Assembly: GCA_965215005.1 (NCBI GenBank)
Contig: CBDCCZ010000038.1
Span: 64,001-128,000 of the forward strand
Length of the DNA stretch: 64,000 bases
Direction of reading: 5' to 3'
Source of the DNA: Kofleriaceae bacterium
GTDB lineage: Bacteria > Myxococcota_A > Polyangia > Haliangiales > Haliangiaceae
Shown in pieces: positions 1-64,000 of the stretch (positions within the stretch are counted from its first letter, which is position 1; the number at the start of each line of letters is the position of its first letter). Position numbers and translations under genes: made by a program. The notes beneath the pieces are model-generated. The model worked only from the letters and a program-made list of their open reading frames with translations. It did no database searches and was not told where the DNA came from.

Positions 1-141
1 GGCCCAGTCGCGCAGAATCGCGAGCGCAACGGCGGCGGCGACGAGCGGCGCAGTGAGAACCAGCCACAGAACCAACGCCACCGGCACTCGCCACCACAGC
101 CCACCGGGCCTGCGATTGGCGATGCGCGCGCGAGAGATCAT
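1..141 (-). CDS. 5' end of a membrane-anchored protein running off the window (possibly a penicillin-binding protein/transglycosylase)
   Basis: ATG at 141 overlaps the TGA of the upstream gene (ATGA). Translation MISRARIANRRPGGLWWRVPVALVLWLVLTAPLVAAAVALAILRDWA has a basic N-terminus and one TM helix. The product is a guess. Confidence 0.55.
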   Translation of the reverse strand, partial: MISRARIANRRPGGLWWRVPVALVLWLVLTAPLVAAAVALAILRDWA

Positions 142-1166
142 GAGCCGTGGGCGGCTTCGAAGAGTGGCATCTGCCGCGGCGGCTGCAGCGGCCGAGCCAC
201 GCGCGACTCGCTCGCAAGCGTTTGTGCAAACGACTCTGCATGGGCGCCGACGGTGTAGATGAGCGCCGCGCCGCTGGCGTCGGCGTAGGCGCCGAGGGCG
301 GCGTAGTCGGCGCGATTGCTCCAGGCAATGGCGGCATCGGCGCGCGCAGCGGCGACCGCGGCGGGCTCTACCGCGGCGCCTGAGACGAGGACGACGCGGC
401 TATTCGGTGGCAGCGGCACGGTATCGAGCGCCGCGCGCCTCTGGAGCGGCCACACCACCGCGTGACCGGAAAGCATCGCCGGCGGCGCGGCTCGCTCGAT
501 TCGACGAACCGCAGGCAGCGACATCAACGGGCGCAGGCGCTGCGCGGCTTGGTGTATGGCGCGATGCGCGGCGATGGCCACGCCGGCTTCGGCGAGCCGC
601 ACCAGCACGTCGAGTCCTTTGCTGGGCGAGGTCACCAGCAAGACCGCGGCACCGCCAGCGGCCACGATGGCGGCGACTTCGGAGAGGCACGCGGCCACCG
701 CTTCATCGCGGCTGGGAAACGCAAACGCTGGCATGCCGTAGGTGCTGTCGAGGACGAGGACGTCGCAGCGGCGCAGGTCGCAGTCGCCGCCGAGGCCGCC
801 GCTGGCGCCGATGGCGGGGGCGTAGAGAATGCGAGTGCCGGCGACGTCCACGGCCAATGAGGCGGCGCCGGGGCCAAGGCCGGAGCGGACCAGCTCGAGC
901 CGCAACGTGCCTAAAGTAAATGGGCGCGCGCACGGCACCGCAAGCTGCGAGTTGGCGGCGAGCTGCGAGGGAGCGAGCAGCGCCAGGGTCTCTTGCGTGG
1001 CGATGAGCTGGCCGTGGCGGGCGCTATCGATGGCATGTGCGGCCGACACGAAGCAGACATCGCGGGCGCGGCGCGCATCGCACCAGATCGACGTGCCGGC
1101 GATGTGAACGCCGTCGCGCCACATCACCGCGGGCGCATCTTCGGCTGGCGAGCTGGCGGAGCGCAT
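138..1166 (-). CDS. Metallo-beta-lactamase/beta-CASP-like protein with degenerate metal motifs
   Basis: N-terminal WCDARR..CFVSAAHA, internal DVLVLDSTYG.P.F.FP and C-terminal SNRADY resemble beta-CASP exonuclease motifs. HxHxDH is not intact. Alternative start at 1184. Confidence 0.65.
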   Translation of the reverse strand: MRSASSPAEDAPAVMWRDGVHIAGTSIWCDARRARDVCFVSAAHAIDSARHGQLIATQETLALLAPSQLAANSQLAVPCARPFTLGTLRLELVRSGLGPGAASLAVDVAGTRILYAPAIGASGGLGGDCDLRRCDVLVLDSTYGMPAFAFPSRDEAVAACLSEVAAIVAAGGAAVLLVTSPSKGLDVLVRLAEAGVAIAAHRAIHQAAQRLRPLMSLPAVRRIERAAPPAMLSGHAVVWPLQRRAALDTVPLPPNSRVVLVSGAAVEPAAVAAARADAAIAWSNRADYAALGAYADASGAALIYTVGAHAESFAQTLASESRVARPLQPPRQMPLFEAAHGS

Positions 1167-1216
1167 GGCCCTCGACCTTCCCACGCTGCGACCGCTGCGG
1201 CAAACGGCTCGCCGCT

Positions 1217-1843
1217 CTAGAGCAGCACGTCGTCGGGGAGGGAGCCGGCGAGAAAGCGCTTTTCGAGCTCGTCGACCACGTTGGCGAGAATCGTCGAGTC
1301 GTCGAAGACGATGCCCATGCCGGGCAGGTCTTCGTCTTCCACGACCACCGTATGCGACACTACCCCGGTTAGCGTGATGGGCTCGCTGTGGCCGGGAATC
1401 TCGAGGACGAGGTGCACGGGCGAGTCCTCGGGGAGCGGCTGCTCGGAGACCACGAACACGCCCTCTTCATTGATATCGCGGGTGTAGGTTTGGTGTGCGG
1501 CGGCGGTGCTGCCGTAGCGGATGGGCAGCCGCAGCGGCAAGCGGCGGCGTTCGCGTAGATTGAGCAGCCCGCCGCGGACGAAGCCGTTGAGGTAGTTGAT
1601 CTTCTCGCGCTCCTCGGGGCCGAGCGCTACGACGAACCCGCTGGGACCGGGACCCTCGCCGCTATGCGAGATGACCGAGCCGCGAAAGATGACGCGTGGG
1701 CCACCGCCCTCGATTGTGAGATCGAGCCGGACGGGCTGGCCAAACGCCGGCGTATCGGCGCTTGCCACGAAGACGGTGCAGTCGCGTGGCTCGAACAATT
1801 TTACCCAGTCGTGCTTTTCCGCGAGTCTCACGTCAATCCGCAT
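1217..1843 (-). CDS. Tandem PilZ-domain protein (myxobacterial type)
   Basis: C-terminal domain has RERRR (RxxxR), DINEEG and ..PGMGIVF. The N-terminal half is a degenerate PilZ repeat. Confidence 0.8.
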   Translation of the reverse strand: MRIDVRLAEKHDWVKLFEPRDCTVFVASADTPAFGQPVRLDLTIEGGGPRVIFRGSVISHSGEGPGPSGFVVALGPEEREKINYLNGFVRGGLLNLRERRRLPLRLPIRYGSTAAAHQTYTRDINEEGVFVVSEQPLPEDSPVHLVLEIPGHSEPITLTGVVSHTVVVEDEDLPGMGIVFDDSTILANVVDELEKRFLAGSLPDDVLL

Positions 1844-1991
1844 GCCGCTTTCCCTCACTGCGCCGCGGCGGAGTGTAACGCGAGGCGTCCGAGCGCGGAA
1901 CTTCTCGACGTTGCGGAGCGTCGTTTGCCGCGATAGCGGGCGCCGCGGCGCCGGAGGCCTTGCACTCGAGACACCGCGGAGGTCGAGCGGC

Positions 1992-3023
1992 TCACGGGAC
2001 GATGCGCACGTGGTAGGTCGTGTTGCGCGCGCCGCGCTTCACCGTCATGCGGAGCTCGCTCGCGTCTATGAGGCGGGCGTAGACACTGGCGGCTTCATTG
2101 AGGCTGGTGATGGGGGTGCCATCCACGGCGGTGACGAGGTCGCCAGCGCGCAGCCCGAGTTGGTGGGGAAGCGAGCCAGGTGCAACCCGAAGGACCTCGA
2201 TGCCCTTGGTACTGAGGTTGACTTCGATGCGCTCGCTGAGGCTTGGGAGGTCTGCGAGCGCGGCGTCGAGCGCAGTGCGGCGAATGGAGACGGACTCCTG
2301 CGGAACTTGCGGTCGTTGGGTGCGATCGCGGGACGTTGCGGCGAGGCGCGGCTCGCGGGAAGGCGCGCCTCGCGACGGGCTCGTGTTAGCAACAGAGGCG
2401 TTCGAGGTAGCGAGGGTCGATGGCGATGGGGGCGCGGAGGGCCTGATCGGCAGCTCGAAGGTGCCGATTAGGTCACGCTCGACGCCTGCGGTGGATGACG
2501 TTCGCGGTGTATTTGAATCAGCGCTAGGGTCGCCCTCGCCAACCTCGAGCTCGGTGATGTTCGGGGACGCCGTTGATGGGCTGGAGATGGGCCCCAGATT
2601 GGCTTCGGGCGCTGCGTAAGGATCGAGTAGTTCTTGGCCCGGCCGCGCGCGCTCCGGCGACAGAGCCGCCGCGGAAGGTGCGACGATAGCGGCTCCTCGC
2701 TGATCAGCGGCCGCAGCGCCCGCTACGCCTTCGCTAACACCGGTCGCCGCCGGCAGCACCCAGCGGACGTCGGCGGCATCGACCAGCACGACGTGATGCG
2801 CTCGTACCTGCAGCACGCGGAACCCCTGAACGACGTCGCCCTCCTGCACCACCCGATACGACTGCTCCTGGCGATCGAACACCAGCGCCTGCGCGGCGTC
2901 GGTCATGACGGCTATCACCCGGGCATCTGGAGCCGGCGCCTGCGGCGATTGCGCTGCAGACGGCCTCGCCAGCGACAGCACCGCCAGCATCATGCTCGAG
3001 CCCCACCACATCTTCGAGCGCAT
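1992..3023 (-). CDS. Secreted GspC-like protein with C-terminal PDZ domain
   Basis: Signal peptide, HR-like segment (QSYRVVQEGDVVQGFRVL), Pro/Ser-rich linker, PDZ (VAPGSLPHQLGLRAGDLVTAVDG). Start uncertain. Confidence 0.7.
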   Translation of the reverse strand: MRSKMWWGSSMMLAVLSLARPSAAQSPQAPAPDARVIAVMTDAAQALVFDRQEQSYRVVQEGDVVQGFRVLQVRAHHVVLVDAADVRWVLPAATGVSEGVAGAAAADQRGAAIVAPSAAALSPERARPGQELLDPYAAPEANLGPISSPSTASPNITELEVGEGDPSADSNTPRTSSTAGVERDLIGTFELPIRPSAPPSPSTLATSNASVANTSPSRGAPSREPRLAATSRDRTQRPQVPQESVSIRRTALDAALADLPSLSERIEVNLSTKGIEVLRVAPGSLPHQLGLRAGDLVTAVDGTPITSLNEAASVYARLIDASELRMTVKRGARNTTYHVRIVP

Positions 3024-3260
3024 CACGGCCGCGATGAAATGCAATGCTCGAGCCCATACTCTCGTCACCGCCAAGCCACGACACGCGCTGCTTTTGCGGC
3101 GCTCAACCAAGATAGCGTTACCGGTTGTTCACGGCCGCGCCCGACGCAAATGCCACGCTGCGCACCCCGCCCGCCATCCAAAAGCGCGAGCGGTCTCGGT
3201 TCGAGATCGCGCCCGAAGGTGGCGAGGGCAGAGATCTGGCCACGCCGTCCCGAAACGACG

Positions 3261-3285
3261 AGCAGCCCCGGGGTGAGGGGCTGCT
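3261..3285 (-). terminator. Hairpin downstream of pspA, possible intrinsic terminator
   Basis: Perfect 9-bp stem AGCAGCCCC/GGGGCTGCT, 27 nt past the pspA stop. U-tract is weak. Confidence 0.4.
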
Positions 3286-3312
3286 TTGGTGAGAGCTGCT
3301 CGGGGAACGGCG

Positions 3313-4206
3313 TTACGCCCCGGCTTTCTCCGCTTGTTTGGCGCCAGCCGTGTCTTTCTTGTCGCCGTCGACGTCGAAATCGGAGAGGTCGAGGTCCTCT
3401 AGCTCTTTCAGGTCCTCTTCGGTAAGAGACGAGGCGGCGTTGCTGGCTCCACCACCGGTGCTGCCAGTGCTAGTCGCAGAGGTCTCGCCGGCAGCGAGCT
3501 GTTTGGCGCTATCGCCGGAGCCGGCTTCTAGGAGGCCCATCTTCGACTTGAGCTCGAGGAGCATGTCATCTTCGCTGTTGCCGCCCGATGCTTCGAGCTG
3601 CAAGAACTTGGACTCGAGCGTGTCGCCCGAGAGCTCGCCCGCGAGCTCAGCGCCGGCTTCCGCTTCGGCCTCGAGAAGATTGATCCGCTCGGCCATGCGG
3701 TCGAAGGTGTCGAACGCGCTGGTGTCGCCGAGCCCTTGCATGGTTGCCGCGATCTGCTGCTGGGCCTCTGCGCGCTTCTTGCGGGCGATGAGGATGTTCT
3801 TCTTGCGCTTGGCTTCTTCGATCTTCTGATTGAGAAGACGGAGCGCGTCTTTGAGCTTATCGACCGCGGCCTTCTGCGAGATCCACTGCTGCTGAAACTG
3901 TTGCGCGATGCTTTCGTGCTCTTGCTTGCGCATGAGCGCCTGGCGCGCCAAGCCATCATCGCCAGCGCGCACCGCGACCATCGCTTTGCGTTCCCACTCT
4001 TTGGATTTATCGCCTTCGGCGTTGAACTGCTTTTGCAGCTTCTTCTCATCGGCGATGGCCACCGCCACTGCCTTCTTCGCGTCAACCAGTTGCTGCTGCA
4101 TGTCCACCAGCACTTGGTTGAGCATCTTTTCGGGATCCTCGGCCTTCGAGATGAGGTCGTTGATGTTGGATTTTATGAGAGTTCCCAGTCTCGCGAAGAT
4201 GCCCAT
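3313..4206 (-). CDS. pspA: PspA/IM30 family protein with acidic C-terminal tail
   Basis: MGIFARLGTLIKSNINDLISKAEDPEKML signature followed by a long coiled coil. Confidence 0.93.
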   Translation of the reverse strand: MGIFARLGTLIKSNINDLISKAEDPEKMLNQVLVDMQQQLVDAKKAVAVAIADEKKLQKQFNAEGDKSKEWERKAMVAVRAGDDGLARQALMRKQEHESIAQQFQQQWISQKAAVDKLKDALRLLNQKIEEAKRKKNILIARKKRAEAQQQIAATMQGLGDTSAFDTFDRMAERINLLEAEAEAGAELAGELSGDTLESKFLQLEASGGNSEDDMLLELKSKMGLLEAGSGDSAKQLAAGETSATSTGSTGGGASNAASSLTEEDLKELEDLDLSDFDVDGDKKDTAGAKQAEKAGA

Positions 4207-4240
4207 GTCCGTCCTATAAGTGGTGGATTGGTCGAAAGAA

Positions 4241-4269
4241 AGCCTACGGGATCAGACCCCGTGTTGCAA
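4241..4269 (-). promoter_or_regulatory. Putative sigma70-type promoter for pspA
   Basis: Minus strand reads TTGCAA-N17-TAGGCT, 34 nt upstream of the ATG. AGGA precedes the start. Confidence 0.45.
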
Positions 4270-4301
4270 CGCCAAGCACTGCGTGATATGCGCCTCGTTC
4301 C

Positions 4302-5063
4302 ATGATCGACCCGGCTGCGCCCGGTGGCGCTTCCCGTCCTTTGCCGCGCCACATCGGCATCATAATGGACGGCAACGGACGCTGGGCCGAGCGGCGCGGT
4401 CTACCCCGCATCGAGGGCCATCGCGTCGGCGCCGAGTCAGTCAAAGACATCGTCCGCGCGTGTCGGCAGCTCGGCGTCGAGACGCTCACGCTGTACGCGT
4501 TTTCGTCGCAGAACTGGGCCCGTCCTGCCGACGAGATTGCGGCGCTGATGCAGCTCTTGCGCGATTACCTCATCGAAGAGCGTGATGAGCTGATTGACAA
4601 CGAGATCCGCTTGCGCGCCATTGGCGACGTCGAGCGGTTGCCGCCGCTGGTCAAGGCACCGCTCGATGCGCTCGCTCGCGACACCGCGGGCAATGCGAAG
4701 ATGACGCTGGTGTTGGCACTTTCTTATGGTGGACGCGAGTCGATTGCGCGCGCGGCCGCGGCCGCCGCCGCCGCCGCGCGTGCCGGGCAGCTCGAGCCCG
4801 AGCAGCTCGATGCCAACGCTTTCGCCGCCTTTCTGCCGACCTTCGAGCTGCCGCCGCTGGATTTGCTCATTCGCACCAGCGGCGAGCAACGCATCTCCAA
4901 CTTCATGCTGTGGGAGCTGGCCTACGCCGAGCTCGTGTTCGTGGATACGATGTGGCCAGATTTTCGCCGGCAGCAGCTGTTTGCAGCGCTCGAGACCTTT
5001 GGAGTGCGCGAGCGCCGCTTTGGTCTCACCGGAACGCAGGTCGCAGGAAAGGATTTGCAGTAA
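4302..5063 (+). CDS. uppS: Undecaprenyl diphosphate synthase
   Basis: HIGIIMDGNGRWA, YAFSSQNW, LLIRTSGEQRISNFMLW motifs. Confidence 0.97.
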   Translation: MIDPAAPGGASRPLPRHIGIIMDGNGRWAERRGLPRIEGHRVGAESVKDIVRACRQLGVETLTLYAFSSQNWARPADEIAALMQLLRDYLIEERDELIDNEIRLRAIGDVERLPPLVKAPLDALARDTAGNAKMTLVLALSYGGRESIARAAAAAAAAARAGQLEPEQLDANAFAAFLPTFELPPLDLLIRTSGEQRISNFMLWELAYAELVFVDTMWPDFRRQQLFAALETFGVRERRFGLTGTQVAGKDLQ

Positions 5064-5939
5064 GTGGCTCTTGGAAACCTCGCGTCCCGCATCCTAGTTG
5101 CCGTCGTTGCCGTTCCCATCCTGCTCGTCGCCATCTACCACAGTCGCCCCGAAATCATCTGGGCCGTCGTCTTCGGCGCGACGCTGCTGGCCCTCTACGA
5201 GCTGTTTTCGATGACTCTCACCGATCGCGTCGATCGAGTGGCGAGCCTGGCATGCGGCGCTGCTGCGTCGCTATCGCTGTATTGGTTGCGACCACCGCAG
5301 CTCGGAGATGCCGCGTGGGGCATCGACCTGGTGGGTGGCCCCATGGTGGCCATGTTCCTCGCGGTCATTCCCATCTCGCTCTACTACTTGTTTCGCTTTG
5401 GCGAGCTCGTTAGCGTGGGCGCCCGTTTTGCGCAGTCGCTCAGCGGCATTGTCTACGTCGGGGTGCTGTTCACGTTCGTGGCGCTGCTCAAGCGCGATTT
5501 CGCGACTTCTTCTGGTCATCTCGGTGGTGACCTCATCGTCTTCGTGCTGATGGTTTCGTGGGTCGGCGATACTGGCGCGTACTTTGCGGGTCGCTTCCTC
5601 GGTCGGCGCAAGCTCTATCCCGCCGTGAGCCCGAAGAAGACCTGGGCCGGCGCACTCGGCGGCGTTGCTGCCTCGGCGCTAGCTGGCGCGGCCGTCAAGC
5701 TGGTGCTCATCGGCGACTCGCCGCTGTTTACATGGTTCGACTGCTTCGCCATCGCAGTGCCGGGGGCAATCCTCGGTCAGCTCGGCGACCTCGTGGAGTC
5801 GCTCATCAAACGGTCGACCGGAGTCAAGGACTCGGGCAACATCTTGCCGGGGCATGGAGGAATTCTCGACCGCATCGATGCAGTCATCTTCCTAGCGCCC
5901 TATGTCTATCTCTATATGGTGATTCGTCCCCAGGTGTGA
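5064..5939 (+). CDS. cdsA: Phosphatidate cytidylyltransferase
   Basis: Multi-TM protein with SPKKTW.G and GDLVESLIKR..GVKDSG.ILPGHGGILDRID. Abuts uppS. Confidence 0.97.
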   Translation: MALGNLASRILVAVVAVPILLVAIYHSRPEIIWAVVFGATLLALYELFSMTLTDRVDRVASLACGAAASLSLYWLRPPQLGDAAWGIDLVGGPMVAMFLAVIPISLYYLFRFGELVSVGARFAQSLSGIVYVGVLFTFVALLKRDFATSSGHLGGDLIVFVLMVSWVGDTGAYFAGRFLGRRKLYPAVSPKKTWAGALGGVAASALAGAAVKLVLIGDSPLFTWFDCFAIAVPGAILGQLGDLVESLIKRSTGVKDSGNILPGHGGILDRIDAVIFLAPYVYLYMVIRPQV

Positions 5940-6058
5940 GCCACCTGGCGGTGGTGAAACCGGAAGAATTTTTTGCTGCAAAAGCGCTTGGCGAGTCGCG
6001 GACGCTGGTGCAGTGTCAGGGGCGAAACGCACCCCTTTACGCCGATAGGAGTCGTCAG

Positions 6059-6355
6059 ATGGTATCCAAGGAGGTTGTCGAGATTGTCGAGCACTTCTTC
6101 TCCGACCTAGCGGACGAAGACGATTTTCTTACTGCCGATGGCGATCTCGCGTTCAACCTTATCGACATTGAGGTCGAGGACGATGACGTCCAGCTCCTGC
6201 TCGAGCCAGCGTCGAGCTGGGAGGGCAGCCTCGATGAGCTTCGCGATCTCGCAAAAGACGCGCTCGCCTTGCTAGTGGAGAACAAAGAAGAGTTGGCCGA
6301 TGCCAACATCACGCTTCGCTGGCAGCTCGACGATTGGGAAGACGACGAGGACTGA
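6059..6355 (+). CDS. Small highly acidic hypothetical protein (98 aa)
   Basis: AGGAG RBS before ATG 6059. MVSKEVVEIVEHFFSDLADEDD...DDWEDDED. Confidence 0.8.
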   Translation: MVSKEVVEIVEHFFSDLADEDDFLTADGDLAFNLIDIEVEDDDVQLLLEPASSWEGSLDELRDLAKDALALLVENKEELADANITLRWQLDDWEDDED

Positions 6356-6411
6356 GTTCAGGCTGAGGAACCCACGAGCGCTCAGGAAAGAGCGCCCGTG
6401 GGACATCGGCT

Positions 6412-9141
6412 CTAGCGCTTAGGCTGGGCGCTCGCTGGGGCGGCCTGCGGGGCGGCGAAGGTCCGCTCGAAGTCGGCGAGCTCTTGCTGCTGCTGGGCCA
6501 CGCAGAGCTCGAATTGCTCGAGTGCCTGCTCGGCCGCGCGCGGGCCGCCCCGCTCGGGGCGCACGTGCTCCTCGAGGAACGCGACCACCGCGTCACGCTC
6601 GCCGGCATCGCAAACCACCTGTGCTACGCGGGCGATGTCAGCGCGAGCAGTGACGGGCATGCGCTTCATCAGCTCGTCGCGGCGCTCGCCGAGCATGCGC
6701 CAGGCGACGCGCGCGGCGGTGGTGTTCAGCGCTCGGCGGTTTGTTATCGTCTGGAGCATACGGAGTACCTCGCGCAGATCGACCTGGGGGTCGAACAGCA
6801 GCGCCATGACGCGCTCCGCCTGCGCTTCGTCTCGCACCGCCGCCAACGCATTGAGCATGAACTTGCGGGCGCGTCGATCGGGCTCGGTCTTGACCAGCGT
6901 GAGGATACTCTCGAACACCTGCGTGTCGCCGGTGCGAACCGCCGTGGCGAGCACTAGTGGCGCGACGTTGTCGGAAACCGCGCTGTGGTCGGCGAGCCAG
7001 GCAATAGCCAACTTTTTGGCCTCGGCGCGCAGCGCTGCGTCTTGCCCCTCATTCGCAACCAGCGGGACCACGAGCTGGCGAAGCTCGATGGTCGCCGGGC
7101 CATCGGTTGGTGCCTCGCGCCAACCCAACGCCGCGGCCCGCTCACCAAAGGTGTCGCGAATGAGCTTGGCGTAGGCCGGCATGAGGGCAGCAGGTAAAAA
7201 CTGCTCGATGGGCGCGTAGAGCGCAACCAGCCAGTTCATCACGAAGTTGCTGGGAGTGTTGACGTGCGGAGCCGCGAGCTTCCATGCCAGGCTGCGCGGC
7301 AGTGCCCCGGCGCGAACTTGCGCGAGCACGTCGGAAAGCAGCGTTACGCGCTCACCATCGGTGAGGGAGGTCCAGGCTTCACCGAACAGCTTGACCAATA
7401 GACCCTCATCGAGCTTGGAGTGATAGTAGCCAATGCCGCCGGCATTGGGCAGCACCCAGGAGGGGCAGCTGGTGGTGTCGAGCTCGAGCTCGGTCGCACC
7501 CTCGGTGAGGAGCGTGCACTGGCGCTGCGCTCTGGCGCCGGTCCCGAAGCGGACGCACACGGCGATTTGCCAGCTTCGACGGGTTTCGGCGCTGGAGCCG
7601 TGCGGGACGTAGCGCGTCTGCGCTAGCAGGAGCTTTGGCCGCTCATTGGTCGCGCACGTCAGCGCTACGTTGAGCTGTGGAACGCCGTTCTGCTCGAGGA
7701 ACGTGTTGAACGGAGTTGCTACGTCTCGTCCTGCCGCCTCACCGATCGAGGCCAGGAAATCAGCCGCAGTGGCGTTCTTCCAGGCAAACTTCTCGAGGTA
7801 GCGCTGTACGCCGTTGCGGAAGGCTTCCGCGCCGACCCACTGCTCGAACATGCCGATCACCGCGGCGCCCTTGCCGTAGGTGATGCCGTCAAAGGCGCTG
7901 TTGATGTCGTCGTTGGTCTCGATCGGCTGGCGAATCTGCCGCGCGGTTCGCAGGTGGTCGTTGATGATGGCGTCGGCGCGCTCGTTTACAGCGTTGACGT
8001 CGGCCTCCCACGCGGGCTCGAACTTCTCGATCGCCTTGAACTCGATCCAACTGGCAAACGCCTCGTTGAGCCAGATGTCATCCCACCACACCGGCGTCAC
8101 CAAGTTACCAAACCATTGATGGCCGAGCTCGTGCGCGCCGACGTAGCCGTACTTCTTTTTCATCTCGAGCGGCTCTTGGTTAGGTGGCGCGAGGATGATT
8201 TCTTCGACATACGTGATCAGCCCGGGATGCTCCATGGCGCCAAAGCCCACGGTGAGCGGAACCGCGATGCTATCGAGCTTGGCGTAGGGGTAGGTAATGC
8301 CAAAGTAGGCTTCCAGCGTGGAAAGCAGCCGATCCGTCGACGCCGCGGCATACGCGGCGTCTGCGGCGCGGCCTTTGGGGGTGATGATGCCGATGGGCAC
8401 GCCCGAGGCGCTTTGACCGGCGTCGACTCGCTCAAACGGACCCACTGCAAACGACAGTAGATACGTCGGCAGCGGCTTGGTCGGCGCAAAGCGCACAAGC
8501 TTGGTCTCTCCGCGCGGCTCGACCGCGACTGCCGGAGTGTTGAAGTATGCCTCTAGGTTCGCCGGAACCTCGAGAGCCACCGTCCATGGGACTTTGTTGT
8601 CGGGCTCATCGAAGCTTGGGAATGCGCGTCGAGCCGCTAGCGCCTCGAACTGAGTAAAGACATACCAGTCACCGCCCGCCTTTTGCCGAAACACCCCGTA
8701 GGTATCGTTGTCCTCGATCGTGCCGGTGTAACGAAGGCCGACCTCGACCTCGCCCGAGAACGCACGCGGGGCGCGAAAGCCGATGAAGTCAGCCTTGGTC
8801 GGGATGATCTCGAGCGCCAGGACCTCATCGGCGCCGTCTTTGGTGCGAAGCGTTGCTTCGCTCACGTCGAGACCTTGCGCATTGAGCCAGAACGTCGTCA
8901 CCGGCTCGGCGGCGGTCGCGCGGATGGTGATAGCGCCGGCAAACTGCGGCTCGGCCGGATCGATCGAGATCGTCGCCTCGTAAGCAGTAGGCATCACCGT
9001 CCGCGGGAGTCGCAGGGTGGGCGCCTCCGGCGGCGGAACGGGTTTTTGAGGAGCGCTGGCGCTGCCGCTGCAACCTGCCAGGGCCGCGGATGCGAGCGCC
9101 GGGATGATCCAGCCTCGCCTTACAACCGTATGAAATTGCAT
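6412..9141 (-). CDS. M1 family aminopeptidase (lipoprotein) with ERAP1-like C-terminal domain
   Basis: GAMEH, HELGHQWFG..WLNEAFA zinc motif, YGKG, lipobox LAGC. Confidence 0.95.
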   Translation of the reverse strand: MQFHTVVRRGWIIPALASAALAGCSGSASAPQKPVPPPEAPTLRLPRTVMPTAYEATISIDPAEPQFAGAITIRATAAEPVTTFWLNAQGLDVSEATLRTKDGADEVLALEIIPTKADFIGFRAPRAFSGEVEVGLRYTGTIEDNDTYGVFRQKAGGDWYVFTQFEALAARRAFPSFDEPDNKVPWTVALEVPANLEAYFNTPAVAVEPRGETKLVRFAPTKPLPTYLLSFAVGPFERVDAGQSASGVPIGIITPKGRAADAAYAAASTDRLLSTLEAYFGITYPYAKLDSIAVPLTVGFGAMEHPGLITYVEEIILAPPNQEPLEMKKKYGYVGAHELGHQWFGNLVTPVWWDDIWLNEAFASWIEFKAIEKFEPAWEADVNAVNERADAIINDHLRTARQIRQPIETNDDINSAFDGITYGKGAAVIGMFEQWVGAEAFRNGVQRYLEKFAWKNATAADFLASIGEAAGRDVATPFNTFLEQNGVPQLNVALTCATNERPKLLLAQTRYVPHGSSAETRRSWQIAVCVRFGTGARAQRQCTLLTEGATELELDTTSCPSWVLPNAGGIGYYHSKLDEGLLVKLFGEAWTSLTDGERVTLLSDVLAQVRAGALPRSLAWKLAAPHVNTPSNFVMNWLVALYAPIEQFLPAALMPAYAKLIRDTFGERAAALGWREAPTDGPATIELRQLVVPLVANEGQDAALRAEAKKLAIAWLADHSAVSDNVAPLVLATAVRTGDTQVFESILTLVKTEPDRRARKFMLNALAAVRDEAQAERVMALLFDPQVDLREVLRMLQTITNRRALNTTAARVAWRMLGERRDELMKRMPVTARADIARVAQVVCDAGERDAVVAFLEEHVRPERGGPRAAEQALEQFELCVAQQQQELADFERTFAAPQAAPASAQPKR

Positions 9142-9280
9142 AGTAACCTCTGAAGGAAGCGGCGAGGTTACAACGCCTCTGAAGGGACGCAAGCGCCGGT
9201 GCCCCTCCGTCGCTGACTGGCCCTGTCGAACCAGGTTTGTTGCTGCTAGCGGCTTGCCGAATTACGCCATCAATCAACCG

Positions 9281-10219
9281 TCAGCAGGCTGCTTCCGGCG
9301 CTGGCACCAGACCTCGCAGCACGCCGCGGGCGCGGCCGGCCCACTCGCTCTCGTGATCGAGCTCGAGATAGCGCTCGAGGTGCTTGCGCGCCTGTAGCGT
9401 TCCCCCGACCCGCGCCAACGCGAGCCCGAGGTTGTAATGCGCATCGGCGAAGTCTGGCCGTGCCCACACCACTCGTCGCAGCTCGGCGATCGCCAGCTCG
9501 GTCTCCCCGAGGTCTTCGAGCAGGTTGCCGAGGTTGTAGCGAGCCTCGGGCTGCTCAGGCTCGTGCTCGAGAGCGCGCTCATAGGCGCTGCGGGCGGCGG
9601 TGAGCTCGCCGCGGCGATAGCGCAGATTACCAAGGTTGGTGTGTGCTGACGCCAGCGACGAATCCAACCCAATGGCGCGCTCGTACAGCGCCTCGGCGGT
9701 GCCGAGCTCGCCGCGATCTTCGGCCGCGCAGGCCTCGAGGAATGCGCGGTAGGCGCTGGGCGGCTCGTGGGCGGCAGTTGGCGCGTCGTCGATTGGAGTC
9801 GGCGCACCCGGCGCAGTCGACGCGGGCAATCGCAAGACTTCGGCAACGTGCTGCGACAGCGCGCCGAGACCAAACGCCATCACCACTTGCCCGGTGGCAG
9901 GCTCGAACACCACGTCGTCGGTGACCGCGACGATGTCCTGGCCATCGGAACAAATTCGCAGCCGCGCCGCCGGTTGCTCGAGGTCGGGGAGCGTGTGGCG
10001 CAAGCCGTCGAGGTTGCGGCGAACGGTTTGCAGCGGCATGCCGGCGTCGATGAGCTCCTTGGCCGCTTTGACGCTCACCAAGTCGCGAAACGTATAATAG
10101 AAGCGGCCGCGTTGCCGCACCGTTGGGCCGACGAAGCCGGTTTGCGCCCAATACCGCAGGCGCGACTCCTGCAGCGCGAAGATCTTAGCGACGTCTTTGA
10201 TGCTAAAGAGCTCGGTCAC
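9281..10219 (-). CDS. MerR-type HTH plus TPR protein
   Basis: FSIKDVAKIF..ESRLRYW..YYTFRDL (MerR HTH) and C-terminal TPRs (AHTNLG, ARYNLG, AHYNLG). GTG start overlaps the upstream stop (GTGA). Confidence 0.88.
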   Translation of the reverse strand: MTELFSIKDVAKIFALQESRLRYWAQTGFVGPTVRQRGRFYYTFRDLVSVKAAKELIDAGMPLQTVRRNLDGLRHTLPDLEQPAARLRICSDGQDIVAVTDDVVFEPATGQVVMAFGLGALSQHVAEVLRLPASTAPGAPTPIDDAPTAAHEPPSAYRAFLEACAAEDRGELGTAEALYERAIGLDSSLASAHTNLGNLRYRRGELTAARSAYERALEHEPEQPEARYNLGNLLEDLGETELAIAELRRVVWARPDFADAHYNLGLALARVGGTLQARKHLERYLELDHESEWAGRARGVLRGLVPAPEAAC

Positions 10220-10674
10220 GATTCGTTTGCCTCGCTTGCCTTGGCGTCGATGTCCAGATCCAGGTGCAGGTGACTTCCGGTGCAGCGCAGCCGCACGTCG
10301 ATTCGTGGCGTTTGCAGGCGGCAACCAGCGTGGCGCTCGGCTTCCGCCAGCCCTAAGTCGCGAGCCCGTGCGCGCACTCGCTCGTCGTCGGCAACGAGCT
10401 CACCAACCCGGCGCGCGGTGGCAACGTCGCAGGCTTCGCTGACCAAAGCACTGGCGCGATGAAGATCGATGGTGATCATCGTCGAGCCGAAATACTGGCC
10501 TCGCTCGAGCTGTCCTTCGGACAGCAGCGCGGCGATGTCAAAGAGGATGTCGATAGCCGCTGTCGACAAGCCAACGCGAACCTGGCGCTCGAACAGCGAC
10601 ACGCGCCGCGCCCGCGCCATGGGCTTGCGCAAGCGCGGCGTCGGCCAGTTGCGCGGACGAAGAGAAGATCCCAT
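10216..10674 (-). CDS. Hypothetical protein, translationally coupled to the MerR-TPR gene
   Basis: Protein-like ORF with GTGA overlap. TACCAT box 6 nt upstream of ATG 10674. Confidence 0.7.
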   Translation of the reverse strand: MGSSLRPRNWPTPRLRKPMARARRVSLFERQVRVGLSTAAIDILFDIAALLSEGQLERGQYFGSTMITIDLHRASALVSEACDVATARRVGELVADDERVRARARDLGLAEAERHAGCRLQTPRIDVRLRCTGSHLHLDLDIDAKASEANES

Positions 10675-10731
10675 GCCGAGATGGTAATCAAGTGGCGCAC
10701 AGGGCGCCACTTTTACCTACATGAAGACGCC

Positions 10732-12495
10732 TCAAGGCGAGCATTCGCGGACCATGTCGGCCAGCATCGTGTCGGCGGACGCGAGCGCGCGGGCGCTGGC
10801 GAGGGCATCAGCAGCGGCACGGCGGCGGCCGGTATCGCAGAAGTGGCGGGCGCGCACGAAGTCGTGCCAGAGAAGCGCGTCGACGATGGCGGCGCGCTCG
10901 GCAGGTTGAGGAGCTTGCAGGCGCCGTTCGAGCTCGGCGCGGGCTTGGCGGTCGAGGGTCTCGGTGCGCCGGCGATCGGCTTCTCGAGGTGGTCGCGGCG
11001 CAAAGTAAGCGAACGGACCCGCGGGCAACAGCCAGGGTCGCGCGGCGGCGTCGAGATTGGGGTGGAGCTCGACGAGCACCGGGCGCTGCGTCGCTAGTCG
11101 GCGCAGTTGCTCGATGGGCGTCGGCGCATCGGCGCGCAGCGGCGCTTCTATGAGCGCAGCAAGGTCGGGATGCGCGCGAAGGGCTTCTTGCTGCGCGCCG
11201 GGATAGGTGAGAAAGCTGCGATCGAGAATCGCAATGTCCGGACGCGCGTGCTCGATGGCGCGCAGCGCTTGCAGCCGAAAGCTGGTCTGAAAGTAGCCGG
11301 GCAAGAGCAACGTTCGCGGCGGCAGCGTTTCGAGCTGCCAATGAGCCATTTCCTCGGCGGCGTACGCATGGCGAAGGGAGGCGCTGTCATAGGTGCGAGC
11401 GAGCTGCCAAGCAGCCGTTAGCAGCAGCACCACAGCGGCGAGGCGGGACGCACGTGCGCGCTTGGTGAGCTCGAAAAGGCCGGCACCGGCGAGCAGCAGG
11501 ATGGCGATGAGTCCCGGTGCCAAATACGCGAGATGATCGGGCGTTTGGGAGTCGAATCCCACCAGCATGCGAGCCGCGGCGGTGGTGACAGCGATCGCTA
11601 GCAATAGGCCGGCGGGAGCTCGCCAGTGCGGATTGACGAGCCCTAGAATTGCGCCGAGCAGGGCAAGGAGCGCCATCAGCGGCGTTGCTTGTTCGACATA
11701 GGCCGCGAGGATTTGCGCTGCATCTTGCAGCGGAGTCGATACGTGATCGCCGGCGAGGTTCTTATGAAATGCGCGTCCGCTGATCGTCCAAAACAGTCGC
11801 GAGGCAGTCGATGGTGCACCCCAGTTCACCACCGGATGCTGCGCGGCGCGCGCGGGCAGATAGACGATGGCCGCAAGGCCGATGATGCCGAGTGTCGCGG
11901 TGAGTGATGCTAAGCGTGCGCTCGGGCGTCGCCGACTCGCAAGGATGAACACAGCGCCTGGGAGCAGAACGGTGAGTGTGATGAAGTGATGGTTGGCGAG
12001 CCCGAGCCCGAGCAGCAGCGCGCTAACCAGCAGCCAGCGCGGCATTGGCGCATCGTTATGAGCAAGCAGCGCGGCGAGCGCGCCGGCGACTAACGCGGTT
12101 TCTAGCGCGTAGACCTCCGTGCGCACCGCTTGAAACCACAATGCCCACGCGAAGGAGGCGATGAGCGCGCTGCCAACGGCGGCGGCGCTCACGGTGCGTT
12201 CGTCGGCGTTGCGATCCACGCGCCGATAAAGCTGCACGGCGGCCGCATAGATGCCCACCGCCGCAGCTGCTGCGCACGCCGCCGAGGCCAGATTGCTGCG
12301 TGAGGCAGCGTCGCCAATCGGCAAGAGCGTAAACACCGTGCCGACGAACACACTCAAGGGATGACCTGGTGAGTGCGGCACGCCAAGGGTGGCGCTTGCG
12401 GCGGCGAGCTCTGGGGCATCGAGCCAGCCAAGGGTCGGGGAGGCGGTGAACGCGTAGGTAACGAACGCGCCGAGAAACACGAAAACGCCCGCCAT
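10732..12495 (-). CDS. DUF2723 (TMEM260-like) GT-C membrane glycosyltransferase
   Basis: N-terminal D..EL.....LGVPHSPGHPL, later EVYAL, GLGLANH and NWG.P motifs. Many TM helices. Confidence 0.85.
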   Translation of the reverse strand: MAGVFVFLGAFVTYAFTASPTLGWLDAPELAAASATLGVPHSPGHPLSVFVGTVFTLLPIGDAASRSNLASAACAAAAAVGIYAAAVQLYRRVDRNADERTVSAAAVGSALIASFAWALWFQAVRTEVYALETALVAGALAALLAHNDAPMPRWLLVSALLLGLGLANHHFITLTVLLPGAVFILASRRRPSARLASLTATLGIIGLAAIVYLPARAAQHPVVNWGAPSTASRLFWTISGRAFHKNLAGDHVSTPLQDAAQILAAYVEQATPLMALLALLGAILGLVNPHWRAPAGLLLAIAVTTAAARMLVGFDSQTPDHLAYLAPGLIAILLLAGAGLFELTKRARASRLAAVVLLLTAAWQLARTYDSASLRHAYAAEEMAHWQLETLPPRTLLLPGYFQTSFRLQALRAIEHARPDIAILDRSFLTYPGAQQEALRAHPDLAALIEAPLRADAPTPIEQLRRLATQRPVLVELHPNLDAAARPWLLPAGPFAYFAPRPPREADRRRTETLDRQARAELERRLQAPQPAERAAIVDALLWHDFVRARHFCDTGRRRAAADALASARALASADTMLADMVRECSP

Positions 12496-12589
12496 GGTTG
12501 GAAGTGTACAGGCTTACGAGAGCATGATAGGCCTACGTTGCGCACGCGCATTGCTGCTTTGCGCCCAGCGGAGCGGCCGTTCTCGGACC

Positions 12590-14119
<1,530 letters not shown>

Positions 14120-14129
14120 GGAGCGTCTC

Positions 14130-15086
14130 GTGCGTCTGCTCGTCATTCTCGATCCTCTCGCCAAGCTCGAGCTCGCTGGTGACACCTCGTACGCGTTGAT
14201 GCTCGAAGCGGCGCGCCGCGGCCATGAAATCTGGACCTGCCAGGTTGGCGAGCTGGCGCTCGAGCACGACGATGCCATTGCCGAGGCACGGCTCACTCAC
14301 GTGCGCGCGGGCGATTCGGCCGCGGCTGCGTTCACCGAGGAAGCCACCACGGCCATTCCGCTCGAGTCGTTTGACGCGGTGCTGATGCGCAAAGATCCGC
14401 CGCTCGATGTCGAGTTCCTTCAGGCTACGTGGATCCTCGAGCGGGCACGCGGCAAGACGCTGCTAGTGAATGACCCGCGCGGCCTGCGCGAGCTCAATGA
14501 GCACCTCTCGGTGCTGCATTTCCCTGACCTGATTGCCCCCACCATCGTCACGCGCAGCGCCAAGCGTTTGCGCGCGTTTCTCGATGAGCAAGGCGGCACG
14601 ATCGTCGTCAAGCCAGTCGATGGCTTTGCTGGCTATGGGGTTTTCATCGTTCGTGCGGGTGATGCCAACGTGTCGTCGATCTTCGAGTCCTCGACCCGTG
14701 CGGGACGCATTTGGACCATGGCGCAGCGGTATCTGCCCGAGGCCGCGCTCGGCGACAAGCGCATTCTTTTGGCCGACGGTGAGCCGATTGGTGCGGTTCT
14801 TCGCGTGCCGCCGCAAAACGAGGCGCGGGGCAATTTGCACGTTGGCGGCAAGGCAGTGCGCACCGAGGTCACCGCCGAGGACCTGCGCATCGTGCGCGCC
14901 GTGGCGCCGCTGCTCGCCGAGTATGGCCAGCTGTTCGTCGGACTCGACGTCATCGGCGGCAGGCTCACGGAGATCAACGTTACGTCTCCCACCGGCATTC
15001 GACATATCGAGACGCTGGAAGGTGTGAACGCTGCGGCGCCGGTGATCGACTGCATCGAACGCAAAGCGCGCGAGCTCCGCTCCTAG
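14130..15086 (+). CDS. gshB: Glutathione synthetase
   Basis: LMRKDPP, GDKRILL, RGNLHVGG, GLDVIG..LTEINVTSPTG. AAGGAG RBS before the GTG. Confidence 0.95.
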   Translation: MRLLVILDPLAKLELAGDTSYALMLEAARRGHEIWTCQVGELALEHDDAIAEARLTHVRAGDSAAAAFTEEATTAIPLESFDAVLMRKDPPLDVEFLQATWILERARGKTLLVNDPRGLRELNEHLSVLHFPDLIAPTIVTRSAKRLRAFLDEQGGTIVVKPVDGFAGYGVFIVRAGDANVSSIFESSTRAGRIWTMAQRYLPEAALGDKRILLADGEPIGAVLRVPPQNEARGNLHVGGKAVRTEVTAEDLRIVRAVAPLLAEYGQLFVGLDVIGGRLTEINVTSPTGIRHIETLEGVNAAAPVIDCIERKARELRS

Positions 15087-15187
15087 GCGATTGTTGTTTT
15101 TCTAGCGGTTCACGACTTCGCCGTGAACCACTAGCGGGTCACTAGCGCGTAGCAGTCGCCATTGGCAGCGTCTGCTATAGTGACTCG

Positions 15188-16339
15188 ATGTCGACCGAAT
15201 TGAGCCTCGAGTTCATCGAGAAGCTTCCCAAAGCAGATCTGCATGTGCATCTCGATGGTTCCGTGCGGCTCGATACCATCCTCGATCTCGCCAAGAAGCA
15301 GAATGTCGAGCTGCCGACCTTCGACAAGGGCGAGCTGTTCCGCATGCTCTATGCGGGGGAAGTGTGCGGCTCCCTCGATGACTACTTGAAAGGCTTCGAG
15401 ATCACGCTTTCGGTCATGCAGACCGAAGACTCGCTCGAACGAGTCGCTTTCGAGCTAGCGGAAGATGCCTGGCGCGAGGGCGTGCGCTACATCGAGGTGC
15501 GCTACGCGCCGCTCTTGCATACGGTGGGCGGGTTGCGCCACACCACGGTCGTCGAGGCAGTGCTCCGCGGTCTGCGCTGCGCAAAACGCAGCTTAGGTAT
15601 CCGTTATGGAGTCATTCTGTGCGGCATACGCTCGATGAGCCCCGAGACGTCGGTGCGCATGGCAGAGCTCTGCATTGCTTTCAAGAACCGCGGTGTCGTT
15701 GGGTTCGACCTTGCCGGCTCCGAAGTCAATAACCCCGCTCGTTCGCACCAGCGCGCGTTTCAGCTCATTCTCGACAACAATATCAACTGCACGGCGCACG
15801 CTGGCGAGGCCTACGGGCCCGACTCCATCGCTCAGGCAATTCACAAGTGCGGCGCGCATCGCATTGGTCATGGCACGCGGCTCATCGAGAACGGTGATCT
15901 GCTCAATTATGTCAACGACCATCGCATTCCGCTCGAGGTCTGTCCGTCCTCCAACATTCAAACCAAAGCGGCGGCTACCTGGGAGTCGCATCCAGTCGAC
16001 TTCTTCGTCGACTACGGCCTTCGCGTCACGGTCAACACCGACAATCGGCTGATCACCGACACCACGGTTTCCAAGGAGCTATGGCTCTGTCATCAGCATT
16101 TCGGTTGGACGCTCGAGCAGATCAAGGAAGTGGTCATCGCCGGCTTCAAGAGCGCGTTCCTCCCCTATCGCGAGAAGGCAGATCTGCTCAAGGAGATCAC
16201 GCGCGAGCTCGAAGTCATCCAGGCGCCAACCAACGGCAAGTCGGTGAGGAAGACGCGCAACATCGACCTGCAAGATACACATGCGCCGCCGCCACCTGCC
16301 GAGCCCGAGTCGGTGCCCACGACCGACATCTCCCGCTGA
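15188..16339 (+). CDS. add: Adenosine deaminase
   Basis: LPKADLHVHLDGS, HAGE, RIGHG, EVCPSSN, NTDN motifs. Confidence 0.95.
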   Translation: MSTELSLEFIEKLPKADLHVHLDGSVRLDTILDLAKKQNVELPTFDKGELFRMLYAGEVCGSLDDYLKGFEITLSVMQTEDSLERVAFELAEDAWREGVRYIEVRYAPLLHTVGGLRHTTVVEAVLRGLRCAKRSLGIRYGVILCGIRSMSPETSVRMAELCIAFKNRGVVGFDLAGSEVNNPARSHQRAFQLILDNNINCTAHAGEAYGPDSIAQAIHKCGAHRIGHGTRLIENGDLLNYVNDHRIPLEVCPSSNIQTKAAATWESHPVDFFVDYGLRVTVNTDNRLITDTTVSKELWLCHQHFGWTLEQIKEVVIAGFKSAFLPYREKADLLKEITRELEVIQAPTNGKSVRKTRNIDLQDTHAPPPPAEPESVPTTDISR

Positions 16340-16438
16340 CGCTCTCACGAAGTAGCGCGAGCGATGACGCCAGAGTCGCTCTCGTATTCGGTTCGGCGTT
16401 GGTGGCCAGATTCGGAGCGGTTGCCTTCCTTGCGGCGC

Positions 16439-16921
16439 CTAACGCCGTACGGTGAGCTGCATCTGAAAGCGAACCGTGCTGGCATCGCCGTCGCCATCGG
16501 AGACAGTGAGCTCGATGGTGGCAGGACGATCGCCGCGCAGCTCGATCACCGGGCTCACCGACGTTTGGTCGCCCTCGACGAATCGATGCTCATCGAAGAG
16601 CACTCGCCAGTGGTACCGCAACGGTAGCTCCGCCGTGGGATCGTCGAGAGGATCGGCAGAGGCTGTCCCATCGAGGGTGACTCGGGTGCGAAAGCCGTCG
16701 TTCTCGACAATGGCGGCAGGGTTTGCGCTGGCGCGGGCGATCGGCGGACGACCGGATTCGGTGGTGCAAGCCAGCATTCCGAGTCCCACGCTCGCAATGA
16801 GCGCACAGCAAGCGACACGCGCGAGCAGCGCCGCCGGTGAGGTGTAGCCAGCGCCAGATGATGTAGCAGGTGCGCCCACCTCACGCCATCGTCTCTTCAT
16901 CACCGCCGGTCGTGATACCAT
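16439..16921 (-). CDS. Small lipoprotein with PKD/Ig-like domain
   Basis: Lipobox MLAC, VTLDGTASADP...LRYHW, IELTVSDGDG. True start is probably downstream of 16921. Confidence 0.65.
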   Translation of the reverse strand: MVSRPAVMKRRWREVGAPATSSGAGYTSPAALLARVACCALIASVGLGMLACTTESGRPPIARASANPAAIVENDGFRTRVTLDGTASADPLDDPTAELPLRYHWRVLFDEHRFVEGDQTSVSPVIELRGDRPATIELTVSDGDGDASTVRFQMQLTVRR

Positions 16922-16944
16922 GCGTTTTGGTGGTACCGACGACG

Positions 16945-17763
16945 GTGAAGCAAGAATTTTCCCAGATCGTCTCCGACCATTGGCGACGCATCTACAACTT
17001 TGCGTTTCGGATGACGCTCGATCACGATCGGGCGGCTGAGGTGGTGGAAGAGAGCTTTCTGCGCGCCTACGTCGGGGCTGACAACCTGCCGGAGGCCGGC
17101 CGGCACGAAGCCTGGCTGTTGCGCATTGCCAGCCATATCCTCGAGCAGCGCCTGCCGCGCACCCCGGAGATCAGCTTCGACACGCTTGATGACACGCTGC
17201 GCGACGAGGCTACCCGCACCGATGTCGTGCGCTCCATGACCGACCCGCAGCGCGACTTCATGCTTTGGGAGCTCAAGCAAGGCTGCATGACCGCGGTGAT
17301 CAACTGCCTGTCACCCGGAGAGCGCGCCGCCTTCGTGATGTCGACGGTGCTCAAGCTCACCGATGACGACGCTGCTAGCAGCCTTGGCATCACCAAGAGC
17401 GCCTACAAAGTGCGGCTCTCCCGTGGCCGCAAAAAAGTGGCCGATTATTTGGCCCCGCGATGCGAGCACGTGGACCCCATGAATCCATGCCGCTGCCCGG
17501 CGCGCGTGGGTACGGCGCTGAAGAAGGGGTTCATCCGCAGCTCGGGTGAGATCAATCTACGCAAGCCAGTGACGCCGTTTGGTCGCTATGGCGCCGGACC
17601 CGAAGCGGAAGATGCGCCGCTGCGCGACGTGGTCACCATCTACGGCAATTTGCCCGAGCCAGACCCGCCGGAAGAGCTGCATCAACGCTTGCTCGAGCGT
17701 TTGCAGGGCGACGAGTGGGATCGAATTCGCGAGAAGAAGCAGCAAACAGCGCGCACCCCGTGA
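16945..17763 (+). CDS. ECF-type RNA polymerase sigma factor with Cys-containing C-terminal extension
   Basis: Region 2 (IYNFAFRM..AAEVVEESFLRAY, WLLRIA), region 4 (YKVRLSRGRKK), then RCEHVDPMNPCRC. Start uncertain. Confidence 0.88.
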   Translation: MKQEFSQIVSDHWRRIYNFAFRMTLDHDRAAEVVEESFLRAYVGADNLPEAGRHEAWLLRIASHILEQRLPRTPEISFDTLDDTLRDEATRTDVVRSMTDPQRDFMLWELKQGCMTAVINCLSPGERAAFVMSTVLKLTDDDAASSLGITKSAYKVRLSRGRKKVADYLAPRCEHVDPMNPCRCPARVGTALKKGFIRSSGEINLRKPVTPFGRYGAGPEAEDAPLRDVVTIYGNLPEPDPPEELHQRLLERLQGDEWDRIREKKQQTARTP

Positions 17764-17827
17764 GCCTTTGGCCATCCGGTGCGCCGCGCGTTATCCTTTA
17801 CAACGCCAGCGTGAGGCGCAATCGGGC

Positions 17828-18634
17828 TCAGTCGGGAAGCACGATGCGAGGCCTGGTCGCGGGGCAAATGATGGGACCGCGGGCGACAAAGATGCCGGGT
17901 AGACAGCTACCAAGGGCGAAATCGTCGATGGTGCAAGCAATGCGCAGATGCAGGTGGTCGTTGTGCGGAGACGAGTCGCTCGGCTCGCGCATGACCGCGC
18001 TTGCATGAGCGAGCAGCTCCGGAGGCGCCCCAATTGCTTGGCCATACGCCAACAGCCAGCGCTCGATTCGGGTGGAAATGAAGATGTGGGTGACGATGGC
18101 ATCGTCATCGGTGAGCAGCGCGGCGATGAGCGCCCAGTTGCGCGGCAAGTCGAAGTACCGGGCGCTGATGCGGCGGCCGTAGGTGGTGCTGGTGGCCATG
18201 CCCGAGTCGCGATAGTTCGGAAATGCGGCATCGGGTACGAAAGGCTCACCGTGCTGATCGAGTGCATAGAAGTGCAGATCCGCGTCGCGTCCTGATTGAT
18301 GAGAGAGGTGACGCAGGGCGCGTCCGCCGCGAGCGTGGGCGAGGTCGGCGACTCCGAGAATGGCGCCTGGATGAGCGCCGGCGACGCGCGCGGCTGCGCG
18401 ACGGATGAGCCCTACTAGCTCATCGGTGCCGTAGTGCAGGCCGCGGCTACGCCACGGCTCCGGGATGATGTAGCCGACTCCCCGGGTAGGTAGTCGGGCG
18501 GCGCGGGCGAGGGCGCCGCGATTGACGGAGCCGCAGGAGACGCTGTCGCGAACCGGGCCAGACGCGCCGACATACACCGGGTCAACGATCACGGCGAGTA
18601 CGACAGCGAAGAGCGCCAAGTGCCAACCCCGCAC
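17828..18634 (-). CDS. Penicillin-insensitive murein endopeptidase (MepA family)
   Basis: YGTDEL, HLSHQSGRDAD, HNDHLHLRIAC motifs. Signal peptide. Confidence 0.88.
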   Translation of the reverse strand: MRGWHLALFAVVLAVIVDPVYVGASGPVRDSVSCGSVNRGALARAARLPTRGVGYIIPEPWRSRGLHYGTDELVGLIRRAAARVAGAHPGAILGVADLAHARGGRALRHLSHQSGRDADLHFYALDQHGEPFVPDAAFPNYRDSGMATSTTYGRRISARYFDLPRNWALIAALLTDDDAIVTHIFISTRIERWLLAYGQAIGAPPELLAHASAVMREPSDSSPHNDHLHLRIACTIDDFALGSCLPGIFVARGPIICPATRPRIVLPD

Positions 18635-18695
18635 CCGCTGAGCATACTGGTCTCGCGGCGTCAGCGGCTAGCCTGCGGTGCGTCGTTGGCCGCGC

Positions 18696-20915
18696 TCATG
18701 CGGCGTCGGCGCAGGGGCGAGCGAGCTCGTTCTGGAGCCCCACGGCCAGCTCCGCTGCACTTGGACGACCGGCAGGATCCACCGCCAGGCAGCGGCTGAG
18801 CAGCTGCTGCGTCTCGCTGGTGAGCGCGGCTGGCAGAAGCGGGGGCTCGGCGAGCGTGCCGCGCTGGCTGCGAATCACCAGCGGCGGAGTCGCGAACGGA
18901 TAGCTGCCCGTGAGCAGCTGATACGCGATGAGCCCGAACGCATAGACGTCGCTGCCCGGCGCGACGTTGCGCCGGCCATCTGCGAGCTCCGGCGCCATGT
19001 AGCGCGGGGTACCCATGATCATTCCAGTTTGGGTAAGCGAGCTCGAGACATCGGCATTCGTCGGGGCTTGATAGCCGGCAGGCAAGGCGCGGGTATCCTC
19101 GGTCTCTGCCGGCAGCGGTAGCTCCTCGCTTGCTTCCAAGGAAGCTAGCTGCCAATCGCCGCCGGCGATGCCGAAGTCGGCAATCTTCACGATGTCGGTC
19201 TTCTCCGCGTGACGAACCAGCAGAATATTGGCCGGCTTGAGGTCACGGTGAACGATCCCAGCTCTGTGAATGGCAGCGAGACCATCGGCCAGCTGGGTGA
19301 GGATTTCCAGGCCCCAGGAGCGCTGCCCATAGCGGCTTTCCGAGCGGTCGAGCGAGCTGCCGTCGACGTACTCCATCACCAAGTACATAAAGCCCGATCC
19401 CGATAGCTCGACGTCGACCACCTGCACGATGTTGGGATGAAAAAGCTCACACGCCAGCTGCGCTTCCCGAGCAAAGCGCGCCGCCCGTTGAAAGTCGATC
19501 TGCGTGAGTACCTTCATCGCGAGGCGACGCTGGTCACTCAGCCGAACTGCCTCGTAGACTGCACCGGCCGCGCCAGCACCGATCGGGCGCACGATCCGAT
19601 AGCGGGCATCGACCACGTCATCGGCCGCAAGCGTAGGAGCGCGGCCGTGCAGCGCAAGCTTGGCAAGTCCGTCGGAGAGGTGGCGTGATCGTTGAGCGAT
19701 TTGCCGTTGCAGCTCGATGTTGAGCAGCTCGGTCTCGCGTTTGCCTGCTTGCAAGCTCACGACGCTGTCAGCCAGCTGCCCATTGAGGCGTTCTCCGTGC
19801 TCCAGTGATATGAACAGCGCCCGCGCCAGCCCTAGTAGCTGCGCAAAGGCGAACATCGCTAGACCCAATCCGGCGGGATGAACCCCCGAAAGAATCTCGG
19901 GAAATCCCAGCCACCAGGAGTTGTCGAGCGGTGTGGTGATCGTGAGGCTGATCCATCCGACTAAATGCACCATGACCTCGCCATTGCGCTCGCGCCGATA
20001 AAGCCTGGCGAGCAGCACGACTTGGTACACAAGTCCTATTAGCAAGGTGATAATGACCGTGCGAGCGGACCAGGTGACATTCTGAAAGTTTCCAGTGGTC
20101 GTCGTTGCAGATAGCAGGGCGACTGCAAAGAGTGTCCAAAGCCATTTGCCCATGGGACCGAGGTTGAAGTGCGCATGCGTGGCAGCAACTGCCAACATGA
20201 TCGCGCTCGTGAGACTCGTCATCACCAAGAAGACATCGAGTGAGCTCGTGAGGTGCTGAGTAACGCCGAGATCGAAGAATAAGTAGTAGATAGGCGCCGC
20301 GATGCACGTTGCAAATAGTGCATACGAGCGGCGTGGCCGGAGGAAGTACAGCACGACATAAACGAAGGCGATGGTGCCGAGCGAGCCTATACCGAGCCAT
20401 TGAACCGCATCCCTTGCGCGCTCCACCCCATACGCCAGAGAGGCTTCTCCAGCGCCGAGCGAGAGCCGAGGCGCGGTCCGCAGCCAGCTGCTTTGCGTCC
20501 ACCGATGCTGGATGACGAGCGACAGGTCCACCAGCCCGCTTGATGTAGAGGCGGCCGGGATGGTCCAAACGTGGGTTCCGGTGGAACGGTATCCGCTGGA
20601 GCTGCGATCGCCTCGGCCGAGATGTTGGTTGTTGGCGACGAGCTCGGTGGCGCCGCCAAAGTAGGGAATGGAGAGTGTGATGGGCTGCCCCGCCCACTTC
20701 GCCGGTAGCACCACACGGCGCTGCAGGATGTACTCGAGCGGCTTGGGCTCGAGAAAGCGGTCGAGCATGGTTGGCAGCTCGACCGTGACGTTGGCCGCCG
20801 GGAGGCGCCAGTCGCGCAACAGCAACGTGTCGGCACTGCTGCTACAGCCAGCGAGGTAAACGTAGAACAGCGCCGGGAGGCAGCGCTGGAAGAGGCGGTA
20901 GAGCCGCGAGGCCAT
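18696..20915 (-). CDS. Membrane Ser/Thr protein kinase with extracellular domain and about 7 TM helices
   Basis: IGAGAAGAVY, AMKV, HRDLKPAN, DFG, GTPRYMAPE, SDVYAFG. Multi-TM middle region and coiled coil. Confidence 0.92.
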   Translation of the reverse strand: MASRLYRLFQRCLPALFYVYLAGCSSSADTLLLRDWRLPAANVTVELPTMLDRFLEPKPLEYILQRRVVLPAKWAGQPITLSIPYFGGATELVANNQHLGRGDRSSSGYRSTGTHVWTIPAASTSSGLVDLSLVIQHRWTQSSWLRTAPRLSLGAGEASLAYGVERARDAVQWLGIGSLGTIAFVYVVLYFLRPRRSYALFATCIAAPIYYLFFDLGVTQHLTSSLDVFLVMTSLTSAIMLAVAATHAHFNLGPMGKWLWTLFAVALLSATTTTGNFQNVTWSARTVIITLLIGLVYQVVLLARLYRRERNGEVMVHLVGWISLTITTPLDNSWWLGFPEILSGVHPAGLGLAMFAFAQLLGLARALFISLEHGERLNGQLADSVVSLQAGKRETELLNIELQRQIAQRSRHLSDGLAKLALHGRAPTLAADDVVDARYRIVRPIGAGAAGAVYEAVRLSDQRRLAMKVLTQIDFQRAARFAREAQLACELFHPNIVQVVDVELSGSGFMYLVMEYVDGSSLDRSESRYGQRSWGLEILTQLADGLAAIHRAGIVHRDLKPANILLVRHAEKTDIVKIADFGIAGGDWQLASLEASEELPLPAETEDTRALPAGYQAPTNADVSSSLTQTGMIMGTPRYMAPELADGRRNVAPGSDVYAFGLIAYQLLTGSYPFATPPLVIRSQRGTLAEPPLLPAALTSETQQLLSRCLAVDPAGRPSAAELAVGLQNELARPCADAA

Positions 20916-21083
20916 CGCGGCTGCAATCGGTTGTCTTGGCAAAAACCTTTGGGGAGGCTCGTGCGCAAATGGCTATCACTGCGGAGTGCGCGCCCTCGCG
21001 GACAGCGCGGCGCGGCGCTGCCAGACCCCGGCCGGCCCGTCTTGCGTCGCTATCGAGCCAAGGCGACGGCCGGGATAGGCGGA

Positions 21084-22253
21084 TCAGCTGCGGGCGGCGG
21101 CGAAGGCGGCCTCGAGATCGGCGCGGAGGTCGGCGACGTCTTCGATGCCCACGGAGAGGCGAATGAAGCCGTCGGTGATGCCGAGCTTGGCCCGAGTCTC
21201 ACTAGGTACGCTGGCGTGGGTCATGATGGCGGGATGCTCGATGAGGCTCTCGACGCCGCCGAGCGACTCAGCCAGTGCAAAGACGCTCACGGTGCTGAGG
21301 AAGCGACGAGCCGCCTCGAGCCCGCCGCGCAGGTGGAAGCTGATCATGCCGCCGAAGCCGCGCTGCTGCGACTTCGCCAGTGCGTGCTGAGGATGGCTCT
21401 CGAGACCGGGGTAGATGATCGTCTCAACTTGGTCGTGCTTGGCGAGCCAGCCGGCGAGCTCGCGGGCGTTTGCCTCGTGGCGGTCCATGCGCACGTGCAA
21501 GGTCTTGATGCCACGCAGCACCAAAAACGAGTCCATGGGGCTAGGCACGGCGCCCACGGCGTTTTGCAAGAACGCCAGGCGCTCGTGCAGCTCGCTCGAG
21601 CCCGTGATGACTGCACCACCGACGACATCTGAGTGGCCGTTTAAATACTTGGTCGTCGAGTGGCAGACGAGATCCGCGCCCAGCGCAAGCGGCTGCTGCA
21701 AGTAGGGCGTCATGAAGGTGTTGTCGACGGCGAGCAGCAGCTCGTGTTGCTTACACACCTTGGCCACTGCCGCGATGTCGCAGAGCTTGAGCATGGGGTT
21801 GGTGGGCGTCTCAACCCAGACCAGCTTGGTGTTGGGTCGAATCGCCGCTGCGACCGCATCGCCGCCGGCGGCCGGATCGACGTAGCTAAACTCGAGACCG
21901 AATCGGCGATAGACCTTGTCGAACAGGCGAAAGGTACCGCCGTAGAGGTCATCGCAGGCGATGACGTGGTCGCCCGCGGAAAGGAGCTGCAGCACTGTCG
22001 AGGTCGCGGCGAGGCCCGAGGCGAAGGCCAATCCGTGGGTGCCACCCTCGAGCGCGGCGAGGTTGTCTTCGAGCGCGAATCGAGTGCGATTGTGGGTACG
22101 CGAGTACTCGAAGCCCTTGTGCTCACCCGGCGAAGCTTGAGCATAGGTCGAGGTGTAATAGATCGGCGTCATCACCGCGCCGGTCGTTGGGTCGGGCTCC
22201 TGGCCGGCGTGAATGGCTCGGGTACCAAATCCTGCGTCGCTTGCTTTCACCAC
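21084..22253 (-). CDS. metB: Cystathionine gamma-synthase/gamma-lyase family PLP enzyme
   Basis: TRAIHAGQ, YSR, ETPTNP, DNTF, HSTTKYLNGHSD, LAESLGGVESL. Synthase versus lyase activity cannot be resolved from sequence. Confidence 0.9.
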   Translation of the reverse strand: MVKASDAGFGTRAIHAGQEPDPTTGAVMTPIYYTSTYAQASPGEHKGFEYSRTHNRTRFALEDNLAALEGGTHGLAFASGLAATSTVLQLLSAGDHVIACDDLYGGTFRLFDKVYRRFGLEFSYVDPAAGGDAVAAAIRPNTKLVWVETPTNPMLKLCDIAAVAKVCKQHELLLAVDNTFMTPYLQQPLALGADLVCHSTTKYLNGHSDVVGGAVITGSSELHERLAFLQNAVGAVPSPMDSFLVLRGIKTLHVRMDRHEANARELAGWLAKHDQVETIIYPGLESHPQHALAKSQQRGFGGMISFHLRGGLEAARRFLSTVSVFALAESLGGVESLIEHPAIMTHASVPSETRAKLGITDGFIRLSVGIEDVADLRADLEAAFAAARS

Positions 22254-22255
22254 AG

Positions 22256-22747
22256 TTACACCTCGTCGAAATCAAAAGTCTCGGGGTTGAGGTCCAGCAC
22301 CCGCTCGAGCGCCTGCTCCTCGAGCAGATCTGACATGCGCTGCCCGCCATACTTCGTGGCCAGCTTATCGTCGTAGTCATCGGCGATGAGCGCTACGTCG
22401 CGCACGGTGGCTAGCAGCTCATCTGGATCCAGGGTGGTGCCGCCGAGGATCGAGTGGATGAACAGAACCAGCTTACCCACCGGATCATAGGCGAAGGCGC
22501 CGAAGCGCAGGTGCGCGTTGAGCTCCATGAGCTGAAGTGCCAGCGCGCCATCGACCTCGAGCCCCTTCACCAGCTGCGCAACGCATCGCACCATGGTCTT
22601 CTCTTCGCCCCACGGCACGATGTTGATCATGACGTAGGCAGACCCCTGCTTCACGACGTACAGCTGCTCATCGACTTTTCGAAAGGCACTGCTCTTGCCC
22701 AAGGTCTTTTCGATGAGTAGTGCCGTGGCGACTTCGGCTGCATTCAT
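22256..22747 (-). CDS. YbjN/CesT-like (type III chaperone fold) protein
   Basis: LMELNAHLRFGAF, ADDYDDKL..KYGG pattern. Acidic, 163 aa. Confidence 0.75.
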   Translation of the reverse strand: MNAAEVATALLIEKTLGKSSAFRKVDEQLYVVKQGSAYVMINIVPWGEEKTMVRCVAQLVKGLEVDGALALQLMELNAHLRFGAFAYDPVGKLVLFIHSILGGTTLDPDELLATVRDVALIADDYDDKLATKYGGQRMSDLLEEQALERVLDLNPETFDFDEV

Positions 22748-23086
22748 GGTCGTTCTGATACCACATCCGCAGAGACCGTGGCTTGCGATGCCGGGGCGGT
22801 CGGCGGATACTCGCCGAGCGCGGTTAGCCTGGCGCTGTGGGGGCTACGCAACCGTCTTTGTCCACCACCCACCAACCGGGGCGGTGGGATCGGTTTTGGC
22901 GAGAACAACTTGTTTGGTGAAAGCAAGAAGCTCTTATTGTATGGCCAGCTCGCTACCGGCGATTCCTTCGTTATTCGCCCAATCACGAGGTGCTAGGGCT
23001 GGCACCATTCAAGAACGCAGTTGGCGTCGGCACGCGCGTGGTGGTGCGGCAGATCGTACTACCCCTGTTGGGCCTCGACCTGGGGT

Positions 23087-24802
23087 ATGGTCTCGAACGC
23101 GGTGACATCGAAATCCATCTCGCTATTGGCCTTACTGACGTGTAGCGCTGCTGTGGCTTGTGGCAGCAAAGCCGCGCCCATTGTTGCGCCGGCAGAACCC
23201 CCTCCCGGAGTAGATTTGGTGTTCCTGGGAGGCGACATCTGGACAATGGATCCAGCGCAGCCGCGTGCCTCGGCGCTGGCGGTCCGCGCAGGGGAGATCG
23301 TCGCGGTGGGAAGCGACGCGGCGATCCGTCCGCTCATCGGCACCGACACGCGCGTTGTCGAGCTCCGCGGTGCGAGCGTCACGCCCGGCCTCGTCGACGG
23401 TCACGCGCATCTTTATGGTCTGGGCGCGGCGCTCGAGAGCGTGGACGTTCGGGGTGCTGCGAGTGCCGAAGCTGCCGCGACAACCGTTGCCACGGCGGCT
23501 GCAGAGATCGATCCCACCGGATGGATCGTTGGTCGTGGCTGGGATCAGAATCTCTGGCCAAATCAGGCGTTCCCCACGCATCAGGAGCTCGATGCGGCGC
23601 TGGGCGATCGGCCGGTCGTGCTCACGCGCATCGATGGCCACGCACTTTGGGCCAACTCCGCGGCGATGCGCGCGGCGGGCGTGGACCGCAGCACGGCGGT
23701 ACCAGCTGGCGGCAAGATGATCCTTGATGAAGCCGGCGAGCCAACGGGGGTGTTCATCGACGCAGCGATGGCGCTCATCGAAGCTCACGTGCCGCCGCCG
23801 TCGCGGCAGGTGCGCGAGCGGCGAATTCGTAGCGCGGCCAAGGTCGCCGTGGCGGCCGGGCTCACCGGTGTTCACGAGATGGGCATCGACGATGCGACCG
23901 CGGCTGTCTACGCACACTTGGCGGCGCACGATGCGTTGCCGCTGCGGGTTTACGCGTTCTTGGCCGGAGATGGCCAAAGCGCGGCCGAGCTGCGTCGCCG
24001 CAAGCCCCGAGCCGACAGCGGCGAGTCATTCTTCGCGCTGCGCGGCGTCAAGCTCTACGCCGACGGCGCGCTCGGCTCACGCGGCGCTCTTCTGCTGGAG
24101 CCATACAGCGACGATCCAGGCAATCACGGGCTCGCCGTCACTGCACCGAAAGCACTGGTCGAGGTGGTGGAGGCCGCCGCGGCAAGCGGCTGGCAAGTGG
24201 CTACGCATGCTATCGGTGATGCCGCCAATCGCGCGGTGCTCGATGCGTACGAAGCCGCGGCACGTGGTGCCCCTGAGGCAGATCGCCGCTTCCGCATCGA
24301 GCACGCGCAAGTGTTGCAACCCGATGATGTGCCGCGGGTGGCGGCGCTCGGCGTGCTGGCGGCGATGCAGCCAACCCATGCTACCAGCGATATGCCGTGG
24401 GCCGAGCAGCGTCTCGGTCCGCAGCGCATTCTTGGGGCGTACGCGTGGCGGACCCTGCTCGATGCGGGCGTACGTGTCGTGGCTGGCTCGGATTTTCCGG
24501 TCGAAGAGGTCTCGCCGCTGCTCGGCATCTATGCCGCTGTGACGCGGCAAGACGCCAGCGGCGCACCGGCGGGCGGCTGGTATCCAGCGCAGCGCATGAG
24601 CTTGGAGGAGGCTCTTGCCGCCTACACGGTAGCGCCGGCGTACGCGGCGTTCGTCGAGGATCGCCGCGGCCGGCTCGCTCCGGGTTACGTGGCCGACATA
24701 ACCGTGTACGATCGCCCTCTTGCAGCGGATCGGACGCTGCTATCGACGGCTATCGCGATGACGATCGTGGGAGGTCGGGTAGTCTTCGAGAACACCCCGT
24801 AG
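23087..24802 (+). CDS. Amidohydrolase 3 (YtcJ-like) lipoprotein
   Basis: PGLVDGHAH, RIDGHA.WANS, KLYADGALGSRGA, HAIGD, RIEHAQ, GSDFP. Lipobox AVAC. Confidence 0.92.
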   Translation: MVSNAVTSKSISLLALLTCSAAVACGSKAAPIVAPAEPPPGVDLVFLGGDIWTMDPAQPRASALAVRAGEIVAVGSDAAIRPLIGTDTRVVELRGASVTPGLVDGHAHLYGLGAALESVDVRGAASAEAAATTVATAAAEIDPTGWIVGRGWDQNLWPNQAFPTHQELDAALGDRPVVLTRIDGHALWANSAAMRAAGVDRSTAVPAGGKMILDEAGEPTGVFIDAAMALIEAHVPPPSRQVRERRIRSAAKVAVAAGLTGVHEMGIDDATAAVYAHLAAHDALPLRVYAFLAGDGQSAAELRRRKPRADSGESFFALRGVKLYADGALGSRGALLLEPYSDDPGNHGLAVTAPKALVEVVEAAAASGWQVATHAIGDAANRAVLDAYEAAARGAPEADRRFRIEHAQVLQPDDVPRVAALGVLAAMQPTHATSDMPWAEQRLGPQRILGAYAWRTLLDAGVRVVAGSDFPVEEVSPLLGIYAAVTRQDASGAPAGGWYPAQRMSLEEALAAYTVAPAYAAFVEDRRGRLAPGYVADITVYDRPLAADRTLLSTAIAMTIVGGRVVFENTP

Positions 24803-24816
24803 CTCCGCTAGACCTG

Positions 24817-26724
24817 ATGCGGTTTTGTCCCTTTTGCAGCGCCGAGAACGCCGACGAGGCTAGCCATTGCTCCTCGTGCGCCCGGCGTCTGCCGCCGCTG
24901 CCTCCGCGCCGAACCCCGGAGGCAACGGCTGGCGCGGCTCGAAGCGTTGCCGTGCCGCGGGCGTCACAGCCCGAGAGCGGGCCCAGTGATGGCCGGCCGC
25001 GGACGCTGCCGCCGTCGCCGTCACGTCGCGAGCGCGACCGCGCGATGGCGCCGGCCGGCCGCGATGGCGGCGGTGCGATGGTCGCGCCCAAACGGGTGGA
25101 GTTGCCGCTACGACCGGTGCGGCCGGTGACGCGCGAAGATGAGCCGTCGTGGCCTCTTGGCGACGGCGAGCCGCCGCGTCCATTGATGCCGCAAGAGTCG
25201 GCAGCGCCGATGCCGGCGCCGGCACCACTGGCCGCTTCGCCACTGGCCGCTTCGCCACTCGCCGATTCAATCGACGATTGGGACGATAGCGACGACGGTG
25301 CGACGACCGTGCAGGCGGCGCCGGCGATGCTCGAAGAGCTGTTGGCCGATGGCATCTCCGGGGCCGCGGTCGACGACGAAGAAACTCGCGTCGAGCACGT
25401 CGAGCGGCTCGAGGTCTTCGCCTCGGTCGAGCGGCCAGGTCCGCAGGTTGGCGCGGCGGCGCCCATCGATCGCAGCTGGGCGCGAAGTGAGACGCCCACG
25501 GTCCGCGAGCAGCTCTCGCTCAAAGCTGCTGCGCCTGCTGCTGCAAACGCTGCCGTGCCCGAGCCGCTGCCGCCCGCGCCGACTGGGCCGCGCAAGGCGA
25601 CGCCGCCGCCCACGCCGCCGCCGCGTCCCGAGCCGCCGCCCACCCGCATCGTGGCCGACATCCGCGAAGGCAGTGAGCCCTTCGAGCGACTCGAGGTCGC
25701 GCCGATTCCCGAAGTTCCCGAGCCGGGGTTCGGCAACGCCGTGGCGTACGCAATTCGCTTTACACGCGCGCGCTGGCAGCGGCGGGCCGCGATTGCCACG
25801 CTCGAAAAAGACATCACCACCGACACCGCTGCGCTCGATCAAGTGCTCGGCGCTCTCGGCAAAGAGGGACGGCGCGTTCGTACCGACAACCGCGCGTTGG
25901 TGGGCGAGCACCACGCGATTGACGAGGCCGAACGGCGCTGCGAGCGCATCGATCAAACCTGCGCCGAGCTCACCAGCCGACAAGCAGAAGAGAATACTCG
26001 CTTCGATGAGCTCGAAGCCGAACGCCTGGCCAAAGTCACCGAGGCCGAGGAGTCGCTGGAGAAAGCCGAGGCCGAGCTCGTGAGCTTAGAGGGCCAACGG
26101 CGCAGCCTGCGCGACAAGAAGAAGGCGATCGATCGCCGTCATAAAGCGCTGCTAAAGAGCGCCGATGACCGCGAAGATCAGGCCGGCAAAGCGGCTATGC
26201 CGGATGCGCGTGAGCAGCTGCGTCGGGCTGCGGAAGACTTGCGCGCTGATGCCGCTGCCATCGATCCGCAGCGGCTCGAGATCGATCGGCGGCTGCTAGC
26301 GCTCGATGCGCCCATGACCCGCGTTGCTGCGACTGTCGATACGCTCAAAGCCGAGCTCGAGTCGGCGCGGCGCAGTCTGCACGATGCACGCGAGGGGCAT
26401 CGGCACCGGTTGGCGGAGCTCGAAGCCGAGATGGGACGTCGCACTCGCGAGCTCGCGCAAGCGCAAGCCGAAATCGCGCGACGGCTGGTCACGCTCGGCA
26501 CGCTCATGAACCTACACCGCGTCGATGCGCCGGAGCTCGTGCAGCTATACGCGCGCATCGATCGCTTGCGCACCGCCATCGGAACGCGCACCCGCGAAAT
26601 CGATCGGCTCACGGCCGAGCGCGAGGCCTACGACCGCGGCTCGCTGGTCCGCGGTTATGCAGTGATGGGCGGATTGGCGATCGTGTTGTCGACGATCATC
26701 GTCATCATCCTGGCGCTCACGTAG
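24817..26724 (+). CDS. Zinc-ribbon, Pro-rich and coiled-coil protein with C-terminal TM anchor
   Basis: MRFCPFC..N....HCSSC, long disordered Pro-rich stretch, long coiled coil, terminal hydrophobic helix. Confidence 0.8.
   Translation: MRFCPFCSAENADEASHCSSCARRLPPLPPRRTPEATAGAARSVAVPRASQPESGPSDGRPRTLPPSPSRRERDRAMAPAGRDGGGAMVAPKRVELPLRPVRPVTREDEPSWPLGDGEPPRPLMPQESAAPMPAPAPLAASPLAASPLADSIDDWDDSDDGATTVQAAPAMLEELLADGISGAAVDDEETRVEHVERLEVFASVERPGPQVGAAAPIDRSWARSETPTVREQLSLKAAAPAAANAAVPEPLPPAPTGPRKATPPPTPPPRPEPPPTRIVADIREGSEPFERLEVAPIPEVPEPGFGNAVAYAIRFTRARWQRRAAIATLEKDITTDTAALDQVLGALGKEGRRVRTDNRALVGEHHAIDEAERRCERIDQTCAELTSRQAEENTRFDELEAERLAKVTEAEESLEKAEAELVSLEGQRRSLRDKKKAIDRRHKALLKSADDREDQAGKAAMPDAREQLRRAAEDLRADAAAIDPQRLEIDRRLLALDAPMTRVAATVDTLKAELESARRSLHDAREGHRHRLAELEAEMGRRTRELAQAQAEIARRLVTLGTLMNLHRVDAPELVQLYARIDRLRTAIGTRTREIDRLTAEREAYDRGSLVRGYAVMGGLAIVLSTIIVIILALT
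25225..25264 (+). repeat. 15-bp tandem repeat, about 2.7 copies (PLAAS)
   Basis: CCACTGGCCGCTTCG twice plus a partial copy. Confidence 0.8.
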
Positions 26725-26804
26725 ACGGGTTTTCACACGCATCCCGCGGCTCCCGGTGCCCGCGTTGCGCTCGCTCGGCTGAATTCTGATACGCTGCGGT
26801 TTGC

Positions 26805-27920
26805 GTGCCGAAGGTCCTGGTCTCCAATAACAGCGAGCTTCTCCGGCATCTTGCCGCGGCGCCGTTTCGTCACTTGGCGCTCGAGCTGGTCACTGCATCC
26901 AGCGGCGATGAAGCCCTTTATTTGCGCAATCGTGAGGCGCCAGCGCTGGCGATCCTCGATGCTGAGCTTGCGGGCGTGTCTGGCTATCAGGTTGCGCAGC
27001 AGATCAAAGAAGAGTCTGACTGCCGCGTGGTGCTCGTGCTCGGCAAGCGCATCAACGCCGAACAGATGCGCCGCGTGAGCAAGTCGGGGTGCGATGAGGT
27101 CTTGATCGCGCCAATGAGCGCCGATGAGCTCTATGACGTCGTCGCGATTCAGCTCGGGCTGCCGCGGCGCGGAACCGAACGCTTTAGCGTCCAGCTGACT
27201 GTCCGAGAGGGCGATGATCGCCGGCCCGTCGATGGTCGAGTTACCAATCTCTCCGTGGATGGCGCGCGGCTGGTGGTGGCCGAGCCACTGGTCGAAGGCA
27301 CCCGCCTCGAGCTCATCATCTCCGAGGCCGACGCCAAACCGATCACGGTGGCCGCGCGGGTGGTTTGGGCGCAGCCCCACGAGCGCAAGACGGTCGTGGG
27401 CGCCGCCTTCGATGAGCTCGAGCCGCGGATGCAATCGGTGTTGGCGCGGCTCACGCAATGGGACTTGGTCAAAGAGACCGAGCGAACCCGAATCGTGCTC
27501 AAGGGCGACTTCACCGAAGCCACTGCCTTCGATGATCTGTTGCCGGTGCTGGTGGGGCGCATCGACTTCGATCTGTCGCAGGTGCGCTATCTCAATTCGC
27601 TGGGTGTACGGGCCTGGTGCGAGTTGATTCGCGCGGCGCCCATTCACGGCTACGAATTCCACGCGTGCTCGATTCCGTTCGTGTTGCAGGCTTCGCTGGT
27701 GCCCGATGTGCTGGGGCGCGGCTCGGTGACGTCGTTCTTTGCGCCGTACGCGTGCGAAGTGTGCGAGCACCAGGAAGAGCGGCTGCTGCAAGCAGCGACG
27801 ATCTTGGCTGCCGAAGACATGGAACCACCACCGGGCGTGTGTCCCGAATGTGGCGGCCAGACTTCGCTCGACGACATCCCTGAGCGCTACTTGGCGTTCC
27901 TCCGCCAAGACGACGAGTAA
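26805..27920 (+). CDS. Atypical receiver-PilZ-STAS-like-zinc ribbon signalling protein
   Basis: REC-like N-terminus (AILDAEL..SGYQVA), PilZ RRGTER/NLSVDG, STAS-like FDLSQVRYLNSLGVRAW, CEVC...CPEC. Confidence 0.8.
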   Translation: MPKVLVSNNSELLRHLAAAPFRHLALELVTASSGDEALYLRNREAPALAILDAELAGVSGYQVAQQIKEESDCRVVLVLGKRINAEQMRRVSKSGCDEVLIAPMSADELYDVVAIQLGLPRRGTERFSVQLTVREGDDRRPVDGRVTNLSVDGARLVVAEPLVEGTRLELIISEADAKPITVAARVVWAQPHERKTVVGAAFDELEPRMQSVLARLTQWDLVKETERTRIVLKGDFTEATAFDDLLPVLVGRIDFDLSQVRYLNSLGVRAWCELIRAAPIHGYEFHACSIPFVLQASLVPDVLGRGSVTSFFAPYACEVCEHQEERLLQAATILAAEDMEPPPGVCPECGGQTSLDDIPERYLAFLRQDDE

Positions 27921-27938
27921 TCGCCGTCGCTACTATCG

Positions 27939-28751
27939 CTACAGTATTCCGCGCCGCTCTTGATAGAGGCGCAGGATATCAGCCGCGGTTTCTTCGACGG
28001 CCTTGTTGGTGACATCGATGACCGGCCACCTGGGGTGTGCTCGAAAGATGCCGCGCGAGTAGTTGATCTCATTCTCGATGTGCGCACGAGCGCCATAGCT
28101 CGAGTCGCTCGGCATTCCCAAGTGCTTGAGACGTGCTTGGCGGATGCGCATCAGCGTATCGGCGCTGATGATAAGTCCATAGACCTTGTCATCCTCGACC
28201 TCGCCTAGCTCCTTGGGAGGCTCGATCCCGAGCACGAGCGGCACGTTGGCCACCTTGAGCCCGCGCTGCGCCAGGTAGGTGGACAGCGGTGTTTTCGAGG
28301 TCCGCGAGATGCCGACCAGCACCAGATCCGCTTTTGGCAAATTGCGCGGCTCGGCGCCATCGTCATTCTTGACTGCGAACTCGACCGCTTCCATGCGGCG
28401 GAAGTAATCATCGCTGAGGCGATGGAGCAGGCCAGGAACTCCCGATGGAGTTGCTTGCAAGAAACCGGCGAGCTTGCCAATCAGCGCGCCGATCAGGTCG
28501 ATCGCTTCGACGTTGTGGCGCTCGATCTGATCGAGTAGCAGCTCACGAGCATCCTGATTGACCATGGTGAAGACGACCAACGCGCGCAGCTCGGCGGCGC
28601 GTTCGATGATTCGCTCAACCTCCGCCTCGAGGCGCACGCGTGAATAGGTTCGGATGCTCACCGGCGTGTCGCTGAACTGCAACGTGGCGGCGCGAACCAT
28701 GCGTTCGGCGGTTTCACCGGTAGCGTCGCTGATGACTATCACCGTCTTCAT
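27939..28751 (-). CDS. ppsR: PEP synthetase/pyruvate phosphate dikinase regulatory kinase-pyrophosphorylase (DUF299)
   Basis: ISDATGETA, YFRRMEAVEFAVKNDDG, GISRTSKTPLS.YLA, KVANVPL, KAVEETA. Confidence 0.95.
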   Translation of the reverse strand: MKTVIVISDATGETAERMVRAATLQFSDTPVSIRTYSRVRLEAEVERIIERAAELRALVVFTMVNQDARELLLDQIERHNVEAIDLIGALIGKLAGFLQATPSGVPGLLHRLSDDYFRRMEAVEFAVKNDDGAEPRNLPKADLVLVGISRTSKTPLSTYLAQRGLKVANVPLVLGIEPPKELGEVEDDKVYGLIISADTLMRIRQARLKHLGMPSDSSYGARAHIENEINYSRGIFRAHPRWPVIDVTNKAVEETAADILRLYQERRGIL

Positions 28752-28764
28752 GACGCGCTCGAGT

Positions 28765-30075
28765 CTATCTCAGAACCGGCAGCCGCGCCTGCTTACGGCT
28801 CGCACCGCCGGCATCTGCAGGCTGCTCACGCTGCCAATCGATCACCCTTGGGCATTCGGGATCGGGGGCGTGCTCATCGCCGAGCACGTGCGCCGAGACC
28901 ACCTTGCAGCCGCCACGACAAAGATCGTGATAGGAGCAGCTTGCACAGGGCTCGGCTGCATCGTGCCAGCGGCGAAACGCGCCGAAGGCTTCTTGCCGCC
29001 CCCAATAGTCGCGCAGCCGATCGACCGTGGGCCGCTCACGCGGCGCATGCGCAAAGCTGCACGCCGTGACCAGCCCGGAGGCTTTGGCGCCGATCAAAAA
29101 GTCGCCGCCGGTGCAGCCATACACCGCCAACTTGGCGAGCAGGGCGCGGTCCGGCTGGTGGTGAGCGAGCATCGGCGTGTACGAACAATCGACGCGGGTT
29201 CGAATGCGATGATGGCGTGCCGCGGCCAGCACGGTGGGCAAAAACGCGCGATGTTGGGCATCGCTGCAGGTGTGCTCGACGAATGCTCGAGCGCCGCGTC
29301 CCGCCGGCTTGAAGCGCAGTAGCTCGATTTCGCTGAGGCGCTTCTTTCGCGCATAGGCAAACAGCGCATCGAGCTCGCCAAAGTTATGGCGGGTCACGAC
29401 CACGTTGATACCGATCTCGCGCTTGACTGCTCGCAATGCGGTGATCGCTTTATCGGCGCGATCGAACCCGTCAAAACCGCGAACCGCCGCGTAGGTTGGG
29501 CCGAGTCCGTCGAGCGAGACGTTGATCTGTCCGAACAGCTCGGCGATGGGAAGCAATCGCTGCAGGCCGCTCAACCCGCTGGTCGTGAGGTTGGGAACCA
29601 GCCCGCGACTGCGCGCGTGCGCGGCTACTTCACCGAGCCACGGCAGGTCGGCGCTTTCACCGCCACCGAGCGCGAGATGAAAGACTCCCATCGCTGCCAG
29701 CTCATCGATCGCACGCTTCCAATCGCTAGCGCCCCACTCGTTTTTGCTGCCGCCTGGCGTCGCTCCGGTGTAGCAGCCTTGGCAGCCGGCATCGCAGCGA
29801 TTGGTGAGCTGAAGGTGCGCTTCGAGCGGTGCCGCCAACACCGCGCGCCCCACCGCGCCGTCATCAGCGGGATCGTTCCACAGCGAATCGCCCGGGCTAG
29901 GCCGTAATCCGAGCGAGCGCGCGTACGTGCGATCGACGAACACCAAGGCACGCGGCCATGCCAGCTGAACGATGGCGCCAAACGGCTCGATCCGCGCTCG
30001 TCGCGCGCCGTCGCCGGCAAGCCGCCGCGCTTGATCAATCCAGCGCGTGGCGCGACGTTTGATCCGCTCGAGCAT
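28765..30075 (-). CDS. Radical SAM protein with SPASM domain (PqqE/MftC-like peptide maturase type)
   Basis: CDAGCQGC, GGGE, SLDG, SPASM cysteines CTGG...ACS and CASC....LCRGGC...DPEC. Confidence 0.92.
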   Translation of the reverse strand: MLERIKRRATRWIDQARRLAGDGARRARIEPFGAIVQLAWPRALVFVDRTYARSLGLRPSPGDSLWNDPADDGAVGRAVLAAPLEAHLQLTNRCDAGCQGCYTGATPGGSKNEWGASDWKRAIDELAAMGVFHLALGGGESADLPWLGEVAAHARSRGLVPNLTTSGLSGLQRLLPIAELFGQINVSLDGLGPTYAAVRGFDGFDRADKAITALRAVKREIGINVVVTRHNFGELDALFAYARKKRLSEIELLRFKPAGRGARAFVEHTCSDAQHRAFLPTVLAAARHHRIRTRVDCSYTPMLAHHQPDRALLAKLAVYGCTGGDFLIGAKASGLVTACSFAHAPRERPTVDRLRDYWGRQEAFGAFRRWHDAAEPCASCSYHDLCRGGCKVVSAHVLGDEHAPDPECPRVIDWQREQPADAGGASRKQARLPVLR

Positions 30076-30256
30076 CGATGGAGGCCTCGAGAGCAGGCTT
30101 TCGCCAGCGCACCAGCGCCGCGATGATCGGCGTTGCCATCGACAGCGTCGCTGCGCCAAAGAGGAGAAACGTGACGTCCACGCCCAGACTCGATGAGTTG
30201 GGGTTTAGCCCCCACTTCACCGCGAGAATGCGACCGCGTGGTTTGCGTCCAAACAT
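30035..30256 (-). CDS. Small membrane-anchored peptide (73 aa) with GLNPNSSS motif, candidate radical SAM substrate
   Basis: Starts 4 nt after the TPR gene stop and overlaps the radical SAM start, filling the gap in the operon. Basic N-terminus, NPNSSS, then a TM helix. Confidence 0.7.
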   Translation of the reverse strand: MFGRKPRGRILAVKWGLNPNSSSLGVDVTFLLFGAATLSMATPIIAALVRWRKPALEASIDARADQTSRHALD

Positions 30257-30260
30257 GAGT

Positions 30261-31427
30261 TCAAGCGGGTCCGAAGCGAACGGTATCGAGAACTAGATCC
30301 ACTAGCTGCGCGCGATACAGCGCAATATAGCAGAGGGCGAGCACCGCGACGAACGCCGTGACGATGTGTGCCAGCGACCGCGCTCGCCGCGGCGGTTTCC
30401 CGGCGGCCAACGCTGCGCCGCTGAGCCAGGTGATCGCCAGCCCGCCGACCGCGATGGTGGCAACGGCGGGTCCGGCGGCGAAGTAGTCACTGTACGCCGC
30501 GAACATGAGTAGCGCGAGCCCTGGCGCGAGATAGACGACCTCGATGGGAGGGACTACCAGCGCTCGCAACGACTGTTGCAGCGTGCGCGTGGTTGCGGCC
30601 AGCGAAGCCAGAAAACCAGCCGCGGTGAGAATGAGAAGCGCGAGCGCTGCTACGTACAGCCGATGACGCCGGCGCTCGCTTTGAGCGTGACTGAGCGCAT
30701 CGTGCTGAGTTTGGCGTCGCGACGGCTCCGTGCCCACCGGCAAGGCTCGATATTCGGCTATTGCAGTGTCGAAGTCGCCAAGCGCCAACGCTGCGTCGGC
30801 GCCACCTAGCTGCGCTTCGTAGCGCTCTTTGGAATCGGGCCAGCGCCGCACCACCTCGCGGAACCAACGCCGCGCCAGCGCCGGCTGCGAACGGCGCGTG
30901 TGAAGGTTGGCCAACCACAGCGCCACCGCCGGTAATCCCGACCAGGTGCTGTACTCGGCGATCAGCGCTTCGGCCATACGCTGCGACTGCACCTCGCTGC
31001 GCTCGCCATAGCCCATGCGCAGCTCGTTCCAGCGAGCGATCGCGGCGGTGTCCTCGCCAAGCGGACCGAGCTGCGCGCGCAGCGCCTCGGCTCTCTGCTG
31101 GGCTGCCAAGGCCACTCGACTGCGAGGAAAACGCGCGAGCAGCTGCTCATAGAGCGCCAGCCCCTGCGTTGGCTCACCGAGCCGCTCGACACGCAACTCT
31201 GCGGCGCTAAACAGCGCATCTGCCGCCAGCGCCGGCTGCGCGAGCGCATCCTGAGCGACCGCTTCGTATGCCTCGGTTGCCTCGCGCCAGCGAGCTGCCG
31301 CCATTGCCTCGGCTGCGGCGGCGAACCGTTCTTGCACCTGGGCCTTGCTGCTTGGCACGTCGGCGCGCGCGGATGGCTGCAGCGCCATTAGCGCCATCAG
31401 CACCATCATCGCTGCGATCGCTTGCAT
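30261..31427 (-). CDS. Exported TPR protein with about 4 C-terminal TM helices
   Basis: Signal peptide ..ARA, TPR-like helices (YEQLLARFPRS, VVRRWPDS), hydrophobic C-terminus. Confidence 0.8.
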   Translation of the reverse strand: MQAIAAMMVLMALMALQPSARADVPSSKAQVQERFAAAAEAMAAARWREATEAYEAVAQDALAQPALAADALFSAAELRVERLGEPTQGLALYEQLLARFPRSRVALAAQQRAEALRAQLGPLGEDTAAIARWNELRMGYGERSEVQSQRMAEALIAEYSTWSGLPAVALWLANLHTRRSQPALARRWFREVVRRWPDSKERYEAQLGGADAALALGDFDTAIAEYRALPVGTEPSRRQTQHDALSHAQSERRRHRLYVAALALLILTAAGFLASLAATTRTLQQSLRALVVPPIEVVYLAPGLALLMFAAYSDYFAAGPAVATIAVGGLAITWLSGAALAAGKPPRRARSLAHIVTAFVAVLALCYIALYRAQLVDLVLDTVRFGPA

Positions 31428-31435
31428 GGCGCTCG

Positions 31436-32841
<1,406 letters not shown>

Positions 32842-32845
<4 letters not shown>

Positions 32846-33810
32846 CGGTGCTCCTGATCCTTGGTGCGTGAGCGGGTCGTCAAGTAGATCGCGATGAGCA
32901 GTAGGAGCCCACCCACGACATACATCCACGACTGGTCGGTCGACCGCGCGGCCGGCTGTTCGACCCGCATGATCACGCCACCCTCGGGCGGTGCCCCGAG
33001 ACTCGGCGCCAACGGCGCGCGGGTGGCGGCTGAGTCGTGGGCTGCTGGCGCGGGCTCATCGGCAGCCAGATCTCTGGCTTCTGGCAGGGTGCCGAGTGGC
33101 CGGGGCTCAGCGGCAGCCGTGAGCTCTAATGAATTGGCTATAGTTTCACAGCGAGCCGTAGCGCCCTCCATCTCAGCCTGTGCGAAGCATTCCACGGTGG
33201 CTTGCGCGACATTGCCATCGGAGCGGGCCCAGACCACGGTGACTACCGCGGCGTTGGTGTGGTTGGCCACGTGACGCCAGCGCAGATTCGCGCGCGCGAC
33301 CCCATCGGTGACAGACTCGTTCCACGCTAATAGCCGCGCGTCATCGGCGGCGAGCGCTGCGGCTTCGGGAATCCGTCGCACACGTTCGATGGCGGCCCGA
33401 GCGGCGACCTCCGCTGAGGCGGGCGGCTCATCGCTCTCGAGCCACCAGACCCACACCACCACGCCATCGGCGGACGACGTATAGGTGGCCGCGTCGCCGC
33501 TCGCCGCAACCTCGCCAAACACGCGTCGGTCTGCGAGCTCGGCAGCCAGCGCTTTGCCCTGGCCTGCGTCGACGGCGAATTGCGGTGGCACGGCCACACT
33601 CATCCACGGCGGCGGCCCTGGCACCGCCGCGGGCTCGTCAGTCACCTGCGCCGAAGCGACGCCAGTGGCTGAAAGCATCCATCCGATAACGCACGCCGCT
33701 GCGGCGCGCTGCGCCCATGCGATTGCCTTTCCGCACTGCCGCACCACGGCTGTGCTTTCGAGCGAGATCGCACTTCGCCGCGGAGTTGATGCAGCTCGTT
33801 CACCGGTCAT
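32842..33810 (-). CDS. Exported hypothetical protein with C-terminal TM anchor
   Basis: Signal peptide ..ASA, a Cys pair, C-terminal WMYVVGGLLLLIAIYLTTRSR. ATGA overlap with the next gene. Confidence 0.75.
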
Positions 33811-33825
33811 GGGATCCTTGCCAGG

Positions 33826-34416
33826 TCACGTCGGCCCGCGGAACTGCGCTAGCAGGTGTTTACACTGCTGCTTGCAGCGCTCGGGCTCTCGGTCGTTGTA
33901 GAAGCACGCGGCCATCGCTGCAACCACTAGCGAGGGCTCAGGCGCGGTCGCAATCGTGTGAACAGTTCCCTGCATGGTAGGCGCAACGAAAGCAAAGCTC
34001 GAGTGCGAGGTGCCGCCATTGGTGCGCGGCTCGCGCCAGGCGCTTATGTCGAGGCCGGCTCCGGCGGCCGCGTCGCGAAGCTGCTCGTGCAGTGCGATCG
34101 TGTCTATCTTGCGAGCTGCCAGCTCGCCGGTGAGGAGGTAGCAACCATCGGCGGGATCACCCCAGGCATGGCTGGTTATCGCCATATTCTTGCGCAGCTT
34201 TGGCAGCGCTGCCTCGCTCGCTTTCCCTGCGACGACGGGGAGCGGGACAAATGTTGGCGGCAACTCGAGGCCGTAGCGCGCCGGCGTCATGGGCTCGTCG
34301 GCAAGGGCGCCGGTCACCATCCACGCGAGCAGCGAAACTGCCGCGGCCGCTAGCGCTGCGAAGAATCGCCGTCTCGGTCTTTTCGCGGCGATATCGATTA
34401 TGGCAGGACGATCCAT
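33826..34416 (-). CDS. Exported hypothetical protein
   Basis: RRRFFAALAAAAVSLLAW signal, four Cys. Overlaps the astA 3' end. Confidence 0.7.
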   Translation of the reverse strand: MDRPAIIDIAAKRPRRRFFAALAAAAVSLLAWMVTGALADEPMTPARYGLELPPTFVPLPVVAGKASEAALPKLRKNMAITSHAWGDPADGCYLLTGELAARKIDTIALHEQLRDAAAGAGLDISAWREPRTNGGTSHSSFAFVAPTMQGTVHTIATAPEPSLVVAAMAACFYNDREPERCKQQCKHLLAQFRGPT

Positions 34417-35423
34417 ACGCGCTCGCCTTCGCCGACGCCGAGGCGGTCGAGCGCCGCTCCGGGAACGCCCACGGATGCGTCGTCGGAACCGGGAATAACG
34501 CGGGTTCCCACGGCCACGAAGCTGGGCTCTGCCGCGCTGCTGGTGGCGAGAATCGCCCACGGACGCGACTCATCGGCGGTGTCGATACGGCGCGCGCGCA
34601 CCTGCCGGGAATCGCGCACCAAGGTGATCGAGTCGGTTTCGGCGATGAAGTGCGGTCCGCCGTCGAACGGGTCGATCTGGTTGGCGAACTGAAATCCGAT
34701 GCGCCGCAACATCTTCTCGACGCCTTTGGTATCGGGGCCGACGTGACCGATCACCGCTTGCACTTCTTTGGGCAGTAGCGACGTATAGATGACAGTGTGC
34801 GGAAACAAGGCGCGAATGAACTCTTTATTGTGTTTCGATAGAATGTCGGCTTCTTGATACGTGAGACCGGTGAAGCGCTTTCCAAGCTGTTCCCACAGCA
34901 CACTCGTGCCATTGTCCTCGAGTGGTGGCAACAACTCGGATACTACCTTGTCGCGGAACACCGGCCGGTGCATCTTGATGAACAAGAAGCGCATGTATGA
35001 AAGCAGCTTCCCCAGCTGCTGCTTGTGGCGACGGTATTGCGGCAGCAGGATCAGCCCGCCGATTTCCGAAGGGCCATCGTAGTTGTAGCCGATGCGCAGC
35101 GTTTGATGGACGAAGTATCGATCGAGGGTTTCCGAGTAGCGCTCGTCGTTCTCGACGCTGAAGAACACGTGCGGCGCGCGGCGAGTTCCGTGCTGCGCGT
35201 GAATCATGGAGGTACCGACGATGGTGTCGCGCTCCGCATCGACGAGCACGAACAGGTATTCGCGCTCAGACTCGGGGCAGCTGCCGTCGAAAGAGCGAGA
35301 CGACAAATCGAGAATCGACTCGAGATGCTCGCGATTGGCGGGCAAGTTTACCGAGTCGAGATGCTCGGCAACGGCAAAGATTGCGTCGAGGTCGGAGCGA
35401 AAGCTTTGACGGATGTAAAACAT
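34398..35423 (-). CDS. astA: Arginine N-succinyltransferase
   Basis: YLFVL.D..IVGTS, SEIGGL.L, GKLLS..RFLF, VIG.V, GF.....DPFDGGP. Confidence 0.9.
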   Translation of the reverse strand: MFYIRQSFRSDLDAIFAVAEHLDSVNLPANREHLESILDLSSRSFDGSCPESEREYLFVLVDAERDTIVGTSMIHAQHGTRRAPHVFFSVENDERYSETLDRYFVHQTLRIGYNYDGPSEIGGLILLPQYRRHKQQLGKLLSYMRFLFIKMHRPVFRDKVVSELLPPLEDNGTSVLWEQLGKRFTGLTYQEADILSKHNKEFIRALFPHTVIYTSLLPKEVQAVIGHVGPDTKGVEKMLRRIGFQFANQIDPFDGGPHFIAETDSITLVRDSRQVRARRIDTADESRPWAILATSSAAEPSFVAVGTRVIPGSDDASVGVPGAALDRLGVGEGERVWIVLP

Positions 35424-36262
35424 CACGGCACCAGTTCGGTGAGGGCGGTGACCACGCCGTAACGAACTTCGCTGGCTGCGCGAGTCACCCAATCAGATAG
35501 CTGTGGATTTAGCATCTCAGCGACGACCTCGGAGCCTGACACGATGCGAATGGTGCGCTCGCCGCACGCGATCCGGCGATGGTTCTCGGTATCGATCCAA
35601 TCGAGGATCTCGGGCAGGGCGCGGGTGGTGACGGATTGGTTGTCATGCATGAGCACCACCGCACGGCCCTCGAGATGGCGCAGTTTACCGATAATCGCCT
35701 CGGCGACTCGCTGGCTGTCCTGATGCTTCCACTCCTGCGGATCGATATCCCAGTGCAGATGAGCGATGCCGGAGCTCTCGAGGAGCGCTACAAGGCTGTC
35801 GCACTTGGCTCCGTAGGGGGAGCGAAAGAGTACGATGGGCATTCCGGTGAGCTCACTAAAAATGGCGGCGTTGTCGAGGACCTCACTTTGCATGGTGGGG
35901 CCATCCACGCGGCACAAGTTGGCGTGCGAGAGGGTGTGGTTGGCCACGATGTGACCATCGCGCAGCGCCCGTTGCACCAATGCGCGGCGCGCCTCGGTGC
36001 CGGCGCTTGCATGCTCGCTGCGGTCGCGCACGCGGCGACCGACCCAGAAGAAGATGGCGCGAATTCCCCGCGCCTCGAGCACATCGAGAACCTCCGCGGT
36101 GTAGCGAGGGTGAGGACCGTCGTCGAAGGTGAGGACGACTTCAGGACCGCCGGTCGCTGAGGGGCCCGCTGCCGGTTTAGGCCACTTTCCCGCGCGCGCT
36201 AGCTCAGCCGGAGCCGCCAGCAGCGCTGCGGAAAGCAGTACGATAGAGATCGCTTTGGACAT
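35423..36262 (-). CDS. Polysaccharide deacetylase (CE4/NodB), exported
   Basis: LTFDDGP, NHTLSH, FRSPYG, DPQEW, VLMHD. Confidence 0.93.
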
Positions 36263-36478
36263 GGAAACGCGTCGTCGGTTGTATCCCGGAACGATCGCGC
36301 AGACCAAGTACTAGCCCCGTCGCGGGGCGGAGGCAGCAGCGGCAAGCGCCCTGGTACGGCCGCGGCAAAAGCGGCAAATCCCGTAACTAGCGCGAATTCG
36401 CTCCGAGAACGGCAAGCCGCCCTTATGCGGCCGCAGACACCAGCGCTGCGGCCGCAGCTCGACAACGACTTTCGCGGC

Positions 36479-36934
36479 CTAGAAGGGGATGTCGTCGTCG
36501 GGCCCGCTGCCACCGCCCGAGTCGCCGTAGCTGTAGTCAGGCTCGGCGGGAGGCGGAAAATCGTCGCCACCGCCGCCACGCCCGCCGCCGCCGCCGCCAC
36601 TGCCGCCGCCGAGGAACTGCACGTCGTTGGCGATGACCTCGGTCATGAACCGCTTGTTGCCATCTTTGTCATCCCAGCTGCGGGTCTGCAGCCGACCTTC
36701 GACATACACCTGCCGGCCTTTGCTGAGAAACTTGCTGCAGACCTCGCCGCGTTTGCCCCACACGACGACGCGGTGCCACTCCGTGCGCTCTTGCTTCTGC
36801 CCGTTGCGGTCGGTCCAAGACTCGTTGGTCGCGAGCCGCAGCTCGCAAACCCCCGCGCCGTTTGGGGTATAGCGCATGTCGGGATCGGCCCCGAGGTTGC
36901 CGACGAGAATGACTTTGTTGACTCCACCAGCCAT
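36479..36934 (-). CDS. ssb: Single-stranded DNA-binding protein
   Basis: [20 protein letters not shown], Gly-rich tail, DDDIPF terminus. Confidence 0.98.
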
Positions 36935-37096
36935 GATCAATCCTTACGAAAACCGGCGCGGCCGGCCGCCTGCACCGCTCGATGAAACTCGCTTCTAGCA
37001 TGATTGTCTGACAGCTGCGGCCGCTCGTCGAACCACCTGGCGGCTTGCCGGCAGCCGCTCTTGAGAGACGCTCACCAGCCTAGTAAAAGCGTTCCA

Positions 37097-37858
37097 ATGT
37101 ATCGGCATCTTTCGGTCGCGGTGATCGTGCCTGCGTTCAACGAAGAGCGCGCGATTCGCGCGACCATTGCCGCCGTTCCAGAGTTTGCCGACCACGTCAT
37201 CGTCATCGACGACGCCTCGAGGGACGCGACCGCCGAGCACGCGTGCGCTCCTGGTCGACCTTTCGAGCTGATTCGGCACGGCGCCAACCGCGGCGTCGGC
37301 GCCGCCATCGTCACCGGGTACCGTCGCGCGCTCGCCCACGGCTACGACGCCGCCGTTGTCATGGCGGGCGATGGACAGATGGATCCCACTGATCTGCCGG
37401 CGCTCCTAGACGTGCTCGCCGACGACCGGGCCGACTACGCCAAAGGCAACCGCTTCCGTCACCCCGATGTCTGGCGAGCGATGCCGCCGGCGCGGCTGGT
37501 CGGTAACCTCGCGCTCTCCACCGCCACCCGTTTCACCAGCGGCTATCGCCATATCTTCGATTCCCAGTGCGGCTACACCGCCATCACCCGCGCGGCGCTC
37601 GAGCGCATCGATCTCGCTCGCGTGTTCCCGAGGTATGGCTATCCCAACGACCTGCTTGCCCGGCTTCACGCGGCTGGCATGCGCGTGGCCGATGTGCCGG
37701 TGCGACCCATCTATGGCCCGGCGTGGAAGAGCGGTATCACTATCGGCACGGCGATGTATCCGGTTGCGTACGTGCTGCTGCGCTCGTGGACGCGACGGCT
37801 GATCGTCGAGGGCGCGCAGCGTTGGTGGCGCGCGTTGCCGGCGCGCACCGGGCAGTGA
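37097..37858 (+). CDS. Glycosyltransferase family 2
   Basis: VIVPAFNEE, IDDASRD, MAGDGQMDP, DSQCGY. Confidence 0.92.
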   Translation: MYRHLSVAVIVPAFNEERAIRATIAAVPEFADHVIVIDDASRDATAEHACAPGRPFELIRHGANRGVGAAIVTGYRRALAHGYDAAVVMAGDGQMDPTDLPALLDVLADDRADYAKGNRFRHPDVWRAMPPARLVGNLALSTATRFTSGYRHIFDSQCGYTAITRAALERIDLARVFPRYGYPNDLLARLHAAGMRVADVPVRPIYGPAWKSGITIGTAMYPVAYVLLRSWTRRLIVEGAQRWWRALPARTGQ

Positions 37859-37877
37859 CGATCGCGCTGGTGCCACG

Positions 37878-38990
37878 ATGCGGATAGGCATCGTCACGAC
37901 CTCCTATCCGCGGTTTGCCGACGATCCAGCAGGCACGTTCGTCGCCGGTCATGCGCGCTGGCTGCGCGCCGCCGGGCATACAGTCGAGGTCATTGCCGCA
38001 CGCGACCGCACGGCCATGGACGCCGGCAGTGAGTTCGGAATCCCGATTCACGGCGTGCCGGCTCCCGCGGGTCTCTTTTATAGAGGCGGCGCCCCGGACG
38101 CACTCGAGCGCACGCCTCTGCTGCTCGCCGGCGCTGCCCGATTCGCGGCGGCGCAGGCGGTGGCGGTGCGTCGCCACGCCGCCCGCTTCGACGCCATCGT
38201 GGCCCACTGGCTGGCGCCGTCGGCGCTGGCTGCGGTGCCAACGCGACTGCCGCTGCTTGCCATCGCGCACTCTGGCGACGTCCACTTGCTAGCCCGGCTT
38301 GGCCTTACCCGTTTAGCCGCGCTCGGGTTGCAGCGAGCGCGGTTGGTGTTCGTGAGCCGCGCCCTTCGCGACGGCTTCTGCGGCGCGCTGCCGGCAGCCT
38401 TGGCCGCGTCGACCGCGCGCCGCGCGCTGGTTCAGCCCATGGCGATCGATGTGGCCCGTTTGGCGGCGGCGCGGCGGCCGGGCGGGGGCCACGGAGTGCT
38501 GTTTTTAGGCCGCTTGGTGCCCATTAAAGGCCTCGCCGTCTTGGCTCGCGCCGCGCCGATGATCGCTGCGCCAATCACCATTGCCGGCGCAGGACCGGGC
38601 GCGCCGCGCGAGTTGCATTGCGTGGGCGAGGTTCGGGGCGCTGCCCGCGATCAGCTGCTCGCTGCCGCGCGGGTGCTGGTGGTGCCGTCGCTACCAACTC
38701 CGACCGGCCGAACCGAAGGATTGCCCACGGTGATTCTCGAGGCGATGGCCGCGGGGGTGCCAGTGGTGGCATCAGACACCGGCGGCATCAGTGAGCTGCC
38801 TTCGGAGGTGGTGACCCGGGTTCCCAGTGGTGACCCGCGTTCCCTCGCGCAGGCGATAAACGCGCTGCTTAGCGATGATTTCCGCTGGCAGCGGCAGCGC
38901 AACCGTGCACTGCGGTACGCACAGCGCTGTTCTTGGGAGGTTGTTGGACCCCGGCTCCTGCGCCATCTGGGTATCCCGACGCGGGATTGA
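37878..38990 (+). CDS. Glycosyltransferase family 4
   Basis: TTSYPR, FLGRLVPIKG, EGLPTVILEAMAAG.PVVAS..GG. Confidence 0.92.
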   Translation: MRIGIVTTSYPRFADDPAGTFVAGHARWLRAAGHTVEVIAARDRTAMDAGSEFGIPIHGVPAPAGLFYRGGAPDALERTPLLLAGAARFAAAQAVAVRRHAARFDAIVAHWLAPSALAAVPTRLPLLAIAHSGDVHLLARLGLTRLAALGLQRARLVFVSRALRDGFCGALPAALAASTARRALVQPMAIDVARLAAARRPGGGHGVLFLGRLVPIKGLAVLARAAPMIAAPITIAGAGPGAPRELHCVGEVRGAARDQLLAAARVLVVPSLPTPTGRTEGLPTVILEAMAAGVPVVASDTGGISELPSEVVTRVPSGDPRSLAQAINALLSDDFRWQRQRNRALRYAQRCSWEVVGPRLLRHLGIPTRD

Positions 38991-39251
38991 GGCGCGTCAA
39001 TCGTCTCTGCCGTTCGCGGCCGCTGCTGACTAAGTTTCAGTAATTGCGAAGTATTCTACGCAGAGCTGCGCACCGCTCTTCCGGTGATGCTCTCCAAGCG
39101 GTTCAGGTAGGTTCCGCCATGACGCGCTGCGACGACAGGATACGCCCGGATTCCGCGAGGTTGGCTTCACCTGCTACTGTCGTCACAGGACGTCTTCCAT
39201 TTGTCACACGGCTGAAACACCACGGAACGAAATCTGCAATCCCGACGGCGC

Positions 39252-39872
39252 ATGGCATCCACTCGGCAGTACGACGTTTCGGTCATTCTCCCGTTCAGCG
39301 ACGACGAGGAGCTCATCGGAACCGCCGTCAGCCGTATTGCCAGCCATCTCCGCGAGCACCGCCTCACCTTTGAGTTGCTCGCGATCGATGAAGACTCCGG
39401 AGACAATTGCCACGCCATCCTCGCGCTGCTTCGCGCGCAGGTGCCTGAGCTTCGGGTGACCAATTCCGGCGGCCCGAGGCGCGGTTTCGAGTTTGGCGCC
39501 CATCGTGCTCAGGGGCGAGTTCTTTGGCTGATCGAGCCGCGGGAGGCGCTGGCGCCGCTGGCCGCGTTCGGTCGTGCATATCGGCGGACGGTGCGCGGCG
39601 ACAGCGATTTGGTCATCGTCAAGCAGCGCTTCTGTCTTGCCCGCCGCACCCGCTTGCTCAGCGTCATCGATGGCCTGCGCGGCAATGCCTCGCTGTTTCA
39701 GCGTCGCCTGGCGCGGCGTGCGCAGCAGCGCCGCCTGGCGGTTGAGGTCCAAGTGCTGGGCGGCTCGGTGCCTCGCCGCGCGCCGCGGCAGCGGCGGTGG
39801 ACGCGGCTTCTGGTCGCGTTGACTCCGGTGCGCGGCGTGGCGCTGGCGTTTGGCGCCCGCGAGCGCACCTGA
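39252..39872 (+). CDS. GT2-like protein, apparently degenerate
   Basis: VSVILPFSDDEE and IDEDSGD match the GT2 N-terminus. The DxD position reads IEP. Confidence 0.7.
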   Translation: MASTRQYDVSVILPFSDDEELIGTAVSRIASHLREHRLTFELLAIDEDSGDNCHAILALLRAQVPELRVTNSGGPRRGFEFGAHRAQGRVLWLIEPREALAPLAAFGRAYRRTVRGDSDLVIVKQRFCLARRTRLLSVIDGLRGNASLFQRRLARRAQQRRLAVEVQVLGGSVPRRAPRQRRWTRLLVALTPVRGVALAFGARERT

Positions 39873-39925
39873 GCTCGACCGTCACAACCGGCGGCGCCTG
39901 GTAACGCCGCTGCTATACTCGCGCG

Positions 39926-41068
39926 GTGTATTGGCTCGGCGCTGTCATCGCCATCAGTCTGCTCATCGTCGTCCACGAGGCAGGCCACTTCGTTGTCGCG
40001 AAGCTTTGCAAGATGCGGGTGGACCGTTTCAGCCTCGGCTTCGGTCCCGCAATTCTCGGCTGGAAGCGCAACGGCACGCTGTTTCAGCTCGCGCCGATCC
40101 CCTTTGGCGGGTTCGTCGAAATTCGCGGCATGAACGTCGCTGAGGATGTCGACCGCGACGATCCCCACGCCTACCCAAATCGTCCCGTCTGGCAGCGCTT
40201 TCTGACCATCTTCGCGGGCCCGGCCACGAATTATCTTTTCGCGATATTGCTCGCGTTTGGGCTCTTCACCTGCGAAGGAGTGGAGGCCGATACCGCTCAT
40301 TACACTGTCACGAGTGTGAGCGCGGGGGCGCCGGCGGCCGGTAAGCTCGAGCCCGGCGATACCATTATTGGATTCAACGGCGAGTCCGCCGCCTTGGTGG
40401 AAGATGGCGTGGCCGCCGAGGTCTCGGTGCTCGAGCGAATCGCCCGCTCCGGCGGTGAGCCCATCGTGCTCACGGTGCTGCGCCAAGGCCGGCCAGTCGA
40501 CGTCGAGCTCGTGCCGGCCCGCACCAAGGAGTTGGCCGACATGCTGGTAGCCTGCGACGCCATCGACAAGCAGCGCGGTTTGCCGCGAACGCAATCGCTC
40601 TGCGGGCTGTTTCGGGGCAACGTCCCGGTTCGCATCGGCGTTGCGCTCGACTTCGACTTCGAGCGCCTGGACGTGGGTCTCTTCGGAGCATTGGGACACG
40701 CGCTGTGGTATCCGGTCGAGCAAACGAAGGTAATCCTGGGTGGTCTTTACAAGATCGTCATCGGCGAGGAGAAGGGCGAATTCAAGGGGCCAGTGGGCAT
40801 TGCCGACGTCGTGCAACAAGCCATCTCCTTCGGCTGGGTCACTGCGATCGGCCTGTTAATGGTGCTCAACGTCTATCTGGGCATGTTCAACCTGTTTCCG
40901 CTGCCCGCTCTCGATGGTGGCCGTCTGGTGTTCCTCACCTACGAGATGGCGACGCGACGGCGCGCTAACCCCAAGATCGAAGCCACAGTGCACATGGCCG
41001 GCATCATGGTGCTTCTGGTGTTGATGGTGGTCGTTACGTTCAACGACTGCCGCGCCGTGTTTTCGTAA
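39926..41068 (+). CDS. rseP: M50 intramembrane zinc protease RseP with PDZ domain
   Basis: HEAGH, FSLGFGP, AGP..N, GPVGI, NLFPLPALDGG. Confidence 0.95.
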   Translation: MYWLGAVIAISLLIVVHEAGHFVVAKLCKMRVDRFSLGFGPAILGWKRNGTLFQLAPIPFGGFVEIRGMNVAEDVDRDDPHAYPNRPVWQRFLTIFAGPATNYLFAILLAFGLFTCEGVEADTAHYTVTSVSAGAPAAGKLEPGDTIIGFNGESAALVEDGVAAEVSVLERIARSGGEPIVLTVLRQGRPVDVELVPARTKELADMLVACDAIDKQRGLPRTQSLCGLFRGNVPVRIGVALDFDFERLDVGLFGALGHALWYPVEQTKVILGGLYKIVIGEEKGEFKGPVGIADVVQQAISFGWVTAIGLLMVLNVYLGMFNLFPLPALDGGRLVFLTYEMATRRRANPKIEATVHMAGIMVLLVLMVVVTFNDCRAVFS

Positions 41069-41092
41069 ACCGCGCAGCCACGAGCCAACCGC

Positions 41093-42946
<1,854 letters not shown>

Positions 42947-42981
42947 TGCAACAGTTGCGCTCTCTTTAGCTTAGGCGTTTC

Positions 42982-44331
42982 ATGGCAGACAATCCGTTCA
43001 AGGCGATTCTGAACGTTCGGCGCGATGAGGTTCCTCTCGTCTTGGCGATGTTCACGTACTTCTTTGCGGTCATCATGACTTTCTGGATCCTCAAGCCGAT
43101 CAAGAAGGCCGCCTTCATCGGCTACTACGAGGCTGCCGATGGGTTTCACCACTTTGGCTGGGCGCTCGACGGCTCGCAGGTCGAGCTGCTAGCCAAGGTC
43201 GGGAACATGTTCATCGCCTTTGCGGCGGTAGTGGTCTTCACCTGGCTGGCGCGGCGTATGCGCCGCCAGCAGCTCACGTTGGTGTTTTGTGGCTTTTGCG
43301 CGGTGGCGCTCGCGTATTTCGCGTTTGCCACCGCCGACTCTTCGAATAGCACCGAAGCGCAAGGCTGGCTGCTATATCTCTTCGGCGACCTCTACAACAC
43401 GCTGATGGTTGCCACGTTCTTTGCGTTCTTGAACGATAGCTTTAGCCCAGAGGCCGCTAAGCGAAACTATGGCCCAATCATCTTGGGTGGTGTCACGGGC
43501 GGCGCCGTTGGCTCGATGTTCGTCCAGTTTCAAATCGATGCGTTTAGCTTTCGCACCTGGATGTTCATCTGCATCGGCATCACCGGCATCATCGCGCTGG
43601 TGGCTATCATCGCGGGGCGGTTGGTCGATCGCGCGCCGCCGCCGGAGAAGCAGACCTCCGATGAGCCGGAGCCGCCCCAGAGCAACGTGGCACTCGAAGG
43701 CGCACGGATTGTCTTTAGGAGCCGCTATCTGCTGGCGATCGTCACGATCGTCGCGATCTACGAGATCGTCTCCACGGTGATGGACTTTCAGTTCACTGCC
43801 ACGATCGCCGAGCGGGTGGCGCGGGAAGATCTAGACAACGCGTTTAGCACCACCTACGCCATCACCAACGCATTGGCGCTGTTCATTCAGCTGTTCTTGA
43901 CCACCGTCATTCTCAGCAAGTTTCGTCACAGCGTGGCGCTGCTGCTAATGCCTGTGGTGGTGCTGTTTGCCTCGAGTGGCTATCTGCTCGCGCCCATCGT
44001 ATACACAGCGGCTTCGTTGACTATATCGGACAACGCTTTGAACTACTCGATCAACCAGTCAGCGCGCGAAGCCCTCTATACGCCCACCAGCCGCGATGAA
44101 AAGTACAAAGCCAAGGCGTTCATCGACATGTTCGTGCAGCGCTTCGCCAAGGCTGTTGCCGTTGGTGTGAGCCTTGGCATTACGATGTTCTTGGGCGAAG
44201 GCGAGGGCGTCGACTTCTCCAGTCTGCGGTACCTATCGATCTTCGTCATCCTGCTCGTCGTCCTGTGGATCGCCGCCGCCAGATACGCGGGCCGTCGTTT
44301 CGAGCAGCTAACCGCGGACGCGCCGCGTTGA
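42982..44331 (+). CDS. Npt1/Npt2 (TLC, ATP/ADP translocase-like) nucleotide transporter
   Basis: About 12 TM helices. ILKPIK, EAAKRNYG..GG..GG and NYSINQSAREALYTP..RDEKYKAKAFID..VQR are motifs typical of the NTT family. Confidence 0.85.
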   Translation: MADNPFKAILNVRRDEVPLVLAMFTYFFAVIMTFWILKPIKKAAFIGYYEAADGFHHFGWALDGSQVELLAKVGNMFIAFAAVVVFTWLARRMRRQQLTLVFCGFCAVALAYFAFATADSSNSTEAQGWLLYLFGDLYNTLMVATFFAFLNDSFSPEAAKRNYGPIILGGVTGGAVGSMFVQFQIDAFSFRTWMFICIGITGIIALVAIIAGRLVDRAPPPEKQTSDEPEPPQSNVALEGARIVFRSRYLLAIVTIVAIYEIVSTVMDFQFTATIAERVAREDLDNAFSTTYAITNALALFIQLFLTTVILSKFRHSVALLLMPVVVLFASSGYLLAPIVYTAASLTISDNALNYSINQSAREALYTPTSRDEKYKAKAFIDMFVQRFAKAVAVGVSLGITMFLGEGEGVDFSSLRYLSIFVILLVVLWIAAARYAGRRFEQLTADAPR

Positions 44332-44351
44332 CGTTGCATAATAGGAAATCC

Positions 44352-45980
44352 ATGCAGCAGCACGCAGCTCGCTGGCGAGCCGCGCTCGTCGTCATGCTCC
44401 TCTTCTCAGGGGGGGTGGCGCGGGCGCAGGAGAGCGCGCCCGGCGAAGAGCCCGTTCCCGCACCGTCCACCGATCCGGCGCAAATTCCCGCGCCGCCCAC
44501 GGCACCAACGCCACCAACAGCGCCCACGCCGCCCACGGAATCCACGGCTGAGCCGAGAGAGGACGAGGCGCAGGTCGATCCGCTCGACACCGGTTTCGAG
44601 TCACCCGATGATCCTGGCGGCGACGACAGCTTTGGTCCCGGCCCCGGCCCCGATCCGGTCACTCATGCCGATGTCCGGCTAGCGCCGCTTCCTGAGCACG
44701 CCAGCGGCGTTGTCGTAGCTCCGCGGCGTGAGGAGTCGGCGGCCGTGTGGATTCCTCGCGTGCTCCTGTTCGTGCCCAAGTGGACGATTTGGACCGTGGC
44801 GCAGCCGATTCGCGGGGTCGCCTGGCTCTATGACCGCTACGCGCTGAAGCAACGCTTCACCCAGCTCTTCTTCAACGAAGAGGAAACCATTGGCGTCTAT
44901 CCGATTGCGTCGTTCGAGACTGGCTTCGGGCTCAGTCTTGGCGCCCGCTTCGTGCATCGCGATCTGTTTGGCGGTGGCGAGGGGCTCAGCCTGCGCGCCA
45001 GCTACGGCGGTCGCTTCCAGCAGATCTATTCATTTGAGTTCGAGAGTGAAGGGCGCGTCGAGTTTGGTCTCGAGGGCAGCTACGAAGTTCGGCCCAGGGA
45101 GCAGTTCTTCGGCTTTGGCAACTCCGATGAGGTTGCCTACGGCGAGCTCGACATGCTGCCCATCGATCCGGCGGGCGATACCGCGGTGCAGTCGCGATTT
45201 CGTCAGGAGCTGGCGCGGCTCATCACCAGCGCCGACGCGCGGCTGGTTTCTCAGCTCTACTTCAAGCCCAGCGCTGGCATCTATCGGCGCGAGTTTGCGT
45301 CACCTGATGATGCTTCCGTAGCGCCCATAGCGGATGTGTTCGAGACCGCGCAGGTGCCATTCTTCGGCAGCGGAGTCACCAGCGCGTACGGTGAGCTCGA
45401 GCTGCGGTGGGACTCTCGCCACAATCCCAATCGCTATCAAAGCCCCGCCGTACCCACCGCAGGCCAGCTCATCGAAGGCTTTGTGGGGTACGGGCGAGGC
45501 CTCGGCGATGATGACTTCGACTACGTCCGCTATGGATTGGATCTGCAGGCGTACTTCAACCTCTACAAGGATCGCCGGGCACTGGCGCTCCGCGTCTATG
45601 TCGAAGGAGTGACCCCCGAGCGGGATGAGCTGCCATTCGTCGAGCTACCGCGTCTCGGCGGCGACTTACTGCTGCGCGGGTACAACCAGGATCGCTTCCG
45701 TGATCGCGCGCTCACGGTAGCTTCCGCGGAGTATATGTGGGACCTCAGCAGCCGCAACTTCGCAGGGGTCTTGTTCGTCGATACCGGCCGGGTGTGGGAC
45801 AGCCTCGAGGATGTGGCTATCAAAGACTTCCGCACTGGGTTCGGCGTCGGCCTGCAACTTCAAACCGATGAAACCTTTCTTGCGCGCGTACAGGTGGCGT
45901 CGTCGCTTGACGGCGGTGTGTTCGTGCGGGTGGTCTTCGATCCGGCTTTTGACGTGAGAGACCGAATTGAACGGAAGTGA
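44352..45980 (+). CDS. Omp85 (BamA/TamA-type) outer-membrane beta-barrel protein without obvious POTRA domains
   Basis: Signal peptide, Pro-rich linker, LGG..LLRGY..DRFRD lid motif, FVDTGRVW, GFGVGLQ. Confidence 0.88.
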   Translation: MQQHAARWRAALVVMLLFSGGVARAQESAPGEEPVPAPSTDPAQIPAPPTAPTPPTAPTPPTESTAEPREDEAQVDPLDTGFESPDDPGGDDSFGPGPGPDPVTHADVRLAPLPEHASGVVVAPRREESAAVWIPRVLLFVPKWTIWTVAQPIRGVAWLYDRYALKQRFTQLFFNEEETIGVYPIASFETGFGLSLGARFVHRDLFGGGEGLSLRASYGGRFQQIYSFEFESEGRVEFGLEGSYEVRPREQFFGFGNSDEVAYGELDMLPIDPAGDTAVQSRFRQELARLITSADARLVSQLYFKPSAGIYRREFASPDDASVAPIADVFETAQVPFFGSGVTSAYGELELRWDSRHNPNRYQSPAVPTAGQLIEGFVGYGRGLGDDDFDYVRYGLDLQAYFNLYKDRRALALRVYVEGVTPERDELPFVELPRLGGDLLLRGYNQDRFRDRALTVASAEYMWDLSSRNFAGVLFVDTGRVWDSLEDVAIKDFRTGFGVGLQLQTDETFLARVQVASSLDGGVFVRVVFDPAFDVRDRIERK

Positions 45981-45987
45981 GTTGCGC

Positions 45988-47691
45988 ATGATGGTCTGCA
46001 AGCGTTTGGTCCTGCTGCTATGGCTCACTGCTGGCATGGCAGTCGTGGCATGCGGCTCTTCCTCCGACTCGGTCGTCGGCACGATTCGCTACGCTAATCA
46101 GCCGCCGATCTGGCAGGTCAACGACCGTAAGGACATCCCGAAACCCGCAGAGCGCACCTTCGCCAAAACGCTCTATCACTTCGATGGATTCTTCCTCAAA
46201 GCGGTCACTCGCACGCTCTCGTTTCACGACGCGGGGCGCGCAGCCAACATCAACGCGATGGGCGAGGTACCAGACTCCACTTGGTTCACCAATCGCATCG
46301 GCGTGCGGGACCTTTCTGTAGAGGAGGTTCGTCGCGGCCCCAATATCATCGAGAGCCCCGAGCAGCACAAGCCTTGGAAGATCACTGGCACCAAGGTTGG
46401 CGGGGTGTCGGTTGGCTTCATCATGGAAGATGCGCGCGGCGAGAAGTTCCTGCTCAAGTTCGACACCAAGGGAGCTCCCGAGCTTCAAACCGGAACCGAT
46501 ATCATCGTTCAGCGCATCTTGCATTCTGCTGGCTACAACGTCCCGCAGGATTTCATCGTTTACTTCGAGCGCGACGACGTGAAGCTCGCGGAGGACGCCA
46601 CGGTTGCTGACTTCTTCGGCAACGAGCGGCCGATGAAGGTCGCTGATCTAGACGACAATCTCGCCAAGGTAAACATCGGCAAAGACGGCAGGATTCGCGC
46701 CATCGCCAGCAAGTTTCTCCCAGGGGAGCCGGTGGGTGGGTATCCGCGCGCGGGCCGGCGCGTCGATGATCCCAACGATCCATTTCCGGTCGAGAAGCGA
46801 CGTGAGGTCCGCGGACAGGTGCCGTTCTTCGCGTGGCTACTGCATACCGATGTGAAGGAAGACAACACGCTGGATATGTGGCAAGAGGATCCCGAGGATC
46901 CCAACGTGCACTATCTAGTGCACTATCTAGTCGATTTCGATAAAGCGCTCGGCGCGCTTGGGTACTTAGATCTGCTTCAGCAAGAAGGCTACGCTCACAT
47001 CGTTGACTTCGAATATCTGAGCAAGTCGTTCTTCTCGTTCGGACTCTGGAAGCGGCCATGGGAGGATATTCGGCGGCCGGAGCTTCGAGGAGTGGGGCTC
47101 ATCGAGTCGCAGGAATATCAACCCGGCCTGTACAAGACGCACTCCCCGTACTTCGCGCTAAAGGAAGCCGATCGCTTTGATGGCTTTTGGGCGAGCAAGA
47201 TCCTCATGCGGTTTACGCCGCAGCAGCTTCGCGCCGCGGTCGAGGAAGCTCGATTCAGCGATCCGCGCGCCACCGACTACCTCACGCGCGTGCTCATCGA
47301 GCGCCAGCGCAAGACTGCCGACCACTGGTTCGAGCTGGTCAATCCTCTCGATGCATTCGAGCTCGAGGCCGAAGGCGATAGCTATCGGCTGTGCTTCGAA
47401 GACTTGCTGTTGAAATACGATCTCGACGCAGGTGCCTACGACACCACCTACCGCGCCGCCGCGTATGATTGGACCGGTCGCGCCACCGGCTGGCGCGGAG
47501 CTGCGGAGCCGGGGGCGCACCATCCCCGCACCTGCCTCGGCGGCATCGAGCCGGGGCCCCAGGCCGATGGCTACGTCATCATCGACCTCACCACCCATCG
47601 CGCCGACACCACGTTGCCCCCCACGCAAGTGCATCTGGCTCTCGACCCAGCGACGCGGGCGCTGCGAGTCGTCGGCATCCGTCGGCGCTGA
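45988..47691 (+). CDS. Lipoprotein with atypical kinase-like motifs
   Basis: Lipobox VVAC. K.GG.S.GF, FLLKFD...PE, HTDVKEDN and YLVDF occur in kinase-like order. Confidence 0.7.
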   Translation: MMVCKRLVLLLWLTAGMAVVACGSSSDSVVGTIRYANQPPIWQVNDRKDIPKPAERTFAKTLYHFDGFFLKAVTRTLSFHDAGRAANINAMGEVPDSTWFTNRIGVRDLSVEEVRRGPNIIESPEQHKPWKITGTKVGGVSVGFIMEDARGEKFLLKFDTKGAPELQTGTDIIVQRILHSAGYNVPQDFIVYFERDDVKLAEDATVADFFGNERPMKVADLDDNLAKVNIGKDGRIRAIASKFLPGEPVGGYPRAGRRVDDPNDPFPVEKRREVRGQVPFFAWLLHTDVKEDNTLDMWQEDPEDPNVHYLVHYLVDFDKALGALGYLDLLQQEGYAHIVDFEYLSKSFFSFGLWKRPWEDIRRPELRGVGLIESQEYQPGLYKTHSPYFALKEADRFDGFWASKILMRFTPQQLRAAVEEARFSDPRATDYLTRVLIERQRKTADHWFELVNPLDAFELEAEGDSYRLCFEDLLLKYDLDAGAYDTTYRAAAYDWTGRATGWRGAAEPGAHHPRTCLGGIEPGPQADGYVIIDLTTHRADTTLPPTQVHLALDPATRALRVVGIRRR

Positions 47692-47802
47692 TGATCACAG
47701 CGCCTCCTGCCTTGCCCTCCGCTTCGACTCCTCTATCGGCGCACCGCTCGTCACTGCGTTGCGACGGCGCCGCGCGTGTAGCGCGACGCCGCCCACGTCG
47801 CG

Positions 47803-48612
47803 TTAGCTATTCTTGTCTTCTTTGGGCTCGACGGTGAGGTTGGGCAGCTCACTGAGGTCGGGCACCAGGATGATTTCGATGCGCCGGTTGCGCTGCTTGT
47901 TGGCAGCGGTGTCGTTGGGGGCGATGGGGTCGAACTCGCCATAGCCGGCGGCTGCAAGGTTGTTCGGGTCCCAACCAGCCTGGATCATGAACTCCACCAC
48001 GTTGACCGCCCGTGCCGATGACAAGTACCAGTTGTTCTTATAGCGGCGACTGCGCAGCGGCACGTTGTCGGTGTGGCCCGCCACCAAGAAGTGGCGGTCT
48101 TTGAACTCCTTGAGCACGTCGAGCACCTCGGCGAGCGCGGTCTTGCCGTCGCCGGACAAATCCGCTTCGCCACTGCCAAAGAGCACCTCGCTCGGCAGCT
48201 CGAGCACCATCTGGCCGTTGCGAAACGAGACCTTGAGCTTGCCGGTATCGACCAGCGCGCGCAGGCGGTCGTTGAGCTTGCGGTAGGACGCCAGCCGCGC
48301 CTCCGCCTTGTCCCGCTGCGCGCGCAGCTCGAGCAGCTCGTCTTCGCCGGCCTGCATCTCGCTCATGAGCGCCAGGATTCGCTGCTCCTTCTCGCGCTCG
48401 GTCTGGGTTTTGGCCCGCTGGGTCGACGACAAACTCTGCTCCAGCTGCGCGATTTGCGCCGCCTTTTGCTCGCGGTCGGCCTGGGTGGAATTCAGCTCAC
48501 CCTGGAGCTGCGCAACCTGATCGAGACATCGCTGATGGGTCTCTTTCTTTACTCCGCAGCCGGCTCCGGCCATGGCGAAGGTCAGAAAGAGGACACCGAG
48601 TGGTTTCTGCAT
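47803..48612 (-). CDS. OmpA/MotB-domain lipoprotein with coiled coil
   Basis: Lipobox GAGC, LFGSG.A.L, GHTDN, NW.LS.ARA, NRRIEI. GGAGG RBS. Confidence 0.92.
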   Translation of the reverse strand: MQKPLGVLFLTFAMAGAGCGVKKETHQRCLDQVAQLQGELNSTQADREQKAAQIAQLEQSLSSTQRAKTQTEREKEQRILALMSEMQAGEDELLELRAQRDKAEARLASYRKLNDRLRALVDTGKLKVSFRNGQMVLELPSEVLFGSGEADLSGDGKTALAEVLDVLKEFKDRHFLVAGHTDNVPLRSRRYKNNWYLSSARAVNVVEFMIQAGWDPNNLAAAGYGEFDPIAPNDTAANKQRNRRIEIILVPDLSELPNLTVEPKEDKNS

Positions 48613-48761
48613 ATCCTAGTTCCTCCAAACGAACGAGTGATGTGTGGGCGACGGTATCGGAAAGGGCGGCGCGGGGAAACGCGGCGCCGTCATCAACACA
48701 AACTTGGTGGCCGATGTAGGATGCCGTAGGATGATGTAAGGTAGTGGCCCAGCCAAAAGTT

Positions 48762-51377
<2,616 letters not shown>

Positions 51378-51522
51378 GCACGCGTGGTTGGCGGTATCTG
51401 CGCACGGCGGCTGGCGAAAAGGCGATTGGCCGCGCGGGAGCAATGGCGTCTTTGCGCGGGACGCGCGGGATCCCGGGCTCCTGCCTTTGACATCGGCGCG
51501 CCAGGGCGCGAAACATCGGGGC

Positions 51523-52454
51523 GTGACCCACATTTCATCCCCCGCGAAGGCATCGACCATGCCGTCTTCGCCGACGTTGCGCCGGGCGATGCGACCGAGC
51601 TGATGCTCACGTTCGCGGCGCCGCTCGAGGACGCGGCACTGGCATCGCTTCAGGGCCTGGTCAATGAGTGGGTCGAGACCTTCGACTGGACCGCGGTTGC
51701 GGGGGGGCGGCCGAGCTTTGCGGTTGATAGCGACGGCCAGTCGCTGCGGCTCGGCTTCATCGGCGTTAGGCATCCGCAGCCGCCAGTGCGCGCGCTGCTC
51801 GAGCGTCTCGCGGCGACCGAGCTCGGGCTTCGCGAGGTGTTCTTTTGCCGGCGAACCGTCGATGACGAAGGCGTGCCGGGCGTCGCGGTTGCCGATCCCT
51901 TGGCTCCTGATGCGTTCGACTACGAGGACAGCGAGCGCTGGTGGGATGCATGCTTCAATCCGACCGTAGCACCGCCGCTGCGCGAAGATGTCGCTGGCAC
52001 CTATGCCGTGCTCGAGGCCAAGGATGGCAGCGTATTGGTCGAACGTCGCGGCATGCCACTGTACTTTCCCGAGGCTCGACTCGCTTACGGCTTGGCCGAC
52101 GCAGCTGACGCCGACGACGTCGATGATAGCGACCGGGCGCGTCGTTCCATCCATGTGCGCGACGCCCTGGTGCGCGGGCTCGAAACCAGCTTTGCCAACC
52201 AGCGACCCACGCTGTTCAATCGCGAAGGCGAGGCCGATGGCGCCATCGACTGCATTGCCCGCGGCGGCCGTCGCGGCTATGCCTTCGCGGTGCTCCGCGA
52301 CGAGATGATGGCGCTCTATCCAAGCACCTTTCGCTATCGCGAATATGAGCTCTTGCACGGCGTGTGTCGCGCCGTCGCTGAGCTCGAGCTCGCCCCGGTC
52401 GTTCACTGGGACCGAGATCGGGTCTATGTCGTGAATATCTGGGAGCCTTCGTGA
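51523..52454 (+). CDS. Hypothetical protein between ftsK and lolA; 5' end probably affected by indels
   Basis: Protein-like from about 51545 in the frame of ORF 51384-52454. TTGACA-N18-AAACAT-N6-GTG points to a start at 51523, which is out of frame by two extra bases. Confidence 0.7.
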
Positions 52455-52607
52455 CCGCTCGTTCACACCGGCAGGCGCCCGTCATGTCCGCCGCTAGCTG
52501 CGTAAGCTGCTGTTTTTGAACCTGTATTTATCCTGAATCGATAGAGCTGGTGCGGCGTCAGTATCCGCATACGCTGCGGGCCTCGACCCGCCCCAAGGAG
52601 CGCTTCT

Positions 52608-53474
<867 letters not shown>

Positions 53475-53498
53475 TCCTTAGGCCCGCTGGAGAAGAAA

Positions 53499-53530
53499 CG
53501 CCGGCCCGCGATTTTGCAGGCCGGCGCTTT
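53499..53530 (+). terminator. Possible intrinsic terminator after lolA
   Basis: CGCCGGCC...GGCCGGCG stem followed by CTTT. Confidence 0.4.
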
Positions 53531-53561
53531 GCGTTCGAGGCTGCTCTGATAGGCTCAGCGC

Positions 53562-55227
53562 ATGGATTGGTCTCTCGCTCGTCTCGAAGGCTTCTTGGGC
53601 GCTGCGGGGCCGGTGGTCATCGTCGTGCTCGATGGCGTTGGCATCGGCGCCGGCGATGAAGCCGATGCGGTCAAGCTGGCGCGCACTCCCACGCTCGATC
53701 GCCTATGGGTGCCCGGCGCCCGCGCCGCCATCGCCGCGCATGGCACCGCGGTGGGCTTGCCGACCGATGACGACATGGGCAACAGCGAGGTCGGCCACAA
53801 CGCGATAGGAGCCGGCCGGGTCTATGACCAGGGCGCCAAACTGGTCAACGGCGCCATCGCGAGCGGCAAGCTGTTTGACGGCGAAGCGTGGACGCAAATC
53901 GTCGAGCGCTGCGTCAACGCCGGGTCGGCGCTGCACTTCATCGGCTTGCACTCCGATGGCAACGTGCATTCGCACACCGACCAGCTGTATTCGATGTTGC
54001 GAAAGGCGGCGGAGCAGGGCGTGAAGAAGCTCTTCGTCCATGTGCTGACCGATGGTCGCGACGTGCATGAAGGCAGCGCGGTTGCAGTACATCGATGCCA
54101 CCGAGAAGGTGCTCGGCGAGCTCGCCAACGGCGGCGTGACCGCGGCCATTGCATCGGGTGGTGGGCCGGATGTTGGTGACGATGGATCGCTACGGCGCCG
54201 ACTGGGAAATCGTCGAGCGCGGCTGGAAGGCGCACGTGCACGGAGAAGGGCGTGGATTTGCCTCAGCGACCGAGGGCGATCGAGACCTTCCGCGACGAAG
54301 ACGAAGGCATCAGCGATCAATTCCTGCCGCCGTTCGTGGTGGTGCGCGATGGCGAGCCCATCGGCGCGATCAAAGACGGCGACGCGGTCATCAACTTCAA
54401 CTTTCGCGGCGACCGCGCCATCGAAATCAGTCAAGCGTTCGACCTCGATGAGTTTCCGCACTTCGAGCGTGGCCGCCGGCCAAAGGTGCTCTACGCCGGC
54501 ATGATGGAATACGACGGCGATACCCACACGCCGCGGCATTACTTGGTGTCGCCGCCGAACATCGAACGAACCATGGGCGAGTACCTGGCGAGAAACGGCG
54601 TGCCGCAGCTCGCCATCAGCGAGACGCAGAAGTTTGGGCACGTCACCTATTTTTGGAACGGCAATAACAGCGGCAAGTTCGATGACGCTCTCGAGACGTA
54701 CATCGAGATCCCTTCCGACAAGGTGCCGTTCGAGCAGCGGCCGTGGATGAAGGCCGCGGAGATCACCGATCGCTTGATTGCCGAGCTGCAGAGCGGCAAA
54801 TTCCGGCTGGCGCGCGTCAACTACGCCAATGGAGATATGGTCGGCCACAGCGGCCAGCTCGATGCCACCATCGTTGCGCTGGAGGCTATCGATCTACAGC
54901 TGGCGCGGCTGTGTAAGGCGGTGGGCAAGCTCAATGGCGTGGTGCTCATCACGGCAGATCACGGCAACTGCGACGAGATGTTCCAGCGCGGCAAAGGACG
55001 GCCGTGTGCTACGCGACAAAGTCTCGGGTGCGCCTGTGGTAAAGACGAGTCATACCTTGAACCCGGTGCCCCTGATGCTATTTGATCCCAATCGCGGCGA
55101 CCGCTACGTCATCGACGCCGAAGCCGTCGATGCGCCCGGTATCGTCAATGTCGCGGCCACGGCGCTCAACCTGCTCGGGTTCGCTGCTCCGCATGATTTC
55201 TGCCCGTCGCTTCTGAGGTTCTCGTGA
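53562..55227 (+). CDS. gpmI: 2,3-bisphosphoglycerate-independent phosphoglycerate mutase, split by four +1 frameshifts (probably sequencing errors)
   Basis: [48 protein letters not shown] and TSHT occur across successive frames. Removing one base at about 54080, 54164, 54275 and 54994 gives 554 codons. Confidence 0.92.
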
Positions 55228-55791
55228 ACAAAAGCGCCTTGGTTGGAGGCACCGCGGTCACCGTTGCCCGCCGTCGCCGCTTTCATCCTCATGCAGATGT
55301 ATTCGGTCGATCATCGCGGGGTGCAAAAGGGCATTCCGGCGGCCCGAGCCTGCGACAAGGCCGACGCCGAGTGCCTTCCCAAGCTCACGTTCATGGACGT
55401 GACCGGCGAGGCTTACACTCCCGAGAGTCTTGCCGGCAAAGTGGTCGTGGTGAACTTCTGGGCCACCTGGTGCGGCCCGTGTCGCAGCGAAATTCCCGAC
55501 CTCACCCGCGTCTCGCACGCCCACACCACCGACCTCGTGCTGCTAGGCATTCAAACCGACTGGGCCGGCAAGCCGCACCTCGATGCCTTTGCCGCCGATT
55601 CGGGCCTGGACTACCCGGTGGTGCCCGCCGATCAAGAGATTCTCTCGGCCTTCGGCTATCCGAATGCGCTGCCGACCACCTTCATCTATGACCGCGCCGG
55701 CAACCTGCGCTTCAGCCATCGAGGCCCGCTCAGCAGCGCGGCCTTGGAAGACGCGCTTGCGCCGCTTTTGGCCGAAGTCACTCCGCAGTAG
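55224..55791 (+). CDS. TlpA/ResA family thiol-disulfide oxidoreductase (one +1 frameshift near 55268)
   Basis: VVNFWATWCGPC..EIP, LPTTF. The N-terminal TM anchor is restored by removing one C. GTGA overlap with gpmI. Confidence 0.9.
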
Positions 55792-56120
55792 GGGCCGACG
55801 CTGCGGCTTAGCAGCCCCGCCGCCTTGGGCGACGCAGGTTTGCCGGGTCTTGCCGCACTTTAGCGTGCCCGTCGGCAAACGATTCGGGCAGGATAGGCTC
55901 CTCGAGCGACTCGTGGCGATGGGGCTATCTTCGAACCTTCTGTTGTCGACCCGGCGTGGACAAGCGCCCTCGTGCGTTTTCTCACGGCTCCGGAGTGGGA
56001 CTTCATGTAAGGAAGTAGCCGCTTCGTCCGCCTCCGGCACGAGCTGCGCTTGCCAGCGATGCGACGAGAAGATGTTTGCCACGGGGCGCCACACGCGATG
56101 AACGAGCAAAAGGAACGCTG

Positions 56121-57042
56121 ATGAACGACATGGTTTCGTGTCCTGCTTGCGGCAGTGAGAACCTGCCTTCTTCGATGGGATGCGTCCGTTGCGGCGCGCA
56201 CCTGCACACCCCTGAGGAACCGGTAAATAAGGTCCTGCTCGCGCAGCCGTTTACCGCCGCCGGCGCGGTTGGCTCGGCCGTGCGAGTCACCATGCGAAAC
56301 CTGTGGCGCTTCGTCGGCCTGTTTCTACTGTGTGGCGCGCCGTCGCTCGTACTATTGTTTGCGTTCGGCAGGGGCGATCTTGCTGCTGGGCCTATCGCTA
56401 GTTTCGAGGCGGAAGACCCACTGAGCGGCGGCCCAATGCTTCTGCTCTGCGTGCTCGGAGGCACTTTCACGCTAATTGCCTACGGCGCCATCTTTCACGC
56501 CACGGTGAGAAGTCTTGCGCCACCACTCTGTGCCGATGATGACCAGCGTCCGGGTGGCGTTTCGTCGACTCTTTCCGGTCGTAGGGGTGTGCATTCTGAG
56601 CTACGTGGCGGTCGTGGTCGGCTTCCTCCTGCTGATCATTCCCGGCATTCTGTTGCTGCTGATGCTCTACCCTGTGCTCCCGGTGACGATCTACGAACGT
56701 GGCGGCGTCGCTGCACTACGGAGAAGTGCCCAGCTCACGAAAGGTCACCGCGCGACCATCTTTCTGTTGCTGCTCCTCGCGTTTGCCGCGTCGATCGGAT
56801 TCTCGTTTGCGGCGGGCTTCGTCGCGTATCTAGTATTGTCTGTCGCTGGTGACGTTGCGGGTGTCCTTGCCTATTACGCGTTGGCGCTGATCCCTGGCAT
56901 CGCCTTTTCAATCCTGCCGGCGGTCGTGTATCACCAGCTCACCGCGCTCGAGGACCGACACGCCGCTGGGCCTGCCTCTGGACCCCGTTGCGAGAACCGT
57001 GGCGTAGCTCGATGGCCAACGGCTAACCCGCCGTCGGGTTAG
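56121..57042 (+). CDS. Membrane protein with N-terminal zinc ribbon (one +1 frameshift near 56510)
   Basis: CPACG.EN....CVRCG, then multi-TM with LLIIPGI and ALRRS..LTKG. The two ORFs join by removing one base. Confidence 0.8.
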
Positions 57043-57171
57043 CCATGTCGCGGTGTCGCCGCCTCGATGCGGAGGGATGGAAGCCGGCGCGGCGCTCAGT
57101 TCCCTGGCTTCCGCTGCTTAAGACCACGACGTTTAGTCGTAGCCAGCTGTCGCCGCGCTTCCCGCCCGTGC

Positions 57172-58176
57172 CTACAGGAGCGGAGCCAACTCGTCGGCGG
57201 CAGCGAACAGGCCGAAGATGCCGCCGGTGTGAACGAAGACGATGCGCTCTCCGAAGCGACCTCGGTTGCGCGCGAGCTCGCCGAGCATGCCGTGAAACGC
57301 CTTGCCGCTGTACACCGGGTCGAGTACCAGGCCCTCGCGGCGCGCCACGTCGCGCAGCGTCGCAAGCTCTTCGGGCCGCGATAGTGCGTAGCCGCGACCG
57401 ACGTAGCCGTCGATGATGTCCAAACTATTGACCTCCGCAGCAACGCCAAATTGCGCCGCGAAGTCGGCGCAGATGGCGCCAATCACGCGCTGGAAGTAGT
57501 CGCGGTCGTCGCACACGTTGACGCACGCTATGCCGAGCCCGCGGCCGGCGAAATCGAGCATCTGGGCGCCAAGAAGTAGCCCTGCTGCGGTGCCGCCTGA
57601 GCCACAGGCATGCACGATGGTGGTCGGTTTGATCGGTAGCTCCGCAAGCTGTTGCGATAGCTCCTCGGCGCAGCGAACGTAGCCCCAGGAGCCCATCGCG
57701 TTCGACCCGCCCTCGGGAATCACGTACGGCACCTGGCCTCGCTCGCGCATTGCGTGGGCTTCGCTGGCCATGAGCGCATTGCGCTCCGCCCAGTCGGCGC
57801 GCGAAATCCAGCGAATCTCGGCGCCGGCGAGGCGGTCGAGCAGGATATTGGCTCGCGTCGGCGGTGGCTCACTCGGCTCATCTGTGCGCAACAGTAGCCG
57901 CGCCGCGAGCCCCACCCGCGCCGCCGCCAGCGCCGCGGCGCGGCAGTGATTGCTCTGCTCTCCGCCACACGTAATCACCGCCGTCGCCCCTTGGCTGCGC
58001 GCCTCCGCGAGCAGGAACTCGAGCTTGCGCACCTTGTTCCCGGACAGCTCCGCTCCGGTCAAGTCGTCGCGCTTGACGTAGAGCTCCACACCTAGCTCTG
58101 CGCCGGTGCGCTCGAGGCGCTCGAGCGGGGTCGGCACGTTTGCAAGGCATAGGCGATCGGGATAGCGCAGCTCCAC
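57172..58176 (-). CDS. D-cysteine desulfhydrase/ACC deaminase family PLP enzyme
   Basis: [42 protein letters not shown]. Confidence 0.93.
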
Positions 58177-58221
58177 GCCCCGACGGTAGCCCCGCTTCAT
58201 CGATAGAGGCAACCGCGCCGT

Positions 58222-58407
58222 TCAAGCCGTGACGAAGGGATCGCGCGCTGCTTCTTCTTCGATGGTCGTGGTGGGACCGTGCCCCGGGCTGACCGAGGCG
58301 TCGGGGGCGCGGCGGTAGAGGCGCTCACGGCTCGATCGTCGCAGCTCGTGAGCGTCGCCGCCGGGAAGGTCGGTGCGCGACCACTCCTGGATACTTCGCC
58401 GCTTCAC
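58222..58407 (-). pseudogene. Remnant of the 3' end of a glyoxalase-II-like MBL-fold hydrolase
   Basis: RTDLPGGD..EL..S....L......V.PGHGP.TTI..E...DPF matches the C-terminus of that family. The N-terminal HxHxDH part is absent. Confidence 0.7.
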
Positions 58408-58468
58408 CCGTGCTCGATGATTATTTTTGATATCAAGTACGTGCTCTGCCTAACCGAATCAACTCTCG

Positions 58469-59818
58469 ATGAAGAGGATTGCATCGGTGTGTCTGGGCCT
58501 GCTCGCGTTGACTCCCAGCGTGGCCAGCGCGTACTCGCTGAGCGAAAGCTCCAGCGGCGCCACCGTGCGCTGGCAGCGCCCCGACATCGAAATCGACCTC
58601 AACCTCGCCGGCGGCCCGGGCGAGCTCGCCGCCGGGCGCACGCGGAAAGCCGTGGAAGGCGCCTTTCGCACCTGGGCGGCACAGCTGCCCGCGCCGATGA
58701 CGCTTCGAGCGCAGCTCGCCACCGGCGCCGACGCCGCGCTCTCGACCGTGACTGACGACCACCTCAACGTCGTCCGATGGGTCATGAATGAAGAGGATGA
58801 GGATTTTCAGCCCGACGCGTTGGCAACCACCTTCGTCACCTATTCGACGCGCAGCGGCGCCATCGTCGATGCCGACATCGTGATCAACGCGGCCCGCTAC
58901 ACCTGGACCGACGACGCCGAGCTCACCTGCGACAATCGCTATGACCTCGAAAACGTTCTCGCGCACGAGGTCGGTCACTTGCTGGGACTTGGCCACGCGC
59001 CCGAAGTCCACGACTCGACCATGTACCCAACCGCGGGGCCCTGTGAGACCGCCAAGCGCGACCTCGACAGCGACGACATCGGGGGCGTGCGGGCGCTCTA
59101 TGCCGACGCGCCGATAATGCTGGCCGCCGCCGCGGCCGAACGAGAAGCCGCGCCAATGAGCTGCGCGCAATCGTCGATTACTGGCAACCTCGGCAGTGGC
59201 CTCGGCACCGTGCTGCTGATTGCCGCCGCGGCGTGGCTCGCAACGCGCCGCCGGGGCGGTGCTGCGGCCACTGTCATGCTCGGAGTGGCCGTGGCGGCTT
59301 CTAGCGCCAACGCTTCGGTGCTGCGCCACTATTCGCTCGACGAAATGGTCGACGCGGCCGCCGTGGTGACGCGGGCGCAGGTGCTATCGCAAACGGTCGT
59401 GTTCGAACGCGGTCGCGTCTATACCGACAGCACCATTGCGGTGCTCGAGTGCTGGGCCGGCGACTGCACGAGCGAGCGCTTGGTGGTGCGGCAGCGCGGT
59501 GGCGAGCTCGGTGACACGACTGTGATCGTGTCGGGCATCGCGCCGCTGGCGGTGGGCGACGACGTGGTGTTGTTTCTGCGTCCAACGCGCTCGCAGCGCT
59601 TGACCGTGGTTGGCCTTGCGCAGGGTCGCTTCAAGGTGGTGGCGCGCTCGCTGGCGCTGCGCGACTTGCGCCAGATCACCCGAGTAGACGCCACGGGGAA
59701 GGCTCGGGAGGGAACCGTTGACGGCTTTCCAATGGCGGATTTGCGCGCTCGAGTCAAGGCCCGGAGCGCGCTGAAACTGGAGCGCGAAAGGCTCGCCCAT
59801 GATCCCGCAGGTGATTGA
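58469..59818 (+). CDS. Matrixin (M10) metalloprotease fused through a MYXO-CTERM-like segment and second signal peptide to an exported beta-rich domain
   Basis: Signal peptide, DADI.IN, HEVGHLLGLGH, STMYP Met-turn, SC...LLIAAAAWLATRRR, then ..VAVAASSANA and a second domain. Confidence 0.88.
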   Translation: MKRIASVCLGLLALTPSVASAYSLSESSSGATVRWQRPDIEIDLNLAGGPGELAAGRTRKAVEGAFRTWAAQLPAPMTLRAQLATGADAALSTVTDDHLNVVRWVMNEEDEDFQPDALATTFVTYSTRSGAIVDADIVINAARYTWTDDAELTCDNRYDLENVLAHEVGHLLGLGHAPEVHDSTMYPTAGPCETAKRDLDSDDIGGVRALYADAPIMLAAAAAEREAAPMSCAQSSITGNLGSGLGTVLLIAAAAWLATRRRGGAAATVMLGVAVAASSANASVLRHYSLDEMVDAAAVVTRAQVLSQTVVFERGRVYTDSTIAVLECWAGDCTSERLVVRQRGGELGDTTVIVSGIAPLAVGDDVVLFLRPTRSQRLTVVGLAQGRFKVVARSLALRDLRQITRVDATGKAREGTVDGFPMADLRARVKARSALKLERERLAHDPAGD

Positions 59819-59902
59819 TATCACTGAATAAGTTCGTTCCTGATGCGAGTCCGTGGGCGGCGAACTTGACTTGCCCACGGGCTTTGCAATGCTCGGGGAA
59901 CC

Positions 59903-60010
59903 GTGAGGTCCCAAAGCGACGAAACCACGCGTGACGGCGAGCCTGGCCTGGGCACCATCGCGCTGGCCTTGGCCGCGCTGATGTTGGCGGTGGTCGGCTA
60001 CTTCCTCTAG
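59903..60010 (+). CDS. Putative 35-aa single-TM micro-protein
   Basis: GTG..TAG gives MRSQSDETTRDGEPGLGTIALALAALMLAVVGYFL. GGGGAA upstream, GC-rich third positions. Confidence 0.5.
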   Translation: MRSQSDETTRDGEPGLGTIALALAALMLAVVGYFL

Positions 60011-60078
60011 CGCGTCAGGCGATGCACTGGCCTTGGCCACGCTGCTCATCGCCCGGCACGACTGCTGCGACGCTCGGC

Positions 60079-61080
60079 TTACAACTCTTCGAGCAGACGC
60101 GCGGCGGCGTCGATGAGCGGCAATGCGAGCGCGGCACCCGCGCCCTCGCCATGCGACAGCCCCAAATCGAACAGCGGCACCAGCCCCAACGCACCGAGCG
60201 CCTGGCGATGGCTCGGCTCGCTGCCAGCATGGGCGGCGATGAGATACCCCGGCACCGCCGGCGCGAGCCGGGCGGCAATGAGCGCGGCCGCGCTGGTGCC
60301 GTGGTCGTCGAGCACCACCGGCACCGAGATGGCCGCTGCAGCGAGGATCAGTCCGGCTAGCACCCCGAGGTCGTAGCCGCCGAGCTGCGCCAGGAGCGCG
60401 ATCGGCTCGGCGGCCAGCGGCGCGTTGGCGGCGAGCGCCGCGTCCACCACCGCGCGATCCACGGCACTCGCCACGGCAGCGGTCTCGGCACCGGTGAGCG
60501 CCGCGATCACCGCCGCGCTCACCGGCTGCGCCCCCGGCGCGAGCTGTCCTACCGCCAGCACATCGAGGCCTTCGTCGGCCAGCGAAAGCAGCGCCGCGAT
60601 GCCGGTTTGCACCGCCAGCAGCGCCACGCTGCTCGGCATCGCGGGGCCAACGCTGATGTCGCCGGTGCCATCGCCGAGGCGCAGATCCACCACTCCGTCT
60701 GCCAGCCACCGCTGGCCGCCGCGAACCCCTGCATCGAGCACCACCACGCGCGCTCCGGCGGTCCGCGCGACGGCGTTGACCGCGGCGCCGCCAGCCGCAA
60801 TGTGCTGGGCACCTACCACCGCCGGGCTGTGCACCCCGAGGTCGACGCGGGGATCGGCGATGCCATGGTCGGCGGCTACGCATAGTACGACTCGCCGCGC
60901 GAGCGCCGGCCGCGGCGCATGCCGCGCTGCACAGAGGCGCTCGATCAGATGGCCCACCGCGCCCAGCTCGCGACCTCCGCGCTGCGCCGCCAACCGCTGC
61001 CGAACGCCCAGTGCCTGCGCCTCACTGGCCGGGCTGATGCTGGCAACCAGCGCGTCGATCACCTCGCGCACGTCGCTCAC
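60079..61080 (-). CDS. cobT: Nicotinate-nucleotide-dimethylbenzimidazole phosphoribosyltransferase
   Basis: AADHGI, GGAAVN, GTGDI..GPAM, LGG, VVLD, H...EP.H, LGL..GEGAGA. Somewhat divergent. Confidence 0.85.
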   Translation of the reverse strand: MSDVREVIDALVASISPASEAQALGVRQRLAAQRGGRELGAVGHLIERLCAARHAPRPALARRVVLCVAADHGIADPRVDLGVHSPAVVGAQHIAAGGAAVNAVARTAGARVVVLDAGVRGGQRWLADGVVDLRLGDGTGDISVGPAMPSSVALLAVQTGIAALLSLADEGLDVLAVGQLAPGAQPVSAAVIAALTGAETAAVASAVDRAVVDAALAANAPLAAEPIALLAQLGGYDLGVLAGLILAAAAISVPVVLDDHGTSAAALIAARLAPAVPGYLIAAHAGSEPSHRQALGALGLVPLFDLGLSHGEGAGAALALPLIDAAARLLEEL

Positions 61081-61087
61081 CGCCGAA

Positions 61088-61224
61088 GCCTACCACTGCC
61101 GCGGCCTCACCGGCCGACGAGGCGTGCCGCGACGGCCACCTCGCCACCTCAGCACCTCGATTGCCTCGCGGCTCACCGCGCGGCCTACCACTGCCGCGGC
61201 CTCACCGGCCGACGAGGCGCGCCG
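61088..61224. repeat. Direct repeat of 37 identical bp, two copies with a 95-bp period
   Basis: GCCTACCACTGCCGCGGCCTCACCGGCCGACGAGGCG at 61088-61124 and 61183-61219. Confidence 0.9.
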
Positions 61225-61244
61225 ATGAGACTGCGTTCTTGGCG

Positions 61245-61796
61245 TTACTGAAGGTCGCGGAACAGAAAGTCGGTCTGCGCGTCCTCGTGGCAGTTGATGC
61301 AACTGTCCATCTTGCCTTGTTGCATGGCAGTGGTGCCATTTGGCTCATAGACACCCCAAAACCAGTTGGCCGCTTCGGCGTTGTAGCCTTCGCCCATCTT
61401 CACCATCACAGTGAGATTCTTTGCTTCGCTCGCGTCCATGGTGGGGTATTGCGCCTTCACCACCTTTGCCCCTTCGGGCAGCTCTTGGCCATCGAGATAG
61501 GCTTGCGCCCACTCCGTTGGCACATAGATGTCGACGTACATGTTGCTGTGCGATTGCGATAGCGAGCGCTGCGTCGAGACCTTCTGCCAGCTCTGCCAAT
61601 CAGCCACCGGCACCTCAGCGGCATTCTCCGAGCCGCCGCCGCACGGGTTGTCGCCGCCGCACGGATTGTCGCCGCCGCACGGATTGTCGCCGCCGGTCTG
61701 CGGCATGGTATCGGCGCTGTCGCTCTTCTGGCCGCCACCACAACCGAAGGCCAAGAGTGGGATAGCAGCGAGTGCGAGGACGATTCGAGTCTGCAT
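61245..61796 (-). CDS. Cytochrome P460-family c-type cytochrome lipoprotein
   Basis: Lipobox AFGC, SH...YV.IYV, P.GA.VVK, VMVK..GY....NWFW, C-terminal CINCH, DFLF. AGGAG RBS. Confidence 0.85.
   Translation of the reverse strand: MQTRIVLALAAIPLLAFGCGGGQKSDSADTMPQTGGDNPCGGDNPCGGDNPCGGGSENAAEVPVADWQSWQKVSTQRSLSQSHSNMYVDIYVPTEWAQAYLDGQELPEGAKVVKAQYPTMDASEAKNLTVMVKMGEGYNAEAANWFWGVYEPNGTTAMQQGKMDSCINCHEDAQTDFLFRDLQ
61641..61694 (-). repeat. 18-bp tandem repeat, three copies, encoding GGDNPC
   Basis: GCACGGRTTGTCGCCGCC three times on the + strand. Confidence 0.95.
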
Positions 61797-61844
61797 TCAG
61801 TTCTCCTTGAGCTATGCGCCAACGATGCGCACCGGCGCCGCATG

Positions 61845-61860
61845 TGCAGCCTACGTGCCG
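61845..61860 (-). promoter_or_regulatory. Putative sigma-54 (-24/-12) promoter for the cytochrome gene
   Basis: Minus strand reads CGGCACGTAGGCTGCA, i.e. GG-N10-GC, close to the TGGCACG-N4-TTGCW consensus. About 50 nt upstream of the ATG. Confidence 0.5.
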
Positions 61861-62346
61861 CCCGCTGCATCGCCTCGCACTCGGATGTTTTCCTCCACCG
61901 CGAGGGAGCTTTCATTCCACGGTGGAGTGCGAAGTGGTTTCAGTGCCTGCCAACGGGCAGCTGCCCTTCGAGCTGACAGTTCTCGGCCGTGTGCGTAACC
62001 GCTCGCTGAGCGCGTGTGCCACAAGTGCCAGCAACGCGTACACCGCGAGGCCGTCAGCAGTGGGGAACCTCAACCCCCAGCGCTGGACGGCCGGCTTTTT
62101 GGGCGCGCTATTTTGTACGATAGAATACTATTTATCAGTGCTTTTGCAGTGTGACCATCGCCGCGCCCTTGGCGCTAAGCAGCAAGTCGCCTATGGGAGG
62201 CATCGATTCGCCCGGTTCGCCGCGAGCCGTAGGCCGGAATCGACCTCTTCGACGTTGCCCATCGCCGAACTCCCGCCTAAATTCCGTCTGTTGGACTCAC
62301 CTGAGAGCCTCCTACTCTACAGTGATCCACACCGGTCCCCTCTCGG

Positions 62347-64000
62347 ATGCACATTGATCCCCCCGAATCGGCTCTCGAGGCGCTCCTTCAACATTTGAAG
62401 GTCGAACGTGGATTCGACTTCACCGGCTATAAGCGCTCGACCCTGATTCGGCGCCTGCGTAAGCGGATCACGTCGCTCGGCATCGAGGACTTCGAGCGCT
62501 ATCGCGACTATTTGCAGGCCAATCCCGATGAGGCTGGCCCGCTGTTCGACACGCTGCTCATCAACGTCACCGCGTTCTTTCGCGACACCGAGGCGTGTCA
62601 GTTCCTCGCGCAGACTGTCATTCCGCAGCTGCTCGCCCATCGCGACGATCGCGATCCAATCCGGGTTTGGTCTGCCGGCTGCGCCTCGGGCGAAGAGCCC
62701 TTCACCGTCGCGATGCTCCTGGCCGATGCGCTCGGGCTCAAAGAGTACGGCCGCCGGGTCAAGATTTACGCCACTGACTTAGACGAAGCCGCGCTCGAGC
62801 AAGCGCGTCGCGGCCGCTACTCTAGCGAGTCCCTCGAGTCGGTGCCGGAGCGCTTCCGTCGGCGCTTCTTCGCCGAAGCCGATGGCTGCGGCGTCATCGA
62901 ATCGCAGCTGCGGCGGTCGGTGATTTTTGGTCGCCACGACTTGGTGCAGGACGCGCCGATTCCGCACCTGGACCTGCTCGTGTGTCGCAACGTCCTCATG
63001 TACTTCAACGCGGATTTACAGAGCCGCATCCTCGGGCGGTTTCACTTCGCGCTCGAGGAGCACGGCTTCTTATTTTTGGGACGCGCCGAGATGCTGCTCT
63101 CGCATCAGGCATTCTTCGCGCCGGTCGAGCTCAAGCACCGCATGTTTCATAAAGTCTCGCGCGCCCCTGCGCTGCATACCTTCGCTCCGGCCACCCGCGA
63201 GCGTCTCGACTTGCCTCATGACGAGAGCTCGCGGCACGCTTGGCTGCGCCAAGCTGCGCTGGAAGCGGCGCCGGTGGCGCAAATCGTCGTTGATGAACAG
63301 CGTCGGGTGGCGCTGTTCAATCATCAAGCCGAATTGCTGTTTCGTCTCGGCACTGCCGATTTCGGCAAGCCGCTGCAAGACTTGGAGCTCTCCTACCGGC
63401 CCCTCGAGCTGCGCAGTCTGATCGACGAGGCCGAACACAGCGGCGGCATCATCGAGCGCCAGTCCGTCGAGTGGCGCCTGGCCGGTGAACAAGATAGCCA
63501 GTTCCTCGACGTAATCGTGACGCCGCTGCAGCGCGAAGGTCGAATGTTGGGAATGGCGATCACGTTCAACGACGTGACCCATCGCCACGTGCTGCAGCTC
63601 CGCTTGCAGCGCTCGGGCGAAAACCTCGAAACCGCCTACGAGGAGCTTCAGGCCTCGAATGAGGAGCTCGAGACCACTAACGAGGAGCTGCAATCCTCGA
63701 ATGAAGAGCTCGAGACCACCAATGAGGAGCTGCAGGCGGCCAATGAGGAGATGGAAACCATCAATGAGGAGCTGCGCTCGACCAACGAGGAATACAGCCG
63801 CTCCAACGAACAGCTGCGCGAGCATGAGGCCGACCTCGAGAGAACCAACAGCTTTTTGCACGCCATCCTCGGCAGCCTGAGTGCCGGCGTGGCGGTGCTA
63901 GACAGCAACCTGCGAGTGACAGTCTGGAACGGGCAAGCGCGGGATCTGTGGGGTCTCCGGGACGATGAAGCGCTCGGAACGGCAATCGGTGATCTCGATA
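62347..64000 (+). CDS. CheR-family methyltransferase with PAS domains and coiled coil (runs off the window)
   Basis: Read manually from ATG 62347: GFDFTGYKRSTL, INVTAFFRD, RVWSAGCASGEE, ATDLD, CRNVLMYF, PAS, NEELETTNEELQSSNEEL heptads. Confidence 0.93.
   Translation, partial: MHIDPPESALEALLQHLKVERGFDFTGYKRSTLIRRLRKRITSLGIEDFERYRDYLQANPDEAGPLFDTLLINVTAFFRDTEACQFLAQTVIPQLLAHRDDRDPIRVWSAGCASGEEPFTVAMLLADALGLKEYGRRVKIYATDLDEAALEQARRGRYSSESLESVPERFRRRFFAEADGCGVIESQLRRSVIFGRHDLVQDAPIPHLDLLVCRNVLMYFNADLQSRILGRFHFALEEHGFLFLGRAEMLLSHQAFFAPVELKHRMFHKVSRAPALHTFAPATRERLDLPHDESSRHAWLRQAALEAAPVAQIVVDEQRRVALFNHQAELLFRLGTADFGKPLQDLELSYRPLELRSLIDEAEHSGGIIERQSVEWRLAGEQDSQFLDVIVTPLQREGRMLGMAITFNDVTHRHVLQLRLQRSGENLETAYEELQASNEELETTNEELQSSNEELETTNEELQAANEEMETINEELRSTNEEYSRSNEQLREHEADLERTNSFLHAILGSLSAGVAVLDSNLRVTVWNGQARDLWGLRDDEALGTAIGDLD

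Follow-up and report, generated by a model that had tools for sequence, protein, structure and literature searches.

A radical SAM/SPASM enzyme gene and an adjoining 73-codon open reading frame (ORF) of a Kofleriaceae bacterium form a real, conserved and unnamed module in which, judging from conservation and structure modelling, the small membrane peptide is likely the substrate of the enzyme. The chemistry can be narrowed to one residue of the peptide and to two distinguishable mass shifts. Our main reading, to which we assign a probability of roughly 45%, is that the product is formylglycine at Ser21, a position occupied by Cys in a sister clade.

The window, a 64,000-nucleotide stretch of contig CBDCCZ010000038.1, carries on its minus strand an NtrX-like regulator gene, a TPR gene (31427–30261), the 73-codon ORF (30256–30035), the radical SAM gene (30075–28765) and ppsR (28751–27939), in that order. 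The ORF starts 4 nt past the TPR stop codon and overlaps the enzyme gene, counted from its ATG, by 41 nt, so its coordinates bear out the initial annotation, which had placed it between the TPR and radical SAM genes and overlapping the latter. The enzyme, which ends at 28765, more probably starts at ATG 30075 than at TTG 30159, because the longer form would cross the region of the peptide helix in another frame and because relatives align from about residue 17–25 of the 436-aa form, the length also called in the protein collection. Two opposite-strand ORFs (30078–30296 and 28654–29322) have no Pfam match and are regarded as shadows. The same annotation had seen no adjacent protease or exporter, and this holds within the window. 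A promoter scan of 27700–35000 returned no sites, and four terminator-like sites were found against 5.0 expected. The closest named homologs are from Haliangium ochraceum and Kofleriaceae.

The predicted substrate (73 aa; 30035..30256, minus strand), identified through its sequence, its conservation and profile searches, comprises a basic N-terminus, a leader strand, a G-x-N-P-N-S-S-S-L-G core, a hydrophobic helix, a basic stop and a variable tail. The leader strand R9–K14 (RILAVK; 30215..30232, minus strand) is predicted from the least-error contacts of a complex model to pair antiparallel with enzyme strand 43–48. The core G16–G25 (30182..30211, minus strand), delimited by alignments, includes N20, S22 and the putative target S21 (codon 30194–30196). 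It is followed by the hydrophobic helix V28–V49 (30110..30175, minus strand), a putative membrane anchor by hydropathy; the best 19-residue hydropathy is 1.9–2.4 in all 23 peptides compared. Pairwise comparison of 44 codons across these 23 loci gave 2571, 1051 and 5475 differences at codon positions 1, 2 and 3, respectively, and within NPNSSSLG there were 713 synonymous and no non-synonymous differences. This codon-position bias and this count mark the ORF, at the level of sequence, as a real conserved gene rather than a chance one. A conserved peptide with NPNSSS and a hydrophobic helix had been expected ahead of homologous radical SAM genes, and it does lie directly upstream of the enzyme in 23 of the 25 loci returned for enzyme relatives. 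A −10-like hexamer about 6–8 nt before the start codon in 13 of the 23 peptide loci suggests a leaderless transcript at those loci; the hexamer is absent in the window.

The peptide profile matched 1853 proteins among 3595 candidates, and the peptides fall into 306 clusters at 50% identity, none of which is named. From a genome scan that confirmed 149 of 176 matches, 80 loci were kept; they are recorded as Myxococcota, Nitrospirota, Geobacter/Oryzomonas, Acidobacteriota, Planctomycetota, Raymondbacteria and Cytophagia, and the enzyme reaches several phyla. No family for the peptide was found in Pfam, NCBIfam, PHROGs or PADLOC, and the ESM Atlas returned just unnamed clusters (0.78–0.79), which are a lead at most. 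In viral contigs, none of 55 pattern matches to the membrane peptide was confirmed. We considered a C-terminal sorting signal of the PEP-CTERM type and rejected it: a search of NCBIfam with 21 peptides gave nothing better than E 0.03, a single peptide matching GVDTG_CTERM or Synergist_CTERM (E 0.03 and 0.06), and in the longer forms of the peptide it is the enzyme that follows the helix, as a fusion. The genome of the window encodes one such peptide and one such enzyme.

The enzyme (436 aa; 28765..30075, minus strand) is a member of the radical SAM/SPASM superfamily according to domain searches and a structure model, is present in a single copy in the genome, and has no named family. It matches PF04055 at 39.6 bits (cut-off 29.5) and TIGR04085 at 31.6 bits (cut-off 27) and reaches no named equivalog, scoring 112.5 of 265 bits for MftC (TIGR03962) and 86.9 of 381 bits for PqqE (TIGR02109). 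The CxxxCxxC motif of the radical SAM cluster is formed by C94, C98 and C101 (29773..29796, minus strand). The SPASM region (28852..29187, minus strand), located by TIGR04085 and by alignment, holds eight cysteines (C297, C321, C339, C377, C380, C386, C390, and C408) that are invariant in 48 of 48 enzymes of the Ser clade (37–63% identity). With TIGR04085 above its cut-off, the full SPASM Cys set claimed earlier is confirmed. Also invariant in the 48 enzymes are E85, H87, Q183, N185, N224, E251, K256, R260, D296, S298, and S340. The enzyme is single-copy in 29 of 33 sampled genomes of the family and order. Against PADLOC it gave weak viperin matches only, and PADLOC has no model for the peptide.

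In the structure model of the enzyme (pLDDT 87.9), three strands (27–48) and one helix precede the barrel. This segment is read from the model and from alignment as a truncated RRE-like domain (residues 27–54; 29914..29997, minus strand) with an R-x-E-x-F-G motif. Superposition begins at residue 17 on SuiB (model residues 17–410; Z 27.9, rmsd 3.7 Å, 372 aligned) and at residue 25 on SkfB (Z 26.0, rmsd 3.5 Å, 309 aligned); on the anaerobic sulfatase-maturating enzyme (anSME) it starts only at residue 82 (Z 23.2, rmsd 3.5 Å, 315 aligned). PqqE was matched at Z 24.1. The motif resembles RPEPFGAL of MftB, though weakly (5–7 bits, top 2 of 28 test sequences), and eight N-terminal pieces of the enzymes had no NCBIfam match at E up to 10. 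The initial annotation had likened the RIEPFGAIV N-terminus to an RRE; the fold supports this, since the segment can be superposed on the corresponding N-terminal parts of SuiB and SkfB, but the RRE-like domain is truncated and corresponds to no NCBIfam model.

Of 41 related genomes, 31 hold both enzyme and peptide, and the other 10 yielded neither in these searches (several of these are incomplete). The peptide is unlinked in two genomes, G008 and G022, where it lies on another contig. In a sample of 301 genomes of the phylum, all 27 peptide-bearing genomes hold the enzyme at 353 bits or more. These genomes are kin and not independent, so the counts are no statistical test. Of the 80 peptide loci, 42 have the enzyme immediately downstream, and 49 have it within the locus at any position; in the other 31, the DNA around the peptide, which is the extent of that count, contains no enzyme of the family. 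The coupling of enzyme and peptide claimed at the outset is upheld by this identical presence and absence in 41 genomes, by natural fusions of the two and by the complex model, and we consider a direct partnership highly probable.

ESMFold2 was used to predict the complex of enzyme and peptide, and three 4Fe-4S clusters and SAM were included in the job. It scored 0.92 (0.92, 0.93, and 0.91 in separate runs), and the best of three controls scored 0.02. Of solved complexes, 116 of 157 reach the mark against which such scores are read, as do 2 of 215 mismatched pairs; these numbers are only roughly valid for this kind of job. The runs share at least 84% of contacts, and the pLDDT of the partner is at least 68. 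Beyond the antiparallel leader strand, the model lets the core touch the barrel and rests one face of the hydrophobic helix on enzyme residues 279–287 and 303–320. Modelled contacts include the invariant E85, H87, Q183, N185, N224, E251, K256, D296–S298, and C339–F341. The peptide profile found no relatives among solved structures; RRE-leader complexes (SuiB, CteB) have already been solved, so likeness to them may help the score. The model supports binding of the peptide and names no attacked atom.

A sister clade bears on the residue involved. In 31 further genomes, enzymes scoring 218–425 bits came without a match to the narrow peptide profile, and 30 of these loci were examined (the one in G278, at a contig start, was left out). 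A related peptide, G-x-x-x-N-C-S-[SAT]-x-G followed by a hydrophobic helix, is present in 28 of the 30. Cys replaces S21 in all 28 peptides and the Asn is kept in 27; the peptide is in frame at the N-terminus of the enzyme in 19 cases and a separate gene in nine. It was not found at 14 loci with weaker enzymes (201 bits or less). Independent gene calls also contain such fusions: 23 of 64 longer peptide hits are peptide-enzyme fusions, many of which start within a few residues of the tag. None of the 64 joins the peptide to a non-enzyme domain (8000 candidates scored; weak evidence). A few long hits to the peptide profile resemble chimeric or frameshifted gene calls.

Across both clades N20 and S22 are fixed, and position 21 is Ser or Cys in every aligned row; a single row in a wrong reading frame was left out of one of the alignments. 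The enzymes covary with it: E251 and S298 are present in 12 of 12 Ser-clade enzymes and are replaced by Gln or His and by Ala, respectively, in 12 of 12 Cys-clade enzymes, which keep most other Ser-clade invariant residues. The swap and the covariation count as a single change that separates the two clades rather than as independent ones, and they fit a heteroatom cross-link equally well as formylglycine. Among radical SAM peptide systems, it is unusual for a substrate to be membrane-anchored with its core between leader and anchor, and also for an enzyme to have its own substrate fused to its N-terminus. The fusions would put the C-terminal side of the helix in the cytoplasm; from this it would follow either that the tag is modified before insertion and then displayed outside, or that the helix does not cross the membrane.

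Covalent modification of the N-P-N-S-S-S motif by the enzyme is, in our view, probable. The RILAVK strand of the peptide would add to the three-stranded sheet of the truncated RRE domain, and the N-P-N-S-S-S core would enter the barrel while the hydrophobic helix rests one face on the enzyme. For formylglycine, the 5′-deoxyadenosyl radical would abstract a C-beta hydrogen of Ser21 or Cys, the two fully ligated auxiliary clusters would take up the electron as in anSMEs, and E251 (Gln or His in the Cys clade) would assist deprotonation. The position restricted to Ser and Cys, the eight auxiliary cysteines, and the acidic residue found only with a Ser substrate fit the anSME reaction, in which, according to PMC10114670 and PMC10288494, C-beta hydrogen abstraction converts Ser or Cys to formylglycine with the help of two auxiliary clusters. 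Two observations argue against formylglycine. By structure, anSME is a more distant match than SuiB, SkfB and PqqE, and by sequence it lies far behind MftC and PqqE. The catalytic base of anSME is an Asp that follows an auxiliary Cys, but the residue after C339 here is Ser340. More speculatively, the product would remain uncut and unsecreted in the inner membrane with the TPR protein and could serve exported enzymes of the purple-acid-phosphatase type.

A heteroatom cross-link is the chief competing reading and is possible, at lower odds than formylglycine. Hydrogen would here be taken from Asn20, or from another core residue, and that residue joined to the oxygen of Ser21 or the sulfur of Cys in a small (thio)ether ring. 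Such a ring would explain why Asn20 is as conserved as its neighbour (present in 27 of the 28 peptides of the Cys clade and in each of 45 aligned rows), since plain oxidation needs no Asn, and the fold is closest to the RiPP cross-linkers SuiB and SkfB. As a precedent, TqqB joins adjacent Thr and Gln, as stated in PMC10114670. All eight cysteines for the auxiliary clusters, however, are provided by the enzyme, and this leaves no open site. Thioether-forming enzymes have an open auxiliary-cluster site, and we know of no enzymes that make either an ether or a thioether on orthologous substrates. We regard as unlikely a different radical reaction of the motif, be it cleavage of the backbone or of C-alpha/C-beta, epimerisation or dehydration, by which the membrane helix or the tagged phage domains might gain a new, reactive N-terminus. 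It would suit a core set between a leader strand and otherwise unrelated cargo (membrane peptides and phage proteins), which is the layout of a removable leader, and the lack of a conserved protease nearby; against this, no residues specific to known families of cleaving or epimerising enzymes were found, and heteroatom chemistry better explains the restriction to Ser and Cys.

Two further readings take the peptide out of the role of a retained product. It could be a membrane tether or a pseudo-substrate regulator that docks the enzyme at a complex with the TPR protein, the true substrate being another protein or a small molecule. If the tag is a substrate, an N-terminal fusion makes a one-turnover enzyme, which speaks for a tether, and the basic residues on both flanks of the helix (median +3/+3) would allow both ends to be cytoplasmic. 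A tether, though, could do without an invariant N-[S/C]-S core, which the model sets against invariant barrel residues, and the motif occurs in no second protein of the genome, nor in 20 neighbouring phosphatases and 33 TPR proteins; we find this reading rather doubtful. The peptide could also be the precursor of a released small cofactor, like PqqA and MftA, as might be thought from MftC and PqqE being the best-scoring named families (112.5 and 86.9 bits) and from the MftB-like N-terminal motif. Both scores are far under their cut-offs, however, and the tree sets the family apart from both; moreover, no peptidase, oxidase or tailoring gene recurs in the 80 loci, and PqqA and MftA have no membrane helix. 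A released cofactor is very improbable. Returning to formylglycine, the Ser/Cys swap singles out one residue and predicts one mass shift, which puts the chemistry within reach of a single co-expression.

The module belongs to none of MftC, PqqE, anSME or Avap1/Avap2 by the features tested, and by analogy it would work like an RRE-guided radical SAM maturase and possibly like anSME. With anSME (AtsB, anSMEcpe; PDB 4K36–4K39) it shares the radical SAM/SPASM fold, eight cysteines for two auxiliary clusters (by sequence), and a Ser/Cys target. It differs in having a truncated RRE-like domain where anSME has no RRE, in its 15–17% identity and in Ser340, and its substrate is a membrane peptide of 50–110 aa with N-[S/C]-S-[STAG] instead of a large sulfatase. 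Sulfatases matured by anSME carry the signature [C/S]xPxR. SuiB (5V1S/5V1T) and SkfB (6EFN) are the best whole-chain structural matches, N-terminal domain included, and their leader is matched here by a strand predicted to be added to the sheet. Here, by contrast, the RRE-like domain has one helix only, the core lies between leader and membrane helix, identity is 17–18%, there is no protease or exporter, and natural substrate-enzyme fusions occur.

The MftA/MftB/MftC and PqqA/PqqD/PqqE systems are alike in giving the best NCBIfam scores and the weak MftB motif match. They differ in occupying a separate tree branch, in their barrel residues, and in their cofactor-pathway genes, which are lacking here; no pqq genes were found in the scanned region of the window. 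The MftA precursor ends in IDGMCGVY, and the MftA sequences compared share nothing with the peptide. Avap1/Avap2 of KpAvs2 likewise pair a radical SAM enzyme with a small protein of unknown role, and the part of PMC11564622 concerned with them assigns a function to neither protein. A DUF6375 locus has an enzyme with a similar N-terminal beta segment; however, the DUF6375 protein of that locus starts without N-S-S, and the tree places its enzyme, which has a long branch, outside the clade. DUF6375 (PF19902) had no matches in the genome of the window and occurred in one of 301 genomes. No family model or paper on the enzyme or the peptide was found in the libraries and open literature searched. 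The supplementary file of PMC10288494 had no match to NPNSSS or Haliangium; of its 13 NSSS/NCSS rows, the four examined are unrelated.

The TPR protein (30261..31427, minus strand), characterised by domain search, fold and neighbourhood, has a signal-like N-terminus, a TPR solenoid and four C-terminal hydrophobic helices (TPR-4TM), and is a recurrent upstream neighbour, directly upstream in 33 of the 80 loci. It is likely a scaffold. An enzymatic role was rejected because no residue is invariant in 32 aligned rows, and a fold search returned TPR matches only (best Z 15.0, rmsd 2.5 Å, 119 aligned), with the membrane part barely tested. Genes of the purple-acid-phosphatase type are present in 25 of the 80 loci and in 8 of the 30 Cys-clade loci, of which 14 have a His-rich four-helix protein. 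In the window, neither gene of the pair has a phosphatase gene next to it; on contig C3 of the same genome, a second TPR-4TM gene lies directly behind a gene of the purple-acid-phosphatase type, one of five strong hits in 6.2 Mb. The phosphatase link rests largely on one cassette of the Nitrospirota/Geobacter type. Nitrospirota-type cassettes also carry HupE/UreJ and TonB-receptor genes, and another type carries a TlpA-like thioredoxin. No peptidase or exporter was found among the recurrent linked neighbours of the 80 loci (70 largest clusters, 21 representatives scanned), and no sulfatase among the neighbours scanned. That the module helps to mature or regulate exported metallophosphoesterases is a guess based solely on gene neighbourhood.

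Proteins with an N-terminal NSSS motif beside radical SAM genes, which the initial annotation had mentioned, do exist in viral contigs and in Rhodobacter and Agrobacterium plasmids. A motif scan of viral contigs found 102 stretches encoding 209 distinct proteins with G/D-F-V-S/T-N-S-S, in 192 of them five residues after the Met. Among 80 viral loci with full flanks, which include overlapping and near-duplicate ones, 60 have at least two tagged genes and 37 at least four; a radical SAM gene lies within 3 kb in 28 of the 80 and in 22 of those 37. The tag proteins correspond to phrog_7397 and the enzyme to phrog_7293, both listed as "unknown function". On the Rhodobacter and Agrobacterium plasmids, a bacterial version of the tag follows a SMEK-domain gene. 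The register [RK]xGxxxN[SC]S[ST] is common to membrane peptides, phage tags and bacterial tags; the residue after the Asn is Ser in 193 of 193 phage tags, a count biased by the search pattern used.

A 40-row tree groups the tag enzymes with the Ser and Cys clades (90/85, unstarred, long branch), and a quick 62-row tree gives the same grouping; placement with MftC stays acceptable (p-AU 0.081). Profile scores do not make them the nearest relatives: the profile of this family gives MftC 163–194 bits, the Rhodobacter tag enzyme 126 and phage enzymes 45–80, and in reverse the phage profile gives this enzyme 36.6 bits, similar to MftC (30–38). Kinship is argued from the tree and shared residues only. 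Tag enzymes share PN.T, K256, D296, C321 and C339-S-F with this family, but the cargo of their systems is soluble and diverse, with as many as nine tagged proteins in an array. In the barrel, tag enzymes have Asp for H87, His for N224 and Ala for Q183 and N185, and phage enzymes are without the second auxiliary cluster motif. Phage phiEap-3 is a counter-example, with a phage-type enzyme and no tag start in eight translated neighbours (of 22 in the stretch). A link between tag enzymes and membrane-peptide enzymes is probable.

On this basis we tentatively propose that [RK]xGxxxN[SC]S[ST] may be a portable tag, read by one unnamed radical SAM clade and converted to formylglycine outside sulfatases. 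Its carriers would be of three kinds: a membrane micro-protein, either free or part of its own enzyme, in the service of phosphatase/TPR complexes of myxobacteria, Nitrospirota and other groups; small proteins encoded next to SMEK-domain genes; and unrelated phage proteins, as many as nine to an array. Should the phage and bacterial tags prove to be one handle, a single experiment would account for many orphan radical SAM genes and provide a short, genetically encoded site for protein labelling. If the proposal is true, this post-translational modification would be widespread though so far unrecognised, and the portable tag would be an aldehyde tag of natural origin.

The gene following the enzyme in the window is ppsR, which encodes a PEP synthase/PPDK regulatory kinase-pyrophosphorylase (27939-28751, minus strand). 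It lies 13 nt behind the enzyme on the same strand, and it did not recur as a neighbour across the 80 loci kept from the peptide genome scan. Upstream, the minus-strand region 31436-36307 encodes an NtrX-like sigma-54 regulator, a pair of unnamed proteins that look exported, an AstA-family succinyltransferase, and a polysaccharide deacetylase; the AstA/NtrX-TPR gene order is repeated in several Polyangia loci. The plus strand carries a receiver-PilZ protein with a Cys-rich, zinc-ribbon-like C-terminal part (26805-27920) and a protein comprising a zinc ribbon, a Pro-rich linker, a long coiled coil, and a C-terminal membrane helix (24817-26724), relatives of which are found near the enzyme in four Polyangia loci. 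The window also holds a Ser/Thr kinase fused to a 7TM-DISM membrane region (18696-20942, minus strand) and an adjoining Peptidase_M74 gene (17828-18634).

Three loci (L108, L119, and L130) each contain two peptide genes, in the order TPR-peptide-TlpA-phosphatase-peptide-enzyme, which suggests that one enzyme serves two cargo variants. The peptide also stands without the enzyme, either downstream of a TRAP-transporter DctP gene (10 loci: L058, L066, L071, L074, L076, L078, L090, L092, L110, and L122) or ahead of a MoxR gene (six loci: L088, L089, L093, L098, L099, and L101). Of the additional copies in genome G002 (L327:2842-3267 and 4273-4569), one has Glu in place of the otherwise invariant G16 and one is truncated.

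Elsewhere in the window's own genome, a purple-acid-phosphatase-type gene is followed directly downstream by a second TPR-4TM paralog (G000:C3:369683-373157, equivalent to L324:683-4157), which neither the peptide nor the enzyme adjoins. Contig C19 encodes a His-rich four-helix membrane protein without a Pfam family, possibly a haem or metal binder (75099-75713, equivalent to L325:3099-3713), immediately preceded by what we take to be an ftsA/ftsZ-like pair. Members of this protein family flank the enzyme in 14 of the 30 Cys-clade loci inspected.

The phage-type enzyme is present in 173 cultured phage records, most of them from Klebsiella, Enterobacter, and Cronobacter phages. In phage phiEap-3 (L240:2905-4074), none of the eight neighbouring genes that were translated is tagged. 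At L238:1489-2966, an M-K-I-W...H-G-S-E-H-S segment forms the start of a DUF6375 protein, and the adjoining radical SAM gene has an N-terminal beta segment; the pair is perhaps a parallel tag system with a different core. Rhodobacter and Agrobacterium plasmids carry a SMEK-domain gene, an NSSS-tagged small protein, and a radical SAM gene (L239:2562-7017 and L244:566-5002). Their layout resembles that of Avs2-Avap2-Avap1, in which Avap1/Avap2 are a radical SAM/DUF6375 accessory pair, and these sets may represent a candidate defence operon.
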